DNA from: Promethearchaeota archaeon | GTDB lineage: Archaea; Asgardarchaeota; Lokiarchaeia; Sigyniarchaeales; SOKP01 | Reading direction: 5' to 3' | NCBI GenBank assembly: GCA_029838195.1 | Contig: JALGVJ010000029.1 | Location: 1 to 49,024, forward strand | DNA length: 49,024 nt | In this document: in pieces, positions 1-49,024 of the stretch | How the letters are laid out: every line of letters starts with the position of its first letter | Numbering within the stretch: the first letter of the stretch is position 1 | Notes under the pieces: model-generated | The model's input: only the letters and a program-made list of their open reading frames with translations | The model's database searches: none | What the model was told of the DNA's origin: nothing | Position numbers and translations under genes: made by a program

Positions 1-2
1 AA

Positions 3-74
3 TACAGGGAATTTGACGTGGATGTGAATAAGCATGTTCGACAAAAAGCAAAAAAAGGCGGGGGCGCAATTTAG
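3..74 (+). CDS. 3' end of a CDS entering from the left edge (...YREFDVDVNKHVRQKAKKGGGAI*), product unknown
   Basis: Longest open + frame from the window edge (the other two close at TGA within 30 nt); ends TAG at 72-74 with a T-rich tract downstream. Confidence 0.35.
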   Translation, partial: YREFDVDVNKHVRQKAKKGGGAI

Positions 75-189
75 TCGGAGGTGAGATTAATTTGCTACCT
101 CATATTTTTTTTTCTTTTCCATTTATTATAATGGTTCATTAAACTTATCATCTTATGGTTCTGAATAAAATTTTTGATTAGATTTCATC

Positions 190-369
190 TTAATGCGCCA
201 TATTGACATCGCTCAAGGCAAGATCCACACACCCAAAACAATCATCTTGATTGCGTTTGCGAATATATTCGGCCTTGTGATACACCTTTTCAATATTATA
301 TCATATTTTTGGGCAAGCAGAACATCAATATTTTTTATCATAAGAGCAAATACAAACTGCCTGTGGCAT
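190..369 (-). pseudogene. Small Cys-rich, ferredoxin-like ORF interrupted by two in-frame TGA codons (pseudogene, or possible Sec readthrough)
   Basis: Manual translation MPQAVCICSYDKKY*CSACPKI*YNIEKVYHKAEYIRKRNQDDCFGCVDLALSDVNMAH*; GGTGA 6 nt upstream of ATG; TGA at 325-327 and 301-303. Confidence 0.35.
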
Positions 370-528
370 CTCCATTCACCAGATTGTAACATGCAAGTAA
401 GCTTCACGTGCAAATTCTTCTAGCAATGTGGAGTTAATTATCGTGTCTTTAAAGGAACGTGCTCTTATTTCACGTATAAGAATAGAGAAATTAAAAAATA
501 AAAATATAAAAAAAATGAAAAAACTTGA

Positions 529-1260
529 TTATTCCTTAATAAATGCGTTTGCGATTTTTTCAGGTAATAAAAAGCCTAAATAATAAGAAAATGCACTTGC
601 AATTAAGATTATTCGAACTAAAATCAAGGTAAATACATCCATCATGACTCCAGCATCAAATATGGCACCAATCGTGAATAAGATGAACGCAATCAGTAAG
701 AATTTTCCTTTTAATCGAATTTTAGGATCTTCCGATTTAAGTGAGAGCCTTGTAAAAAGAGCACCTGTTACGAGAAATGTTAGAATAGCAAAAATAGAAA
801 AGATATATGGAATCATCGTATATTTGGAATTAAATGGTGAAATAATGATAATGATGCTTTCCGGATTAGTGAAAATTAAATAGATGAGAATGATTTCATA
901 GACGATGCAAACAATGAGATAAACCGACAAAAGATGTTTTCGGTATTGCGGATAACATAAAGTGGAAAAGGTGTACATCCAGCACATAATCGCAACCGGA
1001 ATAAACACGCTATCAATAATCCTCCCGAACGTATGAGGTACTTCCGTATCAAATAGGATTACTAAAGGAAAATTAATAGTAATGCGCCACCATCCACTTG
1101 TCATTAAAATCCAAGTGAGACTCGTTGTTACCAAGGCTTGATACTTGTATTTAAAATATTTCAAAAGAATAATGATGCCGATGATCAATGAAATAATGAC
1201 AAAAGTAAAGCTTAGGCTTCCATATAAGATTTCTGAAGAACTAAGTTGCTCTATAGCCAT
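529..1260 (-). CDS. Multi-pass (~7 TM) membrane protein, hypothetical
   Basis: 243 aa with about seven hydrophobic segments and no soluble domain. Confidence 0.8.
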   Translation of the reverse strand: MAIEQLSSSEILYGSLSFTFVIISLIIGIIILLKYFKYKYQALVTTSLTWILMTSGWWRITINFPLVILFDTEVPHTFGRIIDSVFIPVAIMCWMYTFSTLCYPQYRKHLLSVYLIVCIVYEIILIYLIFTNPESIIIIISPFNSKYTMIPYIFSIFAILTFLVTGALFTRLSLKSEDPKIRLKGKFLLIAFILFTIGAIFDAGVMMDVFTLILVRIILIASAFSYYLGFLLPEKIANAFIKE

Positions 1261-1707
1261 TATTAATTCACTTTTTTGGATAAAATAGTTTTTATGGAAA
1301 AAATTTTCATATATTTAGAAGAAAAAAAGAAATATTATTTAAATTTTAGTTATTAGAAAAAATCGCGCTTTTCATTAATGTTAAATTAAGAAAAATTTCA
1401 CAAATTTTGTTTTTTTTCGATTTTTTAGATGATCAAACAAGTTATTGAATAAAGTTTTAGATAAATTTTATTGAGAGGAGATTATAAAAATACAATATAT
1501 AACAATGGCTTACTTAAACCCTTTAATGATAAAAAATTTTAAATTATTAAACTTAAAACATGTTTTGGATCTTAAGAGAAACATTATAACTTTTATTTTT
1601 GTTAACTCATACTTTAGTACAACTTGATATACGCAAATCCTTAATATTAAGGTTTTACTTGGATTATTAAAAATTTAATACATGAATAAATTAAAAAGGG
1701 AAAAAAT

Positions 1708-1965
1708 ATGACAGAATATCGTTTTCGATTAACCGGCGTGCCTCCTGATCAAGCCATCAAAGTAATCGATTTGGATCCAGAGCAAAGCGTAGGAGATATC
1801 AAAAAGCGTGTCCAAAAGGAATATAAGCTAAACCCGATCCTTGCCACGCAGTTTATATTCAAGGGAAAAGTACTCCCTGACGATCTTAAGTTTTCAAAAG
1901 TCGGGATCCATCCTAAGAAGGACGTGATTACCGTAATGGCCACGCAAGCAGGAGGAAAAATGTAA
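1708..1965 (+). CDS. Ubiquitin-like (beta-grasp) protein with di-glycine motif and 2-residue C-terminal extension
   Basis: 85 aa; SVGDIKKRV helix, QFIFKGKVL (cf. ubiquitin RLIFAGKQL), ends QAGG-KM. Confidence 0.85.
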   Translation: MTEYRFRLTGVPPDQAIKVIDLDPEQSVGDIKKRVQKEYKLNPILATQFIFKGKVLPDDLKFSKVGIHPKKDVITVMATQAGGKM

Positions 1966-1993
1966 ATATTATTGCTTGAGTATAGAAACGTGA

Positions 1994-2017
1994 TTTTATT
2001 TTTACTTTTATTTTTTT
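1994..2017 (+). terminator. Oligo-T tract, likely archaeal terminator of the ubiquitin-like gene
   Basis: Several T runs about 30 nt after the stop codon. Confidence 0.4.
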
Positions 2018-2190
2018 AAGTTAACTTAATGCTAATTAATACGCTTCTTTCACTTATTTTTTTTTAAAAATAAAATTATAAATTAATAATCCCGAAACTC
2101 CCTTTTATAAAAATGAGATAAATGTAAGTAAGTTCAAAATAAAGCTAAAATATTAATCAAAATTAACTCGCTTCGCTCATCCCGTTAATT

Positions 2191-2376
2191 TTAAAACCTT
2201 AAGGGTTCAGGGCGGGGTCTCTGAGGGGCTGGACCACGCTCTGGAATGGGAGGTGGAACAAAAGGAATGGGTCTTTTGATCCAATGTTCTAAAGATGTAA
2301 GCCTTTTTTCAATATTTTCTATTTTTTCTTCCAACCTTTTTATTCTTTCTATTAAATTGGGATGTTCTACTGACAT
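2191..2376 (-). CDS. Small coiled-coil protein with proline-rich C-terminus
   Basis: 61 aa; heptad pattern LIERIKRLEEKIENIEKRLTSLE followed by RPIPFVPPPIPERGPAPQRPRPEP. Confidence 0.65.
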   Translation of the reverse strand: MSVEHPNLIERIKRLEEKIENIEKRLTSLEHWIKRPIPFVPPPIPERGPAPQRPRPEPLRF

Positions 2377-2686
2377 TTTTTTATTAAATTTAATTTTTAT
2401 GGGGATAAATTCTAAAATTATTATTTTAATTAAGTTTTCACTTAGATAGAAGGAGATTTAAGAATATAAATTTAATCATTACCGTATTTTTTCTAAAAAT
2501 TCGTATTAAACTTCAATAACTAATCTCGTGGGTTTGGGTTAAATAATTTATTTTTTAATAGAGAGGTTTAATAGGATAAGAAATCAATTTATACTAAATA
2601 TTAATAATAAGTATAAATAAATTTTAAAAGTACAAGTATGAAAACCTAGTACAAATATATAAAAATGCAGGATCATATTTTTAATA

Positions 2687-4078
2687 TTGATGTCAATTTG
2701 GAATGTGTCGGATAAAGTAAAAGAAAAAATATTAGATGCTGTTCAAAAATTAGAGGATAATGAAATCAAAATATTATTTCTTCTTAAAAATTTAGGCCCT
2801 CTAAGATTTACGGATTTAATAGAACATTCTGGCTTGAGCAGATCAACGGTTTCCAAATATTTAAAAATAAATATTAATAAGAATTGCGTGGAGAAAAACC
2901 TATTTTTTGATAAATCTGCTAATACTAAAGAGCAGAGATATTTTATAACGCAGATGGGGCTTGAGAGATTAAATGATTTATCTCCAGAAAGAGCAGGATT
3001 TGTATTATTTAATGAAGTAAATACCCGCATTTCTCAACTTTCCGAATTAATTGATTTCTACGAAAAAATAGGTATTGAGGATTCTATTATTCTTGAGATT
3101 CTTCAAATCGTCTTAAAGATAGGAGATAATTTCTTCTTGATGGAACAAAATAAAGATCTTTATTTGACTCTTTTCTATATTTTTTTAAATTCAGTTTCGA
3201 CTCCTGATTATAAATTAGAAATACATGAGTTTTGTCGGCTCTATAGCGTGAAAAAGGTAAGAATTGATTTTTATATTGATAAAATCATGTCCAATCAGCT
3301 CGGATTCTACATGTTCACGAGATACAATGAAGGAGAAGGAAGGCAATCATTCCAAGACATCTTTTTTTTTCATGAAGAGGATATCATTGGTACCACGACC
3401 TTACGATTAATCAAGGATAAATTGCTCTCCGAAATGCTTCACGTGAATTTGTCGGGTTATAAACCGTTTTATGACCTAGATGAAATTGCCGAAGAAATAG
3501 CAAGTAAATTAATTAAAATGGCCCTCATATGGGAAAGAATCAAGGAACCATTTGAAATGCTTATAGAGAAAATCTTCATTAAAACAGCGGTAGATGCGGG
3601 CTTCTCAAAACCTTTCTTGATGGATATGGTGATTCAGTCAGAAAAAATTTTAAAATCAAGAGAAGGGATGGAATCTCTGATTCGTATTATAGAAGGTTCG
3701 CAGCGATATGAAGATTTGAACATCGTTTCCATTTCTGAATCTCCACCAGCTTTTAAAGAGGATCTGTTAGAAAACATAAAAGGATTTTGTTATTTTTGCG
3801 GTAAGACCATTCTAAAAAACGAATTATCTAATACTTGTTCAAAATGTGGAAATGTTTTAGAGGTAAAAAAATTATTAAGAAGTCTTGACGATGCTTTTGA
3901 AGTTAGCAAGAAATTTAAAGAAAAAAAACTCCAAGAAGATCTATTAATTGAATGTCCTAATCCCAAATGTTCTTTCATGGTAAAGGTAAATTGGGAACGA
4001 TGTCCTGAGTGTAATGCTCTCATCAAGAAAAGCCCTACTCGAAAGGGGTTTTGGTCTTCTTCTAGGAAAAAAAAGTGA
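2687..4078 (+). CDS. Winged-HTH (MarR/ArsR-like) protein with C-terminal zinc ribbons
   Basis: LRFTDLIEHSGLSRSTVSKYL...YFITQMG wHTH; CYFC/CSKC and CPNPKC/CPEC pairs. Confidence 0.75.
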   Translation: MMSIWNVSDKVKEKILDAVQKLEDNEIKILFLLKNLGPLRFTDLIEHSGLSRSTVSKYLKININKNCVEKNLFFDKSANTKEQRYFITQMGLERLNDLSPERAGFVLFNEVNTRISQLSELIDFYEKIGIEDSIILEILQIVLKIGDNFFLMEQNKDLYLTLFYIFLNSVSTPDYKLEIHEFCRLYSVKKVRIDFYIDKIMSNQLGFYMFTRYNEGEGRQSFQDIFFFHEEDIIGTTTLRLIKDKLLSEMLHVNLSGYKPFYDLDEIAEEIASKLIKMALIWERIKEPFEMLIEKIFIKTAVDAGFSKPFLMDMVIQSEKILKSREGMESLIRIIEGSQRYEDLNIVSISESPPAFKEDLLENIKGFCYFCGKTILKNELSNTCSKCGNVLEVKKLLRSLDDAFEVSKKFKEKKLQEDLLIECPNPKCSFMVKVNWERCPECNALIKKSPTRKGFWSSSRKKK

Positions 4079-4287
4079 AATCCTCAGCCATGTGATTTAA
4101 TACTATATCCTCCTATTAAAAAAGGCCTTCTCTCAAAAGCAAGAAAACTTTTAATCTAAGAATTTTTTTATGAATAGATTTCATGATTCATTCAGTTGAG
4201 AGAAATAAAAATTATTAGCCTTCAAGGAAAATTCTAAAATAACATCTAAGTAAAAGGGGATTCGATTGAAAATTAAAACTTAGCTAA

Positions 4288-5505
4288 TTAAACAAGGTCA
4301 TGCTTTTTAGCTATTGAAATAAACACTTCAGTGAAATATTTTACTTGAGGCCAAGTAAGTCCATAGGTGTTGAATTTCATTTCTTTCGAGATTCCCGGGA
4401 GTAGGCCGATAATGCCTTTTTCTTTAAATTCTTCTCGAAGGAAAAAACCTTTCCGGGGATGGGTTTTCGCAACTTCATGAAATCCTAAGGTCTCCACGTT
4501 TGTTAATGGATGGATTTTTGGTAACTTTCCTAATACCTTTGTTTCCTTAATATTTTTAATGTTTTCGATGACATAATTCGCTTTTTTTGCCTCTTCTTTA
4601 GCAATTTCTTCTTGAGCTCGCTTAACTACACGAGGAAAACTCGCCATTAACGTAATGAGAGGGGCTCCATAAACCGGAGGACATCCTAAAAATGAACAGA
4701 TCTTATTCGGAAAAGAACGAGATGTGAGATTTCCTTGAATGGTAGAATGACGCATGATATCATCCTGATATTTCTCATTAAATCCTAATATACCAATGGG
4801 TCCTGAGGCGGCCATCGATTTATGCCCACTACAAGAAATAAAATCAATAAAATTTTTTTTGCAATCAATGGGTAAAATTCCTCCGGAATAAGCAGCATTT
4901 AAAAGGAATGGAATGCCGTATTCTTGGCAGAGTTCTCCTATGGGTTTTGGATCATTGTAATTTCCATACTTATAATCAACGTGAGTGAGAAGTATTAATA
5001 AGGGAAGTTCTCCTTTTTCGGATTTTACTTCTTTTATAACTTTTTCATATCCTTCTAGATAAATAGAAAATTCAGGATAACCGGAATTCGGGACTTCTTT
5101 TACTTTTAAATGATTTGCTTCTATTGCAAGATAAGTGCTATAATGAGCTAAACTATCGATGATCACGATTTTTCTTTTTGGATATTTTTTAGAAAGAACG
5201 TCCATTACCAAGCGTTTTGATTCCCGAGCGGCAGCCGTGACCATTGCATTATCGATATTTAAAAATCTTGCTAAATCCTTGAGGAAATCTACTACGGGCG
5301 GATTCTCTATTTGATCAATGCGTCCTTTTAAACAATTATCGCAAACACTATATCCATCCCCAAAATCTATTAACGCCTTTAGGGCTTCTGGCGTGAGCAT
5401 TCCTCCTCTTTGGAGGGGATGAATGTTTATGAATTCTTCGTTTACTGTTCTCGTCAAATTTGCATATTTTTGGACTAATTCTTTCGAATATTTCAATAGG
5501 CCCAT
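4288..5505 (-). CDS. pscS: O-phosphoseryl-tRNA:Cys-tRNA synthase (SepCysS)
   Basis: INIHPLQRGGMLTPEA, DGYSVCDNC, PLP lysine motif SGHKSMAASGP, LGC. Confidence 0.93.
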   Translation of the reverse strand: MGLLKYSKELVQKYANLTRTVNEEFINIHPLQRGGMLTPEALKALIDFGDGYSVCDNCLKGRIDQIENPPVVDFLKDLARFLNIDNAMVTAAARESKRLVMDVLSKKYPKRKIVIIDSLAHYSTYLAIEANHLKVKEVPNSGYPEFSIYLEGYEKVIKEVKSEKGELPLLILLTHVDYKYGNYNDPKPIGELCQEYGIPFLLNAAYSGGILPIDCKKNFIDFISCSGHKSMAASGPIGILGFNEKYQDDIMRHSTIQGNLTSRSFPNKICSFLGCPPVYGAPLITLMASFPRVVKRAQEEIAKEEAKKANYVIENIKNIKETKVLGKLPKIHPLTNVETLGFHEVAKTHPRKGFFLREEFKEKGIIGLLPGISKEMKFNTYGLTWPQVKYFTEVFISIAKKHDLV

Positions 5506-5719
5506 GATTTATTTATCATATTTACCTCTTTAATAAACATTTAAATTCTTTTAAAATTAAAAGGCTTTTCATGAAATTGACGATGGTAAAAAGGAAATTT
5601 TTAAGAAAAAGGGAAAAGCTCTTGATTCATAAAGGAGGAATTTTTTACCAAATAAATAAATTATAATAGAATAATTTTCTCTTAATATTTAAGTAAATAA
5701 CTCACCAGTTTTAATAAAA

Positions 5720-7399
5720 ATGGAAGCAGAACTTAATTTCTTATATAAAGAAGAATTTTGGTACGTGAGTTCTTTTCTAAACGGTGATCTATTAAATGGA
5801 GATTCAGAAGCAAAAGCTATCGAGAATGTAGTAAAGACCAAACTTTCTAATTTAACTAATGACGATATCTTTCGAAAAGACCTCAAGACGGATTTACTAG
5901 AAATGGTACATGATTTATCGTTGAAATGTTCTTGGGTTCCATATTTAGAGAATTTTCCCTATAAAGACGAAAACTCGGATAGAGAATTTAATATCTTGGG
6001 AATCTTTCAATTTGAAGTAGAATATTTTAAGAACAATCCTTCCAAGAAGAAAAACTTGACGCCCCTCTTAATTCAACAAGTGCCCTATATCGTCTTAAAT
6101 ACTTTAAAGGAATATAACTCTAAACCAGAAAAAAGGGGTTTATTCTTAGATGTAGAAAGTCCCATTTACGTTTTCGTGATCTCCAATAAAACTCTTCCGT
6201 ATTATGTTGAATGGAGTCAAGAAAACATTGAACGCTATAAAAAAAAAATTGGATATTGGGTAGAAATTTATTCCGGTCAATGGGAAGATTATTCAGATAA
6301 ACTTCATGAAAGAAGAATTCAAAATAATCTCTCTAATAGGTTATCTGAATTACATTTCATTCGAAGAAACTCCGGTTTCATATTCATGGCTGAGGAAAAT
6401 TATAAAAAATTCTTCGATTCTTACATGAGAACATATGTTTTGGATCCCACGCCCAAAATGAGAACGGTGTTATTTGCCCTACGCTCGATTAATGAATCAT
6501 TAGATTTATTATTCTTTAATACCCTTTCCGAAGAATATATTAATTTAAAAGACATTGAACGGAAAATGAGTAATTTAAAATATTTAAGAGGCGTTATTCA
6601 GACTAAATTAAGTTTAATCTATAACGAATTAGATTACAATCGAAGGCAGCATTATACAACCGTGCTCACCCATCTTCTTAAATTATATAATCTAAATGAT
6701 GCTATTAAACGGATAAATGAAAAATTTGAATTGATTTTTAATTCAATGCAAGATCTTTATCGAAAAAAAAGTGAACAACTACAAGCACGCACGGAACGAG
6801 GGCTAAACTTATTAAATCTGTTGTTTGGTGCCGGCATTTTAGCAGATTTGGCAGGTGTCATCATGATCGCGCTTCAATTAAAAGAAAATGATTCTCTAAC
6901 TATTTTTTTAAATGGTGGAATTGCTCTATTTATTATTGGTATTTTACTCTTAACTATAGGATATTACATCTATCTGAAGATTGGAATGCGTGAATCAAGC
7001 ATCGGAAGAACCGTTGATGCCGTCATTCAAGATGAAAGTGGAAATATCATATTAATAAAAAGAGCTTTTCCTCCTTTTAAAAATTACTATGCCCTTCCTG
7101 GTGGCTTTGTTAAGAAAGGAGAAAGCAAGAAACAAGCATTAATTAGAGAAGTAAAGGAAGAGACTGGATTAAATGTAAAGATCGTAAAAAAAATTGGTAC
7201 GTTTAAGGAAAAAGGAAGAGACCAGCGAGGTGACATTTATAGTACGGCATTTAAATGCATGATAACTTCTGATGCTGATGTGATTAAAGTAAGAGGGGAA
7301 ACTCTCGAAGTTGCACGCGTGCCCGTAGATCAATTAAAAAACATTGATTTAGCATTTGACCATAAAAAAATTCTTAAAACAGCAGGACTCATAGATTAA
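5720..7399 (+). CDS. CorA/RMD1-like soluble domain + 2 TM helices + C-terminal Nudix hydrolase (ADP-ribose pyrophosphatase-like)
   Basis: Long helix leading into two TMs (LLNLLFGAGILADLAGVIMIAL; IFLNGGIALFIIGILLLTIGYYIYL); Nudix box GGFVKKGESKKQALIREVKEETGL; RDQRG (RDPR-like). Nudix is firm, the N-terminal fold is inferred. Confidence 0.75.
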   Translation: MEAELNFLYKEEFWYVSSFLNGDLLNGDSEAKAIENVVKTKLSNLTNDDIFRKDLKTDLLEMVHDLSLKCSWVPYLENFPYKDENSDREFNILGIFQFEVEYFKNNPSKKKNLTPLLIQQVPYIVLNTLKEYNSKPEKRGLFLDVESPIYVFVISNKTLPYYVEWSQENIERYKKKIGYWVEIYSGQWEDYSDKLHERRIQNNLSNRLSELHFIRRNSGFIFMAEENYKKFFDSYMRTYVLDPTPKMRTVLFALRSINESLDLLFFNTLSEEYINLKDIERKMSNLKYLRGVIQTKLSLIYNELDYNRRQHYTTVLTHLLKLYNLNDAIKRINEKFELIFNSMQDLYRKKSEQLQARTERGLNLLNLLFGAGILADLAGVIMIALQLKENDSLTIFLNGGIALFIIGILLLTIGYYIYLKIGMRESSIGRTVDAVIQDESGNIILIKRAFPPFKNYYALPGGFVKKGESKKQALIREVKEETGLNVKIVKKIGTFKEKGRDQRGDIYSTAFKCMITSDADVIKVRGETLEVARVPVDQLKNIDLAFDHKKILKTAGLID

Positions 7400-7504
7400 A
7401 AATTTCCTTTTCTTATTTTTTAATCCATTTTGGAACTCAAACATAAGGTTATTATTTTTTTTTTAATTTTCAATGGTATCTTAATTTAAAAAAGGAGAAA
7501 ATAA

Positions 7505-8041
7505 ATGGCAATAATCATTCCAAGCCCTTGGACGGGAATTGAACCAAAAATTCATGAATCTGTGTTCATTGCTCCCAATGCTGTTATAATTGGAGATGTT
7601 ACGATTGGTGAGCGTTCAAATATTTGGTTTGGAGCAGTACTTCGGGGAGACTGGGGCACTATCAAGATAGGAAAGAGAACTTCCATTCAAGAGCAAGTAA
7701 CCATTCATGTTGAAGCACAGAGCAATGTTTCTATCGGTGATGACTGTATTATTGGCCACCACGCCATGATTCATGGACCTTGCGAGATTTCTAACGGATG
7801 TTTAATTGGAATCGGTTCAAATGTACTCCATAACTCCAAAATTGGAGAAGGAAGCTTGGTCGGCGCAGGAGCCGTCGTGGTGAATAAAGAAATACCAAAA
7901 AGATCAATGGTAGTGGGAGTTCCGGCTGAAATCAAGAAACAATTGCCTGATAAGGGACCGCTTGTAGGCGTGAAAACATCCGAAGGATATGCTAAAAATG
8001 GAGAATTATTCAAGGAATATTTTTCTAAAAATCCTATCTGA
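7505..8041 (+). CDS. Gamma-carbonic anhydrase family (hexapeptide repeat, YrdA/PaaY-like)
   Basis: IGDVTIG, IWFGAVLRGD, His ligands in VTIH and IGHHAMIHG. Confidence 0.9.
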   Translation: MAIIIPSPWTGIEPKIHESVFIAPNAVIIGDVTIGERSNIWFGAVLRGDWGTIKIGKRTSIQEQVTIHVEAQSNVSIGDDCIIGHHAMIHGPCEISNGCLIGIGSNVLHNSKIGEGSLVGAGAVVVNKEIPKRSMVVGVPAEIKKQLPDKGPLVGVKTSEGYAKNGELFKEYFSKNPI

Positions 8042-8063
8042 TTTCTTTTTTTTTAATAAAGTT

Positions 8064-8813
8064 CTATTGCGAGCAAATGCATTTCTCGCTTTTAATTACA
8101 TCAATGATGTTAAATGAAAATTCTAATAAATTCACCATTAACAATTTGTTTTCTAAGTTCGGCAAACCTAAAGCCGTTTTTATCACCTCTAAAGCTTCAA
8201 GAGTGCCTAAAATCCCGGGAGTAACTCCTATAACGGGTAAAGGCCCTTCTGATTTGTGATCTTGGGGAGGTTCACTAAAAATACATTGATAACACGCACT
8301 TTTTCTCGGATTAATCGTTAAGATTTGACCATAAAAATCTTTTATACCCGCAATAACACATTTTATCCCATGGTTGACTGCAACTCGATTAACTAAAAAC
8401 TTAGTCTCTAAATTATCACTGCAATCGACAATGAAATCTTGATTGTCTATATATTTTTCAATGGAATTCTCATCCACGAAATCTTTATGGGCATGAACCG
8501 TAATGCTCGAATTTTTTCTTTCTAACACCCTCTTAGCAACTTTTACTTTCTCTTCTCCAATATCCGCTTCATCATAAAGAATCTGCCGCTGTAAATTTGA
8601 AAGAGACACTACATCATTATCTATGATGGTTAATTCCTTAATTCCGGCCGCAGTCATGTATAAAGCAAAAGGAGATCCCAAGCCTCCCACGCCAATCTGT
8701 AAAATGCGTAAATTACTAAGAATTTCTTGCCCCTTTTCTCCAATAGATGGTGAAATAATTTGCCGAGAATACCTCTCGTAATCAACATTTTTATTTTGGA
8801 ACGTAATATTCAT
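8064..8813 (-). CDS. ThiF/MoeB/HesA family E1-like adenylyltransferase
   Basis: RYSRQI, GVGGLG, DNDVVSLSNLQRQIL, DCSDN, CYQC and CIC zinc ligands. Confidence 0.9.
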   Translation of the reverse strand: MNITFQNKNVDYERYSRQIISPSIGEKGQEILSNLRILQIGVGGLGSPFALYMTAAGIKELTIIDNDVVSLSNLQRQILYDEADIGEEKVKVAKRVLERKNSSITVHAHKDFVDENSIEKYIDNQDFIVDCSDNLETKFLVNRVAVNHGIKCVIAGIKDFYGQILTINPRKSACYQCIFSEPPQDHKSEGPLPVIGVTPGILGTLEALEVIKTALGLPNLENKLLMVNLLEFSFNIIDVIKSEKCICSQ

Positions 8814-9218
8814 TCACCTAGATAAAATGTTCTTGAGCTTTTTTATTAAAATTTCCATTTCTATTAAAATTAAACCAAAATCGACATTCTCGATTCTAAG
8901 GAGAACCGCTAAATAATAATTCTTATTAATTTCAAATACAATTACTTGAACATTCTCAAATTGAATCGTTACATGAAATAATTGATCGTTCTTTAACCAA
9001 GGAAGAAATATAGCTTCAAATGCTTTAACAATATTCATGAGTTTAATTCCAAACATCTTAATATCATCAATATCTCCCTTTAACCGCGAGCTTAGCACGT
9101 GCCCCTCCCGATTAATTATTGCCGTGCCGTATAGTTCATGATTAATTTCAAGTTTCTTTAATTCATTATTTATTTCTTCTAATTCTATAGAATTAATTAT
9201 CGTCATGGTAATGTGCAA
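8814..9218 (-). CDS. Roadblock/LC7 domain protein
   Basis: GTAIINREGHVLSSRL, VTIQFENVQVIVFEI, DFGLILIEM pattern; stop codon abuts the ThiF start. Confidence 0.75.
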   Translation of the reverse strand: MHITMTIINSIELEEINNELKKLEINHELYGTAIINREGHVLSSRLKGDIDDIKMFGIKLMNIVKAFEAIFLPWLKNDQLFHVTIQFENVQVIVFEINKNYYLAVLLRIENVDFGLILIEMEILIKKLKNILSR

Positions 9219-9366
9219 GTTAAGGTTTTATATTATGTTTCTGGGTTATAAAACACCAAACTTTTTAAAATCATGAATTCTAATGGAGGAAAACAATGAA
9301 GTATTCTACCATTAATAACTTACCATTACAAAAAAAGAATACGAAATAACAAATCTAATAGGAGAG

Positions 9367-9567
9367 TTACCTGTAAAAACTTTTTGTTCCGTTAAAGGGA
9401 TTATGACGATTCCTCCATGCAGGTTGCCTGAGCTTCGCAGTTCTTCCAAATCCACAGCTAGCGCAATATCCTTTTCTTCTATGAAAAGAATGCTTTCCAC
9501 ATCGCCTGCAGGTCTTATGCGAAGCGGCTTTATTTTTTTTCCCCTTACTTGGTGTTCCTTTTCCCAT
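9367..9567 (-). CDS. rpl37e: 50S ribosomal protein L37e
   Basis: MGKGTPSKGKKN...CRRCGKHSFH...CASCGFG. Confidence 0.97.
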   Translation of the reverse strand: MGKGTPSKGKKNKAASHKTCRRCGKHSFHRRKGYCASCGFGRTAKLRQPAWRNRHNPFNGTKSFYR

Positions 9568-9585
9568 GATTTTTACCTCATTTTT

Positions 9586-9903
9586 TTAATCTTCTTCTGG
9601 CTCTTCTTCAGATATTTTTTTTAAATGTTCTTCCTCTTCCATTTCGGAAAAAACTAGTTTTTCTCGCTCCTGGCCGATGAATATTATAGATGCCCCTCGT
9701 ATCATGATCGTCCCTAGATCCTTGCTGCGCTTTCCACCTCGTCCAAAATATATTTCCTTGGCATTTTTCACGATTAAATTCATGTAATTATCAAATCGAA
9801 CCAACTTTCCCGTGATATACGTGTTCCAAATTTTTAATTTTATTCTTACTTCGTCTTTTAAGATAGCTTTGCTAAGGGTGCTCTTGATAGTGTGTTGAGA
9901 CAT
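9586..9903 (-). CDS. Sm-like (LSm/SmAP) RNA-binding protein with acidic tail
   Basis: Sm1 GKLVRFDNYMNLIVKNA and Sm2 IMIRG; conserved position upstream of rpl37e. Confidence 0.88.
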   Translation of the reverse strand: MSQHTIKSTLSKAILKDEVRIKLKIWNTYITGKLVRFDNYMNLIVKNAKEIYFGRGGKRSKDLGTIMIRGASIIFIGQEREKLVFSEMEEEEHLKKISEEEPEED

Positions 9904-10017
9904 TACCTTTCCACAATTCAGCGAAATTTACGGTATATAGTAATTAGAATTTTAAATATTTTTTTATATTTGTAAGGATTTTTCTTCAATATAAAAATTT
10001 TTTCAAATTGATAATAA

Positions 10018-11055
10018 ATGGAAAGGATAGGTATATTCGATTCTGGAGTGGAGACGCCCGAAGAAATCATCATGGCAGCGGGCTTTACACCCTATCGCCT
10101 TTTTGGTGATCCTTCAATTCAGCCGGAGAAAGCCAATGAGCACATCCCCCCCACGCACTGTGTATGGACGAGAAATCTTCTTGAGAGGGCCCTAACAGGT
10201 GATTATGGGGATTTAAAGGGGATTATTGCCACCCACGGATGCGATCGAACGAATCGCGAGTTTGATATTTGGGTGGAATGCTTGAATTTAAAGTTCATGT
10301 TTTTCTTGAATTCGCCTAGGAAACGAGGCGAGAAACCTCTCGAATTTTTTATCACTGACATGAAGGAGCTCATTTTGCAATTAGAAGAGACATTCGGGGT
10401 TCAAGTTTCTACTGAAAAATTAAAAGATGCCATCAACACGATGAATGAAATACGAGGTCTTCTAAAATTCTTATCGGAATTGCGAAAAGAAAACAAAATT
10501 AAAGGTTCTGAACTTCATGGCATGGTAAAAGCTGCTCAAATGAATGACAAGGAGGAAACATTAGCTTATTTGAGAAATCAACTGGAAGAAATAAAAACAA
10601 GAAACCCCTTTGAAGATGGAAAATTAAAGAAGGTGTTATTAACCGGTTCTGATATTGATGACACGGAATTTATTAAATTCTTGGAAGATTTGGGATTTCA
10701 CATCGTAATCGATGATTTATGCGTTGGAACGAAGTATTATTGGAATACAGTTGATGAATCTAAGGATCCTTTGCACGCATTAGCAGAATATCATTTATCC
10801 AAGCCGATATATTCCACGAAATATCCCTCTTACGAGCGATTTAAGATTTTAAAGGAATATGCTGAAAAATATGAGGTTCAAGGAGTCATCAATATAGCTC
10901 AAAAATTCTGTGAACCCATCTTGTATGAACATCCTTACATGATGAAAAAATTTAAAGAACTTGAAATTCCGTATCTTTTTGTCGAAATGACTTATAATAA
11001 AGAATCTTATAAGCAATTATCAACAAGATTTTCAGCATTTGCTGAAATCATTTGA
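10018..11055 (+). CDS. 2-hydroxyacyl-CoA dehydratase / benzoyl-CoA reductase family subunit (HadC/HgdB-like)
   Basis: PEEIIMAAG, HGCD, DDLCVG, KFCEP, TRFSAFAE. Confidence 0.88.
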   Translation: MERIGIFDSGVETPEEIIMAAGFTPYRLFGDPSIQPEKANEHIPPTHCVWTRNLLERALTGDYGDLKGIIATHGCDRTNREFDIWVECLNLKFMFFLNSPRKRGEKPLEFFITDMKELILQLEETFGVQVSTEKLKDAINTMNEIRGLLKFLSELRKENKIKGSELHGMVKAAQMNDKEETLAYLRNQLEEIKTRNPFEDGKLKKVLLTGSDIDDTEFIKFLEDLGFHIVIDDLCVGTKYYWNTVDESKDPLHALAEYHLSKPIYSTKYPSYERFKILKEYAEKYEVQGVINIAQKFCEPILYEHPYMMKKFKELEIPYLFVEMTYNKESYKQLSTRFSAFAEII

Positions 11056-11067
11056 GGAGGTGCAACC

Positions 11068-12333
11068 ATGGGTGTAAAAAAAACCGAAAATAAAGCTAAA
11101 ATGTTGAATGCCACGCAAGGCTTGAAAAATATCATGGGACGCCATTTTTTAGCGATTGAACAAGCATATCGGGATGCTAAACCAACCGCTTGGGCGACGT
11201 CTGGAAGCCCTGTAGAATTTCTCTATATGATGGATGTCCAACCCATGCTTCCGGAAAATTCAGCAACAGTTAGTGCGGCTCAAAAATATTCTCAACGATT
11301 CATAGAACTCGCCGAAGAAGAAGGATTCTCTTACGACCTATGCTCTTATTTTAAAACGAATGTAGGGGCAGTATTAACAAATGCAGACATGAGTAAAGGA
11401 GGTACCAGGAAGCCCACTTTCATGTTATCCACTGATGTAATATGCGATACACACGTGAACTGGTTTCAAGTCCAAGCTGAACGATTTAACGTGCCTCACT
11501 ATACTATTGATGTGCCTCATGTCGTCAGTAACACCAATCAAAGGCAATATGACTATTTCAAAAATTATGTAAAGGAACAGCTCTATGAGTTAATAGATTT
11601 CATCCAAGAAGTTACCGGCCATGAATATGATGAGGAGAAAGGGCGCGAAGTTGCCCTTAATTCATGGAACTTGAGCATGGTCTGGCAAGATATCTATGAA
11701 CTAAGAAAAGCAGTGCCGTGCCCCATTTCTACAAGAGATACTTTCGGAGGGTTGTTTCCGCTTTTCACGATGCCCGGCTTAAAAGAACCCATTAAATTAT
11801 ACAAGCGAATGTACAAGGAAGCGAAAACACGGGTGGATAATGGAATCGGAGCTTTGGATGAGGAAAATTATCGTCTCATGTTCGAGGGCATTCCCTTCTG
11901 GTACGCTTTAAAATATTTCTCCACCTTAGAAAAATACGGCGCAATAATCGTGTACGAGCCTTATACTTACGCTTTCTCAAAATTCATGAATCCAAACGTG
12001 ACAAAAGAAAAGCTCTTAAACGATCCTATTGATGCCATGTCGGAACTCTTGCTGAGCTTTTGGTATATCTATGACTTGAAAACTCGGATTAAAAAATTTG
12101 CCGAAACGGTAAAAGAATGGAAAATCGATGGCGTGCTATTACATGAAAATCTCTCTTGCCGCCCCAACTCTTGCGGCTTGTATGACTTGAAAAAACATTT
12201 ATTGGAAGATTATGATATTCCTTCTCTAATAATCAACGCAGACATGAATGATCCACGTAAATTCAATGAGGAGCAATTAACAAATCAGATAGAAAGCTTC
12301 ATTGAAATTTTGGAAAAGAGGAAAAAAAGATAA
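11068..12333 (+). CDS. 2-hydroxyacyl-CoA dehydratase family subunit (HadB/HgdA-like)
   Basis: PEN, DLCSY, ICD, SCRP, DMNDPR; GGAGGTG Shine-Dalgarno upstream. Confidence 0.88.
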   Translation: MGVKKTENKAKMLNATQGLKNIMGRHFLAIEQAYRDAKPTAWATSGSPVEFLYMMDVQPMLPENSATVSAAQKYSQRFIELAEEEGFSYDLCSYFKTNVGAVLTNADMSKGGTRKPTFMLSTDVICDTHVNWFQVQAERFNVPHYTIDVPHVVSNTNQRQYDYFKNYVKEQLYELIDFIQEVTGHEYDEEKGREVALNSWNLSMVWQDIYELRKAVPCPISTRDTFGGLFPLFTMPGLKEPIKLYKRMYKEAKTRVDNGIGALDEENYRLMFEGIPFWYALKYFSTLEKYGAIIVYEPYTYAFSKFMNPNVTKEKLLNDPIDAMSELLLSFWYIYDLKTRIKKFAETVKEWKIDGVLLHENLSCRPNSCGLYDLKKHLLEDYDIPSLIINADMNDPRKFNEEQLTNQIESFIEILEKRKKR

Positions 12334-12609
12334 TTATACATGTTTATACTTTTTTTTATAAAATTCAAGAATTTTTTCCCTTGGAATCACTACACATCGC
12401 CTTGCCCATTTTTCATAAGCATCTATCATGGATTTGGCTTGTTCGGGATGCTCTTTAATTATATCATGTAATTCCGTGTGATCTTTCTCCATATCATACA
12501 AATCCTACTCATTAGGAAATTCTCGAACCAATTTCCACTTTCCTTGGCGAACAGCTGCATTCCCCTCGTGTTCAAAAAATAGTAGGCCCTTCCCATTATC
12601 TTGATTATT
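12305..12609. repeat. Left copy of ~305-bp direct repeat (dehydratase 3' end + sulfatase 3' end)
   Basis: Aligns by eye to 14922-15225 with about 9 substitutions and one A-run indel. Confidence 0.95.
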
Positions 12610-12629
12610 CCACTTATTTCCAAATTTGA
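12334..12629 (-). pseudogene. Degenerate duplicate of the arylsulfatase 3' end
   Basis: Copy of 14950-15225 joined to 15518-15539 (internal deletion of ~290 nt); TGG->TAG at 12505-12507; no start. Confidence 0.9.
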
Positions 12630-12959
12630 AATTCCAAATTTGAATTTTTAATAATTCCGCAAAACGGGGAATCTCTGCTTGAAGATAATAAATACCGTGC
12701 AGCTATTGATGGTATTGGAAAAGAAGATCTTTATTTATATACTGATGTAAAACGTTCTAAGGCAGAAATAGCAAGCGTAATTGATTATCTGGAATTACTT
12801 GCAAATAAAAATAAACCCATAATGATTATTGATTATCCTACTCTCTATTCCAATATCAAAGAATTTTTTTACCTCGCTTGGCAAGATGGATTTTTAGCTC
12901 ACGCGCCTCCCAGAGATTTAGATGAGTTAATTTATTATCCCGATTTTCCTCCAGATTAA
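12630..12959 (+). pseudogene. 5'-truncated MJ1477/TM1410 (GH114-like) glycoside hydrolase fragment
   Basis: 109-codon open frame not in the ORF track: FLIIPQNGESLL...AIDGIGKEDLY...IMIIDY...GFLAHAPPRDLDEL*; begins at the repeat junction with no start codon at its 5' end. Confidence 0.7.
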
Positions 12960-13136
12960 ACATTATTAAAAATATTAATACTAAAAAGATTAAATTGCTT
13001 ATAAAATACTAAAAATAATGCAATTATTTTTTTAAAAATTAAAATAGAATCTTTTAATAATATTTATCTAATCTATCAGATGTTTTAATATTAAATAGAA
13101 TTTCATAATAATATCCAAAATTAATGATATTACACC

Positions 13137-14093
13137 ATGTTTGTAGAAACTCTTGATATTAAAGAATTTAGAGGTATAAAAGATTGTAAAAAAAAGATTG
13201 AATTATCAGAATTTACCATTTTAATTGGAAAAAATAATTCGGGTAAAACATCTGTTTTAGAAGCATTATCCTTATTACCGCATGTTGAAGTCAAGGATAA
13301 ATTATTTAATAAGAGTAAAATATCAGTTCTAAAAGAATTGCATTCTTCTAGAAATATTTTTTACCGCTATTCCGGACAATTTAATTTAACTTATTTTATT
13401 AACAATGAACCAATTCTTTTAACTTGTAATGAAAAATTTCATTTTACGGTTAAATTTAGAAAGAAGGCAATTACTCCTCAAGAATTGGCGCGCCAATTAT
13501 CACATTCTTTCAATAAGAAAGATAATGAAATGGTTCAATTTTTACCCTTTAATCAAATAACTATACAACAATTACAAACTAAACTAAATCAATTAAAAGA
13601 TAAGCTTACTAAAAAAGGGCTTCATATTACCTTAGCAAAATTCTTGAATAAATGTGTAAATGACAAATTCAGTGAACTCGTCTTTTTACAACCTGTAAGT
13701 TTAAGAAAAATATATGCAGATAATACATTTTATCTTGAATTAAAAGATCTTGGATCTGGTGCTGAAAAAGTCATTTTAACCATGGCATTTCTCGAAATCA
13801 TGGATCCATTATTAGTACTGATTGATGATTTTGAAGCCGGACTTCATCCAAGCTTGTTAAAATCTTTTTTAAAATGGCTTAATGAAAAAAAGTTTCAAAA
13901 AATAATCTCGACGCATAGTATAGATGTTTTATACCATTTGACGGAGATACATCCTAAAAATTCCACGATTTTGTTATTGGATAAATCAAATGAAGACATA
14001 TTATGCTATAAAAAATTAACGATTGATGAGCTTGAAGATATTATAAATGCAAATCATGACCCCCGTTTATTACCAAATGTTTTAGAAATCTAA
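13137..14093 (+). CDS. ABC-type AAA_15/AAA_21 ATPase (OLD/AriA/AbiEii-like)
   Basis: IKEFRGI, Walker A GKNNSGKT, signature LGSG, Walker B/D-loop LIDDFEAGLHP, H-loop STHS. Confidence 0.88.
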   Translation: MFVETLDIKEFRGIKDCKKKIELSEFTILIGKNNSGKTSVLEALSLLPHVEVKDKLFNKSKISVLKELHSSRNIFYRYSGQFNLTYFINNEPILLTCNEKFHFTVKFRKKAITPQELARQLSHSFNKKDNEMVQFLPFNQITIQQLQTKLNQLKDKLTKKGLHITLAKFLNKCVNDKFSELVFLQPVSLRKIYADNTFYLELKDLGSGAEKVILTMAFLEIMDPLLVLIDDFEAGLHPSLLKSFLKWLNEKKFQKIISTHSIDVLYHLTEIHPKNSTILLLDKSNEDILCYKKLTIDELEDIINANHDPRLLPNVLEI

Positions 14094-14118
14094 ACACTAA
14101 ATTTTAATAAGATTTATA

Positions 14119-14760
14119 ATGATGTTCTTAGATGGTTTTGAACAAGGTAAAGCGGATTTTATAGTTATTTTAGGGGATGGTTCTTTTGATAAAAAAGTTC
14201 TAATGGGCATTGCAAGAAAATTAGATGGAAAAAACATTAGTTTAGGAATTCCAAGTATAATTTTTCAAAGAAAAACTGGATTAAGAGCAATAGACGCATT
14301 AAAAACGTATATCGGGAAATCGAGAATATCCTCTTATATTTTCATGACGGATAGAGATGTTTTTAAATATAATCCCATAAATGAAATACATTCTTATTTA
14401 AATTCAATAGGGATTGAAGTTATTAATTGGCATTTAATAAAAGAAGCTTACCTGCATGAATGTCGATTAGGAAATAATGCATTTAAATTGTATTCAATCA
14501 TCGCGGGATCTACAACTTTTATAGAAGAGGAAATAGCTAAATTATTAGAATTATCTTTAGGGGAGAAAATAAATCTTAATGGTGAGCGAGATAATTCATG
14601 GAAAAACCGCATAAAATCTGAAGTTAAACAAATCTTGCGCCAAAAAGGAATTAAAATTGATAAATTTATTATTAATAATGTCAATAAAAGTATTTTAGAA
14701 CGAGCTTTTCCTAACATTTATGCTGTAATGAAACATATAGAAAAGATACATGTCTCTTAA
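14119..14760 (+). CDS. Putative TOPRIM-like partner of the ATPase
   Basis: FIVILGDGSFD (EGxxD-like), FMTDRD (DxD), FIEEEI; 25 nt downstream of the ATPase. Confidence 0.55.
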   Translation: MMFLDGFEQGKADFIVILGDGSFDKKVLMGIARKLDGKNISLGIPSIIFQRKTGLRAIDALKTYIGKSRISSYIFMTDRDVFKYNPINEIHSYLNSIGIEVINWHLIKEAYLHECRLGNNAFKLYSIIAGSTTFIEEEIAKLLELSLGEKINLNGERDNSWKNRIKSEVKQILRQKGIKIDKFIINNVNKSILERAFPNIYAVMKHIEKIHVS

Positions 14761-14921
14761 TCATATATGTTCCAATAATAGATTAAGAAAAATTTTATAG
14801 CTTTTATGAATTTCCTCTTTGACTATGAATTAAACATAATAGCTTCTATTTAAAGCTATTTCAACCATGACGACTAATTTTTTTAAATTTAAAAAAAGTT
14901 TAATATTATAATTTAGGAGAA

Positions 14922-15225
14922 AAATTTTGGAAAAGAGGAAAAAAGATAATTATACATGTTTATACTTTTTTTTATAAAATTCAAGAATTTTTTCCCTTGG
15001 AATCACTCCACATCGCCTTGACCATTTTTCATAAGCATTTATCATGGATTTGGCTTGTTCAGGATGCTCTTTAATTATATTATGTAATTCCGTGCGATCT
15101 TTCTCCATGTCATACAATTCCCACTCATTAGGAAATTCTCGAACCAATTTCCACTTTCCTTGGCGAACAGCTGCATTCCCCTCGTGTTCAAAAAATAGTA
15201 GGCCCTTCCCATTATCTTGATTATT
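14922..15225. repeat. Right copy of ~305-bp direct repeat
   Basis: Contains the last ~9 codons of the dehydratase (1-nt deletion) and the intact sulfatase 3' end. Confidence 0.95.
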
Positions 15226-16548
15226 AAAAATAGGGGCTAAGCTCGTCCCTTCTAGTGGTAAGATGGAGCGTCCCTTAAATGTTTTAGGATATTCGAACCC
15301 TGTAATATCAACAATGGTTGCCATCACGTCAGTTAATTGCGCCAGTTGATGCCGTAATTCTCCCCGTGCTTTTATTCCATTGGGCCAATGAACGATGAAA
15401 GGCGTGGCAATTCCCCCTTCATGAGTCCATTTTTTAAATTTTCGATAAGGCGTATTAGATAAGTTTGCCCAGGCGATTCCGTAGCTCTGATATGTATCTT
15501 CAGCACCCGGCATGAATTTCCACTTATTTCCAAATTTGACGGGTTTACCCGAACGAGTTTTTGCTCGAGCACTCCCCTCTTCGATCATGAGATTTTTCAT
15601 TACGGAACCAAGCGGTTCGGCGCATCCCCCATTGTCCGAAAGAAAAATGATTAATGTATCATAAAAGCAACCCGTTCGCTTCAATACTTCTATTATTCTT
15701 CCTATTCCTTGATCCATGGAATCAATCTGGGCAGCATATACCTCCATTCGCTTTTGCTCCCAATCTTTATGCTTCTTAGATTCCCATGAGGGTGCCCCGG
15801 GATCTCGGTCAGATAACCTCCAATCTTCTTGAATGATGCCCATTTTAATCATGCGGTCAAATCGGTCTTCTCGTAGTTGATCCCATCCTGATTCGAATCT
15901 ACCCTCATATTTCTGAATATCTTCTTCTTTTGCATGTAATGGCCAATGAGGGGCTGTATATGCTACATACAAGAAAAACGGAATATCTGAATGATTTTCG
16001 CGATGTTGTTCAATATATTTCACGGCGTTGTCACTTATGGCATCCGTATAATAAAAATCCTTATCTTCTAATGCCTCTTTATCAATGTTTACATTATCAC
16101 GCGTTAAGCTGCGGGGATAAAAATAGCTGTTCGCTCCCACGATCGTACCATAAAAATGATTAAAACCGCGCTGATTTGGCCAAGAATTACTCACCTTAAA
16201 TTTACTGGAAGACACGTGCCATTTTCCGCTCATGTAAGTTTCATAACCGTTTTCTTTTAGCAATTCTGCTATTGTAATACAGCGATCATTCAAATCTCCC
16301 GCATAACCTTCCGGCCGATCATCGTCCACTAAAATGCCAATACCCGTCTGATGTGGATGTAATCCTGTTAATAGGGAAGCTCTTGATGGGGAACAACGTG
16401 CCGTGTTATAAAATTGAGTGAATCTTATTCCATTTGCAGCTAATCCATCAAGGGAAGGAGTTTCAATCTCTCCGCCATAGCAACCGAGATCCGAATATCC
16501 CATGTCATCGGCTAAAATGAGTAAAACATTAGGTTTTTTTACACTCAT
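14950..16548 (-). CDS. Arylsulfatase (formylglycine-dependent, AtsA-like)
   Basis: ADDMGYSD, CSPSRASLLTG, GKWH, YTAPHWPL, SDNG. Confidence 0.95.
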   Translation of the reverse strand: MSVKKPNVLLILADDMGYSDLGCYGGEIETPSLDGLAANGIRFTQFYNTARCSPSRASLLTGLHPHQTGIGILVDDDRPEGYAGDLNDRCITIAELLKENGYETYMSGKWHVSSSKFKVSNSWPNQRGFNHFYGTIVGANSYFYPRSLTRDNVNIDKEALEDKDFYYTDAISDNAVKYIEQHRENHSDIPFFLYVAYTAPHWPLHAKEEDIQKYEGRFESGWDQLREDRFDRMIKMGIIQEDWRLSDRDPGAPSWESKKHKDWEQKRMEVYAAQIDSMDQGIGRIIEVLKRTGCFYDTLIIFLSDNGGCAEPLGSVMKNLMIEEGSARAKTRSGKPVKFGNKWKFMPGAEDTYQSYGIAWANLSNTPYRKFKKWTHEGGIATPFIVHWPNGIKARGELRHQLAQLTDVMATIVDITGFEYPKTFKGRSILPLEGTSLAPIFNNQDNGKGLLFFEHEGNAAVRQGKWKLVREFPNEWELYDMEKDRTELHNIIKEHPEQAKSMINAYEKWSRRCGVIPREKILEFYKKKYKHV

Positions 16549-16652
16549 GGGTTACTTTTCATTTCTATTGTTAGCTTGAGTCTTATATTTTTTATGCATT
16601 TTTAAAATTGACTTGTTATTTAAAATTCGAAATATTTTAAATTTTGGCATCC

Positions 16653-16668
16653 CGCGGAATATTCCGTG
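16653..16668. promoter_or_regulatory. Near-perfect palindrome, candidate operator upstream of the sulfatase
   Basis: CGCGGAATATTCCGTG with perfect 12-bp core CGGAATATTCCG in an AT-rich spacer. Confidence 0.3.
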
Positions 16669-16709
16669 AGTATTTAATCCCTCAGATGTTTTCAAATTAT
16701 GGAAAAAAA

Positions 16710-17057
16710 TTAATTAGATATTCTTACTTGAGAGTTAGGTGTTAGAATCAAATATTTATCGCCAATTCGTCCGATGGAACCGCCACTTTTTTTCAAGAAT
16801 TCTTTCAACTCATCAATGGCTCTTTTGAGCTCTTCAATTTGTAGATCTTTTCGTCCAAACAAATCTTCCGCATCAAGGATTAAAATCTTGCGATTCCTGA
16901 GATGACTTTTAATTTCGGGAATCTGGGAGAGAGAATTAAAGTTGTACTTTTTTATGAAAAATTTCTGAAAGGAAGGTAAGAGGTCCGGGCTAAGACCTAA
17001 AATATCCATGGGCGATTCAAAACCTTCATTATTTTCTTTTTTCCATGATCTTGGCAT
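16710..17057 (-). CDS. sepF: Cell division protein SepF (archaeal type)
   Basis: EIKSHLRNRKILILD...ELKRAIDELK...GGSIGRIGDKYLILTP. Confidence 0.8.
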   Translation of the reverse strand: MPRSWKKENNEGFESPMDILGLSPDLLPSFQKFFIKKYNFNSLSQIPEIKSHLRNRKILILDAEDLFGRKDLQIEELKRAIDELKEFLKKSGGSIGRIGDKYLILTPNSQVRISN

Positions 17058-17360
17058 GCTTATTCACGTGAATTTGGTTTTATTTAATTTTTTTTATCAA
17101 GAAAGAAATGAGTTTCATTCTTTATATAAATCAAAAATATTCAGAGTTCCATTCAGGTGTTTTTTGAATGTTATTAAGAGATAGTTCTACATGATATTCT
17201 GAAATTTTTATTATGGAAATTTACATCTGTAGAACTTTACAATATAAACAATGTTAATTAAAAAATGCAAAAAAAGAAACTTAAAAGTATTTATACTCAC
17301 GATTCATATTTATTAATATCATTACGAATATTAAACTTAGAAATATAAACTCGCAAGAAA

Positions 17361-17828
17361 ATGAGCGAAAAAATAATTGTAGCAAATAAAGGGCTTGTTA
17401 AAGCCGATTTTGCATTCTGGGTAGGTCAGTACATGGATAAGTTTTATGATAGCTTGGAACAAAAGAAAATTATTGGCAATAAATGTCAAAAATGCGGAGA
17501 CGTTTTTGTTCCTCCAAGAAAAATCTGCGGAAAATGCAATATTACCATTCCGCTCGAGGAAAATTGGGTAGAATTGCCGGACACGGGAATTCTTGTTAAT
17601 TATACCATTACACCTTATCGCGTGAGCGATAGAAGAGCAAGAAAAGCAAAATCCATGATTATAGGAATGATAAATATCGATGGAAGCAATACATGCATCG
17701 TGTATCCGCTTTTAGATGTTAATCCGGAAAATATCAAATTAAATATGAAGGTTAAAATCGCTTGGAATGATAAAACAGAAGGAGCTCCCTCTGATATCAA
17801 GGGATTTACCCCAATAGGAGGTGAATAA
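17361..17828 (+). CDS. DUF35 Zn-ribbon/OB-fold acyl-CoA-binding protein
   Basis: KIIGNKCQKCGDVFVPPRKICGKC, G..VNYT, MKVKIAW. Confidence 0.9.
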   Translation: MSEKIIVANKGLVKADFAFWVGQYMDKFYDSLEQKKIIGNKCQKCGDVFVPPRKICGKCNITIPLEENWVELPDTGILVNYTITPYRVSDRRARKAKSMIIGMINIDGSNTCIVYPLLDVNPENIKLNMKVKIAWNDKTEGAPSDIKGFTPIGGE

Positions 17829-17833
17829 CAAGA

Positions 17834-18976
17834 ATGGAAAAAGTGGGAATCGTAGGATATCATCAAGTCAAGCTTTATTCAGATGCGAACTATGGCCGAT
17901 ATGAAATGATTTTTGAAGCCGTTCGAGGCGCTATGGACATGGCAGGCTTAAAGAAAAAAGATATCACGACCGTCGTGTCTGCAACTAATGATTATTATGA
18001 TGGAAGAACCATATCAAATTGTTTTACCGTAGAAGTTGGTGGAGCCTATTTGGCAGATGAAAGTAAAGCAGAAATGGATGGTGCTCATGCGGTTTTGTAT
18101 GGATTGATGCGAATTCTTTCAGGAAATCATAAACTTGCCGTAGTATGGGGAGGTTCCATGCCTTCTTGTTATCCTTATCACTCCACGCGCTTATATGAAA
18201 CCGATCCTACCTGGGAACGTCCCGTGGCCTATGTGAATGATATCACTGCTGCGGGCTTCCAAATGAGAGCTTATATGGAAAAATATGGCGTTAGCGTCGA
18301 GGATATTGCCCGTGTGGCAGTAAAAAACCATAAAAACGCAGCAAAAAATCCTCTGGCCTTACAAGAGGCTCAATTGCCAGATTTGACCGTTCAAGATGTC
18401 TTGAATTCCGAAATATATGCAGATCCCGTGACTGAATTGATGGTCGCACAACCCTGCGATGGAGTAGCTGCTTTATTATTAGCACCCGAACGCCAAGCTC
18501 GAAAAATAACGGATAAACCCGTGTGGATTACGGGGGTTGGATATAACCAAGATCCTTATTATTTAGGAGATCGGGATTTAGCCACGTGTAAATCTATGGA
18601 GTTAGCGGGTCAAATGGCTTTTAAAACTGCTGGAATTAGCGATCCAAAATCTGAAATTGACGTGGCCGAAATTTTTGAATCATGCGCCCATGAAGAATTA
18701 ATCTTGATGGAAGCGTTAAACCTAGCTGAAAAAGGTAAAGGTGTGGAACTCAACACAAATATTGATGGAGATCTTCCAATCAATCCCTCTGGTGGCGCTA
18801 TTGGCGGAAATTCCCCATGCGCTACTGGTTTAATAAGGATCATCGAAGCTGTTAAACAACTTCGGGGAGAAGCTGGAGCATATCAAGTAAAAAATGCAAA
18901 AAAAGCTATTGCCACGGGGCAAATTGGTATGTGTGCCCAAAATAATATAATATATGTTTTGGAGGGTGAACAATAA
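17834..18976 (+). CDS. Thiolase-fold (SCP-x type) protein, Ltp4-like, lacking the N-terminal acylation Cys
   Basis: DYYDGRTISN, ESKAEMDGAHA, PCDG, INPSGG, ATGLIRI. Confidence 0.8.
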   Translation: MEKVGIVGYHQVKLYSDANYGRYEMIFEAVRGAMDMAGLKKKDITTVVSATNDYYDGRTISNCFTVEVGGAYLADESKAEMDGAHAVLYGLMRILSGNHKLAVVWGGSMPSCYPYHSTRLYETDPTWERPVAYVNDITAAGFQMRAYMEKYGVSVEDIARVAVKNHKNAAKNPLALQEAQLPDLTVQDVLNSEIYADPVTELMVAQPCDGVAALLLAPERQARKITDKPVWITGVGYNQDPYYLGDRDLATCKSMELAGQMAFKTAGISDPKSEIDVAEIFESCAHEELILMEALNLAEKGKGVELNTNIDGDLPINPSGGAIGGNSPCATGLIRIIEAVKQLRGEAGAYQVKNAKKAIATGQIGMCAQNNIIYVLEGEQ

Positions 18977-18977
18977 A

Positions 18978-20225
18978 ATGGGAAGACAAGTTGCCATAAT
19001 CTCAGCGGGTTTTAGCGAGCATGCCTCCAAGCGCTCGGATGTGAGCATGCCCGAATTAATTAGCGAAGCTATTGAAGATTGCTTGAAAAAAGTGCCAAGT
19101 TTGGAGTTAAAAGACATCGACGCTTATGTAAATGGAAACATGCCAGCATTTGAGGGCGCAAATATCCCAGAACTCTGGATGACGGACTGGATGGGCGCTC
19201 GAAATAAACCTGTTCTCCGCGTGACGACGGGTGGTACAACTGGTGGATCGGTTGCCATTGGAAGTTATTATACGGTCGCAGCGGGCATTCCCGGCATTGA
19301 TACCGTCTTAGCGGTAGCCTTTGAGCAACAATCTCAAGGAGATACGAGTGTAGGTTTAGCAAGCGTGGCATACGGAGAAATTTCTATATTAAACAGTTTA
19401 GGCATTCCTTATGATAGGCTTTCACGCTTACTTAGTGCGGGAGCTGCTATTGGAGTAGCTGCTTATCAGGCCACGACTTACATGAATAAAACAAGAATTA
19501 CTGAAGAAGATTTGGCAAGAGTCGTGGTTCAAAATAGGAGAAATGCAGCTAAAACTTGGTGGACGCATTTAAAAATGCCTAATTTGACCATTGAAGAGGT
19601 ATTGGACACGCCCTACATTCAATATCCATTAAGGTACGGTATGGTTTGCCCTGCTTCTGACGGAGCTTGTGCGATGTTGTTTACTACGGAAGAAAAAGCG
19701 AAGGAATTGTGTGATATTCCCGTGTATGTTAATGGAGTGGCAAGTATTGCGAATGAAACTGCTGTTTTAGGATATGATGGGAGTGGTTCTGGCCAAATTG
19801 ATCCATCTGTTCAATTAGGTGCCATGAAATCTTCAGAATTAGCTTATGAGCAGGCGGGAATTTCCTTTCCGCGGAAAGAAATTGACTATGCCGAAGTTTA
19901 TGCCCCTTTCCCAAATCAAGAACTCATGTGGGTGGAGAAGCTCGGTCTCTTTGAAGAAACGACAGCTCCGAAAATGTATGAAACGGGAGTCACGGCACCA
20001 AATGGAGAATTGCCTGTCAACTGTTCTGGAGGTGTAAATTCGACTAATGCTATAGGGGCTTCTGCCATGGAGCGACCAGCTGTAGCCGCCCTTCAGATTA
20101 TGGGAAAGGCAAGCAATCAAGTTCCCAAAACGGTTCATACTGCCATTGGTCATGGATGGGGCGGATCCCTTAATCTATGCACCCTCATGGTAATGGCGGA
20201 TGAACCAAAAAGGAAATGGAGGTGA
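18978..20225 (+). CDS. Thiolase-fold (SCP-x type) protein, Ltp3-like
   Basis: PAFEG, KPVLRVTTGGTTGGS, AFEQQS, CPASDGACA, AEVYAPF, NAIGASAM, GHGWGG; start moved to ATG 18978 after GGAGGGTGA. Confidence 0.82.
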   Translation: MGRQVAIISAGFSEHASKRSDVSMPELISEAIEDCLKKVPSLELKDIDAYVNGNMPAFEGANIPELWMTDWMGARNKPVLRVTTGGTTGGSVAIGSYYTVAAGIPGIDTVLAVAFEQQSQGDTSVGLASVAYGEISILNSLGIPYDRLSRLLSAGAAIGVAAYQATTYMNKTRITEEDLARVVVQNRRNAAKTWWTHLKMPNLTIEEVLDTPYIQYPLRYGMVCPASDGACAMLFTTEEKAKELCDIPVYVNGVASIANETAVLGYDGSGSGQIDPSVQLGAMKSSELAYEQAGISFPRKEIDYAEVYAPFPNQELMWVEKLGLFEETTAPKMYETGVTAPNGELPVNCSGGVNSTNAIGASAMERPAVAALQIMGKASNQVPKTVHTAIGHGWGGSLNLCTLMVMADEPKRKWR

Positions 20226-20234
20226 AGAATCAAA

Positions 20235-20756
20235 ATGTCAAAAATGACCCAAAGAAAATCGCTTGATTATGTAAAGAAAGAATATGTGAGAACGCGTACG
20301 ATGCCGGCAAGTTGGTATCTTAATAGTTATTCTTATAAATTTAATACTACTCACATGCAGCCCTTTTTGAAGAAATTGGGGCAGAAAAAACTAGTTGGAA
20401 ATCAATGTCCAGGATGTAATCGTATATTTTATCCTCCTCGTCTTGTCTGCGGACAATGTTTTATAAAACCGGATAGATGGGTGGACGTGCGCGATACCGC
20501 ACGAGTTGCTACTTATGCCATTGCATTTCTGAAAGATCCCGAAACCGGAAAAGTCCGAGAAGCTCCCATGGTCCTCGTGCATCATGATGGAACCGATACC
20601 GTGACTATTGCAGAGCTTCATCCGGATATAGACGTAAAAGATACCTACATTGGTATGCCAATTAAAGTGCATTGGTCGGACGAGCCAAAAGGTTCTTTAA
20701 TAGATATCGAATACTATGATCCCATCGAGGATGATGCTAAAGATTTAAATGAGTAA
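20235..20756 (+). CDS. Second DUF35 Zn-ribbon/OB-fold protein
   Basis: LVGNQCPGCNRIFYPPRLVCGQC, IGMPIKVHW; GGAGGTGA Shine-Dalgarno. Confidence 0.9.
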   Translation: MSKMTQRKSLDYVKKEYVRTRTMPASWYLNSYSYKFNTTHMQPFLKKLGQKKLVGNQCPGCNRIFYPPRLVCGQCFIKPDRWVDVRDTARVATYAIAFLKDPETGKVREAPMVLVHHDGTDTVTIAELHPDIDVKDTYIGMPIKVHWSDEPKGSLIDIEYYDPIEDDAKDLNE

Positions 20757-20968
20757 ATTGAAACGTGCTCTCAAATGAATAAATGAGCATTTATATAAAT
20801 ACGAAACCTTTTCTCAACTAATTCTTCATTCCTTTTTTTTTATTTTTAACTTTTTTTCATTGCTTAATCTTCAAGAATATGAAGCACTAATTTCAAAACA
20901 TCAGTTGAATTTAAAAGGATAAAAATATCTATCATTAAATATAGAGATTCAAAAAAATAGGATAAAAG

Positions 20969-21523
20969 ATGTCAGAAAACATCATTAGACCAAGTATAAA
21001 GAGTGAAGATTTAATTGCGTTTATTAAATCGCGTAAGAGCGTGCGAAACTTTATTTTTGAGAAGATTAGTGATCAGACCATCAGGGATATATTGGAATGC
21101 GGGAGATGGGCTCCTTCTGGGATGAATAATCAGCCTTGGAAAGTAATTGTGGTTAAATCTCCCATGGTCAAGCAGATGCTGGCAAATCTCACGAAATATG
21201 GGGGATTAATTGAAAGTTCTTATGTGAGCATTGTCGTGTTTTTAGATCTCCAAGCAAGTTATCACCGAGTTAAGGACATTCAAGCTATTGGAGCGTTCAT
21301 GGAAAACATTCTTCTGGGAGTGCATGCTATGGAATTGGGCGCTGTTTGGGTTGGAGAGATCCTCAATAAGAAAGAGGAGGTTAATGAATTATTTAAATTT
21401 AATCCTAATAAATATGAACTCATGGGCGTGATTGCAGTAGGAGTAATTGATGAGCAGAAAGAGAAAATGAAGGAGGAGCCAAGAGTTAGGAAAATGGTCG
21501 ATGAATTCACGGATTGGTTATAA
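20969..21523 (+). CDS. Nitroreductase family protein
   Basis: RKSVRNF, WAPSGMNNQPW, ENILLGVHAMELGAVW. Confidence 0.92.
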   Translation: MSENIIRPSIKSEDLIAFIKSRKSVRNFIFEKISDQTIRDILECGRWAPSGMNNQPWKVIVVKSPMVKQMLANLTKYGGLIESSYVSIVVFLDLQASYHRVKDIQAIGAFMENILLGVHAMELGAVWVGEILNKKEEVNELFKFNPNKYELMGVIAVGVIDEQKEKMKEEPRVRKMVDEFTDWL

Positions 21524-21641
21524 TTAAGACATTTTTTGCTCCTCACACCTAAAAAATCATGGAATTCGCTCATTCTTTTTAATTCCTCTTTTTTTCATTT
21601 TTGAGTCATTGATTGAGGTTCTCTTGTACTTTAAAAAAATT

Positions 21642-22370
21642 TTAATTCTCAGATTTTTTTTTCATTTCTCTGAATTCTTTCTCAAAAAATCCTTTACCGT
21701 AGCTTGAAAATAAAATAGCAGCAGGCGCATGGATGGTTGATCTATCCTTGGCAATTAAAGTAGTGACAGGAGCTTCCGATAATTTTGTAAAGGTAATATC
21801 ATGACCAACACATAGTCCCACGATAATGTTTAAATCCGTTTTTGCTTCATTCAATAATAATGCTTGAGCGGCAGGATTACACGTTATCCATCCTATGGGA
21901 TAGCCGGTTTTGGATATCATGATATATTCTTCCGGCACATCCACATCTCTCTTTTTAACAGATCCCGTTTTACAACAAACTCCACATACTTCGAACCCAT
22001 AATGTTCTAATATTTCAGCAACTCTTCTTGCTTCTTCTAATAGACCCACGCAAAATGCTAAACCTAGCTTTTTATATCCCATTTCTTTTGCAAATTCAAC
22101 GGTATCTTTTAATCGAGGCCAATTAATATATCCCTTAGCTTCGATAATTGAAGCAACTCTCGTGATTTCTTTGATATCCTTATCAATTTCATAAATTTCC
22201 CTTGCTTTTTTGAGCACCTTAGGATGCATTTTCATGGGACAATTTTCAAGAACTTTACTTGCTCTACCCACAGCACAATACTTTAAAGCCTCGCACTTTT
22301 GACAAGTCGGATCAATTTTTATTGGTTCTTTTTGTTCATTAGTAGAAGTTTCTTTATTTTTTAAACTCAA
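21642..22370 (-). CDS. DUF1847 family metal-binding protein
   Basis: MGYKKLGLAFCVGL, VCCKTG, CNPAAQA, GLCVGHD, TTLIAKDR. Confidence 0.85.
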   Translation of the reverse strand: MSLKNKETSTNEQKEPIKIDPTCQKCEALKYCAVGRASKVLENCPMKMHPKVLKKAREIYEIDKDIKEITRVASIIEAKGYINWPRLKDTVEFAKEMGYKKLGLAFCVGLLEEARRVAEILEHYGFEVCGVCCKTGSVKKRDVDVPEEYIMISKTGYPIGWITCNPAAQALLLNEAKTDLNIIVGLCVGHDITFTKLSEAPVTTLIAKDRSTIHAPAAILFSSYGKGFFEKEFREMKKKSEN

Positions 22371-22653
22371 GGAAAAAAATCATCTCATGATGATTTAATT
22401 AAATTAAATTAAATATTGTAAATAAGAAAAAGGTTATAAAAATAAATATTGAATTTCTTCTTGATTTTTTATTAATATATTTCTATAGCTACCTTATAAA
22501 AAATTACTACTTTTTTTTTGATTAATTCTTCTTAAAAAAAGAGTAAATCACGCCTAAATTACCGGGTTTTTAAATTTATTATTAATAATCTAAAAGGAAA
22601 AAGGAAAGAGTCAGTATAGTATATCTATTGATAAAAATTCGCAATTTTCTTTA

Positions 22654-23310
22654 TTAGAATGGGAGGGGATTAAAAGGAGCAATCAAAGATTTTATCCAAT
22701 AGAAAAGAAGCAACCAATATTTATCCGTTAATTGAATATATAATAAAGCATAGACGGCAGCAAATAAAAATCCAAACAACACGTCGCTGGGAAAATGAAC
22801 AGCTAAAATTAATCGGGAGATCCCCATGAACACGTCTAAAATGAGAAACACGAGAAGCAATTCCCAATTATGGAAATAATAAGATATGAGAATACCAAAA
22901 AATAGAAAAAATGTCACGTGTCCGCTTGGAAAAGAACTCTGCTCGGATTTCGACATTAGGAAGGGTATTTTAAGATATTCATCTTTTCCTTCGACCCCTT
23001 CATGTTGAAGCTTTATGTAAGGGCGTTTTCTTCTTATAATAAAATATCGAACGATGATTTGTATGAAAATGGATTGAAATGCGCCGCCCGTGAAATAAAA
23101 GAAAAATTCATAATTTTTTGTAAGGTAGCTATAGATTGCTAAAAGAAGCCAAAAAAGGCCCCAAAAATAAAAGTTTCCAAAAAAACTATAAATTTTCGCT
23201 GCAAGTATCGTTTTTTGAGAGAACTTACTCCCATAAAATTCTAAAAAGATTTTATGATCCAATTTTTCGATTTTAGCAATAATCTCTTTAAAATTCTTCT
23301 CTAACGTCAT
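22654..23310 (-). CDS. PAP2 family membrane phosphatase
   Basis: RKRP, SFPSGH, SRLILAVHFPSDV; TM segments. Confidence 0.92.
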   Translation of the reverse strand: MTLEKNFKEIIAKIEKLDHKIFLEFYGSKFSQKTILAAKIYSFFGNFYFWGLFWLLLAIYSYLTKNYEFFFYFTGGAFQSIFIQIIVRYFIIRRKRPYIKLQHEGVEGKDEYLKIPFLMSKSEQSSFPSGHVTFFLFFGILISYYFHNWELLLVFLILDVFMGISRLILAVHFPSDVLFGFLFAAVYALLYIQLTDKYWLLLFYWIKSLIAPFNPLPF

Positions 23311-23540
23311 TCTCTATTTTGGAATGCTTGAAACCATGTAATTTTTTTAAAGCAAGAATATCATGTTTTTGAATCTTAAAAAAAATTGTGCTACTAATGA
23401 AATAAGGAAGAGTATTGAAAAGCTTTGATACTTGCCTGCTAATCTTTATTCTTTTTTCAGTTTTACCGGAATAAAAATAGGAAGGATAAGGTGATTCTCA
23501 TGCAAACTCTAAAAAATTAGCTTTTCTTATCCTTCATATA

Positions 23541-25145
23541 ATGGACGTGGTATCTTGGAAGCGGATCTTTCGGAATAATAATAAAGCCGCTAAATATTTA
23601 AAGAAATATTACGGCAGTAATTATAATCGAATGGAAGAAAAAAGAAAAGAAATCTTAAAATTGTTAAATTTGCACGAGAAAAAATTTGGAAATGAGCAAA
23701 TTATCATCATGCGAACTCCAGGAAGGATTAATTTAATGGGACGACACGTGGACCATCAAGGTTGCCACGTGAATCTCATTGCAATCGATAAAGAAATCTT
23801 TTTAAGTTCTTCTAAGAGAAGGGATGAAAAAATCCTTGCTCATGATATAGATGATAACTTATTTTCAAGTATTTATCTTGATTTTTCTTGCCTTGTGGGA
23901 AAACTCGATGAAACATGGTACGACTTCATTAAAAATAACGATAAAATGAATCTATTGCGCTCAAGAGGAGGACATTGGGAGAATTATTTTAAGGGAGTTT
24001 ATTTTAGGCTCAAGTTCTTGGATCAAAATCGACCCTTACGAGGAGCCAATTTTTGTGTCAATGGAAACATTCCCATCGCTGCGGGCTTGAGCAGCTCCTC
24101 AGCTCTAACCATCGGTATTTTAGAATCTTTAGTATGGTGGAATGAATTGAGATTAACGGATGATCAGGTGATCCAACTTGCAAGTGAAGCGGAATGGTTT
24201 ACTGGAACAAGAGGGGGCATGGGAGATCACGTGGCAATTAAAAAATGCAAGAAACACACCGTTTCCCGCGTGAAATTTTATAATACTAAAATTCTTGACC
24301 ATTGTCCCTTTCCAGAAGAAATTGAACTTTTATTAGTTAATTCTCTCGTCCCTGCAGATAAATCTGGAACAAAAAGAGACAAATTCAATGAAAAAATATT
24401 AGCTTATGAAGTTGGTTTTAATTTACTGAAGAAAGAATGCCCCTCCTTAAAAAATAAATTAAACTATCTGAGAGATATTAATTCAGAAAATTTGCTACTT
24501 TCAGAAGCAGAAATCCTTAAATTATTATTAAAAATCCCTGAAAAGATTCAATTTGATGAGATAGAAGTATTCCTTCCAGATAAATGGCAAGAAATAACAT
24601 CCAAACATGATTTCAAGCATCGCCCTAAAACTCTTTCTCTCAGAAAAGTAATGGCATTTGGCTTTGCTGAATGCGAAAGAAGCAAGCATTTCTTCCATTT
24701 ATTAAAAATAAAAAATTTTGAGGAAATGGGAAAATTAATGTACATCTCTCATGATGGTGATAGAGTGGTAAATTTTAAATCTTTCAGGGCAAGACCAAGC
24801 CCTCACGATACAAAATTGACCAACCAAACCCTCCAACGTTTAATCACTCTCCTCTTAACTTCTCCATCATTTAAACTTCAATACATGAGCGGAGGATATG
24901 AATGTAGCATTCCGGAAATTGATTTTATCGTCGATTTATCGAAAAAAATCCGCGGTGTAAAGGGAGCCCAATTGATAGGAGGAGGAATGGGAGGATGTGC
25001 TCTCCTCTTGGTTGAAAAAGGGTATTCGAAAAAAATCAAACAAATAATTCTAAAAAAATATCAAAAATATTTCAAGAAAAAATGCTCAATTTTCAAAATC
25101 ACGCCTGTTGAAGGTTGTTCAATCCTTCCAGAAACCACCGATTAA
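23541..25145 (+). CDS. Galactokinase-family GHMP sugar kinase
   Basis: PGRINLMGRHVDHQG, PIAAGLSSSSA, CSIPEID, GAQLIGGGMGG. Confidence 0.85.
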   Translation: MDVVSWKRIFRNNNKAAKYLKKYYGSNYNRMEEKRKEILKLLNLHEKKFGNEQIIIMRTPGRINLMGRHVDHQGCHVNLIAIDKEIFLSSSKRRDEKILAHDIDDNLFSSIYLDFSCLVGKLDETWYDFIKNNDKMNLLRSRGGHWENYFKGVYFRLKFLDQNRPLRGANFCVNGNIPIAAGLSSSSALTIGILESLVWWNELRLTDDQVIQLASEAEWFTGTRGGMGDHVAIKKCKKHTVSRVKFYNTKILDHCPFPEEIELLLVNSLVPADKSGTKRDKFNEKILAYEVGFNLLKKECPSLKNKLNYLRDINSENLLLSEAEILKLLLKIPEKIQFDEIEVFLPDKWQEITSKHDFKHRPKTLSLRKVMAFGFAECERSKHFFHLLKIKNFEEMGKLMYISHDGDRVVNFKSFRARPSPHDTKLTNQTLQRLITLLLTSPSFKLQYMSGGYECSIPEIDFIVDLSKKIRGVKGAQLIGGGMGGCALLLVEKGYSKKIKQIILKKYQKYFKKKCSIFKITPVEGCSILPETTD

Positions 25146-25256
25146 AAAAGGTCCTCTTGAAAGAAAACTTACTTAAAACTTTCTTGATTTTAAAATGATA
25201 ATAGAAGAATACCCATGAAAAGATATTTCCGATAGGATTAAGAAAAATTTAATCAC

Positions 25257-25646
25257 GTGAAGGTGTTTCGAATGAAATTTGAACAAACGAAGTTCGGGTC
25301 CATAACAATCTCCGGGAAAACCTATTCTTATGACATTTATCTTCATGTAAACGGTGAAATATCGCCTCGAGATAAATCTCAATCGAAATCCATTAATGGA
25401 CATCGAGAATTATCTAAATGGGAACTTGAAATCCTTCTCAAAGAAAACCCTGATGTACTTCTTATTGGGATGGGTCAATCTGGCATCTTACCACTCTCTA
25501 AAGAAACTAAGGCTTGGCTAAACTCTATTAAAGAAGAAAAAACTATTGAAATCATTACATTAAAAACTCCCGATATTTTACCCATTACCAATCGATGGCT
25601 TAATTCTAAAAAAAAAATAGCCGGCGTTTTCCACGTGACGTGCTGA
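25257..25646 (+). CDS. Mth938/DUF498 (AAMDC-like) protein
   Basis: FGSITISGKTYSYD, PDVLLIGMGQSG, FHVTC. Confidence 0.88.
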   Translation: MKVFRMKFEQTKFGSITISGKTYSYDIYLHVNGEISPRDKSQSKSINGHRELSKWELEILLKENPDVLLIGMGQSGILPLSKETKAWLNSIKEEKTIEIITLKTPDILPITNRWLNSKKKIAGVFHVTC

Positions 25647-25724
25647 TTAAAAAATGCTCATGGTTATAACCATCCCAAAAATTAAAAACCAAAAAGCTCC
25701 TTCATGAAATGGACGCACTCAGCT

Positions 25725-25889
25725 TCATGAGGATGATCGATTAAACTTTTTCACCCGAGCTTGATATTCCGGACAAATCTTACAAGCAGGTATCACGCAC
25801 GCAGTTAAATTCTTTGGTAATTTACACGTATTGCTAAAAGGACATCCATCAACTTTATGACCCGCTTCCATATCAAAATTAATGCTCAT
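25725..25889 (-). CDS. Small Cys-rich (zinc-binding?) protein, 54 aa, below the ORF-track cutoff
   Basis: MSINFDMEAGHKVDGCPFSNTCKLPKNLTACVIPACKICPEYQARVKKFNRSSS*; GGGTGTGAG upstream of the ATG. Confidence 0.6.
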   Translation of the reverse strand: MSINFDMEAGHKVDGCPFSNTCKLPKNLTACVIPACKICPEYQARVKKFNRSSS

Positions 25890-26408
25890 TTCTCACACCC
25901 GACAATTATTCTTTTTTCACTTAAGTTTATTCTTCGGTATCAGCTTACTTGAAATTTTTTTCGACAATCTTGCTTGAATATTTAATATCGTTTTCAATAC
26001 TTTTATTTATCTTTTATTTAATATAAGCTCTCCCCTTTTGAGCAAAAACTTTTTAAGGAATGTTTATCACCCAATAAAAAAATTGAATAATGAAGGAAAA
26101 AAAATTAAAAATCAATCCATCCTTCCCTTCCTATATTGTAATGCTAATATTTTGTAATTTTTCCCTTCCAATCCCGTGAAAACTCCTTTTACCTCGTTTC
26201 CAACCATGATCTAAAAATTAACTTCCGTGCCAGTCCTTTCACGATATTATTAATTGATCGCTCGAAATTAAAGTAGAAATCATGACATGATTTTTCTAGT
26301 TTTCCCCTCAACTTCCGCACGAAGTAAAATTTATATTAATCCCAATTTTTTTATAATTATAATTTAAACGTAATTGTTTCATGCATTTACACGTTTTTTC
26401 TCATCATT

Positions 26409-26538
26409 GGTCGGGTTACCGAGAAAATGGAGATGAGCACTCCATTCGGAAATCTGGTCAATTTGGGTCAAGACCATAGGTGCTGGACTTAAGATCCAGT
26501 GGCAAAGGCCTTCGTGAGTTCAAATCTCACCCCGACCA
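26409..26538 (+). tRNA. tRNA-Leu(TAA) with two D-loop introns (~26424-26452 and 26462-26477)
   Basis: Acceptor GGTCGGG/CCCGACC + A73; D-stem ACCG/AGGT; anticodon arm CTGGA-CTTAAGA-TCCAG (TAA 26490-26492); long variable arm GGC-AAAG-GCC; T-arm GTGAG-TTCAAAT-CTCAC; CCA not encoded; T-tract follows. Confidence 0.93.
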
Positions 26539-26780
26539 CTTTTTATTTTCTTTCCATTCTAGATTTTTTCAATCACGAATCATGGAATTTTCTATAAAGA
26601 AAAAGAGGTGTCTTAAAAAGATATTAAATCAATTCAATCGGGATACATAGGGCGAATTGCTCATGACATAGAGATGCTTGCCATGAATCCTAAGCGTTAA
26701 AGATTTTTATATGAAGGTCTTAGAAATTTAGATTTTTGTGGTAAGAGGAGATTGAAAAAATTATAAATTAAGAAAATACT

Positions 26781-26790
26781 ATTATATATA
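26781..26790 (+). promoter_or_regulatory. TATA-box-like element upstream of the hairpin and longin-like gene
   Basis: ATTATATATA preceded by purine-rich AGAAAA. Confidence 0.35.
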
Positions 26791-26811
26791 CAATTATTAT
26801 ATCATTAAGTG

Positions 26812-26863
26812 GTGAAAATTGGTTTTTTAGGAAGCTTACATTCCCGAAAAGATCAATTTTCAC
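26812..26863 (+). other. Long stem-loop in the putative 5' leader of the longin-like gene (possible cis-regulatory RNA or sRNA)
   Basis: GTGAAAATTG/CAATTTTCAC perfect 10 bp, extended by GTTTTTT/AAAAGAT (with G-U pairs) and GGAA/TTCC. Confidence 0.5.
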
Positions 26864-26922
26864 GCCGAAATTAATTTAAGGACTGTAAAAAAAGAACAAT
26901 AAGGAAGAAAGGAAAAAGAAAA

Positions 26923-27300
26923 ATGCCAGTCGGTATACTTGTTATCAAGTGGGACAATGAGATTGGTCCGATTAATGAAGGGTTTTATCCGGAGAATTTG
27001 AAGATTACGAATAATTTGTTAACGCAAATTTATTCTTCTCATCGTTATCAATCGTTAAAGCCGGGATTTGCCTCCATCTCTCTCAAGAATTATAAAGTGG
27101 TTTCATTTTTCAGCGGTGTTGGAGAAATGACTGTATCGGTGGAGAATTATGTAGTAGCGCTCTTATTGAGGAGGGATGAGAAACCCAGCAAGTATCGGGA
27201 GGTGTTAAAGACGATTGCGGCTGAGATTTTAGACAAGATTCCGGATGGAAAGTTCAAAGCGATTTTACCGGAACTTTATAAGGAACTGACAAAAGTATAA
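26923..27300 (+). CDS. Stand-alone longin/uDENN-like domain protein
   Basis: GILVIKWDNEIGP...YP N-terminal motif, VVSFFSG, VVALLLRRDE and C-terminal helices. Confidence 0.6.
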   Translation: MPVGILVIKWDNEIGPINEGFYPENLKITNNLLTQIYSSHRYQSLKPGFASISLKNYKVVSFFSGVGEMTVSVENYVVALLLRRDEKPSKYREVLKTIAAEILDKIPDGKFKAILPELYKELTKV

Positions 27301-28087
27301 ATTTTCTCTTTTTTTACTTAACTTTTAATTATAGGACTTGGAGAATTGAATACTTACATTAAAAGATATTGTAGTTAACTTAATTATTAATCTTCTTCTA
27401 ATCCCATGAAATTATAAAGATCATGTTTTACCTTAAAGAGTTTAGTTAATTTTGGGGAAATTATAAAGCAAAACATTCAGTTAGATTCGAATTTCATCGC
27501 CATGATCATATAATCAAGCTAATTGACATTTTCTTTCGGCATTTTAATGGGAATCACTCATTTGGGGGTAAAATTATAAAATGAAATATAGTTCATTCCC
27601 ATTTCATTTTTTCATGATTGTGTTGAATCGCAGGCTCTTATTAAAACCTTAAAATTCCGCAGCGATATCTGATTCATTAAATTTTTTAACCCATTTGCTT
27701 AAATGGATTTTTTATTCTTCGGATGCTGTCATTTTTTTTCCACGTGATAAAAATTATTTAATCTTTTATCTGATTAGATTTCTTTTAATTAAATAATTAA
27801 AGGATTTCCAATGATATTAATAATCATTTGCATCTTTCATGGCTTTATTTTTTTTTATAAATCATCATGAAATTGCAATAACTAATATTTTATCCCTCTT
27901 TTTTTCTTTTACATGTTTCTAATATAACTTGAAGTTAATCAACACTGGAAATATTTAAGCCTCCTCCATTTTTCTCAAGAGATTTCGAACCCAAAATGAA
28001 TGATTATAAGAAGAAGAGAATAAAGACACGATTTGAATTAATTAATTCTAAGAATAAAATTCATTAGATAGAATACATGTTAGTATA

Positions 28088-28687
28088 TTGAACATGAGTG
28101 GAAATTCGGAAGGAAAAGTTGAAAAGTCTCAAATTGAAGGTATCATTGAAAAAGATAAAGTACTCATTCGCGATAATGAAGGAATTAATGATTTTTATAA
28201 AAATTCATATATTGGAACATTAGAACAGCGCGATAAAGGCGAGCAAGTGTTAATATTAGATCCCATTGAAGTCTTGCTCTTATGTGAGAGAAAAAGAATT
28301 CTTCTCTGGGAAAATAATGATAAAAAGAAAAAGCAACACGATTTTGAAAGCTTGTTATCTTACTTTACTCAATTTGATGAAAAATTATGGTATAAATATA
28401 TCATTTATTCAGATTTAAGAAAAAGGGGCTACATTGTCCGATTAGGCTATGGCGATGGCATCGATTTCATGGTATACAAGCGAGGAGCGGATTTTGAAAA
28501 CGAATCTGCTAAATATTTAATATATACAGTATTCGAAGGTTCACCGATCGAATTAAGAGAGTTAGATATCATTTCTAGAATTGCAATGAGCTCCCGAAAA
28601 GACCTCATTATTGCTACAGTGGATAGATTAAGCAAGGCTGTCTATTATAGCATTAAAAAATTTGAAATTTTAAATAAATCATCTTGA
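28088..28687 (+). CDS. endA: tRNA-intron endonuclease subunit (probably the structural beta type)
   Basis: LDPIEVLLL, YIIYSDLRKRGYIV, DFMVYKRG, SSRK; expected catalytic His absent (NESAKYL). Confidence 0.85.
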   Translation: MNMSGNSEGKVEKSQIEGIIEKDKVLIRDNEGINDFYKNSYIGTLEQRDKGEQVLILDPIEVLLLCERKRILLWENNDKKKKQHDFESLLSYFTQFDEKLWYKYIIYSDLRKRGYIVRLGYGDGIDFMVYKRGADFENESAKYLIYTVFEGSPIELRELDIISRIAMSSRKDLIIATVDRLSKAVYYSIKKFEILNKSS

Positions 28688-28699
28688 CTTGATTAATTA

Positions 28700-30355
28700 A
28701 TGGCAAAATTTTTACCTGACACCTCTGTAATCTTTAATGGACTCATTCTTGATTTGATTGAAGATGGAGAATTAGGAATCTCCCCAGAAATTCTAATTTC
28801 AAAGGTGGTAGTGGCAGAAATCGAATATCGCACGAATATCAACAAGGAATTGGGTTATTATGGATTACACGTGTTAAAAGAATTAAGAAAATGGGCCCAA
28901 GAGGGAAAAATTTCATTATCCATCGTAGGAACACGCCCTTCGAGAGAAGAAATTAAAATGGCACCCGGGGGTGAACTGGATTCCCTCATTAGAAAATCAG
29001 CCTTGGAGAATCAAGCTACATTAATCACTTCAGATAGAATTCAAGGAGATTTAGGAATATTTGAAGGTCTAGAGGTTATCTCTGTAAAAGAACGGGCAAG
29101 CGTAAGGCCAAAATCACCTATAAAGCTTAAAATTCTTGATTATTTTGATGAGAATGTAATGAGCATCCATATAAAAAAAGATTTACCCCCCTACGCCAAG
29201 AAAGGACAACCGGGAAATTGGTATTTAGTGAAAATTCGAGATGAAATCATTAATTCCAAGCAAATTGAAGAGATGGCGTTTGAAATCATTGAATTCGTGC
29301 GAGAAGATAATCAATCATTTATCGAAATAGAAAAAATGGGTGCTGTGGTGGCCCAATTACGAGAGTTTAGAATCGTGATCACCCGTCCTCCCTTTTCAAA
29401 TAACGTGGAAATCACTGCTGTAAGACCCTTAGTTGTCAAATCCATTTCCGATTATAATTTAGATACAAAATTAATTAATCGATTAGAAAAAGCTGAAGGA
29501 ATCTTAATATGTGGCCCTCCTGGTGCTGGAAAGTCTACCTTTGCTGCTGCCCTTGCTAATTTTTATTTGAAGAAAGAAAAAGTAGTAAAGACCCTTGAAA
29601 GCGTGAGAGACCTTCAAGTCAAGCCGGAAATTACTCAATACACCAAGCTGGAAGGAAGTTTAGAAAACTCCGCAGATATCTTATTACTCGTGAGACCCGA
29701 TTATACCATTTTCGATGAAGTACGCGTCTTTGAAGATTTTAAAATTTTCGCTGATTTTCGATTATCTGGAGTCGGCATGGTCGGTGTCGTTCATAGTTCT
29801 TCCGCCATTGATGCCGTGCAACGATTTATTGGCAGAATTGAATTGGGAATGCTCCCGTCCATAATAGATACCATCATTTTCATTGAAGGTGGAGATGTAT
29901 CAACTGTCTTAGTATTAAATATGACTGTAAAAGTGCCGCATGGAATTCGAGATAAAGATCTCGCTCGCCCCGTCATAGAAGTTCGCGATTATAAAACGGG
30001 ACGACTTCAGTTTGAAATTTATTCCTTTGGACAAGACGTGGTTATCACGCCCATTAAATCTAAAAAAGGAAAAACTAAAGGAGGTACTCTTCTCGAGTTC
30101 TCTGAAATTTATGGAACTCGTTTTGAAAGCCCAAGAATCGATTTGGGTTTTGAAGTGAAGAAGGACAAGATAATCATTTTTACTGATCCTCGCTACGCCG
30201 GTCAGAATATAAATATTTATGCTAATGGTAAACATCTCTTCAGCGGCTCGTTATCGAGAAATGGAGATATCACGTTGTCCCTCTCCCATAAAGAAGGGCA
30301 AAAAATTCTAAGACATTTTCAAAAAAATAAAGATATTTATGCCCAAATCAAGTAA
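28700..30355 (+). CDS. PIN-domain ATPase (PINA / PINc-VapC ATPase)
   Basis: PDTSVI, LITSD, ITRPPFS...EITAVRP, GPPGAGKST, LLVRPDYTIFDEVR, VKVPHG...DLARPVIEV. Confidence 0.92.
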   Translation: MAKFLPDTSVIFNGLILDLIEDGELGISPEILISKVVVAEIEYRTNINKELGYYGLHVLKELRKWAQEGKISLSIVGTRPSREEIKMAPGGELDSLIRKSALENQATLITSDRIQGDLGIFEGLEVISVKERASVRPKSPIKLKILDYFDENVMSIHIKKDLPPYAKKGQPGNWYLVKIRDEIINSKQIEEMAFEIIEFVREDNQSFIEIEKMGAVVAQLREFRIVITRPPFSNNVEITAVRPLVVKSISDYNLDTKLINRLEKAEGILICGPPGAGKSTFAAALANFYLKKEKVVKTLESVRDLQVKPEITQYTKLEGSLENSADILLLVRPDYTIFDEVRVFEDFKIFADFRLSGVGMVGVVHSSSAIDAVQRFIGRIELGMLPSIIDTIIFIEGGDVSTVLVLNMTVKVPHGIRDKDLARPVIEVRDYKTGRLQFEIYSFGQDVVITPIKSKKGKTKGGTLLEFSEIYGTRFESPRIDLGFEVKKDKIIIFTDPRYAGQNINIYANGKHLFSGSLSRNGDITLSLSHKEGQKILRHFQKNKDIYAQIK

Positions 30356-30395
30356 AATTAGAAATTAACTTACTTATCTCTTTTTCATTAAAATT

Positions 30396-31151
30396 CTAAG
30401 CAGTTTCAACGTATTTTCTTATCTTTTCCATGATCCTTGGCAACACTTCTGCTATTGTATTATCAAATCTTAAATCCGCCACGTCATCGTAAGGTGTTTC
30501 TCCTTTATTCAAGATAATTAATTTAGCTCCATTCTGCTTTGCAATGCCCGGCATGTTTGCTGCTGGCGTTACTACTAATGAACTCCCAATAACAAAAAAT
30601 ACATCACAATTTTCAGAACGTCTAATAGCTTCATATAACTCATCTTCAGGCAAGGGATCTCCAAAATTTACTATACTTGAAATAATGCGGCCGTTACAGT
30701 AAGGACATGTTGGCTGTCCTTTTCTAACCCGATCTGTCCTATAACCCGGACCCCATTTTCTTTTATCCCAGCCTGCTTCTTCAAAAGTCATTTTTTTACC
30801 GCAATTCAAACACCTCATGAAATACATGTTCCCATGAAGCTCGCTTATTTTCTCAAAGGGAATGCCGGATTTAACATGTAAGCCATCCACGTTTTGAGAA
30901 ATTAGAAAATCTAACTTCCCCATTTCCATCAATTCCACGATAATATAATGCCCTTGATTCGGTTTTACCTGATCCCAAGGAATCGTCTTTTTTGGAGGAA
31001 GACCTTTATCGCGTCTCGTCCATACACCATCCGGTCCGCGATAATCTGGAAGCCCAGAATCGGTAGAGATCCCCGCCCCCGTAAAAACTACAAGTCGTTC
31101 AGATTCTGCTATCCATTGGGCCGCTAAATCAATTTTTTTTTTTAAATCCAC
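30396..31151 (-). CDS. Sir2-family NAD-dependent deacylase (SIRT6/class IV-like motifs)
   Basis: [29 protein letters not shown], ELHGN, two CxxC, GSSL. Confidence 0.93.
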   Translation of the reverse strand: [251 protein letters not shown]

Positions 31152-31463
31152 AAATTGTATAACGTATGTTATAAAAATAGATTTTATCTTTTTAAATCAT
31201 TAAACACGATATTCAAAAAATTAAATTGCCATTTAAAGCTGAATTTTAAGGGATGATGGTGAATTGACCTTATTTTACTTTTAAAATAACAATTTAATAA
31301 TCTTGAGGCCAAACCACCATTTTTTTAAAGTTATTTTAAAGTTCCTTGTTCCGTTTTTTGAAATGAAAAATAATAATTATTACTTTCAAAATTATAATGC
31401 ACTAAATAAATATTCATTTACTCAAAATAGTGTAATATAATTAAAAAAAAAAGGAGATTTTTC

Positions 31464-32753
31464 TTATTTCACATCGCTTAAATTAATGCCTTTTGTCTCC
31501 TTGATGAAGAAATAAATCAAGGGAATATTTATGAAAAACAATAAACACATGATTATGAACGATGCCATTAAGCCCAAATAAAAAGTAATTAAACTGCTTA
31601 AAAGCAATCCAGTCGTTATTCCCGCCGCGTTTAATAACCCTTTTAATCCACTGCTCGTCCCTCGAGCATTTGTTGGAGTGACCTCTATGATTACTAATCT
31701 TATTACCACTCCTAACCCCCAGTAACTTATATTTGCTAAGCCGGCTCCAATGCATACCATTAATAATGCGCCTTGGGATAATAAGCTTCCAAACACGACT
31801 AAAATAATAGAAATCGGAAATGAAATGGAATACACGTAAAAAAGTAATTTTCTCCCATATTTATCCGCCACAATTCCGGTTATTAAATAACCAAACACAA
31901 CAGCCAAGCTCATTACTAAAACAATTATATTTATATCATTTTGATTTAAATTTGGGCTGCTTGAGATATACGATTCTCCCAGGGAAACAAAGATGTAGTT
32001 CATTCCAACGAGAAATGTAATAAATAGCACCGATGATATTTCTTTTTTCCTTTTCGGAGAAAATATTATTTTAAGATTTTCTCTTAGAAGATTTGCTTTT
32101 TCCTCCGGGATTTTTCCTTCTTTTTTTAATTCTTTCATTTCTTCGTATTTTAGAGTTTCTTTAAAGGCTAAAAGAATTACAATACATAAGGGGATGCCAA
32201 GAAAAATGGGAAAATAGGTCATGCCTCGCCAATTCGAAATGGTTTCAGTTATATAAATGGAGCGAAATACGGGCAAAAGGATTGAGCCGGTCACGCCTCC
32301 CATGAGAATGATATTCGTCCATATGGCTCTCTTATCGGGAGGGCTTTCTTCATTAATGTAAATTACCCATATATCAGAAGAGAAAAAGACATACAAAAGC
32401 AATAGATAAATGGTGTATTGGATGATATTGGTGGAAAATAAAATAAGCAAGGAAGCAAACCCCATGCCAAAGACCGTGAAGGCTAATAAAATTTTTCGGC
32501 CGACTTTATCTGCCATTAATTGATTAAAGAACACAACGTACATCCCTATAGAAGCGATGGCAACGCATAAAGCGTATAGGGAATTCGCAACATTAGAAGG
32601 ATATTCAGAAAGAAATTCGGCAATAATTCTGGAAGGTATGACGTTAGGATAATTCGTGGTATAGGTATCGAGAATTTCCACGCACATGAGGGCAAGAATT
32701 AAAAAAATGAAATATTTTTTTGATCGCTTTTTTGAATTATTTTTATTTTCCAT
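31464..32753 (-). CDS. MFS transporter
   Basis: About 12 TMs; ADKVGRK and ADKYGRK motif A; EESP, EVTPTNARG, KETK. Confidence 0.92.
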   Translation of the reverse strand: MENKNNSKKRSKKYFIFLILALMCVEILDTYTTNYPNVIPSRIIAEFLSEYPSNVANSLYALCVAIASIGMYVVFFNQLMADKVGRKILLAFTVFGMGFASLLILFSTNIIQYTIYLLLLYVFFSSDIWVIYINEESPPDKRAIWTNIILMGGVTGSILLPVFRSIYITETISNWRGMTYFPIFLGIPLCIVILLAFKETLKYEEMKELKKEGKIPEEKANLLRENLKIIFSPKRKKEISSVLFITFLVGMNYIFVSLGESYISSSPNLNQNDINIIVLVMSLAVVFGYLITGIVADKYGRKLLFYVYSISFPISIILVVFGSLLSQGALLMVCIGAGLANISYWGLGVVIRLVIIEVTPTNARGTSSGLKGLLNAAGITTGLLLSSLITFYLGLMASFIIMCLLFFINIPLIYFFIKETKGINLSDVK

Positions 32754-32777
32754 AATAATACGTTGTCTCTTTTTTTA

Positions 32778-33509
32778 TTAAAGCTTTTTTAATAGATCAA
32801 AGAAAGAAAGGAAGTTGTTTTCAAGGGAATAATATTGAATCATCTGGATTGGTTCTGAATAATCGTTTAATCGTCTCAAGCCATGAGAGTCTGTTCCAAT
32901 TGTAATAGGGATGTATTCTTGCTTTAGTCTTTTAAAAAAATCTTCATGTTTAAGAGAATAATATTCAGGATATCGAGAATTAAATTCGAAATATACGGAA
33001 TGGGATTTTAAAAAATCAAATAATGTATCCTTTCTAAGATTATCATTGCTATAATGAAATGGATCGAAATGGGCTAATCCAAAAAGGGGAAAGGAGTTAG
33101 AAGGTACCCTTTCTTTCCAATAATTAATTAACTCATTAGCAAGCGCGAGACCTTCCTGAGTTTCAAGATACTCGAATAAAATTATATCATAATCTTCCGG
33201 ATTAATTGAATTCTTGATATACTCTTCTGAACTTCCCAAGTCGATTTCAATTCCTTTATAAAGGCGTAATGACCTACCTTTTTCTTTTAATTTCTTTTGG
33301 TGGTGCGTTAAAGTTGTCAAATAATGGGCAATTTTCCTGGGAGTACTTAATGTGGGAATGACTTGACATTTCCAAGAATTTGAAAAGTGATCTGTTATGG
33401 CAATATACTCTAATTTTAATTTAAGAGCCCTTCTGACGATAACTCTTATAGAAAATCCGCCATCGGAATAAATTGAATGAATGTGAAAATTAACCCTTGG
33501 AAAAATCAT
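32778..33509 (-). CDS. PHP-domain phosphoesterase
   Basis: HIHSIYSDG, AITDH, GIEID, LAH, GTDSH. Confidence 0.88.
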   Translation of the reverse strand: MIFPRVNFHIHSIYSDGGFSIRVIVRRALKLKLEYIAITDHFSNSWKCQVIPTLSTPRKIAHYLTTLTHHQKKLKEKGRSLRLYKGIEIDLGSSEEYIKNSINPEDYDIILFEYLETQEGLALANELINYWKERVPSNSFPLFGLAHFDPFHYSNDNLRKDTLFDFLKSHSVYFEFNSRYPEYYSLKHEDFFKRLKQEYIPITIGTDSHGLRRLNDYSEPIQMIQYYSLENNFLSFFDLLKKL

Positions 33510-33809
33510 CAGCGATGAGAAAATCTTCTGGTGAATAATTGAAATAAGTAATTTTTTAAAGAAATATTATTTTTTTCATTAGTTAAATTAGTTCAAGATT
33601 TCTTTTTAATTATTTCATGAGTAAATTCAGATAAAAATACATCGTTTTTTTATAAAGCAACAGATAATAGAGGCTTAAAAAGAAGGAAATCTGCTTAATT
33701 TTAATGGGTTAGGGTTGAAATTTATAGAAATTTCTTTTTATTTTTTGAGAATAAAAATTTATTAGCGTAAAAAACTTGCTATTTTTTTTGAAAATATTAA
33801 ATAAACCAT

Positions 33810-35183
33810 TTAAAAGTTAAAAATATTAAAGAGATTAAAATAAAAGAAATATTGCCAGAAAAGAATTAAGAGACTAATGATCACGCATGTTATTATGAAA
33901 AGAATCCTCCGTTCATACTGCTTTTTAAATATTTTCCAAGAAGCCCACCTTACGGGCTTTTTTATTTCGGATTTTACTATGGGATAAAGTACAATGAAAT
34001 TATTATTCTTGAAACATATTTTTTCGGAAGGCTTGAATAAAAGAAGAGTTAGCAATAGAAGAGTAATAAAACCTAAGATAAAATCCAAAATTAGATTTCC
34101 CAGAATAATATTTTGATTCTGAGAATTAATTATCAAGAAATTTTGGAGTATTTTAAAAGGAACGGATATAAATAGTCCTGTTGAGCACATGAACCAAAAA
34201 ACCTCGAACCATTCTAAAGTTCGTTGAGGTTGATAATCCAATCCTTTATTAGTGAAAATAAACGTCTGATAATAATGAGATTTTATTCTATAGGCATTTT
34301 CTTTTTGAGGTTCGTTAAATTCAAGGGGAAAAGGTGTCTTTCTCAGTTCCTTGGACAGCAAATAGGCTCCCAATATAATTAAAAAATGGGAAACTAATGT
34401 TTGATGAACCGCAAAAGTCGTCATGAAAAGTACAACATTCAGCATCCCATAGAATAGAAAAAAGAGAGAATAAAATAAATTAAACTTATTAACGGTCTTT
34501 AAGGGGGTCGTTTTAATAGTGGAAGGCCCCTCTTTTGAAAGTGAACTTAACATCGAAAAAATAGCTTCAATCTTCTTTTTCCTTTCCATAAAAGGTTCAA
34601 ACCATAATTCAAATCTCCCTTCAGGAGTATAAATCTCTAAAAACCATTGAGGAAATCCAAATAAAATAATTAATGCTAAGAGGGACCCTATCATTGAGAT
34701 CAATGTGAAAAAAGCAGTAATATTTACTAATCCCGTGATAAAAGGCTGATTGAAGTTAAGTATCATGTAATAGTAATTATATATCAAATAGGGCACGAAT
34801 AAGAATAACCACAAGTATTTAATGCCAATTTCATTATTCGTTAATCTCATTAATAAAATGTCCTCTTTTTTAATCACAATCTCATCTTTCATAAAATTTC
34901 GATCTTCCATTAAAGTGAAAGTTTCTCCTGCTTGAATGATCTTACCCTTGAAATAACTTAAAATGACGTAAATTATTAAACCAATTCCAACAATGAAAGG
35001 AATTAACCCTGCGCTTACAAAATAACTCGGCCCTTCGAAAGTCATGATACTACCTGTTGGCACGTGCCTCCCATAAAGCGGTTGGAAAATTATAAAATCC
35101 ATGACTCCCACACTTAAAAGGAGAATAGCTGCAATCAATCTCTTCCAAGAAAACGATATGAATTCAATTTCAACCTCTTCCAT
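33810..35183 (-). CDS. Multi-pass membrane protein, hypothetical
   Basis: 457 aa with about nine hydrophobic segments; 30 nt downstream of the 524-aa gene. Confidence 0.8.
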   Translation of the reverse strand: MEEVEIEFISFSWKRLIAAILLLSVGVMDFIIFQPLYGRHVPTGSIMTFEGPSYFVSAGLIPFIVGIGLIIYVILSYFKGKIIQAGETFTLMEDRNFMKDEIVIKKEDILLMRLTNNEIGIKYLWLFLFVPYLIYNYYYMILNFNQPFITGLVNITAFFTLISMIGSLLALIILFGFPQWFLEIYTPEGRFELWFEPFMERKKKIEAIFSMLSSLSKEGPSTIKTTPLKTVNKFNLFYSLFFLFYGMLNVVLFMTTFAVHQTLVSHFLIILGAYLLSKELRKTPFPLEFNEPQKENAYRIKSHYYQTFIFTNKGLDYQPQRTLEWFEVFWFMCSTGLFISVPFKILQNFLIINSQNQNIILGNLILDFILGFITLLLLTLLLFKPSEKICFKNNNFIVLYPIVKSEIKKPVRWASWKIFKKQYERRILFIITCVIISLLILFWQYFFYFNLFNIFNF

Positions 35184-35213
35184 TATTTACCCATTAAATA
35201 ATTCAATTCAATT

Positions 35214-36788
35214 TCAATACAAGAATAAATTCAAATATATACCAATATAATAAGGAAGCAAGAAAGCAAGTCCTGAATCTTGCCTAGTATAAGGTCTTTC
35301 TCCCGAAAGCTCCCAAGGAGTTCTCTGCCAGAGAAAATCCGCAGCTTGGTATTCGTCAACGCGTTTCGGGTATTCCAAAATTTCTTTAGAATACATGTCA
35401 AAAATCCAACCGTAGAAAAAATTTAGAATGGGATTTTGACGATATTTTTCCGTTGGATCCCGATGAGCATATTTAATAAGATTTTTATCTCCCCCTCTTT
35501 CGGGAATCCGTTTAGTATTATTCGGAGCACGGGGAACATCAAATCGCATGAGCTGATCCAAAACATCTAATCTAATCAACTTCTTGGTATCATCCAAACC
35601 CGCTAAGCTATTCTCATGCAACATGAACAAGTATGCCATATTAAACCACGCATTCCTCGATTTACTAATTATGGGATAAAAAATCTTTTCTACAATCTTT
35701 TCATATCTCATCCGAAGACTCGGATCCTCTTCTAGGCTTACCAGATTAGTCAAGACATTAAAATTGATATTAAGAGAATAATAGTGATACAAATTAAATA
35801 ATCTATAATCCGTTTCCATGTAATTAATATAATTCCTCTCAAAAGCATAATGATAATATAGCTTGGTATATCTTTCAGGAACTGCAACCATTCCCATTTT
35901 TAATATGGAAAGCGTCCAGTGCCCTCCCATTTCCACGCTCATCTTAAAATCCTGTCCCGTGGTTCTACTATTTCCAGAAGGGGTCTGATCTAAGATCATC
36001 CAATTACTCTTTCGAAAACTCTCAATGATTTGGATGGCTAAATCTCTGATCCGATAGCGGATCCATTCCGTTTCCTTTCCCGTTTCATTCATGAATACTC
36101 TTGCGCATTGTCCTAATCCCAAGATAATTCCACTCCACTGATCCGTAGAAGGATATCCTTTCCACCAATATTCTGAATAATTTCCAACGCCCTCAAAAAT
36201 ATCGTTTGGATCTCTTTGTTCGGGAGCGTATCCTTCAATGGGAGGATTTCCTCTTTTTTCCCAGTTCTTAGGGCATACACTTCGAGCCAAAATAGCGGGA
36301 TATCCTTCGCCTATTCCGCCGCTCGGTACGGCGATGAGAAGGCTAACGCCTCGCAATGTTTTTTTCACTAATTTAAGAGCGTATTCGATTTCCTCGGGAT
36401 CTCCGGATTTTTTCGCAGCTGCATAATGAAGGGATTGAGCGGCGAGATTCATTCCGCTCCAAATAGCAGCGTCCCCTGCTGTTCCATATAATGCAATCTT
36501 CTTATAGGTGGTATCTTCCCAGTAAACGGTTAACGTGTAATCGAGAGGCGTATGTTCTTTATCAAAATGATAATTAAAAGTTTTGGCCATTTTTTTCAAT
36601 CGAGCAAAATTAGGGGGAATGAATTGGGAGGTATCTATATCGCCTACCATTGTAGTCTCATAAGGAATATGCCAGACGAGATAAAATCCTCCAATTAGAT
36701 AAGCGAGCGTGATTCCTCCAATGAATAAAAATAGAAAAGTAACTCTCTTATCTTTTTTATTAAATTTTCCATGTAATCGGTATTTCAT
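35214..36788 (-). CDS. Membrane-anchored extracellular protein, possibly six-hairpin glycosidase-like
   Basis: Basic N-terminus + single TM; aromatic-rich helical domain (GDAAIWSG, WWKGYPSTDQWSG, FLWQRTPW, FLLPYY). Fold is inferred. Confidence 0.6.
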   Translation of the reverse strand: MKYRLHGKFNKKDKRVTFLFLFIGGITLAYLIGGFYLVWHIPYETTMVGDIDTSQFIPPNFARLKKMAKTFNYHFDKEHTPLDYTLTVYWEDTTYKKIALYGTAGDAAIWSGMNLAAQSLHYAAAKKSGDPEEIEYALKLVKKTLRGVSLLIAVPSGGIGEGYPAILARSVCPKNWEKRGNPPIEGYAPEQRDPNDIFEGVGNYSEYWWKGYPSTDQWSGIILGLGQCARVFMNETGKETEWIRYRIRDLAIQIIESFRKSNWMILDQTPSGNSRTTGQDFKMSVEMGGHWTLSILKMGMVAVPERYTKLYYHYAFERNYINYMETDYRLFNLYHYYSLNINFNVLTNLVSLEEDPSLRMRYEKIVEKIFYPIISKSRNAWFNMAYLFMLHENSLAGLDDTKKLIRLDVLDQLMRFDVPRAPNNTKRIPERGGDKNLIKYAHRDPTEKYRQNPILNFFYGWIFDMYSKEILEYPKRVDEYQAADFLWQRTPWELSGERPYTRQDSGLAFLLPYYIGIYLNLFLY

Positions 36789-37405
36789 TGTTAATTCATT
36801 TTTAAATTTTATTTTTTTGTATAAATAGTTTTTGTTTTCAAAATTATTTGTGAATTCATGTTAAAATTATTGGATTTACTCAATAATTTCTAAAAAATTA
36901 CAAAAAATCCTTCAAGGATGGAAGTTTTTCTCGTCTTTTTTTCTTTTAATTTTTCTTCATCACGGGTATTTTTTTTCATTTGGGACGCTCATTTTACAAG
37001 GCATATAATAATTTAAGGGTGTTAAATGTGAAAATAAGAATCACGATATGATTTCTTTTGGAAAATTTTTTAACGAATAAAAAGCCATTTATTACCTTAA
37101 TGATGAACATAAATGATTTCTGGGTTAATTAATTAATTTCATTTGTTCTCGATTATAGATGAAATTTTAAATTCTTTTTGTATTTCAAATGAAATAATGC
37201 GAGTATAACTATAAGGGGGAAAATTTTCCATGTCCATGATGAAATGAAAAAACAAGATTCAGTTAATCTTCCATTATTTGAAGAAAAATTAAATTTATCA
37301 CGTGCTTCATTAGGGGTAAATTAAAAATCTAAATGAAAAATCAATAAGACTTTTTGCCTTCTTATTTTTTTAATTTAAAAGGATATGGAGGATTAAAAGA
37401 TAATA

Positions 37406-38497
37406 ATGGAAAACTCAAATATAATGGATAAAATTACTCAAAAATTAAAAAAACACTTAAAAATAGAAAATTTTCCTCATGTAACAAAAAATGGAAAATG
37501 GCAAACTACACGTGATGGCTATTGGTCAGGAGGATTTTGGATTGGTATCCTATGGTGGATGCATGTGCATACGGGAGATGATCTTTTCAAAAATGAAGCA
37601 ATTAAATGGTTAAAAAGGTTAGAAAAAAGAAAAACTTCACGTACTTTTGACTTAGGCTTTATTTTTTATCCTTCGTTTATTTTAGGGTATAAAATTACGA
37701 AGGATGAACAATTAAAAAAAGTTGCTTTAGAAGCTGCTGATACTCTTTTAACCACGTTTAATCCTCACCTCAACGTGATTTATGATGAGATGGTTCAAGA
37801 AAATCAAAAAGTTGGAAAAGTCCTCATCGATATCATGCCAAATTTAAAATTATTATGGTGGGCATTTAAAGAAACCGGGAACACAAAATATTATGATATT
37901 GCAAATCTTCATGCCCAAAGAACCATTAAAGAATTAATACGTTCTGATGGCTCTACGTATCAAGGTTTTATTTTTGATTTAAAATCCAATGCTATCATTA
38001 AAAAAGTAACTTTTCAAGGCATCAATACGGAATCGTGTTGGTCAAGAGGGCAAGCGTGGGCGATTTTAGGTTTTGCTATGGCTTCTGAATATACCAAAAA
38101 TGAAGAATACTTATCAGTTACTAAAAAATTAGCTCGATATTATTTAAAACATCTGCCACTAGATAATAAAGTGCCTTATTATGATTTTGACGTGAAGCCA
38201 AATCCAAATGAAATTAGGGACACTTCAGCAGCCGCCATTGCGAGTGCAGGATTATTAAATGTCTACAGAATTACTAAAGAAGAATATTACAAAGAACAAG
38301 CTCACGAGATCATTCAATCCCTTTATATGAATTACTTCAATGATGAAATGAAGGATGGTTTTTTATCTGACGGATGTTTTTATCTACAAAAAGATTGGGG
38401 CGTGAAAGAGTCAATGATTTGGGGTGATTATTTCTTTATAGAATCCCTTATCCAACTAATTTATAGCAACCAAAAATCAATAAAGAATTTATTCTAA
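37406..38497 (+). CDS. GH88 unsaturated glucuronyl hydrolase
   Basis: WSGGFWIGILW, DLGF, LIDIMPNL, WSRGQAWA, RDTSAAAI, IWGDYFFIE. Confidence 0.92.
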   Translation: MENSNIMDKITQKLKKHLKIENFPHVTKNGKWQTTRDGYWSGGFWIGILWWMHVHTGDDLFKNEAIKWLKRLEKRKTSRTFDLGFIFYPSFILGYKITKDEQLKKVALEAADTLLTTFNPHLNVIYDEMVQENQKVGKVLIDIMPNLKLLWWAFKETGNTKYYDIANLHAQRTIKELIRSDGSTYQGFIFDLKSNAIIKKVTFQGINTESCWSRGQAWAILGFAMASEYTKNEEYLSVTKKLARYYLKHLPLDNKVPYYDFDVKPNPNEIRDTSAAAIASAGLLNVYRITKEEYYKEQAHEIIQSLYMNYFNDEMKDGFLSDGCFYLQKDWGVKESMIWGDYFFIESLIQLIYSNQKSIKNLF

Positions 38498-38597
38498 AAA
38501 GCTTAATTTTAAAAAATTTAGGTTTTTAAAAAAAAAGCCCAAAAAATGAGATGAGATTTACTTTATTAATAATTCAAAATAATAATCTCTTTTTTTC

Positions 38598-40484
38598 TTA
38601 TATTCCTATTTTTTTAATTTCTCTATTTAAAAAAAGAGAAACGATTCCATCTGCCATTAAAAAGAATGCAAAAAAGATCAAGGTGGAAGTGAATAAATAC
38701 TCGCTAAAAGATTCTGATAGGACGGTTGAACCGAACGTTATATGGTGAATCGAAATTATATTAGTTCCAAATAAAAAGAGAACAATAATTATTAATACAG
38801 TACAAAATATCTCAACAATCCCTAAGGAGAGGTTAACATTATAGATAATTTTTCTTTCAGTTTTAGTGAGTTCAATAATCCGGGCATCTCCTAAAGTAAT
38901 TGCAACTTTATTTTTATTTATTTTTTTCACGAAAAAGTATACTATTTGGGTTAAAGGGATTACCGCAAAAAAAATAGTAATAAAAGAAAAAATGCAAACA
39001 AAAATGATCATGCGGAGGAAAATCGTTGAGAATTCATTTTCAAATCCTTGAATTGGAGAATATAACACGCTTAAATTATTTAAGATCCATATGAAACTAC
39101 CAATTAAAATACTCAAAAAAAATTTAATTCCAGCAAGAGTTAGGGTAATGGATGACCGGTCTGCAATTGTTATTAAATAATATGACATTCCAATCGTGAA
39201 GATTAGCATTCCAAAAATAATTGCTTGGAAACTCAGGAAAAATGCTAAAAGTAAACACGTGATTCCTACTCCAATGGGAAGATAAGGAAATAAAGGGGCT
39301 TTAAAAGGGCGATCTAAATTCTTTCGTTTATAGCGCAGGCTCACCGCGGCAAAATTTATAAAAGCTAATGCAAAAAAATAAATAAAGGTAGTCATTTCAG
39401 CCGCAAAACCAACAGTGGTAAACATGATAAGTATCATGCTAAGAACAGAAGTTAAAATTAATGCATTTGTCGGAACATTGGTTTCTTTATTTTTATAAGT
39501 AAAAATTTTTGGCATGTATTGATCTCGTGCTAAAGCATGAAAGACACTCGTGGCTGAACTTAAAGCGGCGTTCATCGCTATTAGGGTGGCTAATATAGCT
39601 GCTAATACCATTAAATATAATCCAGCTGGCCCCAAGAGATTAAATGATATGGTAATTAATAAAATTTCTTGATCTGAAGGATCATTTGAAACATTTCCTA
39701 TGTTTATTAACACTGCTGAAGTAATACCCAAGTAAATCAATAAGGTAAAAAATATTGCTAAAATATTTACTTTTGGAATATTTTTAGAGGGATTTTTCAG
39801 ATCCGCGTTGAAATACGCTAAATTGGACGTTATGCTTGTAAAAAAAATGAATAATAATGCAAACATTTGAATGATGTTAAAAAACCGAAATTTCGAATCA
39901 GAAATTATGGGATTAAATCCTAAAGGATTACTCACGGGAGCAATTACAACTCCATAAAACACGAAAAAAGCAAAAATTATTATCAAAAAAATGGTTAATA
40001 TGATTAACGTCTTGGTGGCACCTCTATCTGTTCGAAAAAGAATTATGCTTGTAATTAATACGGCTAAAATGGCGATAAGATTCATGAGTTTAGATAAAAA
40101 AGGAAATATTAGACTCAACACGTATGCAAATGTTAAAGCTGAAAAAGTACAAGATGCTATATTTGCTAACCATAAAAAAAATCCAATGATAAAGGATAAA
40201 AAGCCACCGCTAGCTTCTTTTGAGAAATTATAACCCCCACCAGAAATGGGCAAACTAGTTTCAAGTTCAGAATAATTAAGGGCAGTTAATAGAATTAAAA
40301 GGCCCCCCAAAAAAATACTGATTAAAACACCAGATCCAGCAACTTCTACTCCTTCTCCAAGAAGTATGAATATAGATCCCCCGATTCCACATCCTATCCC
40401 GTAGAAGATTCCACTTGCGATACCATATCGTTGTTCTACACTTCCTTGTTCAGTTTGCTGTTCTGACAAGTCAAGATCCACCAT
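38598..40484 (-). CDS. APC family amino acid permease with extra C-terminal TMs
   Basis: IGGSIF, YSEL...PISGGGY, NPSKNIP, ALARD, RPFKAP. Confidence 0.9.
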   Translation of the reverse strand: MVDLDLSEQQTEQGSVEQRYGIASGIFYGIGCGIGGSIFILLGEGVEVAGSGVLISIFLGGLLILLTALNYSELETSLPISGGGYNFSKEASGGFLSFIIGFFLWLANIASCTFSALTFAYVLSLIFPFLSKLMNLIAILAVLITSIILFRTDRGATKTLIILTIFLIIIFAFFVFYGVVIAPVSNPLGFNPIISDSKFRFFNIIQMFALLFIFFTSITSNLAYFNADLKNPSKNIPKVNILAIFFTLLIYLGITSAVLINIGNVSNDPSDQEILLITISFNLLGPAGLYLMVLAAILATLIAMNAALSSATSVFHALARDQYMPKIFTYKNKETNVPTNALILTSVLSMILIMFTTVGFAAEMTTFIYFFALAFINFAAVSLRYKRKNLDRPFKAPLFPYLPIGVGITCLLLAFFLSFQAIIFGMLIFTIGMSYYLITIADRSSITLTLAGIKFFLSILIGSFIWILNNLSVLYSPIQGFENEFSTIFLRMIIFVCIFSFITIFFAVIPLTQIVYFFVKKINKNKVAITLGDARIIELTKTERKIIYNVNLSLGIVEIFCTVLIIIVLFLFGTNIISIHHITFGSTVLSESFSEYLFTSTLIFFAFFLMADGIVSLFLNREIKKIGI

Positions 40485-40540
40485 GAATGAATTAGAGTTT
40501 ATTTTTCAATTTTCAAAAACTAAGAAATAAAATCTACCAA

Positions 40541-41977
40541 TTAACTTTTCTCTAAATGAAATACGCCTGAAATAATTGAAAAAATTCCTCCAATTAAAGT
40601 AATGAGGATAAGGAACACGTGACTCGTTTCTCTTAAATCCACGATACCGGAGAGACTTCCCGTGCTCAGTATCAAGAAAAAAATCCCAACCCCAATTAAA
40701 ATTCCTCCAAAAAATTTTGAAGCCTTATAAATTAAAGAGAGTACTTCCAACCTGTTGATTCGGCTTTCCTTATCCCTAATTTCTTTTTCTTGCCCTTGCA
40801 ATTGGTTTTTGAGATTTTGAAATAATGCCTTTGCATCATTAATGCTTGAATCAATTACTTCTTTAGCTTTTTCTAATTTTTCATATTCTTCTTCTAAATG
40901 CTCATATTTTTCTTTGATACTTTTAAGTCTTTCTTCCCATTCTTGGTACTCTGTTGTAGATATGTCAATATTATTTCTTAATTCTTCAATTCTTTTCTCA
41001 TTGAGCTCAATTTTTTTCTCTTGAGTGTTAATTTCTTCATTTAATGATTCCAAAGTTTCTCGTGCTTTTTGGATTCGGGATTCCATATCTATTAACTGTT
41101 GTTGCTTTTCTGTCATTTGAAACTTGTATTTTTCCAGCAACTCCTCGTAAGCTTTTGCTTTTTCCTTCATTTCAGGAAAGTCTTGTGAATATTGTTTGAT
41201 CTGGTTTTCCATTTCCTTTAATCTCGCTTCTTTCTTTATCAATTGTTCGTTTAGAAGTTTTAATTCATCTTCCTTGGCTTCAATCAATTTCTTGGAATGC
41301 TCTAATTCCAGTTTATTTTTTTCATTCGTAAGTTTTAAAGTATCATTTTCTGCTCTTAAACTTGTTATCTTTTTCTCAAGTATTTGAGCCTCTTCTCTTT
41401 GCGATTTTAATTGTTCTTTTTCTTCACGCAATGTTTCATTTAGTTTTGCAATTTCTTCCCTTAATTCATCTTTTTCTTGAATCTTTTCTTTAACGCTATC
41501 GGTGAGCACAATAAGGTCTACTTGCCGTGATTCATAGGATTTTACCAACTGTTCATTGTTTTTAATCAATTCCTTATATTCCTCTTCTATTTTTTCCATG
41601 CTTTCTTTTGTTATTTTCAGCCCTTCTTCCAACGTGTTTAATTCCTCATTTTTTCGAACATATCGCTCCTCAAGATTCGCAATGTTTTCCTCTAATGCTT
41701 TTTTAAAATTTTCCAACTCCTCGATTTTCTTTCTATAAGATTCAAGCTGCTTACGTGCCTCCTCTACTTCTATCTCAAGGTTTTCGTCTGATTTCTTCTC
41801 TATTTCTTTTTTTACGGATTCTTTTTCTATTTCTTCAACACTAGATTCGAAGGTTCTCAATTTTTTATCAATTAGATCACGGGAATCTTTCGCTTTACTT
41901 AAGAGTTCTTTATTGACTTTATCTTCGTCCTTTTCCGACTTGCTTGCCTTCTCTTCTTCTTTAATCTCGTCCATCAT
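40541..41977 (-). CDS. Long coiled-coil protein with C-terminal two-TM anchor
   Basis: About 410 aa E/K-rich heptads with almost no Pro/Gly, then two hydrophobic helices; no ATPase motifs. Confidence 0.8.
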   Translation of the reverse strand: MMDEIKEEEKASKSEKDEDKVNKELLSKAKDSRDLIDKKLRTFESSVEEIEKESVKKEIEKKSDENLEIEVEEARKQLESYRKKIEELENFKKALEENIANLEERYVRKNEELNTLEEGLKITKESMEKIEEEYKELIKNNEQLVKSYESRQVDLIVLTDSVKEKIQEKDELREEIAKLNETLREEKEQLKSQREEAQILEKKITSLRAENDTLKLTNEKNKLELEHSKKLIEAKEDELKLLNEQLIKKEARLKEMENQIKQYSQDFPEMKEKAKAYEELLEKYKFQMTEKQQQLIDMESRIQKARETLESLNEEINTQEKKIELNEKRIEELRNNIDISTTEYQEWEERLKSIKEKYEHLEEEYEKLEKAKEVIDSSINDAKALFQNLKNQLQGQEKEIRDKESRINRLEVLSLIYKASKFFGGILIGVGIFFLILSTGSLSGIVDLRETSHVFLILITLIGGIFSIISGVFHLEKS

Positions 41978-42582
41978 TTTAATATTGTGATTTTTAGCCG
42001 GATTAATTATTTTCTTTAATTAGAATTAGAATTTAATAATTAATTTTGCTAAGGTTTATAAATTTTTCCTCAAAAGTGTTTTAAATTAAATAAATAAATT
42101 ATTATAATGAAATTTCTTTTAACAACTCTTTTATATCATTTAGTAAACTTAATTATTAAATTCTTTTGCTTTTTCCTATTAATGCTAAGAAAAAGAGAAA
42201 AAAAATTTAAATAGGATGATTATTTAGGATTTATTCATTTTTTTACTGATAAAATCCTCAGAAGATTTAGTTCCCATTAGGAAAAAATTTAATTCAAAGA
42301 AGGTTATGAAAAAAATTTGAGGTGCGAACCCTAATGATAACACGAAGATATAGGATTATTTCAATTATTCTAAAAATTTTTAATCCATGAGATGAGTATC
42401 ATGTTATAATTTCTAACTAATGGTATTTCAAGAGGTGTTATTAATCTTTTGAACAATAGATTCATGTAAATATAGAATTAAAAATTTCTTAATATCACGA
42501 TAAAAATCACTCTGTTTAGATCATCATTTCTATTGAATTATTCTTCTGAAATGCTAATCGCTAATTCATGAAAACACAAATC

Positions 42583-44073
42583 TCATTCATCTTTTGTTTC
42601 TTTTACGAGTTTAATTTTAATCAATAAATTAAACGTCCTTGGACCGAATGTAACTAATATATAAAAATTCTCTCTTCCCCCTACCTCTAATTCGCCATTA
42701 ATGATTGGAACAGTAAATTGTTTTGTACCATATACGCTCGCTAATTCATGATCGTAATGATTAAAATCAGCACGATTTTCTAACGCTCGAACCGTGTGTA
42801 AAAATTTTCCAGAATCACGTTTAGAGAGTTCAGCAAACATGTAATGAAGGTCTAAATAATTACCATGTTCATGTTCGTTAATAATGAACGTTGTCGTTGT
42901 ATGATATGTTCTCATGAAAAGTTCTCCATTCTGAAAATCAGAGTATTGATTTAAAACTTTTTTAACGTGATTTCTAATAACTTCCGTTAAATAGATTAAT
43001 TGCGTGATGCTATAACTTCTTAATTTTAGCTTATAAAAGGATATAATTTCAGAGGAAGTCTCAAATTTCTTTATCAATTTCACGTCTAATAATGGTTTAT
43101 ATAATGCCGGATTGTAGTTTTCAAGAGGTGTAAAAACGGATTTATTTATTCGATTAATGTTTCTAAAAGCCCAAGTTTTTAGAAGTAATTTCTGAGAAAA
43201 AGGTAGTTGCTCAGTTGCTTCTAAAAATCCCCTTACCATTTGAGAACTTTCTAGCATGGGTGTAGCACTGCCAATTGTTATCCTATGCCACGCATTTTGA
43301 ATGAATCCTTGAATGTTAAAAAGATAATTAAAATATTCAGTAGGCGTCATTCCCCCGAGAGTTCTGGGATCGAGTTCAATCCAGACATTATTAAAATATT
43401 TTAGCAATTGATAATACAAAGAAAAATCCCCCGATACATCCCATCCACTCAAGATAAAAATATTTTCAGGATATTTTGAAAAAAAAGTCTTTAATTTCAT
43501 ATAGGATGTGTTTTCCGCATGATTTTGGGGGATGTTCATGTTGCCTACATCGATTTTAATGAAATATTCTTTTTCTTTACAATAGGAAATGAAGTTCTTG
43601 AAGCTTTCATTATCCTCATCCAAATCAAGGTTGGTATAAGAGGGATAAATAACCACCCCTGCTACTTTAATCTGTTTCTCTTTGTTTTTTAATTGCTCAA
43701 GAGAGTTTGGATCATTTAAGTCAACGGATAAAATGCCTAAAAAAAGATTACTCGCACTATTTACCACGTTAATAACATCCTCATTGTCAATTCCATAAGG
43801 TCGCCCTAAATCCATGCCTTGAATTAATCCTCTCGTTATTCCCGAACATTCCAATTCCACCTTGAGATCTTCCAAAGTCAACTTTCTTCTATAAAAATAA
43901 TGTCTTCCTTCTGGATTTTTCATGGATAATAATTTCTTTAATTTCTCGCTCATTTTTACATCTTCATAAATGGGCCAAATTAAAGAATCAATCTGTCCAT
44001 GCTGGAAAGCGTTAGCATGCTCTTCTCCAAAAATGCAATTAAAATCCGGTTGATATAATCTCTCTTCCGACAT
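42583..44073 (-). CDS. Amidohydrolase_2-like barrel fused to a YjbQ/UPF0047-like domain
   Basis: N-terminal barrel-like spacing (GVVIYP, NNVWIELD, ITIGSATP); C-terminal HTTTTFIINE, VPIINGELEVG, GPR. Confidence 0.65.
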   Translation of the reverse strand: MSEERLYQPDFNCIFGEEHANAFQHGQIDSLIWPIYEDVKMSEKLKKLLSMKNPEGRHYFYRRKLTLEDLKVELECSGITRGLIQGMDLGRPYGIDNEDVINVVNSASNLFLGILSVDLNDPNSLEQLKNKEKQIKVAGVVIYPSYTNLDLDEDNESFKNFISYCKEKEYFIKIDVGNMNIPQNHAENTSYMKLKTFFSKYPENIFILSGWDVSGDFSLYYQLLKYFNNVWIELDPRTLGGMTPTEYFNYLFNIQGFIQNAWHRITIGSATPMLESSQMVRGFLEATEQLPFSQKLLLKTWAFRNINRINKSVFTPLENYNPALYKPLLDVKLIKKFETSSEIISFYKLKLRSYSITQLIYLTEVIRNHVKKVLNQYSDFQNGELFMRTYHTTTTFIINEHEHGNYLDLHYMFAELSKRDSGKFLHTVRALENRADFNHYDHELASVYGTKQFTVPIINGELEVGGRENFYILVTFGPRTFNLLIKIKLVKETKDE

Positions 44074-44276
44074 GATTAGACTAGCTTTAATTTGGAAACG
44101 TAAAAAATATAATGATACTTGATTTAGAAATGTTTGGATTCATTTAATCTTGTTTTTTTCAATTTTTTATTCACATTTTAGAGAATGATTTTACCTTTTT
44201 ACCCCGATGAAAATGATTTTAAAAATATTTTTACGGGTCTTCCAAGAAATTTATACTCTTGTAATTATTATATAAC

Positions 44277-46280
44277 ATGTATAGTTCTTGCGATAATGGT
44301 CTTAAAATAATTATGAAAGAAAATCATAATATTCTTCTCTTGAAACCAAATTTAGGCCAACCCCATTTAATCAATTTAAATGAGATAATAGAAAAGCAAG
44401 CTCTTGAACCTGGAACCAATCTCTTTTTTGAAGCAATTTTTTTTTTAGAAAAACCATGCAAGAAAGAAGATTTAGAAAAAATTCTATTGAATCATTGTTA
44501 TTTGCAGCCTTTACTTAAAGATACTGGTGATTTTAATGCCAGAAGAGGTTCACTCATTCCTCTTAAAATTCTTGAAATTAACAATCCATGTATAGAAGAC
44601 ATAAAGAAATTAAGGAAAAATGAGAAAGAGGTCATTTTACATGACATCTATTTAAATTTAAACAAGCTATTGGAAAAACCAATTAAACAGGATACTCTCC
44701 ACGTGGTTAAATTCGGGATATTGAATCTTTTATCTATAAAAACTTTATTAAAACAAGAGCAGCGGGCGTGTTTATTATTTGATATCGTCATAAAAATTCC
44801 AACTTTCACCACACCCATTATAAATTATCATGCTTTGGCTATTTTTAATAAAGAATGGAAAAATTTCAGTTTCATTCATGCTACCGATCTTCACGTTGCA
44901 AGAAGAAATGATTTTATATCCATTCATTTAAAAAATGAGGCCAATAATAAATTTAAGAATAAAAAAAGTTGCTTGTCGACAAAAAATTCTCCATCAATTT
45001 CATGTAGAGATTTTGAAATAAAAATTGGTTTTCAAGAAAATGAATACAATCAATTAAAACAAGCAAAATATAATTTTAATTATAATCTGAGGAAATTCAT
45101 AAGATTTGTAAATGAAAGAATAAAAGACAATGAATTAGATTTTGTTGTCTTTACGGGTGATCTTGTCGATTATATCGAAATAGCAATGGGAAATGATCAA
45201 TATCTAAATAATTATCACGTGTTCACTTCCATTTTATTGGGAATTAACATGAAAAAAGATTCCTCCTCTCAATTCAGTCAAGAAGAATATCAAAATCAAC
45301 ACGAGATTTTAGCGCCCATTTTTACTACGACGGGCAATCATGATTATCGCATTGGTCATTATAGCCTTCATTTTGGTAATATTTGTAAAATTTTTGGCAT
45401 GACCAAAGAAGATATAAAAAATTATCATGATTTGAAATTCTTTAGTTATTATAGTACGGTTCGTTCAAATATAAAATACATGAAATATTATCTTGAAAAA
45501 ATCAATCCAAATTTGAATTATTCTTTTAAGTTTGGAAAAAAATTTCTTTTTATCTGTTTAGATACGGGACAAGATGAAAAAAAGAACTTATATAATCTTT
45601 TCCGGGGTGTTCCGAAATCTAAGGGATTGTCTGATCATCAAATTCAATTTATTAGAGAAGTACTGTCCTTGAATGAAAATAAAAATATCGTGTTTTTCAT
45701 GCACGCGCCTCCCTTATCTCCCATGAAAAATTATTATAAACTAAAAAAATTGAGAAAATTATTAAAAGCAAGTCAAAATGTTAAATGGAGTGAGCTTTAT
45801 GAAAATAATCTAAAAAAAATAAAGGGTACGGGGCATCTTAACGATTTATTGCATTTTAATCATCAAACAATAAAAAATAACAGAGAATCGTTTTTAAAAT
45901 TATGTTTAGGTTTAAATTTAAAAACAAATAACAAGATTGATTTAATTTTATGTGGACACGATCATTCTTTAAAAGAATTCCGTCTTGAACCAAATACTCA
46001 CCCCCCCACTATATCTAAAGAAAAAGAAGATAAAAGTACCTTTTTTAACATTTTTACCCAAAATTATCGAAAAATCATTAATTCCATGAAAGATCATGAT
46101 CGGTTGGAAAATTATTTTAAAAATAATCGACCTTTTCTCTTTCAAACCCAAGCTTTAGGTCCTATTTCTAATAAATTTTTAAAATTCAAACCTCCGGGAT
46201 TTCGCTTGTTTAAAGTGAAAGAAAATATTCTCTATGAGATCGATGTTTATTCTTTTCACTTAATAACTAAAAAGAGATAA
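44277..46280 (+). CDS. Large calcineurin-like metallophosphoesterase
   Basis: ATDLH, TGDLVD, GNHD, FMHAP, GHDH. Confidence 0.85.
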   Translation: MYSSCDNGLKIIMKENHNILLLKPNLGQPHLINLNEIIEKQALEPGTNLFFEAIFFLEKPCKKEDLEKILLNHCYLQPLLKDTGDFNARRGSLIPLKILEINNPCIEDIKKLRKNEKEVILHDIYLNLNKLLEKPIKQDTLHVVKFGILNLLSIKTLLKQEQRACLLFDIVIKIPTFTTPIINYHALAIFNKEWKNFSFIHATDLHVARRNDFISIHLKNEANNKFKNKKSCLSTKNSPSISCRDFEIKIGFQENEYNQLKQAKYNFNYNLRKFIRFVNERIKDNELDFVVFTGDLVDYIEIAMGNDQYLNNYHVFTSILLGINMKKDSSSQFSQEEYQNQHEILAPIFTTTGNHDYRIGHYSLHFGNICKIFGMTKEDIKNYHDLKFFSYYSTVRSNIKYMKYYLEKINPNLNYSFKFGKKFLFICLDTGQDEKKNLYNLFRGVPKSKGLSDHQIQFIREVLSLNENKNIVFFMHAPPLSPMKNYYKLKKLRKLLKASQNVKWSELYENNLKKIKGTGHLNDLLHFNHQTIKNNRESFLKLCLGLNLKTNNKIDLILCGHDHSLKEFRLEPNTHPPTISKEKEDKSTFFNIFTQNYRKIINSMKDHDRLENYFKNNRPFLFQTQALGPISNKFLKFKPPGFRLFKVKENILYEIDVYSFHLITKKR

Positions 46281-46322
46281 AAAGACGGTGCTTGATGATT
46301 AATTCTATCCTGCCGTACCCAC

Positions 46323-47294
46323 TCAAATTAATTTTGCTTTTTCCATGAATTCAAGTACCTCTTCGAATGTAGTATCAGGCATGGGACCAAAAAATTCCAC
46401 TTTTAATGCTCCTACTGCATTCGCAAATCTAGCAGCTTCTTCAAGCTCCAATCCAGCTAAATAAGTTGCCATGAACGCACCGCCAAATGAATCTCCGGCG
46501 CCCGTGGGATCCAATTCTCTTGCTTTAAAGCCCTTGATATGTACGGGGTCTGATTTTTCTTTCATGAAAATTGTACATCCTTGTTTTCCTTGCTTTAAGA
46601 TAACTAGTTCTATACCCAATTCTAATAATTTTCTACATGCTTGCTGCTCACCTTTTACTTGAGCTAGCATCTCAGCCTCTTCCCCGCTAGGTAATAAAAT
46701 TTTTGTCTTTTCTAATACAGGTCTAGATATTTCTATTATTTTATCAATGGGCAACATTTCTGGCCTTAAATTGGGATCAAATGAAATGATAGCCTCCGGA
46801 TTTTGCCTTAATGTTATTTCTATAGCTTTATAACATGCTTTCTTAGAATTTTCACTGATAGATAATGCACTCCCCATGACATGTAAATTTTTTACATTTT
46901 TAAAATATGCCTCATCTAAATCATTAATAGACGTTTCTCCAGCAGCTCCAGGCGAAAATATAAACTTTCGTGAACCATCAGAATTATACTGATTGAAAGC
47001 TATCCCAGTCGTTTTTCTATCTTCAATTCTTATTCTAGAAACGTCTACTCCATCCTTTTCTAACTTTCTTTTAATACATGAACCAAACTCATCGTTCCCT
47101 ACCACTCCTATAAAACCTGTAGATAAATTAAAGTGTTTACCCATTCGTGCTGCAGAATTAATAAAAATGGCTGGAGCACCGCTTGGAAAAGGGCCCCGAT
47201 AAATTTGCCCAATTCTATCATGTGGTGTATCCAGTTCTACCCTCATTATTTCAACTAATAATTCTCCTAAAGATATGATGTTCGGCGTTGACAT
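46323..47294 (-). CDS. PfkB-family sugar kinase
   Basis: GVVGNDEFG, FDPNLR, DPTGAGDSFGG. Confidence 0.93.
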   Translation of the reverse strand: MSTPNIISLGELLVEIMRVELDTPHDRIGQIYRGPFPSGAPAIFINSAARMGKHFNLSTGFIGVVGNDEFGSCIKRKLEKDGVDVSRIRIEDRKTTGIAFNQYNSDGSRKFIFSPGAAGETSINDLDEAYFKNVKNLHVMGSALSISENSKKACYKAIEITLRQNPEAIISFDPNLRPEMLPIDKIIEISRPVLEKTKILLPSGEEAEMLAQVKGEQQACRKLLELGIELVILKQGKQGCTIFMKEKSDPVHIKGFKARELDPTGAGDSFGGAFMATYLAGLELEEAARFANAVGALKVEFFGPMPDTTFEEVLEFMEKAKLI

Positions 47295-47718
47295 TTTCCT
47301 TAAAGCACAAGAATTTTCTCTCTTTTTTTGAATTAAAAAAATTTATCCATTTCTTTTTTAGCTAGATACTAAATATTAAATTATATTAAAACCTTTAATT
47401 CTGAAATTTTAACAAAAGAACTGATGTCTTACATTTAGTTTTTCTTGCCCAGTGAATCTGCTATTTCATGAAATTTTTACGTTTCACGTGAAAAATTTAA
47501 TATAATCTATTGAAAAAATCAGATCTCCGGGGATATATTAAAAATCTCATAAAATTGAACTATAATTAAGCCTAATTTTCAAAATTATCATGAAAAGAAA
47601 TCATTCTCCAAATTAATCAAGGTTAAATGAGATACGTTATTACATAAAAGTAAGTTCACAAACTATTAAATACAAATTAAATTCATTTTAAATAATTTAG
47701 CATTGTATCGTTTAAAAA

Positions 47719-48762
47719 GTGATTAAAATGGTTATCGAAACCAATATTACTAAAATGTTAGGGATAAAACATCCCATAATCGCAGCTCCGATGGGCCCTT
47801 TTTATACTACAGAGCTCACGGTGGCAGTTTCTGAAGCCGGAGGGCTTGGGGTTCTCAGTCATACCAATCTCTTCGGAAAGAATAGTCTTCAAGAATTAAA
47901 AAAAAACATGGAGTATGTAGTTGAGCATACCGATAAACCCTTTGGGTTTAACGTGCGAACGTCACGGTTACAAGTGGATGCCCCAACCATCTGCCGTTCC
48001 ATTCCTAAATTTATTCGAGACAACCCCCGAATTAAAGAACAATGCGTTTATGTTGTCACGAGTGCGGGGACTCCTAAAATGATGCAAAATAAAGCTTTTG
48101 AAAAATTAAAAGAAAGTGGTTCTCAAATAAAACACTTCCACGTGGCACCCGCTTTATGGCTAGCAGACAAATGTGTTACTGCTGGCGTGGATGGCTTAGT
48201 TTGTACCGGATTTGAGGGCGGTGGACACCAAAGCTACGAAAAAATCACGACTCTTGTACTCATACAAGAAGTACGGAAGAAATATCCTGACATCCCATTG
48301 GTTGCTTGTGGAGGATTTGCAACCGGAGAAGGCCTAGCAGCAGCATTAGCAATGGGGGCGGGAGCAATCGCCATGGGCTCACGCTTCATTGCTTCAAAAG
48401 AGAGCGAATTCCACGAAAAATATAAAAACATTGTCCCTCCCGCAAAATCCACGGACACGAAATATTGTTTGGGTGTCCTCGGTCCAATTAGGCTCTGGAT
48501 AAATAAATATGCTTTATCTCATAAACCCGTGGAAACTAAAGAAGAAAAATTAGCTTTAGAAAAATCTATTACTCCTGAAAGAGCCCTTGAAGATCAAAAG
48601 CATTATGAAATGACCTATGAAGGAAATATTGAAGAAGGAGCTGTTTTACTGGGACAAAGCATTGGGTTAATCGATTCCATAGATGAAGTTTCTTATATCA
48701 TAGATAAAATCGTGAATGATGCTGAAAAATGTATCATGAATGCCTCCTTATTAATAAAATAA
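47719..48762 (+). CDS. Nitronate monooxygenase / FabK-like flavoprotein
   Basis: HPIIAAPMG, VSEAGGLG, GFEGGGH, GGF...AALAMGA...MGSRF, GQSIGLI. Confidence 0.9.
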   Translation: MIKMVIETNITKMLGIKHPIIAAPMGPFYTTELTVAVSEAGGLGVLSHTNLFGKNSLQELKKNMEYVVEHTDKPFGFNVRTSRLQVDAPTICRSIPKFIRDNPRIKEQCVYVVTSAGTPKMMQNKAFEKLKESGSQIKHFHVAPALWLADKCVTAGVDGLVCTGFEGGGHQSYEKITTLVLIQEVRKKYPDIPLVACGGFATGEGLAAALAMGAGAIAMGSRFIASKESEFHEKYKNIVPPAKSTDTKYCLGVLGPIRLWINKYALSHKPVETKEEKLALEKSITPERALEDQKHYEMTYEGNIEEGAVLLGQSIGLIDSIDEVSYIIDKIVNDAEKCIMNASLLIK

Positions 48763-48897
48763 TATTTTTTTTTTAATTTCTTGACTTTATAAGATATCTA
48801 TCATTCAAATTTTTTTTCCTCTAAAACTAAAAAAAATGGCATGCTCTAAAGATCTTTAAAAAAAGTTAGGGAGCACGCTAAAAAAAATGGAGAATGT

Positions 48898-49023
48898 TCA
48901 CATGAAATGGTTGAGCTTTAAAAATTCGGATAATTCCCTTGCTTCCGGAGATATCTCTACAATTTTTTTAATCACCTTGCGTGAGCCTTTATATCTCACG
49001 AGGGCAAGTTCTATCTCCGATAA
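48898..49023 (-). CDS. 3' end of a CDS entering from the right edge; loosely resembles an IS1634-family transposase C-terminus
   Basis: ...LSEIELALVRYKGSRKVIKKIVEISPEARELSEFLKLNHFM*; only 41 codons visible. Confidence 0.35.
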   Translation of the reverse strand, partial: LSEIELALVRYKGSRKVIKKIVEISPEARELSEFLKLNHFM

Positions 49024-49024
49024 A

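Follow-up and report, generated by a model that had tools for sequence, protein, structure and literature searches.

The gene at 1708..1965 of the window, which is the whole stretch of DNA analysed (49,024 nucleotides of a Promethearchaeota archaeon, the entire contig C8 of its genome), is by its sequence the ubiquitin gene of Lokiarchaeia: it stands alone, codes for a precursor of 85 residues and is an ortholog of the published Lokiarch_37670 'Ub'. Its product is probably a true modifier, one that would be trimmed, adenylated, conjugated and read by UEV/ESCRT-I. The earlier note on this DNA had proposed a second Asgard modifier; the protein had already been published as Lokiarchaeal ubiquitin and is therefore not new, and as the ortholog of Lokiarch_37670 Ub it falls in with canonical Asgard ubiquitin. 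With the protein published and its relatives annotated by NCBI, the window ubiquitin is a rediscovery. The gene and its parts are:

1708..1965, plus strand: ubiquitin precursor gene with ATG start, 85 codons and TAA stop (from the ORF list, PF00240 and orthologs).
1708..1956, plus strand: predicted mature ubiquitin, residues 1-83, ending in Gly82-Gly83 (from the model, tail conservation and HMMER alignment).
1957..1962, plus strand: C-terminal dipeptide Lys84-Met85, which would be removed (from the variable residues past Gly-Gly among 80 loci).
1994..2017, plus strand: T-rich tract 3' of the ubiquitin stop, a possible archaeal terminator (by eye only).

The sequence is as first described, with a product that ends in KKDVITVMATQAGG-KM and contains QFIFKGKVL. 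The ORF is a real gene, far above chance, because it scores 37.6 bits with PF00240 (Pfam ubiquitin) against a gathering cut-off of 25.4 and is matched by 175 database proteins at E ≤ 0.01. All 45 aligned family members score as Pfam ubiquitin. The 120 listed of the 175 matches share 66-93% identity with the window ubiquitin and come from Promethearchaeota or Lokiarchaeota records, several of them under the NCBI name 'ubiquitin-like protein'. A relative is encoded in 153 species-representative genomes. In the genome searches for the distribution of Ubls and E1s, where at most 18 candidates were scored per genome and misses are unreliable, the window-type ubiquitin was present in 67/77 sampled genomes of the same class (E below 1e-26), and in other families of the phylum the count was 0/212, except for weak matches (E about 1e-6) in family f29. 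Within its class the protein is near-universal and very strongly conserved. Window-type ubiquitin is also carried by loci labelled Nanopelagicaceae bacterium, Thorarchaeota, Hermodarchaeota or Hodarchaeota (L084, L025, L047, L072, L010 and L015); their gene order is Lokiarchaeial, and their taxon labels or contig binning look doubtful.

Fused relatives of the window ubiquitin were examined in P0177, P0174, P0121, P0132, P0154 and P0265. Ubiquitin-family domains occur N-terminal or internal in proteins of 400-2200 aa without known domains, some of them without Gly-Gly, as a tandem pair in P0121 and fused with a TIR domain in P0174. In P0177, a truncated relative, a Hint-like start follows directly after Gly-Gly (Hint 24.2 bits, below the Pfam cut-off of 29.7). 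A paralog in the genome of the window (L002:1279-1698, contig C87) is 44% identical to the window ubiquitin, has an N-terminal extension or arm and terminates exactly at Gly-Gly (...DTITVMAVMNGG).

The sequence of 'Lokiarch_37670|Ub' is given in Supplementary Data 1 of Hatano et al. 2022, Nat Commun (PMC9192718). Counted by eye, 69/83 core positions are identical between this protein and that of the window, with 14 substitutions. Parts of the same article report that Lokiarchaeota ubiquitin interacts with UEV-domain proteins in the yeast two-hybrid system (PMC9192718), and part of a preprint (10.1101/2025.11.01.685982) describes 'MK-D1 ubiquitin', perhaps of the same family, placed in human cells; nothing was found in these parts of the two sources about whether the Lokiarchaeal protein is processed or conjugated.

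An AlphaFold2 model of the window protein was built from the 45-member family alignment, and on this model we are confident of a ubiquitin-type beta-grasp fold. Mean pLDDT is 90.5, the elements are E2-8, H13-16, E17-22, H28-38, E45-51 and E73-80, and disorder is confined to residues 83-85 (pLDDT below 50). A Foldseek comparison with the PDB placed ubiquitin in the first rank (TMq 0.73-0.76, TMt 0.80-0.83), SUMO-3 at rank 5 (TMq 0.62), Caldiarchaeum ubiquitin (6fnn_C) at rank 10 (TMq 0.75) and NEDD8 at rank 23. When sequence profiles are compared, the closest single-domain entries of the PDB are the UBL domains of Get5/Mdy2 (4.9e-8) and RAD23B (2.6e-6), with mono-ubiquitin at about 2e-3. The HMMER alignment to ubiquitin, which begins at residue 20, sets I50 on Ile44 and G53-K54 on Gly47-Lys48; L8-T9-G10 pairs with Leu8-Thr9-Gly10 of ubiquitin by eye only, and the six-residue insertion VPPDQA that follows it forms a short helical turn in the model.

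The last 14 residues up to Gly-Gly (KKDVITVMATQAGG) are the same in 80/80 species loci; DVITVMATQ was one of the two patterns used to find these loci and its conservation is partly forced, with only AGG and the stop position as free observations. Past Gly-Gly, 18 loci have no residue, 55 have one, four have two, two have three and a single locus has 13, and the first of these residues varies widely, so that the Lys-Met of the window is an ordinary variant among the tails of the family. Gly-Gly is likewise present in 114/120 listed database proteins, the six exceptions being truncated or frame-shifted at the end. The earlier note had asked for conservation of QxGG plus an extension among Asgard homologs, which the 80 loci bear out with an invariant Gly-Gly and a variable extension, and it had held that exposure of Gly-Gly requires trimming of the extension, as an invariant Gly-Gly followed by variable residues would suggest. 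An end of this kind fits the signature of a modifier needing C-terminal trimming. The last trypsin site of the window ubiquitin is Lys71; a lysine conjugate would therefore leave a 12-residue DVITVMATQAGG remnant, not di-Gly, and the di-Gly proteomics suggested in the earlier note would miss its conjugates.

The neighbourhood of the gene was surveyed by a Pfam run on 39 ORFs of the contig (38 of at least 100 aa) and by six-frame genome searches. The observation that no E2, E3 or JAB gene lies nearby holds for the whole contig by both approaches. The six-frame searches found UQ_con matches on C26, C72 and C4, JAB and Prok-JAB matches on C7, C72, C26 and C19, and RING matches on C1, C66, C37 and C35, with none of any kind on C8. 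Nor is an E1, E2, E3 or JAB gene linked to the ubiquitin gene in 80 related loci. The neighbours referred to in the following are:

2191..2376, minus strand: small 61-aa protein with an N-terminal coiled-coil helix, a proline-rich stretch and a C-terminal PEPFRF (in 51/80 loci).
2687..4078, plus strand: winged-helix HTH and zinc-ribbon protein, 463 aa (in 76/80 loci; Pfam HTH_5, MarR).
8064..8813, minus strand: MoeB/ThiF/UbaA-type E1-like adenylyltransferase, 249 aa, here ThiF249 (Pfam ThiF, 224 bits).
28088..28687, plus strand: tRNA splicing endonuclease, 26 kb from the ubiquitin gene here and 3-5 kb from it in most relatives.

In 32/80 loci a ThiF gene is no more than 8 kb away from the ubiquitin gene, among them L045 and L047, where it follows directly downstream; this count, like the 76 and the 51, is a lower bound, as contig ends truncate many of the loci. 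Also recurrent in the neighbourhood are NadA, a HycI-like protease, an LRR protein, EndA (the tRNA splicing endonuclease), a PIN-ATPase and DUF362, and further a short-chain dehydrogenase, SIR2, a flavodoxin-like protein and Roadblock. We read this neighbourhood as a conserved genome backbone of unrelated genes, not as an operon. The 61-aa gene is usually found just upstream of the ubiquitin gene and co-oriented with it; in the window the two genes are on opposite strands, the ubiquitin gene being the inverted one. Its PEPFRF looks invariant and the protein belongs to no known family. Complex prediction for ubiquitin with this neighbour scored 0.00, which is no answer and evidence neither way.

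The ThiF249 gene, 6.1 kb from the ubiquitin gene, was missed by the earlier note. Its nearest NCBIfam models are MoeB, ThiF and UbaA, and it scores below every curated cut-off. The CxxC...CxC (zinc) cysteines are present and there is none in the crossover loop. SepCysS, a sulfur-handling enzyme, is encoded between the ubiquitin and ThiF249 genes. The adjoining 134-aa ORF (8814..9218, minus strand) was considered as an E2 or JAB and rejected: the window copy is without a Pfam match and its ortholog matches Roadblock/LC7 (PF03259).

Conjugation enzymes are encoded elsewhere in the genome. On C26 a Ubl of 118 aa stands in a row with an E1 (407 aa), an E2 (175 aa), a JAB protein (265 aa) and an uncharacterised 389-aa gene, and on C72 there is a second E1, with an E2 gene 0.8 kb away:

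L008:9759-14042 (contig C26): Ubl-E1-E2-JAB operon, with the Ubl gene at 9759..10115 of L008.
L090:7523-9109 (contig C72), plus strand: eukaryote-like E1, 528 aa, whose ThiF domain contains a large insertion and whose gene has no Ubl gene next to it.

The 528-aa E1 is conserved at 61-77% identity across the family and was matched in 40/41 family genomes, including the present one, at E ≤ 1e-40; most of them also show a second match, of the 407-aa type. An MIT/TPR protein, a Ras-family GTPase and a subtilase are encoded near it. Five JAB/MPN proteins are found in the genome, on C26, C7, C19 and, with two, C72. The operon Ubl is 27% identical to the window protein, and its own family (643 matches) has an acidic N-terminal arm and the end ...LLIPASTAG (Ala-Gly) followed by 0-3 variable residues. 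It shares with the window ubiquitin the Pfam ubiquitin match, class-wide conservation and a terminal pair of small residues with 0-3 variable residues behind it, but it adjoins E1, E2 and JAB genes, whereas the window ubiquitin stands alone. The idea of two modifiers therefore holds for this organism, in that its operon encodes another, different Ubl of modifier type, although the gene flagged as the second one is the known ubiquitin.

For the window ubiquitin the following course may be proposed. Lys-Met would be clipped after Gly83 by a deubiquitinase-type peptidase, with the five JAB/MPN proteins as candidates by analogy with Caldiarchaeum Rpn11; in parts of PMC6043591 (PDB 6fnn) the Caldiarchaeum subterraneum protein is described as an archaeal ubiquitin precursor that is trimmed by this JAMM/Rpn11 peptidase. 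Gly83 would then be adenylated by an E1 encoded elsewhere, either the orphan 528-aa E1 on C72 or the 407-aa operon E1 on C26, less likely by the nearby MoeB-type enzyme. The activated ubiquitin would be handed on to an E2 and joined to target proteins through their lysines, and in free or attached form it might be read by UEV-domain ESCRT-I proteins, as its Lokiarchaeum ortholog is in the two-hybrid assay. The observed basis for a modifier consists of fold, conservation and the binding by the ortholog; the enzymatic steps are all inferred. The assignment of enzymes to the window ubiquitin is a matter of guesses, because its neighbours are unrelated and no conjugation gene is linked to it in 80 loci.

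Whether the two E1s serve separate Ubls was approached by pairing through co-occurrence, which was dropped as either type of Ubl and either type of E1 is conserved and near-universal in the family. Tentatively, and with more doubt than belief, we suggest two parallel pathways, one of the Gly-Gly ubiquitin with the 528-aa E1 and the C72 E2, the other of the Ala-Gly Ubl with its own E1-E2-JAB operon. If true, this would be a split comparable to that of ubiquitin versus SUMO or NEDD8, before or beside eukaryotes.

As an alternative to a modifier the protein could be a non-conjugated Ubl adaptor with non-covalent binding only (to UEV/ESCRT-I, proteasome- or chaperone-type receptors, like the UBL of RAD23 or Get5), its Gly-Gly end being structural or vestigial; taken together, we consider this unlikely. 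The best single-domain profile matches in the PDB are indeed the UBL domains of Get5/Mdy2 and RAD23, and the NCBIfam match is rad23. Family members serve as N-terminal UBL domains of long proteins, the gene is without a linked conjugation enzyme in 80 loci, and the functional datum for the ortholog is a binding assay. Against these points stand Gly-Gly in 80/80 loci and a stop 0-3 codons later in 79/80, a pattern that modifiers typically show and UBL domains do not, and a genome in which two E1s have been retained together with several E2-like and five JAB genes.

The likeness to SUMO noted earlier is real at the C-terminus. Compared by eye with the SUMO1 tail as quoted in the earlier note (D-V-I-x-V-x-x-x-Q-x-G-G), the window tail agrees in 7/12 positions; the residues following strand 5 are five in number and arginine-free (TQAGG), nearer to EQTGG of SUMO than to LRGG of ubiquitin; and the SUMO trait of a QxGG tail with a propeptide is present as ...TQAGG-KM. 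The likeness is local, and of the mixed ubiquitin and SUMO features that had been claimed nothing SUMO-like was found beyond this tail. SUMO character does not extend to the whole protein, as 45/45 family members match Pfam ubiquitin and the window protein is without a match to Rad60-SLD (PF11976) at E up to 10. In our view the protein is unlikely to be a second modifier of SUMO type that has a pathway to itself and stands apart from a 'true' Asgard ubiquitin. This reading draws on the DVIxV...QxGG tail plus extension, on Rad60-SLD matches in 28/45 family members at E ≤ 0.01 (always weaker than ubiquitin), on the Foldseek rank of SUMO-3 and on the presence of a different Ubl in the E1-E2-JAB operon. 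It is opposed by the missing PF11976 match of the window protein itself and by the best 60 PDB profile matches, which contain Get5/Mdy2 UBL, RAD23 UBL and ubiquitin and no SUMO chain. The AlphaFold2 model speaks in the same sense, as strand 1 is predicted to begin at residue 2 and leaves no flexible N-terminal arm before the beta-grasp. A C48/Ulp/SENP protease above cut-off was not found in the genome, where the best PF02902 match reaches 17.1 bits (cut-off 20.7) and lies in a reading frame interrupted by two stops, and the protein is the published Lokiarchaeal ubiquitin. That TQAGG looks like a SUMO tail probably stems from the specificity of the archaeal E1 that would act on it, rather than from an ancestor-descendant relation with SUMO.

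A SAMP/Urm1-like dual-function sulfur carrier, activated by ThiF249 for tRNA thiolation or cofactor synthesis and perhaps sampylation, would accord with the ThiF gene within 8 kb in 32/80 loci (directly downstream in L045 and L047) and with the SepCysS gene in between, but is very unlikely, since genome-wide searches with ThiS (PF02597) and Urm1 (PF09138) match seven and one other places and not C8:1708-1965, the protein matches Pfam ubiquitin and among solved structures resembles ubiquitin most, the genes that the loci share around it (NadA, EndA, SIR2, short-chain dehydrogenase) form a conserved backbone without relation to each other, and the ortholog binds UEV proteins.

A second observation concerns the genes of the ubiquitin system in some Lokiarchaeia, where insertions of 30-31 nt in ubiquitin, E2 and E1 genes are candidate bulge-helix-bulge mRNA mini-introns on the strength of their sequences. 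About 10 extra residues within strand 5 are present in 14/120 listed relatives of the ubiquitin. At the nucleotide level a 30-nt insertion in the strand-5 codons was located in seven distinct metagenome loci, not in the window gene:

L091:1710-1765, L092:1710-1765, L093:1195-1250 and L094:1710-1765: ubiquitin genes with insertion.
L096:854-909, L097:1668-1723 and L099:819-874: ubiquitin genes with insertion, that of L099 with an in-frame TAG inside.

The insertions have the common boundaries ...GTNATAA / 30 nt / CCGTN..., and their removal restores DVITVM in 7/7 loci. The RNA folds into helix, 4-bp helix, 3-nt bulge, hairpin, 4-bp helix, 3-nt bulge and helix, and both junctions fall after the second bulge base. 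A junction at this place is the geometry of archaeal bulge-helix-bulge introns. Pairing in the fold is realized in 87.4% of cells versus 33-54% with the 3' partners slid, five pairs show double changes, and RNAalifold recovers the same core. The ubiquitin insertion is regarded as a candidate mRNA mini-intron because of this bulge-helix-bulge fit with compensatory changes.

Comparable insertions were observed in genes of the conjugation enzymes:

L090:9927-10467 (contig C72; equal to L171:3908-4445), minus strand: split second E2 gene.
L185:97-1713, L186:92-1708, L187:92-1708 (minus strand) and L188:93-1679 (minus strand): 528-aa E1 orthologs with insertion.

In the genome of the window the second E2 (UQ_con) gene is interrupted by 31 inserted nt, which contain an in-frame TAG and shift the frame. 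At the same site a genome of the same genus has 30 nt, and three other genera have no insertion and read PPYAYAVTLMWHPN, which is restored upon removal of the 31 nt. If spliced, the joined E2 sequence is predicted to read ...CCTCCAT followed by ATGCATAT..., and the insertion fold consists of a 4-bp helix, a 3-nt bulge and a hairpin. In the E1 orthologs, from four genomes of one other genus, the GVGAL|GCEIAKD nucleotide-binding (Rossmann) motif is interrupted by 30 nt that include two in-frame stops; the three that were folded (L185-L187) give a 9-bp hairpin with bulge-helix-bulge-like junctions. Related archaeal introns are described in parts of the published record on crenarchaeal Cbf5 pre-mRNA (PMC2738675) and, for Asgard tRNA, of a preprint (bioRxiv 2026.10.13.758758); the literature searched yielded these Cbf5 and tRNA introns only and no report of Asgard mRNA introns. 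Should RNA data confirm them, the mini-introns would be of greater weight than the ubiquitin finding itself.

Among known systems, SUMO1 has in common with the window protein the tail pattern, the five residues after beta5 and a C-terminal propeptide; the N-terminal arm and the PF11976 match are missing from the window protein and an Ulp/SENP protease passing the cut-off from its genome, and solved SUMO chains rank below ubiquitin. In the operon type known from Caldiarchaeum and Asgard archaea the Ubl gene lies beside those of E1, E2 and JAB, none of which is on the window contig; the ubiquitin of Caldiarchaeum subterraneum is in an operon with E1, E2, RING and Rpn11, whereas the window ubiquitin gene stands alone. 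With eukaryotic ubiquitin the window protein has in common the beta-grasp fold (TMt about 0.8), counterparts of Ile44 and Lys48 (by HMMER) and of Leu8 (by eye), and the C-terminal Gly-Gly. Eukaryotic ubiquitin genes, too, often have one extra residue past Gly-Gly. The two differ in that identity in structural alignments is only 16-20%, that VPPDQA is inserted in the beta1-beta2 loop of the window protein, and that its tail TQAGG is one residue longer than in LRLRGG and without arginines. Closest is Lokiarch_37670 of Lokiarchaeum sp. GC14_75: it differs by the 14 substitutions, mostly in the beta2-alpha1 region, and by the extension past Gly-Gly (ISIIH versus KM), and it shares with the window protein the family, the length, the FRLTGVPPDQAIK loop and the DVITVMATQAGG tail, and is likewise encoded by a stand-alone gene with a short extension past Gly-Gly.

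Follow-up and report, generated by a model that had tools for sequence, protein, structure and literature searches.

A tRNA-Leu(UAA) gene with two predicted D-loop introns and a 9-nt exon in an Asgard archaeon

Interrupted tRNA genes in described systems

In the published record, the most extreme examples of multi-intron tRNA genes with introns away from position 37/38 now come from Asgard archaea. According to a 2024 report (PMC11291895), introns occur in 92-95% of the tRNA genes of three complete Asgard genomes, and more than half carry several. In a preprint by Goswami et al. (October 2026, 10.64898/2026.10.13.758758), the tRNA genes of the focal Asgard families have 2.2 intervening sequences each and at most five in a single gene; tRNAscan-SE is reported to overlook 30% of these sequences, half of the overlooked ones being in the D arm, and the splicing motif is enriched at their boundaries. 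An initial sequence-only reading of the DNA studied here had placed multi-intron non-canonical tRNAs mainly in Thermoproteales, a view that these two reports have made outdated.

The gene described here lies in a window of 49,024 nucleotides, by which we mean the whole stretch of DNA that was analysed. It shares with the published Asgard genes an Asgard host, several introns per gene away from position 37/38, D-arm inserts missed by annotation, boundaries enriched for bulge-helix-bulge motifs and a pair of EndA paralogs. The published genes give no sign that introns were copied from one gene to another, and intron 1 of the present gene is likewise single-copy. The focal families, in contrast, are different ones (Freyr-, Jordi- and Atabeyarchaeaceae; PMC11291895 and 10.64898/2026.10.13.758758), and the preprint, which nowhere mentions 'Hermod', does not name the present lineage in its main text. 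Two introns in one D loop, a 9-nt exon and a near-universal 21/22 intron with covariation are not singled out in the main texts as available, and the supplementary tables may list them. The genome fits the heavily interrupted kind: of its 25 Rfam tRNA matches above the cut-off, only about 10 have a compact length, and both ARAGORN and Rfam miss the 5' part of the gene. The tRNA-Leu(UAA) gene is a well-supported yet typical case of the heavily interrupted Asgard tRNA genes already published.

Thermoproteales yielded the first catalogue of non-canonical multi-intron tRNAs, in which no gene exceeds three introns (PMC4033280 and PMC4090602, reviewing Sugahara et al. 2007, 2008). Their genes resemble the present one in having non-canonical sites (including 20/21 and 22/23), relaxed hBH/HBh' motifs, in which one flanking helix is weak or missing, and an (alpha-beta)2 endonuclease. 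They belong to a different phylum, and their related introns recur across tRNAs, suggesting transposition, whereas intron 1 here has no other copy and up to four introns are found in relatives of this gene. Cyanidioschyzon merolae and nucleomorphs also have genes with two or three introns, placed in the D and T arms (PMC3728597; Kawach 2005, cited in PMC4090602). Splicing in those systems was confirmed by RT-PCR (PMC3728597; PMC4090602); the hosts and endonucleases are eukaryotic, intron length goes down to 3 nt, and no direct relationship is implied.

Anatomy of the gene and its spliced product

The class II tRNA-Leu(UAA) gene occupies positions 26409-26538 of the forward strand as three exons of 15, 9 and 61 nt with two inserts between them (Table 1). 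It is intergenic, with no overlapping open reading frame of at least 60 aa. The unspliced gene has 65 nt from U9 to position 26, where about 20 are expected; with the inserts set aside, all features of a class II tRNA-Leu are present, namely the 7-bp acceptor stem, the long variable arm, A73, a Leu anticodon, and a 3-bp D stem closing an 11-nt loop with G18 G19. The gene encodes no CCA. The upstream TATA-like stretch may serve as its promoter, and the T-run behind it is a putative archaeal oligo-T terminator.

Table 1. Positions of the tRNA-Leu(UAA) gene, its parts and neighbouring elements in the window
Feature	Position	Strand	Remark
Candidate archaeal promoter, AT-rich and TATA-like	26347..26368	+	41-62 nt upstream of mature 5' end
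Exon 1, 15 nt: acceptor 5' strand, U8 U9, D-stem 5' strand, A14 G15	26409..26423	+	pairs with 26531-37
Intron 1, 29 nt, position 15/16	26424..26452	+	relaxed bulge-helix-bulge, 6-7 bp hairpin
Exon 2, 9 nt, TCTGGTCAA: D-loop positions 16-21 including G18 G19	26453..26461	+	matches D loop of uninterrupted Leu paralogs and orthologs
Intron 2, 16 nt, position 21/22	26462..26477	+	strict bulge-helix-bulge
Exon 3, 61 nt: D-stem 3' strand, anticodon arm (UAA), long variable arm, T arm, acceptor 3' strand, discriminator A	26478..26538	+	
Acceptor stem	GGTCGGG 26409-15 / CCCGACC 26531-37	+	perfect 7 bp
Anticodon arm	26483-99, TAA at 26490-92	+	read from sequence
Long variable arm	26500-13	+	read from sequence
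T arm	26514-30	+	read from sequence
Discriminator	A26538	+	read from sequence
T-run TTTTTATTTT	26540..26549	+	directly 3' of tRNA-Leu(UAA) gene
EndA paralog, 199 aa, beta-like	28088..28687	+	Pfam tRNA_int_endo and tRNA_int_endo_N

To collect orthologs, 60 related genomes were searched at the DNA level and the hits aligned in spliced form, which returned 27 loci from 13 genera of the same family. Their orthology is backed by synteny with a neighbouring 125-aa ORF (26923-27300, forward strand), which has no Pfam match and, in about 20 relatives, is found at 76-94% identity in synteny with tRNA-Leu(UAA). The boundaries of both inserts were set by comparison, as described next, and the splicing motif played no part in fixing them.

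Removal of both inserts leaves the D arm ACCGAGTCTGGTCAAAGGTG, which has the same length and nearly the same sequence as the D arms of the uninterrupted paralogs in this genome, GCCGAGTCTGGCCAAAGGCG in Leu(UAG) and GCCGAGTTTGGCCAAAGGCG in Leu(CAG); the D loops of Leu(GAG) and Leu(CAA) are also equal in length to the spliced one. In the predicted spliced RNA, exon 2 stands between CCGAG and AGGUG as UCUGGUCAA. ARAGORN called a full-length tRNA-Leu(taa) starting at 26409 only when both inserts were deleted, and it called a standard tRNA-Leu(taa) for 27 of the 28 spliced orthologs, this gene counted. The claims that this is tRNA-Leu(TAA), that it carries introns at these two positions around a 9-nt exon, and that their removal restores a standard D loop are thereby borne out by paralogs, orthologs and gene calls on the spliced sequence. 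ARAGORN had also been proposed as a means of detecting the gene, and here the outcome was divided: on the native sequence it returned only a truncated call (26456-26539), and its intron mode, which admits anticodon-loop introns only, did not list the gene. The Rfam tRNA model scored the locus at 25.5 bits, below its 29-bit threshold, and covered only 26466-26538. Two further Leu genes of this genome look interrupted as well and received no full-gene call from ARAGORN: tRNA-Leu(CAA) (C69:690-851, reverse strand) has about three apparent inserts, two near the anticodon arm and one in the T loop, and tRNA-Leu(GAG) (C69:55666-55747, reverse strand) has a T-loop insert.

We read the locus as the organism's single functional tRNA-Leu(UAA) gene, with two independent D-loop introns, each of which would be excised by EndA at its own motif before RtcB joins the ends, and we put the probability of this reading at about 0.88.

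The two introns in relatives

Intron 2 has the make-up of an archaeal bulge-helix-bulge tRNA intron spliced by EndA. Its central helix joins exon G56-C59 (G18 G19 U20 C20a of the tRNA) to G72-C75 of the intron (GACC) by four of four Watson-Crick pairs. This helix is flanked by two 3-nt bulges, A60 A61/T62 and A76 T77/A78 (AA/U and AU/A in the RNA), then by an inner stem of 3 bp (T63 T64 G65 with C69 A70 A71) and an outer helix of 2 bp. The predicted cut after the second base of each bulge falls exactly on the boundaries derived by comparison. Every element of the clean motif described from the sequence alone (GGTC/GACC helix, AAT and ATA bulges, TTG/CAA stem) was found again, and shuffles of this gene placed a strict motif at the exact boundary pair in 0.3% of cases by chance.

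A survey of Asgard orthologs, which the sequence-only reading had proposed, found the 21/22 intron in 28 of 28 family members (this gene counted) and in other families, while the 15/16 intron was patchy. In the family the 21/22 intron measures 16 to 66 nt, the shortest version, of 16 nt, being that of this gene and a congener, and its 3' core GGGTCAAGAC(C/T) is invariant. Longer versions use an adjacent GAYY word in place of GACC as the partner of the exon, which preserves the 4-bp helix and the 3-nt bulges. Beyond the family, other families of the order have the intron (two closed genomes of about 4.4 and 6.04 Mb being among the carriers), as do one further family of the class and, elsewhere in the phylum, families f13, f14 and f20; the tRNA-Leu(UAA) gene of family f19 is uninterrupted. 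All four central pairs form at the exact boundary in this gene, in almost every one of the 28 family orthologs and in families f2, f7, f13, f14 and f20. Compensatory changes were also observed: position 20 changes from U-A to A-U in f14 and f20, and position 20a from C-G to U-A in L067, so that GGUC/GACC becomes GGAC/GUCC or GGAC/GUUU in the two families and GGUU/AACU in L067. This covariation between exon and intron is direct comparative evidence that the central helix is under selection.

Among 241 million metagenome records, the intron-bearing 21/22 junction was present in 102 contig stretches and the spliced junction in none; its absence from metagenome DNA means that an intron-free gene is unsampled there and has no bearing on RNA. 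Five relatives (L006, L008, L015, L016 and L020) carry 21/22 introns of 62-66 nt with internal D-loop-like words, TGGTC and GGCCAAAGGTCGC. They look as if a base intron of 34 nt had taken up about 30 nt more at its 5' edge, pointing to a nested intron or an internal duplication. It is possible, if on balance doubtful, that the 21/22 intron of tRNA-Leu(UAA) is one ancient intron that predates the split of several Asgard classes, was never lost and is kept by an acquired maturation role, with an obligatory cut-ligate-cut order wherever a second intron joined it. This idea builds on the occurrence of the intron in every family ortholog, on 102 of 102 metagenome junctions and on a conserved GGGTCA(A)GAC core; the acquired role may be, for example, intron-dependent D-loop modification or folding control.

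Intron 1 is patchily distributed. It was found in seven family orthologs from three genera and not in the other 20, in which exon 1 runs straight into exon 2 in the spliced alignment. It was also found in 8 of 61 distinct full-length metagenome genes and in three genomes of the distant family f20, likewise with a 9-nt exon (CCAGGACAA). The 3' end is shared as CGGRAA (CGGAAA or GGGAA in the f20 genomes), and the inner stems vary yet stay complementary (AUGGAG/CUCCAU, AAGGC/GCCUU, AGGUU/AACCU, GGAAGC/GCUUCC and others). Conserved position and covarying stems in relatives support its interpretation as a tRNA-type intron. The shape of the motif carries less weight: intron 1 fits the relaxed class only, and shuffles of this gene give such shapes by chance at 6.7% of boundary pairs, so that intron 1 is supported by its relatives and not by its shape. 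The possibility that it is a repeated element was rejected, as BLAST found no second copy in the genome.

The exact ends of intron 1 could be moved by 1 nt on each side. The relaxed motif proposed for it from the sequence alone was seen in part: the helices CCGA/TCGG and ATGGAG/CTCCAT are both present in the minimum-energy fold, but at the 29-nt boundaries that restore the D loop only three of four central pairs form (C11 C12 G13 with CGG of the intron, the fourth being an A-A mismatch), and the 5' bulge has 4 nt when a 7-bp inner stem is used. If intron 1 were instead cut as 26425-26451 (27 nt), the gene and its introns would be the same and the D loop would keep two extra A residues, AGAATCTGG. 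In that register CCGA/UCGG makes four perfect central pairs; it is the choice of RNAfold here and in orthologs of genera g1 and g4, and in L008, L010 and L029 it gives a textbook motif with two 3-nt bulges. Against it, orthologs without intron 1 all have exactly three bases from G15 to G18, a spacing reproduced only by the 29-nt boundaries, and the A14-U pair cannot be made in L005, L027 and family f20, where a G15/Y16 motif is better. In addition, only the 29-nt register, read from the sequence, retains G15 for the Levitt pair with C48, and the product of the 27-nt removal is rejected by ARAGORN. The 29-nt boundaries are therefore probably the right ones, and we consider the shorter excision unlikely.

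Other relatives show further arrangements. L029 (relative G004), L025 and L026 carry tRNA-Leu(UAA) orthologs with three or four inserts (15/16, 21/22, variable arm, T loop) that give a standard tRNA once the inserts are removed. L042 (relative G059), from another family of the class, apparently has two D-loop inserts, the first at about 14/15 (GCCAA/.../AGTCGGTCAA), which would occupy an upstream site unlike that of intron 1.

Need for the gene and unspliced alternatives

TTA is the commonest Leu codon in this genome, which has a GC content of 33.5%; it makes up 46% of Leu codons and 47 of every 1000 codons, in line with the heavy use noted earlier from the window. A second intact tRNA-Leu(TAA), which the sequence-only reading had named, together with a missing spliced product, as grounds for regarding the locus as a pseudogene, was looked for with an nhmmer profile built from the spliced orthologs; the search returned five Leu isoacceptor genes (UAA, UAG, CAG, GAG and CAA), with UAA only once. 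A regex scan for UAA anticodon arms had given 688 candidates, mostly spurious at this GC content, and the profile search was used in its place. The second 'Leu(taa)' called by ARAGORN, on C91, is a 75-nt class I tRNA and was read as Val(CAC) with a canonical 37/38 intron.

A decaying pseudogene, with the inserts as debris and TTA read by another tRNA, would agree with the lack of a full gene call by standard tRNA finders and with the state of the assembly, a draft with an estimated contamination of 7.9%, which leaves room for a second UAA copy on unassembled DNA. Yet every stem is intact once the inserts are removed, the commonest Leu codon has no other UAA isoacceptor among the five genes, and the interrupted architecture is conserved with covariation over many genera and metagenomes. 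We regard decay as very improbable.

If the inserts were instead retained as part of a larger D loop in the mature tRNA, that loop would have 56 nt, with G18 G19 and C11-G13 buried in other helices; established tRNA structure makes an elbow impossible in this state. The exact 3-nt bulges and the covariation between exon and intron at the boundary are, moreover, what selection for cleavage predicts. Retention can appeal to the wording of the published Asgard census, which speaks of 'intervening sequences' because removal is undemonstrated (bioRxiv 10.64898/2026.10.13.758758), and we give it hardly any credence. Least credible of all is a single 54-nt intron (26424-26477) with TCTGGTCAA as part of it: deleting the whole stretch still leaves ARAGORN with a 77-nt 'tRNA-Leu' call, but G18 G19 and most of the D loop are missing from that product, exon 1 runs directly into these nine bases in the 20 orthologs that have no intron 1, and no bulge-helix-bulge forms at the boundary pair 26423/26478.

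Splicing machinery, order of removal and implications

The genome encodes three EndA homologs and an RtcB ligase. The alpha protein (202 aa, contig C1; L031:1459-2067, reverse strand) aligns best to the catalytic chain of the A. pernix enzyme, 3p1z_B, and a stretch of this alignment is what we take to be the Crenarchaea-specific loop. The beta-like paralog of the window begins 1.55 kb downstream of the tRNA-Leu(UAA) gene; it has Ser at what is presumably the catalytic His position in the alignment with M. kandleri EndA, and it looks like a non-catalytic structural beta subunit. Asgard (alpha-beta)2 EndA with this loop has been linked to cleavage of relaxed motifs (PMC5829648). The A. pernix (alpha-beta)2 enzyme resembles the present pair in its loop, in its similarity to the host alpha and in the presence of a second, non-catalytic paralog (PMC3241643; PMC5829648); it cleaves non-canonical introns, and a difference is that the host has a third, fragmentary copy. 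The host thus encodes an EndA predicted to be capable of acting on relaxed motifs, together with RtcB.

That third copy, a 106-aa ORF (C53:22042-22209, reverse strand; L033:1492-1812), closely copies part of the beta-like EndA protein in the window and could be a fragmentary duplicate or, given the estimated contamination, co-binned strain sequence. Directly downstream of the paralog in the window, a 551-aa protein (28700-30355, forward strand) combines an N-terminal PIN domain with a P-loop ATPase region behind it, the latter giving only weak matches, to T2SSE and STAND NTPase families. A functional link between the EndA-beta gene and the adjacent tRNA gene was considered and set aside: no tRNA-Leu lies near EndA-beta in the two closest homologous loci fetched (L034 and L035), and the adjacency was treated as coincidence.

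The sequence-only reading had held that the precursor must refold between splicing events, and folding did not bear this out. The motifs of intron 1 and intron 2 use different bases, and together with all cloverleaf helices they form a fold of -43 to -44 kcal/mol, compared with -28.2 without the motifs and -48.9 for the unconstrained minimum, in which the intron 2 motif is absent. Since both motifs fit one fold, refolding is not required and folding alone imposes no splicing order.

In the mechanism we propose, transcription would yield a precursor in which leader and trailer flank about 130 nt, with two independent tRNA-type introns in its D loop. Each intron and its adjacent exon bases would form a bulge-helix-bulge, intron 2 through GACC paired with exon G18 G19 U20 C20a, and intron 1 through CGG paired with D-stem C11 C12 G13 together with a hairpin of its own. 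A heterotetrameric EndA, with alpha from contig C1 and the beta-like subunit from the window, would cut after the second base of each bulge, cleavage at these exact bonds being a prediction from the motifs. Ligation by RtcB would then give an 85-nt class II tRNA, whose D arm could form only after both removals; because intron 1 holds C11-G13, the D stem (A10 C11 C12 with G23 G24 U25) would become available only on its release. The introns would be removed one after the other, with a cut and a ligation each time. Sequential removal is expected because cutting all four bonds would leave the 9-nt exon held by 4 bp to the excised intron 2, and because the strict and relaxed motifs stand 3 nt apart, which is probably too close for two enzymes at once.

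The finding leaves existing knowledge of heavily interrupted tRNA genes unchanged. For annotation, it means that the sole tRNA for the commonest Leu codon is invisible to or truncated by ARAGORN and Rfam, and the tRNA set of such a genome would look incomplete. That two closed genomes from this order carry the 21/22 intron suggests that cultured relatives could serve as material, and the locus offers a test of how the endonuclease and ligase treat neighbouring introns without losing a tiny exon between them. For evolution, one intron fixed over many Asgard families with covariation and another that is patchy, side by side in one D loop, provide a concrete locus for the origin and persistence of tRNA introns.
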